Shown here: one piece after another, positions 1 through 64,000 of the stretch
How positions within the stretch are numbered: the first letter of the stretch is position 1
How the letters are laid out: each line of letters starts with the position of its first letter
Source of the DNA: Takakia lepidozioides
Lineage: Eukaryota > Plantae > Bryophyta
Reading direction: 5' to 3'
DNA: 64,000 nt
Assembly (NCBI GenBank): GCA_030704615.1
Contig: CM060732.1
Location: 43,648,001 to 43,712,000 of the forward strand
Notes under the pieces: model-generated
The model's input: only the letters and a program-made list of their open reading frames with translations
Told to the model about the DNA's origin: nothing
Database searches by the model: none
Made by a program: the position numbers and the translations under genes

Positions 1-2612
1 TTTACGATCCGGATATCACCAGTTGCCGATCAAGGAGACGGATAAGCAAAAGACGCCATTCTGGGGGATCAATGAGCACGGGAAGGATTGCCTATACCAG
101 TGGCGGTTCTTACCATTTGGGCTTAAAAACGCTCCCGCTGAGTTTCAAAGAGTCATGGACAGGATTCTAGCAGGGGTGGAGTTTGCTTGGTGCTACATAG
201 ATGACATCATCATCTTTAGTGCTACGGTGGAGGAGCATGAGAGACACCTTCAGGGGGTATTTGAGCGCTTGAGGACGCACGGATTGAAGTTACATCCGGG
301 CAAGTGCAAGTTTTTCCATAACCAGATTGAGTATATGGGTCACATGATATATCCTGGAGGATTGGGGGTACAGCAGACTAAGGTAGAGTCCATTGCACAT
401 GTTCCACACCCCACGGATGTGAGCCGAGTTTGAGCTTTCATGGGGTTAGCAAACTATTACAGACGGTTTGTTAAGGGATTTAGTGCCATTGCAAAGGCTC
501 TAACTAAGCTGACCAAGGTGGACCAGGAGTGGCAGTGGGAAGATGAGCAAGAACAAGCTTTTCAAGAGCTCAAGGCGAGGTTGACCTCGGCGCCCATCTT
601 GAGACGACCTATCAGGGGGCGTCCTTTTCAGCTGCATACAGATTGGAGCATGCTGGGGCTTGGAGCGGTGCTCACACAGGTGGATAATGAGGGAAGAGAG
701 TTCGTAGTGGCTTATGCTAGCCGCTCGAACAATGCTGCAGAGTCTAAGTATAGCTCATATGAGGGAGAATGCTTAGCTGCAGTGTGGGCCGTGGCACACT
801 TCAGGTGCTATCTATACGGCAATCTCTTCACCCTTGTCACGGATCACCAACCACTCAAATGGTTGATGGAGTCAGACAAGCTTACGGGGAAGCTTGCACG
901 GTGGGCACTCATCCTTCAAGAGTATGACTTTCAGGTGGTGCATCGACCGGGTTTGGTCAATCGCAATGCAGATGGGTTGAGTCGGAATCCATGCACGAGC
1001 CAGCAGGATGACACTGGAGCTCGGTGGCATGGTGAGACGGACGAGGAGATGGTGCCCGGATGGCATACATCTGCATTTCTGTGTATCTTGGCAGCGGAAG
1101 GCCAGGTTGGACCTGCAACAGGGATGACTGTAGATCAAGTGTCTGAGGACCCTGAGGCCAACAATGAGCAAGGTGGCGCCAAAGATATACATGAGGATTC
1201 AGTTGTGTTGGACTACCTCCACACTGGAGACACTGCAGCCACTGTGACTGCCAAGGAGAGGGATCGGATCCTACAACGAGCCAAGAGGTTCAAGTGGGAG
1301 GGGACACACCTACTCCAAGTGTGGGAGGATGGTCGAGTGAGGATTGTGCCTCACCCAACACAGCGGGCACGGTTAGTGCGGCATGCCCATGAGGAGTTGG
1401 GGCATTTTGGGGTGCGACGCACTCATAGTCTACTGCAGGGGCAGTATTGGTGGCGTGGTATGCACACAGAGGTGCAACAATTTGTGGCTAGGTGCATGGT
1501 GTGTGACAGGGTGCGTGCTTCATTCAACGCCCCTACTCCACAATTGCACCCTCTTCCGATCATGGGATTGGGCTATAGGTGGAGTCTTGATTTCGCAGGG
1601 CCATTGTCACTGACCATGCGTCACAACAAGTACGTGTTGGTGATGGTAGAACACTTCTCCAAGTGGATTGAGTTGGTTCCATTGCCTGATAAGGCTAGTG
1701 AGGGAGCTGCGTATGTATTCTTGGATTGTGTGCTTAGCCGATTCGGTGCTCCAGCTGAGGTACTCACGGACCAAGGGAGAGAGTTCTTGGGGGAGTTTCA
1801 GGCTTTGTGTGACAAGGCCTTGATATACCACCGCACCACTTCTCGGGATCATCCTGAGGCCGATGGCTTGGCAGATAGAGTTGTTCAGACTGCGCAAGTA
1901 TGACTTGCAGAAGGGACACCTAGGGTGGGACCTTCAGTTACCCTGGTTAGCCATGGGCTACAGGTTCAGCAAGCAAGCATCACTTGTCTCCTTCTCACCA
2001 TACTTTCTTCTCTTTGGCCGAGAGCCGGATTTGCCTGCATCCATTCGCAGAGAAGCTGCTGCAGTTCTTAACCTTGACGATCCGGACGTGTGGGCACGTG
2101 CATGTGAGCAGCGTGCAGAATTGTTCAAGAAAGTCATGCCCATGGTTTTCGAAAACCTTGCCATCGCACAACACCGTGATACGTTGAGGTATGCTATCAT
2201 ACGTGGTGGGGGCTATCGTCTTGGGGTTCGGAGATTCAACCCTGGTGACTATGTTTACCTGCAGCAGACTGCTCCTACGACATTGGATGTGACTGCAAGA
2301 CGTGTTATTTTGAGGGTTCGAGAGGTCTTGCCCTGAGGCGTCTTGGTCTTGGAGGGTCGGGATGGCATAACTTGGAAAGACCATGTGCGTAATTGTGCGC
2401 CATGTCACCTTCCGAATGTCGATGGCAGGATTGACCCAAACCTGGCAGTGGTATCTGCAGGTTTGAGGTGCATGTTGTGTGGGTCTGCTAGAAGGGCAGC
2501 CACCATGCTGGTGTGTGATCGATGCTCTAGAGGTTGGCATATGGGCTGCTTGACTCCACCTCTTGAGATGGTTCTGGATGGGGATTGGTTATGTCCACAT
2601 TGCATTGGATAG
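1..2612 (+). mobile_element. Ty3/Gypsy LTR retrotransposon pol (RT-RNaseH-integrase-PHD finger), 5' part outside window, degenerate
   Basis: RT motifs PFGLKNAP and YIDD; RNase H TDWS/ECLAAVWAV/TDHQ/NADGLSR; integrase HHCC (HEELGH...CMVC) and core (LDF...TDQG); C-terminal C4HC3 PHD finger within ORF 2343-2612. RT-RH-IN order is diagnostic for Gypsy. In-frame TGA at 431-433 and 2334-2336 and a frameshift near 1890 inactivate it. Confidence 0.95.
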
Positions 2613-2861
2613 TGGGAGTGGATATAACCATGGAGGGCTAACAAGAAACGCAAGGCCAAGCTACTAGGGGACCTTGAACACACGAGGTCTTGACTCAAGT
2701 TCATAGATTGCAAGACGACGACTAACGATGGGGCTACTCTTGTACCTGGCCTCTTGGTCTATAGTGTTTGAGTACAACAGGGACAGTGATAGAGGACTTA
2801 GTACGGCTGTGGCTATTACATCTTGTAGCTATCTGGAGGTAGATGAACCTATCCACCAGCT

Positions 2862-2872
2862 AGGGGGGCGAT
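2862..2872 (+). promoter_or_regulatory. Polypurine tract of the Gypsy element
   Basis: aggggggcgat lies immediately upstream of the TG that opens the putative 3' LTR. Confidence 0.7.
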
Positions 2873-3401
2873 TGTGACAGACTTCTTTATTGTGCATATA
2901 TGTGTGGTGTGGTTTGGACAACGATGTAGTTATGTAGTGATACGTATGCGCACGACAGCTGTCAAGTTAAATAAGCACAGTGTGAAAACAACTAGAATAA
3001 AGCTAGTTATTTGTATTTAACACTTGGATTTAGGTCAAGTGTTAAATCAGGTGTCAAGTTTAGTTTGACACCTGAACCGCCTTATCTTCACGAGAGCGGC
3101 AGTCGCGCAGCTCATCTCTCTCGAGTTGAGCCTGCGCGACCGAGCTCCTGCATCGTTTAGGACTGAGTGTGCTTATGATGGGAGTATAGGTTGTTGTGGG
3201 GTGGAGTCCCCATAGCTTGGGGTGCCCCTGGCTCGACTTCTGTTTTAACGAGTGATAGCGATGGATTTCATGTTGTTTCTGGTGTGAACAGTGTGTCTCT
3301 TAGCTTGTTCTATCATTGTGGCAGACTACTTTATTGTACATATATGTGTGGTGTGGTTTGGACAGCGATGTAGTTATGTAGCGATACGTATGCGCACGAC
3401 A
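2873..3401 (+). repeat. 3' LTR of the Gypsy element (TG...CA, ~529 bp)
   Basis: Starts tgtgac after the PPT and ends gcacgaca. Contains an 87-bp direct repeat at both ends and several hairpins. The 5' LTR is outside the window, so the boundaries are inferred. Confidence 0.7.
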
Positions 3402-3934
3402 AGGAGTTGTCTGTGAGCAAAACAATGACATCAGAGAGAATGGTGAGTTGTTTGTAAATCTCACCTCAGTTGTAAATGAGTCTGCATGTGTCAGTGGTGT
3501 GCACCCATTAGGATGTGTGAGCGGGTCCATTCGATTGCACATGATTCCTTTAAACCTCCACTTCATGACAACCTGCCTTTGCATTTATTTTCTTGCAACA
3601 TCGTGGTTGTGGTGATAATTTTTTTTCTCATTCAATATTGCTGTTGTTGACAGAAGGCAAGTGAGGGCTACTGTAGTATCATGCGCAAAGTCGAGCAGCT
3701 AGGAAGAGACACCACAAGTCAGCGAGAAGACATCATGGATTTGAAGGCTTGTGTCTTGCAGATGATGCTTTACCAAAAAGCGATAGCCAACAAGTTTGTC
3801 ATCTCTATATCAGTGTCTCCGGCTGTGGGGACATTTGCAGCAGCCAGCGAGTGCATAGACGCAGCTCGCACATCCAGGCGCCTAGAGGACAACTTCGAGA
3901 CACCCCCTGCAGAAGGGGGGAGCTGATGGAAATG

Positions 3935-4590
3935 GACTACCCAACCAGCAATTTCCACCAGCCACCGTTTGGCCCAAGGAATCTAGGAAGCCATTTCCCC
4001 AACAGGGCCTGAATTTGAGTACTCGGGTCAAGCACCCCAAGGCCCTCCTTTTTCTTAGGAAGGCAAATCTGGCTCCATGATACCTGGGCCCTCTTGTCCT
4101 AGGTAGATGATTGGGCACCCCATATGAAGTTTCTAACACATCTCTTGACTTCTTTAATGAAGTCAGAGTCTGGACCCCAGAGGGCGAATTCCCAAAATGC
4201 CTAAATGAGAGCTGAACAGACTAGAGAAGAAAGAGAAAAGGGAAGAGTGGCGGGTTTGCTTGAGCGAAACGTTGCTATCGCTGGAGACGGCGGCGAGGAT
4301 GACCAAACTGGAGATAAACCTTTGGTGAGGAAAGATGAATGAAGGAAGAGGGATGAACATCAGGTGAGGGGTAAACGCAGCGATGGCTGGATCAGTGAGC
4401 ATATCAAACGAAGGAGAAAAACGTGGAATGAACAACAAGGAGATTAATGTGAAGAAGCTTAGGAACAAAGACTTCCGTCTGAGGCCCGAGGTCCATAGAG
4501 AGGGTAGAAATGACCGTTGGAGGTGCTTCCGCAAACCGCGGAGCTCCGCCATCGCTCCTTCCCCCCATCGTAGTCTCCCAGATTATAACA
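3935..4590 (-). mobile_element. Internally deleted L1-clade LINE remnant
   Basis: Minus strand ~4160-3935 translates to RNFIWGAQSST*DKRAQVSWSQICLPKKKEGLGVLDPSTQIQALLGKWLPRFLGPNGGWWKLL, the typical plant L1 ORF2 post-RT signature (FLW...W..IC.PK..GLG). It is joined to a pyrimidine-rich 5'UTR-like stretch; the extent of that part is uncertain. Confidence 0.7.
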
Positions 4591-5074
4591 TTATAGAAAA
4601 GAGTGAATGAATGAGAATCCCTAAGGTGACTATGTTATATATATTTCAATAGAAAATGAAGAGGAGATTATTATTATAACATGAAATTTATAATACTCAT
4701 ATTGAAAAAAATATTATATCACTATATCGTTTGATATGTCTAATACTTTAATTTTATGTCAATGAATCATAATATTGATTACCTTGGAGTGTTTTCTGAT
4801 GAAGACACATCAAAGATCTTCCCTCAGTTTGGCAGTGATGAAAAAAAAAGTAAAAAAAGTGACGATGCCTGGTTTCCCTCTTGAGTGAGGAGCAAACAAC
4901 CATGAGCCTCATTGGAATTTGGCATGTCCCAAAACGTTTTGGGTTCATATTTATCATGGACCTGCTGCCTTGTTTATGGATACTCGAGTCTAGCCAAAGC
5001 AGGTTTCATCCATTCTCATTATTTTGAAAAGTAGAATGATCTGATTGTCTCAACATGCTCTCTGACTCAAGAAG

Positions 5075-5078
<4 letters not shown>

Positions 5079-5113
<35 letters not shown>
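5079..5113. repeat. (GA)n microsatellite
   Basis: Directly visible run of about 17 GA units. Confidence 0.95.
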
Positions 5114-5115
<2 letters not shown>

Positions 5116-8100
5116 CAGTAATTGTTGTCGTTGGTGTTGGAGGTGGAGCAGTAAGGTTGCTGGATGGTCAACTAAACAGATCGCCTGTTTGCACGTGTGT
5201 GAATGAGAGAAAGCGGATGATCCGTTCAATTCTCCAAAGGTGAGTGAGCCTGGCTCTGGCATTGCCAGCATGTGCAGGTCCAACCTCAGGCTTTGCATCC
5301 ACCAAGTTGGACATCGATATTTGGTCCTCCCAACTGTGAAAGTCGGGCCTGATTATTATCACCATCGACAGACAACTGATCTGACCGGGATCTGACCTAG
5401 GCCTACTTACCTCCATTGCTTTTGGCTCCACGCAGGCGCAGTCCGAGGCCTGACTAACTTAACCAGAATAGATTTCTAAGTTTATAGCCACACCGTGCAA
5501 GTATTTTCCTGCAGACAGAGACTGAGAGAACCATTCCCAGTTCAATGTAGCCGTGGGGAGTACATAGCTGCTATCGGATCAAAGGCGTATCAAATGCCAT
5601 ATCCGAACCAACTCCCGATAAACCCAACTGCAAGCTGTGGGTCCCTTATCGGGAAGTGTGAAGGGCAGAACCAATCACCGCTGTGTGCATTGTGCCTGAT
5701 TTGGATCTGGCCAGCTGCGTGCAGCGCCTTGAGTGAGTCATACCGTGTGAAGGGCTCCCTATCAGGCTGGCGTATCCACCGTTTCCTCTCCCTCGTGGCG
5801 GGGCCCCTGATTCATGCTGCCCACAAGCTACAGGTAGTCTGACCTTTGTACTTTTTCTGCGGCGAAGTATACAATTCTGCACGGCACATTGCCTTCTAAC
5901 CAACAAGCTGGCACACTTTTTGATTAGGCTAAGGAAGCCCAATCTCCACGCACACTGGTAAGTTAGTACTAAGCGACATGTGCGTAAAATGGGTTCCTTT
6001 CCTACAGAAATACCGGCTGTGATTTTTCAGATGTACCAAGAGGTACCAAGGGGACACCATTAACTTCACTCCAAGAGTTTGTTTCTGCTAGCAGGGTCAC
6101 CAACTCTGACTTCTGCCATACCCAGGTAACAAAACCTGAGCTAAGTTAGATATGGCAAACGCCCTTATCCAATCTTATGTTCCTCGTCCCCGGAAGTTCG
6201 GGGCAGATTGTACACAGCGGATCGAATGACATAACTTGGGTGGACGTTGGTGAGTGGGGTAAATGATTTGCCTGCAGCTAACAGCTTATTAACAATGGTT
6301 TAGGTCACAGGTGGAAGAGATTAAGCTGGGAATAAATTTCGAGCAGAGTGAATTGAATGTCCTGAAGAGGGAGACAAAACCATAAAGGCCATCTGTGAAG
6401 CAGGCGTACCTTGCTTGCATAGCTGCTCTGCAGTGTGCACTGCCATGCTCAACCTGGTCATGGCGTCATCAAAGCTTAGAATATCATTATATACTCCGCC
6501 GTCGCCTGCCGTGCTTTGTCCTTGCTTATTATTCTCCTTCGACTGGGCAAGTGCTAGCTTCTGTTAGGCGAGTCTCTGAAGGTCACTTTTAGATGGCCAG
6601 ACTGGCCCATGCCACAAAGCAGTACTGAAAGCAAGTATTGAAGGAAGGAGATAGATACATCATCTGCTATAAGCTCCTCGTATCTAAATACATACACATT
6701 TAATGTTTGAGATCCGTATGATTTACATACGTTCTGTTGTCTTGATAGTTGTAACTGTGTGCAAACTGCAAACCCAATGTCGGTTATCTGAATTATTCTG
6801 CTCTCATGGATGAAACATGAAACGGCTACCTCTCGTCAGCCGTCTCGTCAACTACGGAAGATAATGGAATCATGTGGGAGTCCCTCTGTCATCTCTATTA
6901 GCTCTGCCAAAGACTTCCATCATCATTGACATTGTCCTATAAGTTTCTAGTGCTGGTGATAAGTGATCCGTCACACATATCTATTTAGTTTGGAAGGTCC
7001 GAAGGCAGATCACAGGGATGGTCTGGCAATCATCGTCCGTAGCGAAAGAGAATATGTGCTGCATCGTGTGCCTCGACTCCATGCGTATCGTTCGAAGCGA
7101 GCCGATGCTTGACTCTTCTCCTACAGCCATGCGATAAGGTCTTAGTGCCATACACTTTTGGTCCCTCGACCTTCCCGACTTTGTGGTGTAAGTACAAATT
7201 CGGCAAAGAGTGCCAAGTGCCAACTACATATAATAGGTTTCTTTGCAGCATATATTGCCGGTTCGACCACATCTGGTTCACCTGGATCGATAAGGATGTT
7301 GGCAAGGACCAGATATAATTAAAAATTTATGGGTTATGCTGTATTGCACAGATCTAGAGAACGTCTATGGTCAGGTACTACCACTAAAGTGTGTCAGGCT
7401 TATCACGGCTACCTGAATCATGAGGAGATTGAACTGTGGTGGCAGTGGCTAGCTCGCCCATAGGCTGCGGGCCGAGCGACAGTAAGTTTGCAATATTCCA
7501 AGTTTATTTGAGTTCCATGTATCTGCTGTGGCTCACGCGTGAGTAGGTATGTGCCTTGACCATCTTTTCAGCGGATATAATATTACCTCAGCACGTGTTA
7601 TACTTGACATTCTGATCAGTGTGACACTTATTAGAAGGCTTAAGACTATCCTGCTTCTCTGCCAGATGTCTAGACTGGTCTAGAGTTCATGATATGGTCG
7701 TCAATTATAACATATTGTGAAATACATGTTCAACTTATTATTACTCGAGGTACGACTTACAGGCCTATGTGGCATTTTGGCACTTCCTATTTTGGCCACT
7801 ATTCATGATACCTATTAGTCGTTGAGCCCGTCATTGTGTGTCCCACTGTAGTCTAGAATTTGCAACCAGATCTACCATACCTGCATCGGGAACGCCTTCC
7901 ATTATATGCATTGTCCTATAATGATGAGTGAGAGTATTTCGAAACTGAGGCTGATCTCGAACTTCTTCATGAAGATTGTGTAGTTTTTTAGTTTGGGCTT
8001 GTTTGCATATAGGGCAAGCCATGATTTTGCATTGAGCGCCTGAACGATATTGTACGTACGGTTGGACAAAAGAAAGTTCCTTTGATAAATGTTCAACAGG

Positions 8101-8661
8101 AATGCAGAAATCTTGTTCCTGGGAGCATGCACTATGTAGAAGATCATTGAGCACCGAGCTTTCACTCACTGAGTCAGTGATGGAGAAAATCGCTTACAGC
8201 TAGTACGAAACGTCCAAGCTATGTTGAATGCACTGCCATCACCTGTAAAGGATGGCTTGTATACAATAGCAAATGAAGAAACTCGTTCTTTTCTTTGCAT
8301 AAGATGGCCAGGAACCTTCTTCTTCAGAATTTCTCATGTTTAAACTACGTATTGACTGTTCCACGCTCACGATCTAGTCAAGACTCGTGAACTGCTAATT
8401 CTTTTATGACAACTGCACGCTTTCGGATTCAGTACCGTCAAGTTGAACTACATTCATATAAAACTGGCAAACTACGTCAAGTGCATTGATCTAGCATGAC
8501 TGCTTGCTTACTCGTAAGGCACTGGTGGCGCTGCCAGCATAGTCGTGACACGTTTCGGGCTAGCAGAAGTAGATTCACAACTCTGTTTTTGTGCGCGCAA
8601 TGACACCAGTGTACCATATACATTAGTGCGATACACAACGTTTGGGCGCCCGCTTCAGGCT

Positions 8662-10392
8662 TTAGTTACCTTTCGGAGGGTGTGTTTGAGGGTCCCTGTA
8701 GTCTATATTGATGTCGTCGATAGAATCAATTGAGTCCAGTGTAGAGTTATTTTCTGGTAATTTTCGTCTGGCCCTCCGTCTATTATCGGATGAAGTCCTG
8801 CTACTAGCAATCATTGTGACCTTCAGGACTTCGATCAGAGATTGCAAAGGACTGGTTGAATGCGTCTCCAGCACTTTATACCAATGTGGATGAAGAGCAT
8901 TTCGGGGGACCCGCGGGCCTTGCTGCAGTCGCTTTCTATCTTTGTAGCTGTGTGTCTTTAGGATATCATCTGCGGGAGCCTTTGTGTGCAGCTGCTGCGT
9001 CCTGGATGGTGTGCTTTTTCCTCTGAGCATCTGCCAAGTTGATACCAACAAACCCAGCTGTGAGATTCATGAGCTATATATGAGGAGGGATCGATCGAAA
9101 TTGCACTTTGACAATTAGAATGGCGAGAATATGAGTGAACAATTCTTGAGTCCTGATCTCCAGCGAACAGTCCACTGAAACATGGGGAAAATGAGAGAAG
9201 AAAACAAGTGTAGTTCAATGCACCAACAACCTTCTGTAGTGTATACAGTCTATCTAAGGAATATGAAAACTCGAACATGTGGAGAAATGGAAAATTTGTA
9301 AAAGATACATGTACAACGTTCAAAGTCAAACTGTGTACATCTTCACGCGGTTGTATCCCGATGAGCTACTAGAACAGCAGATATCAACCGTGCACTATCT
9401 GTAATATATGCACGATCCCTGGGCCGATCTCCACTTTCCTATGCTGTCTCTTGGACGTAAGGAGCGCGCAGCTGCAATTACTCTCTGGTGTATTTTCTAG
9501 TGGCAGAACGATGTTCAGAGGATATTACGAGAATATAGCAAAGGCTATTAAACACACGTGTACCTTTGTATTGAAGGAAACTCCATCCAATCTAGGTAAT
9601 GTCATGACGTCCTCAGTTGATGCTGCTTTAGACTCGATGTGAATGGGTAAATGATGAACTCCTGCACAATACATCAGCTCTCCTGCGGTCACAATACTTT
9701 TCAAGCTCTGTAATCCCCCCCAATTCGATTCTTATAATTCAATCCGTCCCCCTTCTCATTTTTACCCCGACCGTGGCACATGTGTACAACAATTATAGGT
9801 AGCTGTCTTTTTGACTCAGTTTTGGCATATAGGCCCATCTAGAGGCAGGAAGTCAGCACAGCTCGAACTTCATGTTCCGCTGTGATCTGTATAAAAGGCA
9901 CGACTTTCACGGGCATATGTGGAGACGTCGATCTTCACAGCTATTAGCTTCCACAGAAATTGTAACACATTGTTTCCGAAGAGCTGAACGCAATTGTCAT
10001 ATTCATAGAGCTCATGTGCAACTGTAATCCATGTAAACGTAAGCACGTCGTGAGTTGATGTAATTGACACAGGTAGAAGTCCTTCAGGACGGAAACTACA
10101 CCAGTTGTTCCATCTTGATCGAACGTCACTGAACTCACGTCAGTACTGTACAGTAAAGTCGTGTTGGACTCTTCAATTGGTGTGATCCCCGGCTTTCATT
10201 GCGATGGTCTTTCTCTAGAGACGCCTGCAAGCTTACCCATGTAGGCCAGCGTGATACAAACTTACCAGAAAGATGTTGGCGGCTGGCAGAAGTGGAAGAT
10301 GAGAAAACGACCATGAGGGCTATGGTGGAGCACCAGAAGACCGTTGCTGGCCTTACGGGCTTGCTTGCTATCTTTCTTCGTGTAGTGACCAT
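8662..10392 (-). CDS. RGF: RGF/GOLVEN/CLEL-family secreted peptide precursor (~197 aa, 3 exons: 10392-10266, 9661-9564, 9030-8662)
   Basis: Exon 1 MVTTRRKIASKPVRPATVFWCSTIALMVVFSSSTSASRQHLS is signal-peptide-like and ends at TG|gtaagt (phase 1). Exon 2 runs tgcag|GA...AAG|gtacac (phase 1 to phase 0). Exon 3 starts ttggcag|ATG and ends ...INIDYRDPQTHPPKGN-stop. The 13-aa C-terminal motif matches the RGF consensus (Arabidopsis RGF1 DYSNPGHHPPRHN). Confidence 0.85.
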
Positions 10393-10741
10393 TCTGGATA
10401 TTTGGGCATGGTTGCACAGCAGCACCCACAACACACACACAACACGTCTACTCTAAGCATAAGAGTTAACCAATTCCCACTCTCTCAAAACATCGCCGTT
10501 TAAATTTGAGGACACCTGAGATCTAGGATTGGACACAGAAGCAGGCACTTGAGAGCAAGACAAGAGAGCGAGGGAGTGAGACAGAAAGGCGCCAACGAAA
10601 GAACGAGAGTGGCAGCCAAGTGACGGCAGCAATGCAACGACAATCCTATGGGCCGCGAACTGCAGGGAGAGTCAAAGCGACCTGTAGATACTTCTTCGAA
10701 GGCTCAGAGCACAAGAAAGATAGCTAGATACATAGATCGAT

Positions 10742-10774
10742 AGAGAGAGAGCTAGAGAGAGAGAGAGAGAGAGA
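10742..10774. repeat. (GA)n/(CT)n microsatellite upstream of the RGF-like gene
   Basis: Visible, interrupted GA run. It is CT-rich on the RGF sense strand, as is common in plant 5' leaders. Confidence 0.85.
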
Positions 10775-13700
10775 TAGGCTGTGGGGTATGCAGCAGTCCT
10801 GCTTACTCCCCAGAGTAGGTCAGTAGTCAGGGCACAAAAGGAGAGGCAAAAGTGATGATCTATGCGAGCAGCAGCAGACTCTCACAGCTGGTCTGCAGCT
10901 TTGCCAGTCCAGATGGAACTCTCTTCTCCCCCTCCTCCTCTAATACCTTTGCAAACTCGCACACCACCACTCTCTTTCACCATCCCTCCTCCTCACCATC
11001 TCTCTCCTCCCTGACACTCCATGTGCTGTGGCTCCCCGTGGCGAGCGCTCTGACCCCTTTTCGCCACATGGGGTTGGTTTCGCCCGGGCCACCATTCAGT
11101 TTCGCCACGTGATTAAACCATAGAATACTACTAAATTACTCCATCATTGGCCTCCAATTTCCTCCACGTCGCTCCCCATCAACGAACTTTTCAACGCGAC
11201 GCTGCCCACCCCCAAAAATATCAGTATTCTAGTTTCGCCATCTGCCTCTCTCCCATTTATTAACCCGCCGCAGTTTCGCCCCCCGGCGAAACCCCTTAAA
11301 ATAGAATACTTGCCATCGTACGCGGTATGGCTCTGTAGGGCCCCGTCTACAGAGCGGGCACGTGCGTATGTACGATCCCAATTACGCATATCGTACATCC
11401 CGTACACCGTCCCTACCTAGCTGCCGACCCATATACCTACCTACCTACGCGTGGATGGGAATATACGAATATACATATTCATTTGTAATGTATTAATACG
11501 ATACATTGTACGTATAGTTTATGTAGAGGAAGTCATTAAAGAGCAGTTCGTTATCATTGAATATGGAATCAGCAAATGCTTGCATTAAATGCTCAAGCAC
11601 CAATTGTCTAGCATTTAAATAAATGAAAAATTACTTTACATAAAATGGAAATTAAAGAGATACTGTTGTATATACTGTACAGACAGTCAACTACCCCGGT
11701 CCAACCGACAAAGTTAGGGTTGAAATGAAGTTTGGTTGCGTATGTCCCCTCCCATGGGACCAATGAATCGGGTGTAAGCTTAGGGGACACGTTCCACAGC
11801 GTTCCTTTTATTTGGAGTTTTTTATTGGGAGCAGGACAAAAGAGGGGGTGCAGTTGCAGGAGGGGACAAGGGTGGAGGGCCCGGCGGGCCACGGGCCGAG
11901 GCGGTGGGTGACGGACGTCCGTTACAGTCCACAGATTGGGATGCCCAACAGTAACGGAGCGGTTGCAATCGCACCAGTTCATTAACGGAAGTCTGTAAGC
12001 GCACGTGTGTCCCGGGAGGCGCGCCGTGTGTGTGGCCGGCAACGTCTGCCGAGCAGGCAGCGTGACCGGCGCCGTCTGTCGGCCATACTTCTGCCTGTTA
12101 CCACCCACTATCAACGAATGAAAGGTGCCCCACTTGTCGCAGCACATCCGTTTGCTTGTCATTCGTCTCGGTTTGATTAGGGCAGTGAGTCGTTGAGCTG
12201 CACTCTGACGGACGGTCAGAGAGACGAGTCGGCGATGTTGTCTGTGAACGAGTTCTGAATGCTGGTGAATTCACACAGCCCTGCACTGGAAAGGAGCTGA
12301 AGGTCAAGATTGGAAACTGTAGCTAGTTTGGATATGACGATCGCATGACTTAAGCAGTTGAAAATTGATCTATCAGCCCCAATTAGTCTTAGCTGCAATT
12401 TAATCTTGAGCTGTAGTTTTCCAGGCTTATGGAATTTCTGACATGCTACATGAATCCGATGTACGGAAGTATTCAATTCTGAGAGGGCAGGATGGCCTTA
12501 ATCAGGAGTGAAATGAATGGGCTCCGGCCTAGTTCTAGATCCCGGAAATCGCAACCGATGGAAGCACTTGTAACCAGACTGGGCTGGCATTACACTGGTC
12601 TGGAAGCGCTTGTACATCATTAAGAAAATGCTTTAACAAACCGACTCGCCCAAGCAATGAACATCCCCCAGATGTATCCGGACTTCTCTTTCCCAAGACA
12701 GTTCGGATAGAAGGATGTTTGCAATAAATATGATTCAGTACCAGCATCGCCCCATCTCGAGATTCCTTTGTCGAGTCTGCGCTCGCTTGAATCTGAAGAC
12801 CAAGTACATAGCTCCCATATACAGGAAAACGTCCGGAGGAAGGCAACAATATGGTACCCAACTGATTCTTCAGTGGTATATTGAAGTAGCTATACACGTA
12901 TTGTGGCATATCTTTCGCGACGACGCGCTGTCTGGCTTGTATCAAGCCTGAGCTGAGAACAGGTCACAGGATTTTGTTGAACGACTCATGTCCTTTGACG
13001 CTTACCGAGCGTTACTTTCCTTTAGGCAAGAACTAAAGGAATTTCGTTGCTGCTAATCACAATCCTCCACACAATGAACCGGACAGGTCTCATAACCCAT
13101 AGGCTGGACATTCTAAGAGCTACTTTTGATATGCGCCAAGTAAAATAAAGAAATTCTTGTAATTATGGATTTGATTGGAAGTCGTAGCCTATGCTTTACG
13201 TGTACAGCTCTATCTAGATAACTATCTAGTCCGAGGAGGTCCTCCCTAATTTGCACTCGAGAAAGTTGAAAGTCAATCCATCGCGTACAAGGAAATAGTG
13301 GGTCCCGTTAAGAGTATCCTGTTAGGCAGTTTCCTTTCCCGTCGCTATAAGACACTGACTGAGTCAGACCAGATCCCCCATTAGGAGCTGGATGGACCAC
13401 CCCTGTAGTATAAAACAAAGGCCTACGTCACGAATTTCATCTTTCGTGTGGCCAGAAGTATTATCACAGCGCTAATGTTTTGCAACGTCACGTCAGGAAA
13501 ACAAACCGAACGGGTGCTTGCATGGTACGTACTGGCCCTTCTTTGCAACAGTGACTAGTTGGTGCTCGTACCAGCAACTTGTACTTTTGGCGTTAGCTAT
13601 AGGCGTCTCACGATCACTTGGGTAACCGTGTCCACTGCCATCTGTCCAATACAAGACGATTGAAAGTCTTCCAGCTACAGATAGACCAGTGCTTGCGGCT

Positions 13701-16334
13701 GCATTGATGCATCCCATAATTTCCGTAGGTGGTCAAGTCAAGTCCACATCCTAATTAACCTGGATGTTGAACGTACATGGGGGCCGCGGAATGTGAATAT
13801 GCTTACTCGATTTTCAATCCTGTCCGGCCCTTGAGGTAGTCGCCAGCAATAAGATGAACATGTGGTGTGCGGTGTGGTAGCCAGCCACCGGCAACTGGCT
13901 GATTGTAACTGAAAGAGTTCATTATTGGGTATCGATTACAACTATGTACGTGTTTACCGCCAGTTCAGTTCCAGACACTTCTGACGGCATGGGTGCTGCA
14001 AGCTATGTTGGAGATGTTCGTTTCCTAGCTACAAAACGGTGAAAGGAGGGTGCGGCTTGGTTTTGAACAGGTTATATCTATTAGGCCCCTCACGAATAAA
14101 CCGTGTTTTTTCCCCAGCTTGAATCCTGAGTATAAGGGCATCTGCAACAATGCAAAGTGTGAAACTTGTTAAATTAAGCTGCTAGTCGTGTGATGAAGAA
14201 TGTTATGAAGAAAGGCTCAATTGATGGTTTTCTCGGGCCATCCATTCAGAACGAGACCTGGAACATGGTAACGATAACATGATCAGCTCGTTGTTCTGGT
14301 TCAGCAAACAGCCCGTAGATGGAAGCTCTGAAAATGCAACAACATTCTACTCAGTTTACCTGACTTCGGACTCCGATTCCTGTAAGTACGCCTCGCAGTG
14401 CAGTACTATCGATCAATACTGAGTCACCAAGTCTGTCTAGATGATCCCAATTTAGTAAGGTGGTATGCTCCACACTTGTTGAGCTGTTCGGATGAGGTGA
14501 GACTTCCACGCAAAACGATCGTCCAGTTCATACTTTCTTCATTTCCCATTAGATCAATGCACACAGGACCCAGTGCACAAGTGGGGCATCGGCTAAGCTA
14601 GGTTTGTAGACTGAGACTATAAGAGCCTCCTCGAGCCTGCATGACATCCGTGTGGACTCTAAGATAGAATCATGTATGTATCCAAAGGAAAGAATACTAG
14701 ACCTTATGCTGTGCCTCTGCTGTGTCGATGAATTCGTTTACTGCAGCTGCGTTTGAGAGGTGTTCCATGGCCAAAAAACCTCTACTACCAATCCGCATGG
14801 CGAGTCCACACTCTAAGTGGTCATTCTACTTCCTTTCTTTCATCTTCTTCTTTCTCATCGATCAGGCCATACCTGAAAACTGTAGCTCGAAGCAATGCTG
14901 CACCTTTTTTGATAAAACTTAGCTATGGCTGACCAAACAGTAGGATCAACTCTGCTTGGGCAGATGAGCGGGCAGCATGGTCAAAATATTAGTATACCTG
15001 GACTAACCAACATTTAGGACTGTTTTCAATAATAAAGGTACCATACTGGTTCAGTTTATGTGCCGACAGGTTCGATCACAGCACCATTCAGTCATAATAT
15101 TTGTGAACTTCCAACGTACTCATAATACTCATCAACTACTACACACGGTCTGTAATTTCCAATTCTGTTTATTCAGAAGATTCATCCTGAGCTACAAAAG
15201 CATGACGCCTGTAATTTGGGGTTTTTCATAAGAGCCAAATGATTGTCTTGGGTCTGATCGGAAAATCCAGAAGAAAACAAAAGGCCACCAAGAATCAAGT
15301 TGCAATGCTGCTGGTGGAGTCTAATTTGGGAATGGAATCCGTCGGCCGAAGTACCACACACGATGCGTTGTTTGGTGTATTATAGACGCGCCTGTGACGT
15401 TGTTGCTGCGGTGTCATGCTATTGGGCTTTGGTGTTCACTTTGAAGTGTAAGGGAAGCGACTCTTTTGCCATGAGGGTTGATAGTTGTCGTGGAAAACAC
15501 ATTGGAACATTGATGTAATCTGCCGGTTTTAGGTCTCTTACTGCATGTGGAACGTGCTTGCCCATTATGGCTTTGACAGTCTGCCCAAACTGAAACGACG
15601 GGACAAGTGTAGGGTTTCATTTGGTGATTTGCAGAGCTTCTGAATGTTCACAGATGCGCCAACCGGGGTGTGGACAAAACTTGCTGTCTACAAATAATTA
15701 CGCTCTGGAATGGTCCGGGCAGAGGACATTCTGCCCGGTCTGCTGCCCGTCCGGATATTCATTCCATAGTACATGATGGATGGGTAACTAGTACAAAGTC
15801 TTATTTGATGAGAATAATAAAAATAAATATACATTAATAAATATATCATTTTTACAGGTCAGTGAAGTCATCCATGGTAGGATTTGGAGAATGGGTTGAG
15901 GTGAACTGCCATATCCAAGTTGGATGAACTATAAATTCCATCAAAAAGTAAATTTCCTTCCATAGAAATTGAGAGGGAAATCTATTAGTAAATAGTTTTT
16001 TATTGTTTTTATTGTTTTTTTTGTTTTTTTTGTCTTTTGGTGAACAGGGAGTTAGAAGGTTGAAGCTCTTCCGACAAGCATTTTCTCTTATTAAAAAATT
16101 GGGGTGGAGCGGTGCCCGACGTGCCCGGCCCCTTTTAACTTTATTTGGGGTTTATTTGAGATGAACCAATAATAAAATAAAATTGCAAGGAAATTTTGAT
16201 TGAAATATATATAATAAAGGGGATTTTTTTCCTTTAAAAGGAAACCTGGGACCTACAGATCACACTTCAATATGAACAGGGGACAGAGGCCCTGGAGTAT
16301 TTTATTAAAATTATTGAAGGGAAAAATATTAAAA

Positions 16335-16590
16335 CCCTTATAGGCACATGGCCGCCATAAGGCCCAAACGCACGGTAAGCGGATACTCCGGGGACTGTAA
16401 CGTTTAGCAGTGGAGACGAGGGGGGAAATATTAACCCACTTTCATTTTAAGCCATGAAGCAAACTGGAGACAGCATCCCCGACTGAGTGGCCGCGAAACC
16501 ATAGTACATACGGTAGTGCAATTAGCAGGATTTGAGCCCCAAACCATGAGAGTGATATCACACTGTACTACCTCCCTCAGTGGACAGAAG
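16335..16590 (-). mobile_element. Degenerate tRNA-derived SINE related to the copies at 45.0 and 46.3 kb
   Basis: Minus strand has the B-box-like ggggctcaaatcctgcta and the downstream block atgaaagtgggttaatatttccccctc, similar to atgaaagaggttattttctcctctc in the 45-kb copy. Confidence 0.5.
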
Positions 16591-18208
16591 CTCCACTTTA
16601 TTTAAAGGGAAAAAAAACCCCCATAATTTATTATTATTATTATTATTGAGAAAGTGACCAGATGGAAGAGAAAAAGAAAAAGTTCTCATGGTGTGGGAGG
16701 TTGGGTCGTTTTTCCACTGCTTATGAGCCTCATGGTGTTGGGGGTTTTAATTTTTTCCCCAAATAATTCCAAATAAATTGTTCTCCTGGCCTCTGTCCTC
16801 AGTTTTGGAAAAACAAATAATAAAATAAAATAAAATATGAATATGAAAAGAAAATTATCAAATGAGGACACCGTGGACCAATCATAAATATCAAAACAAT
16901 TTGACAACAAAACAATATAAAACATACTTTTTTAAAACAATAAAGCAATCTATTTAAATGGCTTGCCCTTATTATTAATAATTATTTTAGTAAAAATGTT
17001 ATTATTATTTTGAGATTGAAAATCTATGGGCTAATCTAATTTATAATAAAGTTCTACCAGGGCTACTAACCCCCTGTTATCAAAAAAATAATCTAAGGGC
17101 GTCCTGATCCCCTTTTCCCCCTAAAAGAAAAGAAAAAAGAAAAAAGAAAAACCTATCCTGTTAAACTGAGACCATAGAAATAGAAATTAAAGGAGTGAAC
17201 ATTTTGATGCCGTGGAATATGTGGTCTCGGGCAGACCGCGAAACCCTGACTAAGGTTGAGTAGCGGTAAAGCTGGATGTGTGCGCGGCCATAGCTGCCGC
17301 TCCCGCAGCCTGCTTCTTGCCCTCCCCATGTCAGTAAATTCGTGGCGGATTGTTAGACTTGGCACGCTTCTGCTGTGAATCATCGTACACACCTGCAGGT
17401 CTGCCCTTTCTCCCTCAATTTTCTGCTTGAAATAAGGTGGTCACATCAAGTCAAAAGTGTCAGCAGTCTGTGAAGGGGGTGGGGGGGGGCGGGGGGTTGG
17501 GTAACAAAACGGCCAGGAGTTTAGGGAACGGATTGTAGAGTCAATATTACCCTGAGTTTATGATGGCCGACCCCTGCATAGGTGCATGGTGAGATTAGGC
17601 TGGTGAGATTAGGCTCTGGTGTTCGGGGTAGTTCTTATGAATTAAGAAGAGTATGCATGGTGGTAGCAGGGGTTGGGATTCTTGGTTTGAAAGTTTTGCA
17701 GGTACGATGGATTTCTTCTTCCATCATTTGTGATGGAATTTGCATGCTGGATGCTGTTTGTACAGGATCGTAGCTTTGTCAGTTCACGGCTCGTCTGGAG
17801 TTAGGAGTGAAGGGTTTAAGGGGCAGTCTCAAGGAACGTTTCCACATTCTGGGGCTTTTGAATGCTTTTTTGAACCTTTTGACCATGCCTTCTGATGGAT
17901 GGTCCGCAGATGTAGGATGTGAATCCAAAACCTAAAAGATGTGTGTCACACTGTTAGGTTCCTAATCCTTCCCCAATCCTCCATGAACGAATCCTCCATG
18001 CCAAGCTTTTGGGATTCATTTAGTTCTCACGGGTCGTGGAATCCCTCTTTCAGAATAGCCGAACCCCCTTCATTCCTTCCTCATCCATGGCACTGTTTCA
18101 GGTGTGCAGAGATTTCTAGGTTTGCCGTGCAGGTTAAAGGACAATCCGCTGTCCCATCCAGTCGAACTGCCCAGGGTTCAAAAGCTTTAAGGAGCTGGGA
18201 AGTGCGGG

Positions 18209-36499
<18,291 letters not shown>

Positions 36500-38703
36500 T
36501 AACCCATCGGCACATATCTTGATGCAATATGACGAAATTTTTAGCTATTGATTGCTGTCAACGACTAAGTTGTTGAACATGTCTAAAGTGTTTCCCCTTG
36601 GTTGAAGAGCTAATTATCTCTTTCTTCTTTGGACTGGCAACTATTATTTAGAAACTGGGAATTTCTGTGATCCTCAGGAAGGGACCATTACCAGAGTTTG
36701 TAAGCCTAACCCTCAGCCATGTCTGCAGCTTCCTCTCCATTCACTCTAAGTGTGTTTGTCTGCAAGCAGCTCAGATGCCAATGTAACTGGTCTGTTTCAA
36801 CACAGCCGCATTGACTACAAAAAGACTGGTGAAGCACGTCAGACGATCTACCTCAGCCAATCTTGGTATGTTGAATATGTTATCCACGAAATCTTCATCA
36901 AATAGAACTCTTTCCACCATCTGTAGTGTAATGTTGTGTGTCACTCTGTGGGCAAGTCATTCAGTCGGTCAGCTGTTTTCAGTGCTGCCACTTGCACACA
37001 CTTGTTATGTCAGAGGTTTGCCATTCCTTTCTCCTGGCCTCCATCTGCACAAGAAGTTTGAGATGCCCACGAGATGGCCTCTCTACACATGAAAGACACC
37101 CTCCTTCTCAGCCCAAATTCCTTTCCAGAAATTTCAGGTTTTTCTTGCTTTGGGTGATTAGGGACCTTTCAGCCAACCAGATGCCTGGCCTGGGATGCTG
37201 TTTACTTGGATCCACAGTACACACAGGGCAGGGTTTTATGGTGGCGCCCTGTAGGTAGGTGTGATACACACTTTTAGGCCCTGCAATAAAGGAGAAATGT
37301 AAATTTATAATTTTAAATTAAAGTCCAATATCTTTATTAGTAAATTTTCTATTTGGTTACAAGTTTGTCAGGCACCCAACCCTCCTGCTCAGTGTCTATT
37401 TTTGAAGACCGAAAAATCGCATAGCCTACTCCTAGTTTAAAAAAATGAAAGGCTGTGAAAATTAAAGTCCTTCTAGGAAGCTTGCAAATGAACCTTTTTT
37501 GAGGTAACCTTCAAAAATAATCACTGCTGCTGCTGACCATCCCATCTCACCGATTGGATGCTTTCATTTATTGGCCCCCTTCCTAAGGCAGGACTAGGCC
37601 AAGGGTTTTGATGCCTGGCACCGATACACGCTCGATGCAGGTTTGAATTAGTTCACGACAGGTGTAGCTGGAATATTTCATCCATGTTTCTTACTTTCTT
37701 TTGTTCCATGAGTTCTTTGAGGCTGCTGCACTTGAGTTGCTGTTGACTCTTTATAGATGGATGAAACATGTAAACAGGATGTGGTTTATTGGTCAGTCTA
37801 CAGACAAATGTGCAAAGGATACCAGTTGCAAAAAACTGGCAGTTCCAGGTTATGAACTGTTCCAGGAAAGTGTAAGCACCGGTGATTTTCTAGACCATCT
37901 TTACAACCTAAGGTCACCCAAAACTGCATGAATAAGAAATACACCTAAAAATACCTTTTTGTTTTTTTTGGACTTCCTACAATGGGTTTTTTCTTATATG
38001 GCCAATGTCATTTGAAACCCATCCCAAGTTGTTTCGTAATTTTTGGACGAGTTCGGAATTAGTTATGAACTTTTACCTGGTTAGAAGTAGACTCACCTAC
38101 TCACGTTAGTAGGCAAGTAGGCTCGCATTTTTTCATGCTAGTACACTCACCTATTCACGGCAGCAGACTCACCTATTCCCGTCAACACACTGACCCATTT
38201 CCGTCATCCATCTATGATTCTTCATGAAGATCATATCACATGATATTTACACTCATCCATCAGGCTGGGCCTCAAGATTTAAGGTACTTTAGGTTATTAT
38301 ACTATGCAACTCAATCCATAGTAATAAACTCATAAATATCTCCCTCCATCCATCAATGCAACACATAAGGAACCAGTGCCCAGTATTCCATACAAAGGAC
38401 TGCAAAGGCAAATAAAGGCTATGGCCAACCAAGGATATGCCCTCCTCCTCCAATTCACCTCTAAATACAGTCCTCCCAATCCCGGGACATAGCGTTTCTT
38501 CTGTTTTGGAAGCAAAAAGATGTGACAGCGCTTTCTATTCAACGGAGAGGAGTGGAGCGGAAGATCATTTTCTGTGGGATGACTAGGGATACATCCAGTA
38601 TCCCAAAACCAGGCTAATGATATACTGATTCCATACAGAGGTAGTAATGGGATGCAAGCATAACAGGGAGGGTTGAATGTGGTGGGCCAAGTCAAGGCAC
38701 GGT

Positions 38704-39829
38704 TAGGGAATTCCAAAAAGGCCTTGATGTGAAATGCATCGCAATTCACTTGATCACCCCCTAAAAGTGCGCAATTCAATTGAACTAACCCTAATTTGCA
38801 ATTCAATTGAATTGTCGGCACACGATTCAATTGAATTGCGAATTGGCAATTCAATTGAATTGTAATCTATAATTTTTAACTTATTTTTGTATATAATATA
38901 TAATATATATGTATATATATATTCAAATTATATTTATACACATATAAGAGTATAAGCTAAAAATACATGTTGCCCGTCTATTCTTGCTGGCCCTCTTTCT
39001 TGTGCCCTTGAGGAAATTGTGGAGTTGTGAAGCCACCCTCACCCTCAGCGAGAAAGGGAGAGCCAGAGACGGAGACAAATCAGCAGCTTCCTGTGATTCA
39101 CTGGCAAAAGAAACATGGCTAGCTCCGAAAAAAACAGACAAAATCAAACCTGACAATTGATGAAAGGCTTCCCCTGCATCACCATGTAGTCCCCTAACAC
39201 TAGTATCTGGCCCAGGACAAAGAAAACAAAAAATATGTTTATCTTGAGAATTATCAAAAATTTCGATACCCTTACAAAGGTATCATGTTGAAGTTGGGAT
39301 GTGTGTTCTATATAAGTTTAATATATCAAACTCTTACACGTTGATACTCTTACATTGGTATCATGTTTGGTATATGTACATAGCCATATATTGGCACCAA
39401 CATCCACAAAGACAGACAATCCCGCTTTTACAAGCGCTTCGTGACTTCCCCTCTCTCTCTCTCCCTCTCTCACCCTCCCTTAGGCTTATCTTGGGCTCAA
39501 GCCTTACCACGGGGCAAAGGATTGACAGACGGACAGCAAGAATAGACGGGCACCATGTATTTTTAGCTTATACCTGTGTATGTATATATGTATAAATTAA
39601 ATATATACATATATATTATATACAGAAATAAGTTAAAAATTATATATTACAATTCAATTGAATTGTTGACTGCAATTCAATTGAATCGTGTGCCGACAAT
39701 TTAATTGAATTGCAAATTAGGGTTAGTTCAATTGAATGGCCCTTGCAATTCAATTGAATTGCGCACTTTTAGGGGCTGATCAAGTGAATTGCGATGCATT
39801 TCACATCAAGGCCTTTTTGGAATTCCCTA
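38704..39829. mobile_element. Non-autonomous DNA transposon with ~290-bp terminal inverted repeats
   Basis: Ends tagggaattccaaaaaggccttgatgtgaaatgc... and ...gcatttcacatcaaggcctttttggaattcccta. The TIRs carry many attcaattgaat palindromes. Flanked by the direct repeat cacggt (38698-38703 and 39830-39835). Confidence 0.9.
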
Positions 39830-40167
39830 CACGGTCCCTTGTGCGCCATACAGCCTCATTAAGTTACCACACAAAATTCAGACGCAATGTGGTGCTCGAG
39901 CCTTGTAACAACGGCGGAGCTCAAGTTGAAGGGCGGGGTACCTTGTAACAAGTCCCGAAATAAATAACCTCCCTGTGATATAAGGAGCAGAGAAATTTGA
40001 TCTTTTTCAGATCAACGGCCCGGATTGAGTAGTTAAATAAAATAAAGAGATGATAAAGAAAATAAAGTGTAAGGTACACGAGGGCCATACCAAAATATTT
40101 ACATAATTTAATTTCCTTAATGCCACAAGCAAAGATAAATCATGTTAAGTCTATGTATATAGATATA

Positions 40168-40665
40168 TGACGCCAACTGAAGCTAGCGTAAATTAGAGCC
40201 TCTTCCCCTTGCGGACCCTAAGTCTAAAATGAACTACCTATTTCAGATCCAAACTATTTGGTACTATAGGTACTTTCTATAGTCATCACATACTTCTAAT
40301 CTTAAGATGCAAGCTACTTTTAGCCTGAAGGTACTTGTAGACCCAGCAAATGTGAAGTCATTGTCTTAAGGCATGGCCCAATAAATACCAGTGTACACCA
40401 AAAGTATTTGCTTATAGACCTCATTTATGTCATAATATTGTCAATCAGCTTAAAGTATTTTTTGCCCGAAAAATTAATGTGTTGAAGTCAGAATGTTTGT
40501 AATATGTGCTACAGTTGAATCCAGTACAAAGATACCTCGGTTTCAAGAACAGCAATTTCCATCTATAAACTCCCTCTATCTTAGGAGTCACCGAAAAGAG
40601 AGGAGTGTATATACCGACCCACAGCGGGAAGAGGACCTTATTTACACTAGCTTCAGCTGGCGTCA
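40168..40665. mobile_element. MITE-like element with ~50-bp imperfect TIRs in a TA-rich site
   Basis: tgacgccaactgaagctagcgtaaattagagcctcttcccc matches the reverse complement of gggaagaggaccttatttacactagcttcagctggcgtca; TA/TATA lies on both sides. Confidence 0.8.
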
Positions 40666-40687
40666 TATATGTATATACATGTATAAA

Positions 40688-40692
40688 TATAT

Positions 40693-40758
<66 letters not shown>

Positions 40759-40788
40759 ATATATGTATATATGTATATGTATATGTAT
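40688..40788. repeat. Compound (CA)n(TA)n(TG)n microsatellite
   Basis: Directly visible; the arrangement is self-complementary. Confidence 0.9.
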
Positions 40789-41863
40789 AGAGTGTGCAGG
40801 TTATTAGTTTCCTAAAATTTGAAGCAACGGAACCATTGTTATAAAAAATCAAATAAACTGCCCAACACTAGTTCAGACTCAAGAATAAATTTTTTTTTTT
40901 TTTGGTAACCTTAGGTTTCTGAATACTAATATAAATAATAATTTTTGTTTTACTGCTGCCCAGACCCTCTCCTACTGCATTTGTTGCAAAACTGCCAAAA
41001 AACTGGACCTCCAGCCACAAAAAGGGCATATAGAAAACCAACATTGGAAAGCTAAAAACATTTCAGAGTAGAAGTTGTGGGAAATTATGACGGTTTAGGG
41101 GAGGACAACTTGAAAAAAGAAGAAGACCCCATCAGCTTTCTAGGGCTGGTTTTCTTATTGAAATTCCTAAAATACAAGGTTGTTTTCAGTATCATTTTTC
41201 AGAGTTGTATTTCTTGTAGCTGCTTTTGTATTGTCATAAGCCTCTGCATAAAATGAACTTCTAAGGCACTGGGGACAAGGCGAGCACAGAAGCCTCAGCA
41301 GAAAATTAATCGTAGGGGTCACTCAAAGCGGAATATCTAAATACAAGAATGTATCTATAATTGCTGGCAAGGGTTTTATTAGGAGAACGTTACTATAATA
41401 GTATTACGGCAAAACCCATAAATCAGTCACTGCAGAACTTTACATAGGAGAGAAAGTTAAAAATACTAGAAAAAACTCTTATTATCATCGTAACTCTGGT
41501 TATTGGGCTGCGTGATGGTGGCGTAGCTGTTGCTGTCAGTTCACACCACAACACTGCAACGAGGCGGCAACATGAACTGATCTCGACAGATCGCATAAAT
41601 TGGGGCCTCGGATTCTCATTTCACATCCTAGTCACTGCAGCCTAGCAGTTTGAGTTGCTTAGATCCAGTTTCTTGAGTGTGGGAAGTAATCTAGTCTCGC
41701 ATTCGGTTCCTTTACGAGGGTCCTTGCAGTATAAGACTGTGATAGTGAGCGACAGGTCCAAAGAGTCCTAATTGAGTACTACCCTTGGAGCGTCTCGATT
41801 CTTAGAAGTTTCTCACGTCTACCTGCACTTGATCGAAGAAACCCAACGGAGGGGAAAGACAAC

Positions 41864-43904
41864 ATGGCGTCGCTTAATGGAACTTTGTTCACGGCACTCC
41901 TTGCATTTTTAGTGACGGCTCATTGTTGTGCTGCCCTTGAAATGGGAGCAATGCCTATCGACCTTTCAAGGAGAGGCCTAGTAGTGCACAAGGGAGATAA
42001 TTACGTGCGCACCGACAACAAAGTCGACAACACCACTGTAAGTGATTTGGGGGGGGAAAGAACGATCACATGTTTGAAGGTTTATCAAGATAAATTCTTG
42101 TCACCATGCAGTTCTAAACTCTTGGTCAACTTGACGTCTAGTGGACCCAATTTCCTAAGAACCTTGTTGGATGACATGCCCGTGACATGTCAAGGTCAGA
42201 TCAGTTTAATATTGCGACTCATATTCTCGCCTTCGAAAATGTGTTTGTTAAATTTCCAGGTCATTCGAGGTGAGCTGATCCACAGAGATCATCCATCGTC
42301 GCCACTTAGCCCATCAACACCCAAACCATTTTCAGAGAGGATTGCTGACGCTGTGAAGAGAAGTTTGGAGCGCAGGGACAACATTGCACGCACCATCAAG
42401 GCCACTGTAACAGGTCTGCAAAGTTCGGTATTAGCTGGTAACGGAGAGTATGTGATGGAGATCTCAATCGGTACCCCTCCACAGAAGTTTTCTGCCATTG
42501 TAGATACTGGAAGTGATCTGGTGTGGGTACAGTGTCTGCCTTGTACATCGTGCTACCAACAAACTGGCGCAAAGTTTGAGCCCGAGAGATCAGAAACATA
42601 CGAAGGAGTGGATTGCAGCAACAGTCTATGTCAGGTATAGCTAAGTATTGTATTTGGCGCTCCAATAAAAAGGTCTTGAATTCCAACTTAATAACTTGTT
42701 TGGTTGTCATTTGTTATTCGAGCGCCAATATGCAATGCGGGCGATGGTAGTTAATTAAACCAAATGCGATTTCCAATCCAAATTTGTGAAATATTTACAG
42801 TCTAGACTTTTTGCTCAACCCTATAATAACATCTGGAAATGCCATGTGATTGTCTCCAGGGCCTTCCTTCTCGAGCATGTGGATCCTACTGCCAGTACGA
42901 GTACATATATGGAGACCAATCCACCACGGCTGGGGACTTTGCGTATGAGACGGTCACCCTGGGCGAAACTGGAATCCACAAGGTTGCCTTCGGGTGCGGG
43001 CATGACAACCAGGGGTGTTTTTCAGGCGTTGGAGGACTTGTGGGTCTAGGACAGGGCCCTATTTCTCTCCCCTCCCAGCTGAGCTCAAGCATAACCAACA
43101 TTTTCTCTTACTGTTTGGTTAGCTTAACCACCGCCACAACGACAACGAGTCCCATATTCTTTGGAGATGTGACACCTTCATCAGGCATCCAGTACACCCC
43201 TTTGATCTCCAATCCTACCAATCCATCATTTTACTACGTGGGGGTGAACGGCATCAGTGTAGGAGGCCGAGATTTGAGTATCCCAGCGGGCACCTTTGAC
43301 ATCGATTCTTCGGGAAATGGAGGCGTTATTCTTGATTCTGGAACCACACTCACCTACTTGACCCAAAACGCTTATGACATCGTGAAGCAGGTTAGTCTTG
43401 TCAAACACTCTCTAAGATCAGTACAATATCAGCTCAGCTTGAAATGTGGACAATGCTTTAGCCTTCGTAACTAGTCATTTAGCGATACCTCGTTGTGCCT
43501 TGTTTCTCATGGTATTCGACAATCACATCCAAGTCCTATCGTCTTAATATACTGACAAATGTGTATCACTGTTGCTATATCTACAGGCCTTCCAGGGTGC
43601 AATCACCTACCCGACTACTGATGGATCTTCCTACGCACTGGACTTATGCTATGATGTTTCTCGAGAGGCCAATTATCCTACCTTCCCAACTTTGGTTATG
43701 CACTTCGCCAACGTTGATTACACTTCAACCCCTGAGAGCAATTTTGTGTTTGTGGACGACGCCAACACAATCATCTGCCTGGCCATGGTGAGCTGCCTGG
43801 ACTTCAGCATCATCGGTAACATCCAGCAGCAAGATCACCAGTTCGTGTATGATGTTGCAAACCGGCAGATCGGAATCGCTGATGTGCAATGTAACACCTT
43901 GTAG
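41864..43904 (+). CDS. Secreted aspartic protease, A1 family, nepenthesin/CDR1-like (~465 aa; exons 41864-42037, 42260-42634, 42860-43390, 43587-43904)
   Basis: Signal peptide; propeptide LIHRDHPSSPL; GEYVMEISIGTPPQ...IVDTGSDLVWVQC (first catalytic Asp); ILDSGTT (second catalytic Asp); C-terminal IIGNIQQQ. All three GT-AG introns are phase 0. Confidence 0.93.
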
Positions 43905-44475
43905 TTCCAATTGATAAGTTTGTGTGCAGGAACCACCTTGCTTGTCCGTAACACGTCTGGTCGCTGGGATCACGATTACGATCAAGTAGTTTAGGAACAT
44001 AAATAGGCACAGAAATAGGCACAGCAATGTACACTGGCTCTATATCCGCCAATGGTTTTATTCCATTTTTGAAACATATAAATCCTGTGACCACGGTTTA
44101 AAAACATAAAACCCCCATGACCATGGGTTGTGGTTATCCCATTTCTTTATATCCTGGGGGCTGGTATAACGTGAGCGGATCCAGTTGAGACCGAGTGGTT
44201 TTGTATTTATCTTTAATTTGATGTGAACAGGAATTGGTGGTCCAAAAGAAGCAGGTTATGAACCCATATATCTGGCATTTAAAATTGGAGGTTATAATCA
44301 GGATAGTAGCCGATTATTGCGTTCACACTCACATAAATGAGGCGGGTCATAGTCATGAGATGTTGCTTTCACTCCACATAAACGAGGCGGGTCGGTCCTG
44401 TCGGGACACGCATATTTGTAGCACCATATTTAACTAGGGTAGCCTGTGCCGCCCATGCGTGAAGAATTGAAATTT

Positions 44476-45430
44476 AAGCCCAAGTGCAATTTCCTATGTA
44501 TCCAAGTGCATCTCATATGTTAAGGCCCAAGTGCAATCTCTTATGTATCCAAGTGCTTTTCCTATGTAGAGGCCCAAGTGCGACCTCCAGTGTCATTCCA
44601 ACACTTAATTTTAATTTAGTTGCATTTCCAGCGACCAAAATTGTTCATATTTATATAATTCTCGTCCCGTAGGTCCAAATTTTGTGAAACCAAGTCGGTG
44701 CACCCGTATTCATCGAGGGTTTTCCAATGGTACCAACCAAGTGCAACCTCAAGTGTCCTTTCAACACTTGATTTTGTAATTTAGTTGAATTTTCAGCGAT
44801 CAAAATTGTTTATAATTCCATAAGTCTCGGCGTGTAGATCCATATTTTATGAAACCAAATCAGTACAGCCCTACTCATCAAGGGCTTTCCAACAGTACTA
44901 AAATCGTGGGCAAAGCCCCGTGGTTTGGGAGATCTCAACAACACTACAAACAATATTGTGAACGCCAATATGTCATAAAAACACCAACAGCAGCACAATT
45001 GGTTAGTGTGCTGAGTCCACCCAGATGATTCTGGGGTCAAATCCTGCTACTTGACGAGTGTGGTATACTCTTCTCTCCCATCCATGGGGGTGTCCCATTT
45101 ATCAGCCTCCATGGCGCGGTTACTATGAAAGAGGTTATTTTCTCCTCTCATTGTTAAGGGGCCTGAATTGTGGGCTGTCGCTCCAGGTGTTTCCCTTTTG
45201 GAAATATATATATATATGCACAAAAGACAAATGAAGGGCCAACCATTGTTCCAAGAAAGCACACTTTGCTATTTTTCACAAATTTCCAGCAACCAAAGTA
45301 CTTGAAATTCAACATCTCCCACACCGCAAGTCCAAAAATTATGAGACCAACTCGGTGCACCCCTTCTCATCGAGGGCATTCCAACGGTACCAAGCACCAG
45401 GGTTGGCCCTGCGGTTTGGGACATCTCAAC
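44476..45430 (+). repeat. Local repeat array: ~21-bp ccaagtgc...tatgt units followed by three diverged ~165-200-bp units, interrupted by a SINE
   Basis: The core gaaaccaagtcggtgcacccgtattcatcgagggttttccaatggtaccaa recurs with variation at ~44687, ~44853 and ~45343. Confidence 0.75.
44985..45198 (+). mobile_element. tRNA-derived SINE, copy A
   Basis: A-box-like agcacaattgg and B-box-like ggtcaaatcc. The body matches the inverted copy at 46206-46412 (shared aggggcctgaattgtg.gctgtcgctcc.aggtgtttccctt). Confidence 0.75.
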
Positions 45431-46205
45431 GCTACAAAACAAAACAAAACAAACAAACAAATGCAATTCATGCAAGCCCTGCCCTCTAGTAATTATGAAT
45501 AGATAGTAAAAATCTGGAAGATCACAGTGTTTATTAATAAATATCGTGGTAACAGGATTCGAGCTTTGAATCACCCGGGTGACACGTAGGGTAATATCCT
45601 CATTTATGGCATGCACAAGAAGTTGAACTCTAGACCTAAAGGCCAAACAACACTGGTTTTGACCATGAAATTGTTCATCCAAGGGATGCCATTCATTAGA
45701 AATATGGACACGATATTATGGTGACAACTGTCTCGATCGAATTGGAAGCATAATCAAGTATCGGTGCTAAAGCAGCTGAACCCTTTGCGTAGACCTGCCT
45801 TAGGAAGGCAAGGCCAACAAACTATCTTCTTGCTTCATATATTTGAATGGACACTTGCATTTCCTGCATTATCTACAATAGAAAATCTCAAAAAAAAAAT
45901 TTAAAAAAAAACTTCTAAGAGCACTCTTCTATGTTCTACCCAAATAATTGTAATTATTTTTTCATTAGTATCTTTAATACATTACATTTTTTAGTTTGGG
46001 TTATTTTATTTTTTAAATAAACTTCGATTTGTTCAATAAACGGATAGTGAACCGCCGGAGGCCATCCCGACATTTGTCCATTTGTCCATAACCGCATAAG
46101 GTTAAATTTTTGTATTTGTTGCGAACCAGTAGGATATGAAAAATGGAAAAGCTCCAAAACCCCATAGCCCAGAATGTGACCACAATTTTATTGTTATTTT
46201 TTTTG

Positions 46206-46412
46206 AAAGGGAAACACCTGGGAGCGACAGCTCACAATTCAGGCCCCTTGATAGTGAGAGGAAAAAATTACCTCTTTCAGAATAACCTCGCCGTGAAGGC
46301 TTACGCATGGGACACCGCCCAGAACATACCACAGCCATCAAGGTAGCAAGATTTGACCCCAGAACCATCTGGGTAGCACTAAGTGCACTTTCCAACTGAG
46401 CTACCAACTGTG
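46206..46412 (-). mobile_element. tRNA-derived SINE, copy B
   Basis: Minus strand has the consensus A box TAGCTCAGTTGG and the B-box-like ggggtcaaatctt; homologous to copy A over ~200 bp. Confidence 0.78.
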
Positions 46413-46943
46413 ACCACAAGACTAAAGTTAAAGTTAACAGGCTGATATTAAAAAAATCAAATAACCGCACAACACTGGTAATATCTGAGGACGCTTCCTT
46501 ACCCCATGAGAGGTCGAAGTCTTATATAAGTTACACTTGCTTCGGCAACGGGTTCACATTTGTTTTCAATGGAGAATCTAAAGAACAAATCACAGTAGAG
46601 ACCATTCGACCATACCTCGACATTTGCAATATTGTCTGGGAATTTTAGCATCTTTAACCTGGGCTTTGGAATCAGTTGTCTCACGCTTCCTGCACAGCCA
46701 CATACTTATGTGCACTCCACCCTATACTTAGCCTCCGACAACCTCTGCTGATGACGCAACTAGTCTCTCAACACGTCGATATTTTCTGTTGACTTGGCGC
46801 TCGCTATTCGTAAGGTGGCGTGGAAACCAGGACCGCTGGATTGTCTGTGTGGGTCTGGCTAGCTTGTTTCCTTTCGTGGTAACCCTCCATACACAAGGGC
46901 GTTCCGCATCTCTGTATCCTAGTGTGTTTCTTTTGTGGGAGCC

Positions 46944-49433
<2,490 letters not shown>

Positions 49434-50194
49434 GTCTACATCTACCTCAACAAAGCTTAGTTATGGGGATGATTACCTCACAGCTGCCCTTTCACATACT
49501 GACCATCTTGCTCTCCAGGTTGTATCGCATTTCTCGATGGAATCTCATATCGACAGTTGCCTCCTTGACAGAGGCAAGGAGGGATCACACTTGATTTAGC
49601 CCTTTGTTGTAGGTATCCTTTGATACCACAGTGAGTCTTCAGACACTGTAAATATGATATTTTGTAGGGTTAGATGTTTCTAGGAGGGAGGGTGGATTTG
49701 CTTTTATGGTGTATGCTCAAACAAAGGGCAAGTATTTTTATCACTTAATTTCCTTGGAGTAGTATGACACTTTTTAGGTACTGCTGATATATAATCATAC
49801 AATACAAAATATGCCACTTCAAAATCGCCCAACTCCAGGTTGCGTATCGCCGATCATTAACCCTTGGGTTGTTAGACATAATTGCCATGCTTCCTTTTTG
49901 TTGGCTGTACTATTTTCCCAGGAGCATAGTATACACCTGTCTATAAGCTCTTGGGAGAAGAAACTTTGATGTCAATGCTTGTCGAGAACATTTTGAAGTT
50001 GCTCATTGTGTCGGTAGGGTCACTGATGGGTTGCAATAGGTAGTTTGAGCTCATCTATAACATACTCACTTCTCCCTGATAGAGAGAATTTGGTCCCTGT
50101 CAGTATCATAGATTGTTTTGCAGCATGACATGAATATGGAATGACCTAACATATCCATTATGCGGTTGTGTCCCGTAGCACCAACAAAACTCAT

Positions 50195-50543
50195 TGTGAA
50201 CACATGATATGACTTCGCAGATTGGCAACTAATCAAAAAGAAATGTTGTGGGCCATTTAGAACTGGAGGCAACAATTTAAAAGTAATAATAATCCTTGAG
50301 AGCCCAGAAAATGCCTTAGAATCAGAAGTGGGCCTTAATATTGTTGTTCCTACTCTTGCAAGATACACTGTGAACACATGATATGACATCGCAGACTGGC
50401 AACTAATCAAAACAGAAATGTTGTGGGCCATTTAGAACAGGAGGCAACAATTTAAAAATAATAATAATCCTTGAGAGCCCAGAAAATGCCTTAGAATCAG
50501 AAGTGGGCCTTAATATTGTTGTTCCTACTCTTGCAAGATACAC
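50195..50543. repeat. Near-perfect ~174-bp tandem duplication
   Basis: tgtgaacacatgatatgac...cttgcaagatacac occurs at 50195-50368 and 50369-50543. Confidence 0.9.
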
Positions 50544-52661
50544 CAATTGACTTCATTATCTTCAGTATGCATCCGTCCCCCTTCTCTCTGGACTTCCTTG
50601 TACTTCTCTCGTGGTTACGCAGATGAACCATGAGCAAAGTATAATAGCACCTTTCTTGCATACCAAGCAGCACCTCGGCCGGCTCCTTGACCATGTACAC
50701 CAACTCAAATATAGCTTCCCTGAAAGGGTCCTTAGCCTTTTGTCTTGTGGCATCGCTGCTCCAATAATCCTTTCTGGAAGCCCTAGCTACAAGTTTATTG
50801 GCTCCTCCCTGAAGAGGAGACCAGGAGGGTAAGCAAGAAACCGATGCACCTTTGAGTGAAGAGACGAAGGTACATAACCATCCACAGTAGCTGGGGCCTC
50901 AAGGTCTTTTCTCTATTGGCTTGTGCTGTCAGGAAGGCACTGCAATGCATCCTCATCCCCTAAAACAACCAACATACAACTGGAGGAAGCCCACCTGCTG
51001 CACTACTTTCACATTTGTTGTAGTTTTCACCAGAATTGGAGTGCGATGTGGTGATTTGAATCGAAATAGCAGAAGTAATGCGAATGATGCAACAAGCTTA
51101 ATTGACAGGTTCAACAGGTTGACACTTGACAAAACAAGCAAGGTCTCTGAATTACTGAGCAAAGTCCTTGTATCGACCAGCTCAAAAACTCAGCTGCCAG
51201 ACAATTGTCTTTAAGTTGTTACAAAGCTCAGCTTCTTCATGGTATGAGTTATGGAAGCTTTCATTCAGATCCTCTTCCAGCAACACATAAAATGTCCATG
51301 CAGTGTACTCTCTCTCTATCGCAGGCACAGTGTCTCCAGGCCATTCAGTTCGCCTTTTTTGGTGTACAATGTACAATGTAGTCTGTTTTTGGTGTTGTTG
51401 TCTGTGCAATGTCTGGCTTCAAAATCGCCGTATGATGGCTTTGTGCTCAGCACTCAGCCACTGTACTTACTAAGATCAAAAGTTAAGAGTCCTTGAGCAG
51501 CTGCACCACAGTAAACAAGTTACAAACAAATCAGAAGTGCCTGCTCTGATAGGGTAACAATCTGCTTAAGCCATACAAGGTTTGTGCATTACAAGCTTCA
51601 CAAACATGTTGATAAAATTATAACTTCTACCTCTGCTACAAAGCAAACCTATAAAGAGGTAGCGAGGTACAGTACCTTTGGTCCCTGTATCTGCCTTGTC
51701 ATAGAAAGTGTCCTTCAGAGATATTACAATACTTTTAAAGCCCATACCATTTCCTTTAATGTCCTGGCCCTTGGCATCATCACGTGATTTTGACAAATGT
51801 AGGCCACAACTTTGGCCACTTTTAAGTTGTCAAAAGCAGCATCAACCTCATCAAGAACGACGAAGGGAGATGGGCGGAAGCTGCAGAGACCCCCCAGTAA
51901 AACAGAAAGCAAGTAATGGGTTATCAACAGTTGCCGTCTACAAATAAAGGTCTTGAGTTGGACTTCATTGACCAGGAATTATGTTGAATGAAAAATGCGA
52001 CCGTCATTGGTGGAACCACAGTATAATTTTGGTGGAACGATATTGTATCACATTGTAGATCAGCTTGACTGTGCCACCCAGTGTTCGCAGCTTCTCCTGA
52101 ATGGTTTCACACGAGCTGATTACAAAGGGATAAATGTCTGTGGAGGCAAGCGCTGCTCCTTGAGATACTGCAGACCCACCAGTATCCAAGCATGAGAAAA
52201 TGTGCGCATGCGACTCTCCTTGATGTCACAGCGTCCTCCAAAGACAACTACAAGATTTTTTACTTCATTGCCCACAATGCACTCCGCATTCCACCCCAAG
52301 TTCACAGTTGACTTATTTGACACATTCCTACCACTCATCATAAAGAAGCACAAGTAACCCAATTCACCCTCACCATCCTCAGTCAATTGGTGTTTCATCT
52401 CACAGACCTAGATGAAAGAGAACCCCAGCTTGAGACCTGAATGTTTCACCTTTATACAGTGATGTCATCCTCAACGATGACAGCGGCCATGAAACGGCCC
52501 ATTGCAACAGTTACGGCCCAATTGTACTTCTGTGTGGGTCTACACAGATCTGCCATTCGACCATGAACACCGGGAAATATCGCTTCAGGTTTGCCACAGC
52601 CTCTGCGACCTTTGAGTCTCGTTCACTCTCGCGCCTGTCTGCCTGATCAGTCTCAGAGGCT

Positions 52662-52936
52662 CCAGCAACCTCCTCTATCACCCAATCCAAGATTTCAACC
52701 TCCATCTCCAAGGATAAAATCTCGGAGGCTCCAATACTCTGATACAATGTTGGAGCTTGCGGCATCCATCTCTGATATAGAAGGGAGAGTCATTTCTCTC
52801 CCCCTCCAGTCGCCCTGGAGAAGAGTTCGACTCATGAATGAAACTATCATCTCCTCCACTGTTCCAAACCCGGTGGCCAGTTTTTATCGGAGATGGAGGT
52901 GGAAAACTTGGATTGGGAAATAGAGGAGGTTGTTGG
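52662..52936. mobile_element. ~275-bp MITE-like element inserted in an SMC1 pseudo-exon
   Basis: ccagcaacctcctctatcacccaatccaagatttcaacctccatctcc matches the reverse complement of ggagatggaggtggaaaacttggattgggaaatagaggaggttgttgg. It splits ENQLRE from ADRRESERD. Confidence 0.8.
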
Positions 52937-54619
52937 GTTCCCGCAGCTGGTTCTCTAACTCATCCACCTTCGCCTTTAAGCTCTCATTCCGAGTCCTGAG
53001 TGGTGTGTAATTCACAAGACAGTGGAAGGAAGTGTGATGAATAATATTGACACGAAATCCAACCATACTGGAACACTACACACTTCGGATTTTCTGGTCA
53101 TGTTCCTGTGCATCTCTTTGATTGCCTCTGATAGCAGACCTCCAAACTCAACTTTTCATCTAGACGACACTCCTTTCCCCTCAACACCCAGGAAAAGCAT
53201 TGTCAGTTTGCACACCTGGATTTGCGATGCCTGTCCTGCATGTGACTGAGTTCAGCCTGAACTGGGGAGTTCCTGTGTGTTCTTGGACGTGGTCTCCAAT
53301 AGTCTCTACACACGGCCATGTGCTTGCTCTTCCTGAACTTGCACTAATGAGAGTTGTGAGAGAAGTTGAATCAAGTTTCATAAGATGTCATGCAACTAGA
53401 TTGTAAGGCAGTATCTGATTAGCCTCTTTATTTAGTCTACCAAGAGTTGAAAGAAAGGATCAGGTGACAGCAACAACTCCAAGTCAAGAAATGATGTCAG
53501 AAAAAGACACGTTCTCAGTAACATATTTTTGGAAGGTTGGTATACTTCTTCTCAAGGTCTTAAGAGAGGGACTTGACCTTAACTATCCCTCATGGAAGAG
53601 AAGGCAGGTAAAAACATGTCATTGCAGAGGGTTCTCAACTTCACATTTGAGAGAAACATAATCAGAGCTTTGATATAAATTGTTTAGAAACCACGAACAG
53701 GGAAAGGAGATCGGAAATCTACAGCACGATCACCAGGATGTTACAGCAGCAATGGATGGGTTGAATGAGCAACAACAGAGGGAAGGCGGCGGCCGGCTGC
53801 ATTTGGCAGAGAACCAAATGGGTGAGTACCACCGGATGTAAGTGATAAGAAATGTTGCTTAGCATATTAAAGTTGCACTAGTGAAGGTAGCTGACCTTGC
53901 ACTATTGACAACCATTAGTTGGAGACAGACACTACGAAAGTCTTTACCAGCACTAGCTTCTTAGAGAATATATTCAGCTCGAAGGTTACAGCTGTTAGGT
54001 CATCTAGCACTTATTTGTTTGTATTTCTATCTTTGGATGTTCCTGGAGAGCTTGGGGTGGGGGCACAGAAGGAAAGATATTTGGATTGTCTGCAGGAAAG
54101 TCAGAGAGAGAGAGACCGGAGAAAGAGGGATGCCTGAGATTTTTTCTTATCTGCAGTAAAGAAGAGGCAGGCACAAAAACTGTGAAGCTGAGGTTAGAGA
54201 AGGAGGTGGAAAATCGCCACGAACAAGCTGATGGCGAGGCTCTACAAAATCTGCAACAGGAGCTTAGGCAGCTGACAGATCGTGATCAAGAGCGTATGTC
54301 TCAGGTACTCTCCAAGTAGTTCTTCACTCATTGGAAGTGCAGTACCCATGTTCAAACCAGTTGTTTAACATGTCCCATGCATCACCAAGGTATTTTATTT
54401 AGCATACAGTTCCATATGAAAGGTATACAGGGGAAAACACCCATGTTGACACCCTCCAAAGTAGTCTCCTTTTGCTGGAGAAGTGTGGTGTCCATGTGGT
54501 TATATAATCAGTATACAGAAGGATATTTTGGGTAATTTTCCTCTACATACCTGCATTATTCCAAAACAGTATTGGGATTCTTCTTTATGAGCTGCAACAC
54601 TGGTGCTCATCCTTCTTCG

Positions 54620-54941
54620 TATCTAAATCCTTGTCACAGTTTTTGATGTTTTAAGTGATGTGCTTAATTTCCTCTCTCAGCTTCAGCAGTTCTGGGTGCT
54701 ACAAAAAGATGTAACAGAAACAATGTTAAACCAAAAGTATGACATACACAGAAGGTTTGCGGTATGATGCCAAACCTGAATATCTAAATCCTTGTCACAG
54801 TTTTTGATGTTTTAAGTGATGCGCTTCATTTCCTCTTTCAGCTTCAGCAGTTCTGGGTGCTACAAAAAGATGTAACAGAAACAATGTTAGACCAAAAATA
54901 TGACATACACAGAAGGTTTGCGATATGATGCCAAACCTGAA
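54620..54941. repeat. ~161-bp tandem duplication containing an SMC1 pseudo-exon start
   Basis: tatctaaatccttgtcacagtttttg...gccaaacctgaa occurs at 54620-54780 and 54781-54941. Confidence 0.9.
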
Positions 54942-55787
54942 TACTGGAAAGCTTGCTAATTGGGGTTGCAAACATACATTTCACACTGATGCTACACATG
55001 TATCAAAGTGGACGAGTTGGTCTGGGCCTTTCTAGCTGGCAACACTAACTCTGAAGAATAAATCTTCCATCGCGAAGATAACACTTTCTACAAAGGGGAA
55101 TGGAAGTAGAGTAGAAGAGACTTAAAACCTGAGGGAGTGAACACCCTATGCAGCAAACTGATTGGAACTAATAGAAGAGAAACTTTCCGATAGCTTGCCT
55201 AAAAACACTAACCTTTTTGTCGAATTCATTTCTTTTCTTGGCTTCCCCTTTTCACAGTGAAGGGCTTCCTTAGTATATGCAGCTTGCTCCTTCTCCTTCT
55301 CTCTAATCTCCGACTCCAGCTTCTCTTGCTCCCTACTCAACTCTTCCAAATTTGCTCCATCCACCTCAAGCTCTGCCTGCGTACTATCACAATCTTTCTC
55401 TACATTGAAGAGCTGCCAGAGAAAGTACTTGTACTTGAGTGATTTCTGTAAACAATGCCAATACAGATCAATACTCTTAGGTTTCAGCACGAGCATGGAG
55501 AATCAATCCAAACAAATGGAAATATTGACAATCTTTGTAAAACAAATTTTTGCTTCCTGCAAGGACTTTCAAGCTTCAGGTGATGGGCACAATGTCACCT
55601 TCATACACAAATGCAACACTGACGAGATGTTTTACTATTTGGCTTAACACAATGCCTGGTAGCTCGAGAGTACCAGCTCCCCCTGCAGGCGCACGAGCGT
55701 CTCTGCCTCTTCTTTTGCTCCTTCTTCTGTTTCCTCTCCGCAGCAATTGTCCTTCTCCGCTGCCAAGAGAATGCTGACACCCGATGC

Positions 55788-56265
55788 TATTGGCAGTTAT
55801 CCGAAACGTTTTTTGTTTGTCCAATTATCAGGAAGGTAATGACTCGTGCCCGGTTTGAGGCTATACTACGCTGTCTCCATCTAGTGTTTAATCAAACTCT
55901 CAAACTGCCGATCGTTCAAGTCCTCACTATGACAAACTTGGAAAGGTAAGATGAGATAGTTGCTCGATGCAAAACACTTTGGGATTTGAACAAGATGGCC
56001 ACTGTGGACGAGGTAATGATTAGGTACAAAAGAAAGTACTGTGCAATTTGGCAGTACATGCCATGCCCAAAAAGCCAATGAAGTGGGGGATAAAAGTTTG
56101 GGCCCTGGCAGACATAGAAACGTCTTATGCTTATGACTTTGATGTTAATTGTGGTAAAAATGGCAGGCCTCAGGGCAGGTGGGAAAGGTGAGGGCTACGA
56201 CGTTGTCCGGGGCTCTCGTGTCTTCCTTGCATGGTTTGGGCCATGTCATTGTGACAGACAATTTG
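55788..56265 (+). mobile_element. piggyBac-type (DDE_Tnp_1_7-like) transposase relic
   Basis: Frameshifted translation gives YW...PIIRKVMTRARFEAILRCLH / HYDKLGKVR / TVDEVMIRYKRKYCAIWQYMP / KKPMKWGIKVWALAD...YAYDFDVNCGK / GHVIVTDN. This covers the first two catalytic Asp motifs of piggyBac transposases. Confidence 0.85.
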
Positions 56266-59200
56266 CATACTAGGCAGATAAGGGGTTTCAATCCCCCTCA
56301 CCTCTTGCAATTTTATGTAGAGATCAGGATGAAGGCATACACAGCCGCGGGGAATGTAGTATGGGGGAAGTCACTCCCTATATAGTTTAGGGAATCATGT
56401 GCGATAAAGAGGTATTTTCTATAGGGGTATTACTTTTTTTTCCCTTTTTATATCCACCCTATAATTATTTCATTTTATAATATGCACAATTATCTGGTAG
56501 GCTATTTTTTTTTATTTGACTGTAATCATAAATATTTGACACCCTATAATAACATAAAGATAAAACAAAATTTTCTTAGAGTGCAAAATATTTTATTGCT
56601 CAATGCTCTAATGCATCTATTAGGCATCTATCAAACGTATATTTTGAGTGTAATGAAAAAACATTCCTCAAGTGAGAGAGCAAGGTACCTTATAGCAAGT
56701 GAATAAACTGGAGCTTCCAGCAACACAATGATGTCAGTAACTAGCATAGCAGAACTTTTGCGTCGGAGAAGAAAACAAAGTGAGAAGAAAATAAAGCAAC
56801 CCTAAACCAAAATGTATCCTCCCTAAAGCAAGTCCTCTCATCCAAGCCGAGTCCAAGTTCCGTCATCCAAGTCCAACCAGTCATTTATGAAGTCTCAAGA
56901 GAGAGAGAGAGAGGACTCCGGCCAAAGCCGGCGTAACTAAGAGCCACTTTGCCTTGTTACTACAGCTCCTTTGGGGGGTGGGTACTATGGAGTCTCAATA
57001 CAAATATACCATAGAATGAACGACACATCGCCATTGTGACACCCCTATATTAGTTCTAAAATATATATAATTAGAGCATATATTCATAACCCTATTTTTA
57101 TTTAAATACGGTATCCATAAATAGGGAGACCTAATTTTATTTCTAAAAATATTGTAAACTCTATCTTCAAAGAATATATGTTACCCTTATTTTTTTGCAC
57201 GTCGTTTGGAAAAAAATGGAAATGACTTCCCCGGGAAGGTAGTTGGGCTTTGGCAGTTGATGTCTACAAAATGGCGGGTGGGAGGCAAGAGACTCATCCG
57301 AGTGCTTTGTCACGGGGTTTTGGATTTCACGAGAGCCCTTGAAGTTTGACGGTTCTGAGTGACATGGCCTTGCAAAATTTGGGCGGAAAATGTGCTGGGG
57401 TTGGCAACAATTCGCCTGAGTTGGCAAGGGATATCTTTTATCCTAGCACGATTTGCGTTGAGTTCCTCGCTGAATTTCAAGTGTTCATTTCGAATTAAAT
57501 CGTACTGAAAAACTATGACATAGAGTACGTACAACATCTATAAAACCTAGAAGTGTATAGCCTTTAAAAGAAATGACCCAAACAACACTGCCACCAACAC
57601 CCATTCTGTGGCATTCACCACGCACCTTGGTGAGTGAAAGCCCCATACTGCTACAAGAGTCCGACGCAGACGTGCATGGGGCTTCAAATTAGATCGTTGT
57701 CAAGGCCAGCACCGTCAATAAGTACTCTCAAGGTCTCTCTTTCTGCTTCATACCCTTTGCCAAGATTTCTTACTTATCTTTGCCCCTAATTCTTCAGTTT
57801 TGTCCACACATTTCTTAGTCTCCCTCAACTTATTTATTCACTGCGCTGAAGAACGCATCAACCAATCAATTCTGATATATTACTCAAGTTAAAAATCAGC
57901 GCTCAGTCAGGGGCGCCGAAATAGAATTCTTAAGGCTCCTTGAGCTCGAATTGGGCACCAAATGTTAGCAAGTACCTTGCTTCCATCTTGCCAACAGCTT
58001 CTTCCAGCTTCTTGATTTGAAGTGTGGATTGCAGAGAGTTCAGTCCCAAGCAGGCGCTTCTCTTCCATGGCATAGCGATCATGCAGGAGGACCACCACCT
58101 TCACCACTGTTGCTTACACCCTCCTTGCGCTGCGAGGTATGGTGTCCCTCCTCTGACCGCGAGCCCGATGTCACACACACTTCTGAGAAGCCACTACATG
58201 CACTAGCAATATACGAAGGCCCTCCACAGTCTGGATTCGCATTGACCCGGCCAGGACCGCATTCTTCCTTCTCGCCATGTTCGACGCAGCACGGGCATCC
58301 ATGTCACTTCTAGGTGGAGCCAGTACATATTTAAAATATGTATTCCCTGTCGGACTTTCATTGTTCACCTCTTTTTGTGATACACATGTGAGCAAATGTG
58401 CCCCCGAATCCCGGGTGCAATCAATGCGCAGTGGTTTATGGAGTCGCCCACTCGACTGTATACTCATTTTAATGAATAAATATTTTGATTCCATTAAATC
58501 TAATATGAATGTACTTTCTTAGTCGCATGTGAAGTAAATCGAACCATTTGTAGTTGACGCTTTTAATTTTTTCCAGTTTACGTAATTGAATTAAATATCC
58601 GCGATTATTGCAACGACTGCGGACTCATTGAGGCAACTTCTATCTCATGGAATGCCCCCGTGGGTCTTCATTGTCCGTTGCAACTCTCCAGTCGTAACGT
58701 GGACTGCGAAGTTGATCCCGAAGTGGTTTCGGACACGCAGTCGATTCGGAAAAGACACGAATGCTTGTTGTGGATGCAGAAATCACCGAAAACATGATCT
58801 CTCCCTCCCAATTTCTTAGAAAGGTTTTTGGTTTTCATTATCCAGCATGGACTGATACATGGCACAAAATGACAGTTCGAAATAGAATTTCATTTAGAAC
58901 CATGACCGACCATTATTGGCAATCTGGAGACTAAAATATAACTAATCAGGTTAGGGCATAACATCATTTTACTAATGGTTAGTGGGTTCCAAACATGTGT
59001 GTAGATGTCATAAAGATGTCTATTTTCTCATCAAAAGTAAGTGACACCATAAGTTACATATGCTTCAGGAAGAGTCTTTTTTGTAAAAGAACAATTCACT
59101 GCTTCAATGATGGACGAATAATTGTAATAGTTGTTGGAGCATGGGCCGACAAAGTCTATACTATTGCTTCATCCATCACCAATTATTGGAAATAAATGAT

Positions 59201-62200
59201 AGGGTGTTTGCAGGCTACGGTGAACCAAAACTGCGTAACTGTGCAGTTTTTGCAATGACCCCCCTTGATAGTGTTACCTATAAAAATTCGACAATTTAAA
59301 TTTTCATTGCAATTTCTATGTTGTAAGGTTATTATCCACAATGGGAAGATATACCAATTGTTAGATTTCCAAAAATAATTTGTAGTGAGGAGCTATGGAC
59401 TTTCAAAGGAGTAACTGTGGACTGTAACTGTTACAGCATACAAACTTATGGACTAAATAAACATAATGTACACTTGTGAAATGCACAATGGAAAACAGTT
59501 TAGAGGTGCACTTTTTGAATACTCCCCAAATCCACTTTCATATGGAAAAAAAACATAAAAGATAAAGAACTATGGACCAATTTATATTTAAAAAATAGCT
59601 TAATTTTCATTTGTCTATATTTTTTCAAATAAGGGGATTTTGGTATTTTTACCTTTTATAAAGACGTGTAGAATGATGTAGGGAAGGTGCGCTAGGTGTC
59701 ATATGGAAAAATCTGTTGAAATTATCCGTTGAAATTAATTTTTGATATATCAAGATTAATCAAATTAAAGACTAAAATTTATAGTAAAAATTATCTTTAA
59801 TGTTTGGGGTAAGACCCTTTACTAAAAATGTTAAATATATCATCGTCTATCATCAATTGAAATTATTTGGGAAAATATCGTCAATTTAAATTTGGAAATG
59901 GACTTCCATAGAAAACAAATCTGTCGTTTTTGGTCCACGCTACCTTGCAACTGCCCGATAAGGGCTATATATAGTCTATATTTTTTGACTGCTTCTTTTT
60001 ACCTAATAATTAGTGACTTAAGCTTCTCATTGAAAGATAATAGGCGTCTTCAATGCGCGAGTGTGACTGCGGCGGGGCCCGCATGTGACATAGGGGCGCA
60101 CCCCTACCCATCGGACTCAATCTACTGAGTGGGTCTGCCGGGCTAGCCGGTTCGCTGAGGCCCACAAAACACATAAAATATATACAAAAAAGATTAGTTA
60201 TTTCAAAGGTTTGTAGAAAGTAGCGGGTAATGTGGTGGTTAAGAACAATGCATAATAAGCCCGTCAAGTTGGCAGCTCCCGTAGCTCCTTTGCGCTCCCC
60301 CCACGTTGGAGATGACTCTGATGCTAATTGAAGCACCGTGGTTCTAAAATGTAGGGTAGATCTTGGGTGCAACTTTCATTTAGCAGCCTTGAGGTTCAGT
60401 AGTGTGGACAAGCAGTTTTGCTCTGCTCCTGTTCACTAATTAGTTTTTGTTCTTCATGCCTCCTGGGCTACCTAGTAGCTCTTCTGGCTTGTTTTTTTTT
60501 GGTGCAGCTGCGTTGCTTGGCAGCTCTTCAACTAGCTGCTAGGACCTCTTGCTCTTGTTTCATCTTTGTTCTGCTCTCTTTCCTTAGCCTCTGTTCTGGT
60601 TGCAGGAGTCTGCCTGCCTTCTGGTTTTCTAGTGGCTTGTTTTGGTTGCAACTTCGCTGCTGGCAAGGTATTCTACTTGCTGCTAGTTTCTCATATTCTG
60701 GCTCCTTAGTTTCTCATCTCCTTCTTAGTCTTTGTTCTCGAAGCAGTGTCTTCCGAGGTCGGCCATTATGATACTCATTTGAGGTTATTTTTTCCTCTTG
60801 TATCCTGGCCCAGCCGCGTTTTCTACTTAATATGAGTTCAAGGGCTTCTGTCCCCTTTCTTAAAAAATCATCTTCTCGAAAAAGATCACTGTCCAAAAAA
60901 AAGATGATTGATTCTCTTTTCCGTTTCCCTAATTACTTCTCTCCCAATGGGCGGGGCCTGACAAAGCACATGGGAGCCCATTATATATCCCGGAAATAAT
61001 ACGTGAGTCCAACGGGGGCACAAACCCGGAATTCATATGTGACTTTATGGTGTTCTACAGTAATCTAAGCCAAGACGAGGTGTGAGACAATATCCATGTG
61101 AACAAAGGATGGGGCTGAAAAAGATGGTGAGAAAGTTCCAGCGGCAATGGCGGTGTTGGAAGAACGCATGCGTTTGTTATTGCTTGCAAAGTCCAACATC
61201 GCCAAGGCAAGAAAGCTTCAAGGGCATGAAGTGTCTGATCAATTATGTAGGCAAAGATCAGGCTGAAATTTTTGTGCAAGAATATGATGTTTTGGTACTT
61301 CTGCCATTGCTGAATGCAGCGCAAGGACGCTAAACCGTGAGTAGTGAGCGGTGAGCTGGAAATCGTGAGCCCATAATGTAAATTACATATGATTATGAGC
61401 ATGGATGGGTCATCAAAACATTAAGAAATGGGACGTATTTCTGCGGAATACTGTATAGCGACCCTATATCCGAGGATAGTTCATGTTTCCATATAATCAT
61501 TCTGACTTTGATTATTAAAATCCAAATATTGCAGAATCAGACAGTGGACCAGAAAGACTAAATATTATTTTATTTAGTTTAAAAATGTCATTTTATTTCA
61601 TTTCTTAAAAAATTATCTATGATATTTAAACTGATATGAAGGTATAAATATATATAATATATATTCAGATTCAAAAATGATATCAATATGTATTATTCCA
61701 AAATAAATCCTATTTTTATTATTGTATCATTCACTCATTGTTTATGAAAAGAAATTATGAAATTTTACTATATTTACAAAATAAATTTTGGATTTTGAGA
61801 TTTGGCCCAGAATAAATTATGGAATTTTATTTTATTTTATTTTATGAAAACCGGTATCCGTCGGCGCATACGAATGGGGGCGATTGTCGCCTGTTTGAAA
61901 ATTAAATATTAAAAATATATAGAATATAAAAAAAATTAAAAAAATTGTTTTCTGGTATGCGTCGGCTCATACCAAATGTGAGGGGATATGAGATCAAGAA
62001 AAACAAATGAGGCTGGAGAGCAATCGCGGAGAGGAGCGCAACGGTCGTCTTGTCTCTCACGCAAAACTTTCAGGATTTTCATTGGCGACTTATCCCTGCC
62101 CTCGATTCCACCCCGGCTCCCGATTATGCTCGCTTCAAGCTTTCTGTTCATACTTTTTGCCTATAGTTTCAATCACTACTTCTACTTCCCCCCTTCTTTT

Positions 62201-62829
62201 TCATTCCAAGTCCTTCCCCATTCATCATCACATCCTTAACTAAAGCTCCACCTCGTACGATGAAGGTCAATGATTTCAGCCGCCAAGCAGCATTAATGGC
62301 ATACAATGAGTCACCCCTCCTTCCCTAATTTCCCCCCTTCCTCCCCCCCTATTTTCCTCTTCACTTCCTAAACCCAAGTTTCCAAGTAAGCCATCGTTGC
62401 CTTGGCTATAGAGGTTGCCATTAAAGTTTAATCAGAGTGTTTATTGTGGTTTAGTTCTCCAGGAGCTTAGTGAAGCTTAATCATGTCCCTCTAAGCGTCA
62501 TTTGTGGCTGTGGTGAGTCTGTTTGTCGTCCCCTCCCACGGTGAGCTTTCCTCCCCGATATCCTCCAGCGCTGGTCTCCTCTAGCGGGTAATCTGGAATA
62601 TTTGTGTTAGCTTAATCTCTCTGGGGTCTGAAGAAGCCTAAGTGACAGCTGCTAAGTGTCGGCAGCATTGGCGGGAACGGCTGCAGCGCAACAAGGCAAG
62701 ATTGTGGTGGTGTTTGGCTCCCATTCTCTCCGCTCTCTACAACCGTAGCTACTTTTAGCTGGATAGTGGCTTCATTGTTTCAGTCATATCCCTAGACCCC
62801 TTCTCCCAGTTTACATTGCTAAGTTCTCC

Positions 62830-64000
62830 ATGGCTCCCCCTGCAAACGCTCAGCTCAAATTGAAAGGTATTCAGGAGATGACCGAGGCCCTGAGCATCCC
62901 CCCAGCTGGGAAGACCCTAGCCTTCTTCAGGGACGGGCTTTTTTCTTGCTCACCAAGCTTAGTCCAAATTGAATGGAGGGTTAGACCATCCAAGAAGTAT
63001 TTCCCCTCCCTCCCCCCACCCCCCTCCCTTCCCTCTTCCACCCAACCTCCATCTGCCAAGGCTTGATTTTTTTCCCCCGGAAGTTCCCACCCATCCATTC
63101 AACCTGAGGAATGGTTGGACCTCTCTGAATCCTCCCAGGAAATTGTCAGCAAGGTTTACCCCACAATCAAAGTGGACCTCCAGAACACAGTCCAGGAGGT
63201 TAAATCTCTGCAGAAGCTCACCATTCTTGTACACTTTCCAGGAAGAAAAGTGGATAGGACCTTGTGAGGGACTGGGCGATCAGGAACCTCGGAGGTCCGG
63301 GTGAACTACTTCAGGAGTTCTGCCATGCAAAAGGCAAGGGATTCTACACCATAAAGTTTGAAACACCGGAAGCTGCTTCACATGCTTTATCCCTGAATCC
63401 TCACTCCAGGGGATTCAATGTTAACATCTTCTCATGGTCTTCTAAGATGGGACACAAAAATGGAAAGTTATAGGGCCCCAGAACAGTCTCGGTTCCATTT
63501 ATTCCTGATCAGTATTTGATCAATCTCCCAGACATTGTAAATCACTTTGGGCACTACCTCGGCTGCATAGATGTCTTCGATCCCCAGATGAGCATTGAAA
63601 AGCTTCGGAAGATTCCAGCTTGGAGTTTAGAGACCTTTGCTTCAAGATTCAACGACCATGGATGCGCTCGGTTTGTTCTCATCATGCCAAATGAGAAAGT
63701 TCTTCCGGACTATGTCAGACTCCCAATCGACGAGGAAGACAACTTCTTTACAGTCAGGCTCATTGAGACTCATCTTCGTCAGCCTGCTTTAGTTGCGGTA
63801 TGCTGGGACACATCAGATCTGATTGTCCAAACAACAAAAAGAAACGATCAGTCCCGAATCAACAGAGCAACAAGCACTAGCATTTACCACAAGATAGATC
63901 TCAGGTGGGGCACCTCACCACTAGTCCAAGGTACCAACTTTCGTTAGCACTCACTGTGCCTTCTCCAAGCAGCGGTAACTGTCACGGACATAGCCAGAGG
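62830..64000 (+). mobile_element. L1-clade LINE ORF1 pseudogene (DUF4283-like plus CCHC zinc knuckle), runs off the window end
   Basis: GKGFYTIKFETPEAASHAL...NIFSWS (RRM/DUF4283-like), ARFVLIM...LP, and CFSCGMLGHIRSDC (CX2CX4HX4C) at ~63785-63826; frameshifted; pyrimidine-rich leader upstream. Confidence 0.8.

Follow-up and report, generated by a model that had tools for sequence, protein, structure and literature searches.

In flowering plants, RGF peptides act as regulators of the root stem-cell niche. Arabidopsis RGF1/GLV11/CLEL8 (DYSNPGHHPPRHN) is a 13-mer carrying D1, Y2, P5, H8, P9, P10, and N13; its precursor contains a signal peptide as well as subtilase sites, and RGI1-5 act as receptors of the mature peptide. 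The RxGG motif of the RGI receptors reads the sulfotyrosine. Across the family, the mature peptide is defined by D1, Y2 (sulfated), and the invariant P10 and N13, with P5, H8, and P9 being highly conserved (Furumizu and Sawa, 2021; PMC8329595). Group H members, which have H8, occur in all land-plant lineages. Among mosses, RGFs are retained only in early-diverging species (PMC8329595); they have been lost in the Bryophytina and in hornworts, and P. patens has neither RGF nor RGI. Functional data from bryophytes come from Marchantia polymorpha, where over-expression of MpRGF (DYAEPDTHPPESN) caused dwarfing, while the same peptide gene produced RGF-like root phenotypes in Arabidopsis (PMC8329595). 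In addition, MpRGI complements the Arabidopsis rgi quintuple mutant.

The closest described system is from Takakia lepidozioides itself. Furumizu and Sawa (2021; PMC8329595) searched the 1KP transcriptomes for RGF-like sequences and obtained two from this species, SKQD-2078083 and SKQD-2063992; for scaffold SKQD-2078083, the sheet 'Mosses' of their supplement gives the 16-mer INIDYRDPQTHPPKGN. We found no paper that brings Takakia and RGF together in its main text, the species being present only in a figure and the supplement of PMC8329595. Here, we describe a locus in a 64-kb stretch of T. lepidozioides DNA (referred to as the window) that contains an expressed RGF/GOLVEN-type peptide gene with three coding exons on the minus strand.

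Identity with the published Takakia sequence

The protein predicted from the window is the published one. The 197-aa translation of SKQD-2078083 (PMC8329595) is residue-for-residue identical to the joined translations of exon 1, a glycine, exon 2, and exon 3, and the terminal 13-mer DYRDPQTHPPKGN is found unchanged within the published 16-mer. The agreement extends to the nucleotides of the 3’ UTR where these are printed: the first 32 nt of the scaffold match the plus strand of the window exactly at 8069-8100, with no such match expected by chance, and the roughly 350 nt of the scaffold shown in the supplement agree with 8069-8418. The window accordingly represents nuclear DNA of T. lepidozioides or of a strain almost identical to it. 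An earlier reading of the DNA, made from the sequence alone, had assigned the gene to the RGF/GLV/CLEL family and its host to the bryophytes. Both assignments hold, given that the model equals a published RGF-like protein of T. lepidozioides and that all defining residues are present.

Other parts of the sequence-only reading have been overtaken by the literature. The ligand, taken as probably unannotated or mis-annotated, had been published in 2021 from a 1KP transcriptome (PMC8329595). The KGN ending, which had been singled out as unusual, is a known moss signature, since moss RGF-like peptides are stated to end in R/K-G/S-N (PMC8329595). An ancestral role outside roots had likewise been discussed before, and experiments with MpRGF and MpRGI had put part of the idea to the test. 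The gene, the peptide, its ending, and the evolutionary argument are thus already in the literature. SKQD-2078083 is, however, known as cDNA only, whereas the window adds the neighbourhood of the gene, its exon-intron structure, and a 594-nt 5’ leader with five upstream ATGs, together with an alternative acceptor giving rise to a second splice isoform; exon-intron structure, isoform, and leader are new here.

We also searched a collection of 5.8 billion proteins with exon 3, using a word index and a length window of about 67-213 aa, which is wide enough for the 197-aa product. This search returned 12 word-sharing candidates, none of them at E <= 0.01, from a collection that may not contain the gene set of this genome. 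The result is equally compatible with a missing gene model and with the proteins of this genome being absent from the collection.

Gene structure, transcripts, and surroundings

The gene comprises the following parts, with coordinates referring to the window and a slash marking the exon boundary at the donor:

8069..10986, minus strand: whole transcribed unit, defined by a 1649-nt contig from run X1, contigs from run X2 reaching 8125, and the start of the 1KP scaffold at 8069
10393..10986, minus strand: 5’ leader, 594 nt, with five upstream ATGs
10266..10392, minus strand: coding exon 1, 127 nt (42 codons plus 1 nt), donor CTG/GTAAGT
9662..10265, minus strand: intron 1, 604 nt, with an alternative acceptor AG at 9684-9683 that moves the start of exon 2 to 9682
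9564..9661, minus strand: coding exon 2, 98 nt, phase 1
9031..9563, minus strand: intron 2, 533 nt, GT..AG, joint 9030/9564 in both runs
8662..9030, minus strand: coding exon 3, 122 codons plus stop, phase 0, containing the variable prodomain, basic site, spacer, and peptide
8069..8661, minus strand: 3’ UTR, about 593 nt, from contigs and the 1KP scaffold

Translation starts at the ATG at 10392. Exon 1 encodes MVTTRRKIASKPVRPATVFWCSTIALMVVFSSSTSASRQHLS and leaves one base over, exon 2 in phase 1 encodes G followed by VHHLPIHIESKAASTEDVMTLPRLDGVSFNTK, and the three exons join in phase to give a precursor of 197 aa, as established by phase arithmetic and by reading against the published protein. 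Use of the alternative exon 2 acceptor yields a precursor of 204 aa instead. The splice sites of both introns are GT..AG. Given that the mRNA ends near 8069, the 3’ UTR measures about 593 nt, and the spliced mRNA has a length of about 1.78 kb.

Transcript evidence was taken from two public T. lepidozioides runs belonging to two studies, X1 (2017, a multi-species study) and X2 (2021). Both runs are recorded as 'RNA? (a guess)'; that they contain RNA is evident from their deepest contigs, which lack the introns. Of the words sampled from 8400-10800, about 70% are present in the two runs, and contigs from both were compared with 7900-11300 of the window. These contigs omit exactly the two proposed introns, whose plus-strand ends, CT..AC, correspond to GT..AG on the gene strand. 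A single X1 contig of 1649 nt spans 10986-8201 with both introns absent and with zero mismatches; the junction contigs of both runs carry 0-2 mismatches to the window. Low-depth contigs lying within the introns have the appearance of unspliced precursor or of carried-over DNA. An apparent gap in the contigs at 10712-10784 was considered as a further intron and rejected: the tract is a masked CT repeat within the leader, and the X1 contig has the same 73 letters at this position.

While joint 9030/9564 is present in X1 and X2, the two runs differ at intron 1, where X1 shows joint 9661/10266 (604 nt skipped) and X2 shows joint 9682/10266 (583 nt skipped). With its acceptor 21 nt further 5’, the X2 form gains the in-frame residues ELMYCAG, so that its prodomain is seven residues longer. 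Both junctions foreseen from the sequence (10266/9661 and 9564/9030) are therefore found in spliced contigs. An alternative in-frame acceptor had also been suggested for exon 3, 27 nt to its 5’ side; the corresponding AG (9059-9058) exists in the DNA and is unused in X1 and X2, the alternative acceptor that is actually used, as seen in the X2 contigs, belonging to exon 2. X1 may be the same 1KP data from which the published scaffold was derived, in which case X2 alone provides independent confirmation.

The leader preceding the coding sequence is rich in upstream ORFs (uORFs). The last of these, at 10460-10368, has 30 codons and overlaps the main start codon. Because five ATGs precede the main start and one of them opens the overlapping uORF, translation of the main frame may be inefficient. 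The context of the main ATG, AGAATGG (A at -3, G at +4), is at the same time the best among the ATGs of exon 1. The composition of the leader hints at translational control of the RGF precursor.

The gene sits among transposon remains. An ORF encoding a Gypsy RNase H, an integrase zinc finger, and an integrase core is located at 440-1903 (plus strand), and a separate chromodomain ORF at 21693-22316 (plus strand) also belongs to Gypsy-type remains. The plus strand shows a sustained positive GC skew of 0.11-0.21 over 1-4000 and 16000-36000, as if elements had been inserted in one orientation. Two adjacent ORFs at 41864-43474 (plus strand) carry TAXi_N, TAXi_C, and Asp domains and most likely represent a pair of exons from a gene for a nepenthesin-like secreted aspartic protease. 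At 24243-24375 (minus strand), we observed a decayed fragment of a bacterial-type large-subunit rRNA, which covers model positions 2667-2799 in the sarcin-ricin loop region and scores 50.7 bits against a gathering score of 50; an 'evalue' scan of 22500-26500 did not recover it. The fragment probably goes back to an old insertion of organelle DNA into the nuclear genome. Finally, 34721-35128 (plus strand) contains two 204-nt units in tandem, which share 83% identity, within a 206-aa ORF (34820-35440) that has no Pfam match.

Precursor architecture and comparison with other RGFs

Three features of the precursor can be placed on the window:

10285..10392, minus strand: predicted signal peptide, residues 1-36, with a basic n-region, a hydrophobic core, and a TSA/S cleavage site
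8758..8781, minus strand: RRRARRKL in the exon 3 translation, a candidate SBT6.1/site-1-protease site (RxxL), followed by PE
8665..8703, minus strand: predicted mature 13-mer DYRDPQTHPPKGN (Group H RGF), directly before the stop codon TAA

The N-terminus has five basic residues within positions 5-14 and a hydrophobic core at 18-30 (Kyte-Doolittle 11-residue mean of 2.1 over residues 18-31), and the predicted cleavage site TSA/S, made up of small residues, follows residue 36. This call is heuristic, combining hydropathy with the (-3,-1) rule applied by eye, and it agrees with the signal-like segment proposed before. A scan of the three exon translations against Pfam, with E values up to 10, found no family; short peptide-hormone precursors generally lack Pfam models, and disorder is expected in this one. 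The RxxL rule for SBT6.1/site-1 protease was established in work on Arabidopsis GLV1/CLEL6 and RALF23, and RRKL is a candidate SBT6.1 site because it fits this rule. RRRARRKL stands 18 residues ahead of DY, from which it is separated by an acidic spacer, PENNSTLDSIDSIDDINI. The 13-mer itself carries D1, Y2, P5, H8, P9, P10, and N13, i.e. all residues that define the Arabidopsis RGFs, and the stop codon follows immediately after N13. At 197 aa, the protein fits the range of RGF precursors (about 100-200 aa). The outline drawn from the DNA, with three exons in phase, a product of ~197 aa, RRRARRKL, and a 13-mer before the stop, is thus borne out in every detail by the exon translations.

The nearest relatives are the RGF-like proteins of other early-diverging mosses. 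Similar to the Takakia gene, Andreaea rupestris, Sphagnum spp., and the second Takakia sequence, SKQD-2063992, share a C-terminal DY..P..HPP(K/R)(G/S)N. Peptides ending in QTHPPKGN, as in the gene described here, are found in Andreaea and Sphagnum, whereas SKQD-2063992 contains DYRDPETHPPRGN, which differs from DYRDPQTHPPKGN. About 20-30 residues upstream of the peptide, the early-moss precursors have RRKL(P/G)(E/V), with GV in one Andreaea sequence and PE otherwise, so that the RRKLPE of the Takakia gene recurs in Andreaea and Sphagnum. An HP(H/Y)W motif in the prodomain is likewise common to Takakia and the early-moss precursors, notably Andreaea, while the prodomains are otherwise dissimilar; these comparisons were made by reading published sequences by eye rather than by a computed alignment. 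Among these relatives, it is mainly the peptide and the cleavage site (RRKLPE) that are conserved.

MpRGF belongs to Group H, like the Takakia peptide, is identical to it at 8/13 positions (D1, Y2, P5, T7, H8, P9, P10, and N13), and lies at the C-terminus of a precursor with canonical cleavage sites, as in Takakia. However, liverworts have one RGF gene, with peptides nearly all ending in SSN (ESN in M. polymorpha), whereas Takakia has two, with peptides ending in K/R-G-N; and MpRGF is backed by functional data, while the Takakia gene is known from sequence and transcripts. Arabidopsis RGF1 shares all seven conserved positions with the Takakia 13-mer. Takakia has G at position 12, where Arabidopsis has H or N, and the Takakia precursor is longer (197 aa).

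Alternative readings and possible function

We consider it very probable that this nuclear locus encodes one of the two Group H RGF/GLV/CLEL precursors of T. lepidozioides, published as Tale SKQD-2078083. The assignment is supported by two features common to early mosses, the DY..P..HPP(K/R)(G/S)N ending and, upstream of it, the RRKLPE site. Membership in another family of sulfated DY peptides, such as CIF/TWS1 or PSY, would imply signalling through GSO or PSYR rather than RGI. Such a confusion is understandable, as CIFs resemble RGFs in their initial DY, their richness in proline, and, often, a final Asn, and the two are sometimes hard to distinguish. CIFs, however, have about 21 aa and the pattern DYxxxxPxPPLxxPxPF, and PSY1 has 18 aa, whereas here exactly 13 residues, DY included, lead up to the stop codon and PPLxxPxPF is absent. 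The Takakia 13-mer instead has the RGF-specific P5, H8-P9-P10, and N13, CIF and PSY lack the HPP..N end, and specialists of the family class the Takakia sequence as RGF-like (PMC8329595). We consequently regard membership in either family as very improbable. That the motif should have arisen by chance at the end of an unrelated ORF has nothing but the shortness of the motif in its favour, and we give this idea practically no weight. A search of all six reading frames of the 64-kb window for the strict RGF pattern (DY, P, HPP, N) gave a single occurrence, at 8665-8703 (minus strand), and no other RGF motif; in 200 shuffles, the pattern was seen 0 times. In addition, the mRNA is spliced, the architecture is conserved in other early-diverging mosses, and the identity with the published sequence likewise refutes a chance ORF.

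A different concern is that the transcript is real and the 197-aa frame is translated little or not at all, either because it acts as a regulatory or non-coding RNA or because the gene is being lost, as happened in later mosses. The five upstream ATGs of the leader, with the last uORF overlapping the main ATG, would fit this scenario, as would the loss of RGF in Bryophytina and hornworts. Nevertheless, the 197-aa frame is intact over three exons and preserved by both isoforms, the best start context is that of the main ATG (A-3, G+4), and the peptide, the RRKLPE site, and the HP(H/Y)W motif are conserved with Andreaea and Sphagnum. To judge from the sequences, this conservation argues for purifying selection on the protein, and we consider an untranslated or decaying gene highly unlikely.

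If the locus encodes an RGF precursor, as we propose, its maturation can be modelled by homology on that of the Arabidopsis RGFs. The precursor would enter the ER co-translationally and move along the secretory pathway, where Tyr2 of the DY motif would be sulfated by TPST in the Golgi. A subtilase of the SBT6.1/S1P type is predicted to cut after RRKL, and a second protease, in another subtilase step, would remove the 18-residue spacer and expose Asp1. One proline within HPP may be hydroxylated. The secreted 13-mer would then bind an LRR-XI receptor kinase of the RGI/RGFR type, with the RxGG motif of the receptor presumably reading the sulfotyrosine and its RxR motif the terminal Asn.

The presence of RGFs in rootless plants bears on the role of this signalling module before roots existed. 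The literature has already raised this question on data that include the present Takakia sequence, and work in Marchantia is addressing it. To this picture, which remains unchanged overall, the window contributes a confirmed genomic model of one of the two Takakia RGF genes, comprising three exons, two isoforms, and a leader rich in uORFs, and the model is useful for annotation as well as for the design of knock-outs and reporters. The five upstream ATGs with their overlapping uORF and the alternative acceptor adding seven residues would point to control after transcription. Takakia is not known to have roots or rhizoids. We tentatively suggest, as a rather doubtful extension, that the gene is missing from the released gene models, that its output is set after transcription, and that the peptide acts in the growth of the shoot axis or the apical cell. 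If this were true, Takakia would provide a clean rootless and rhizoid-less system in which to study the ancestral role of RGF-RGI signalling.
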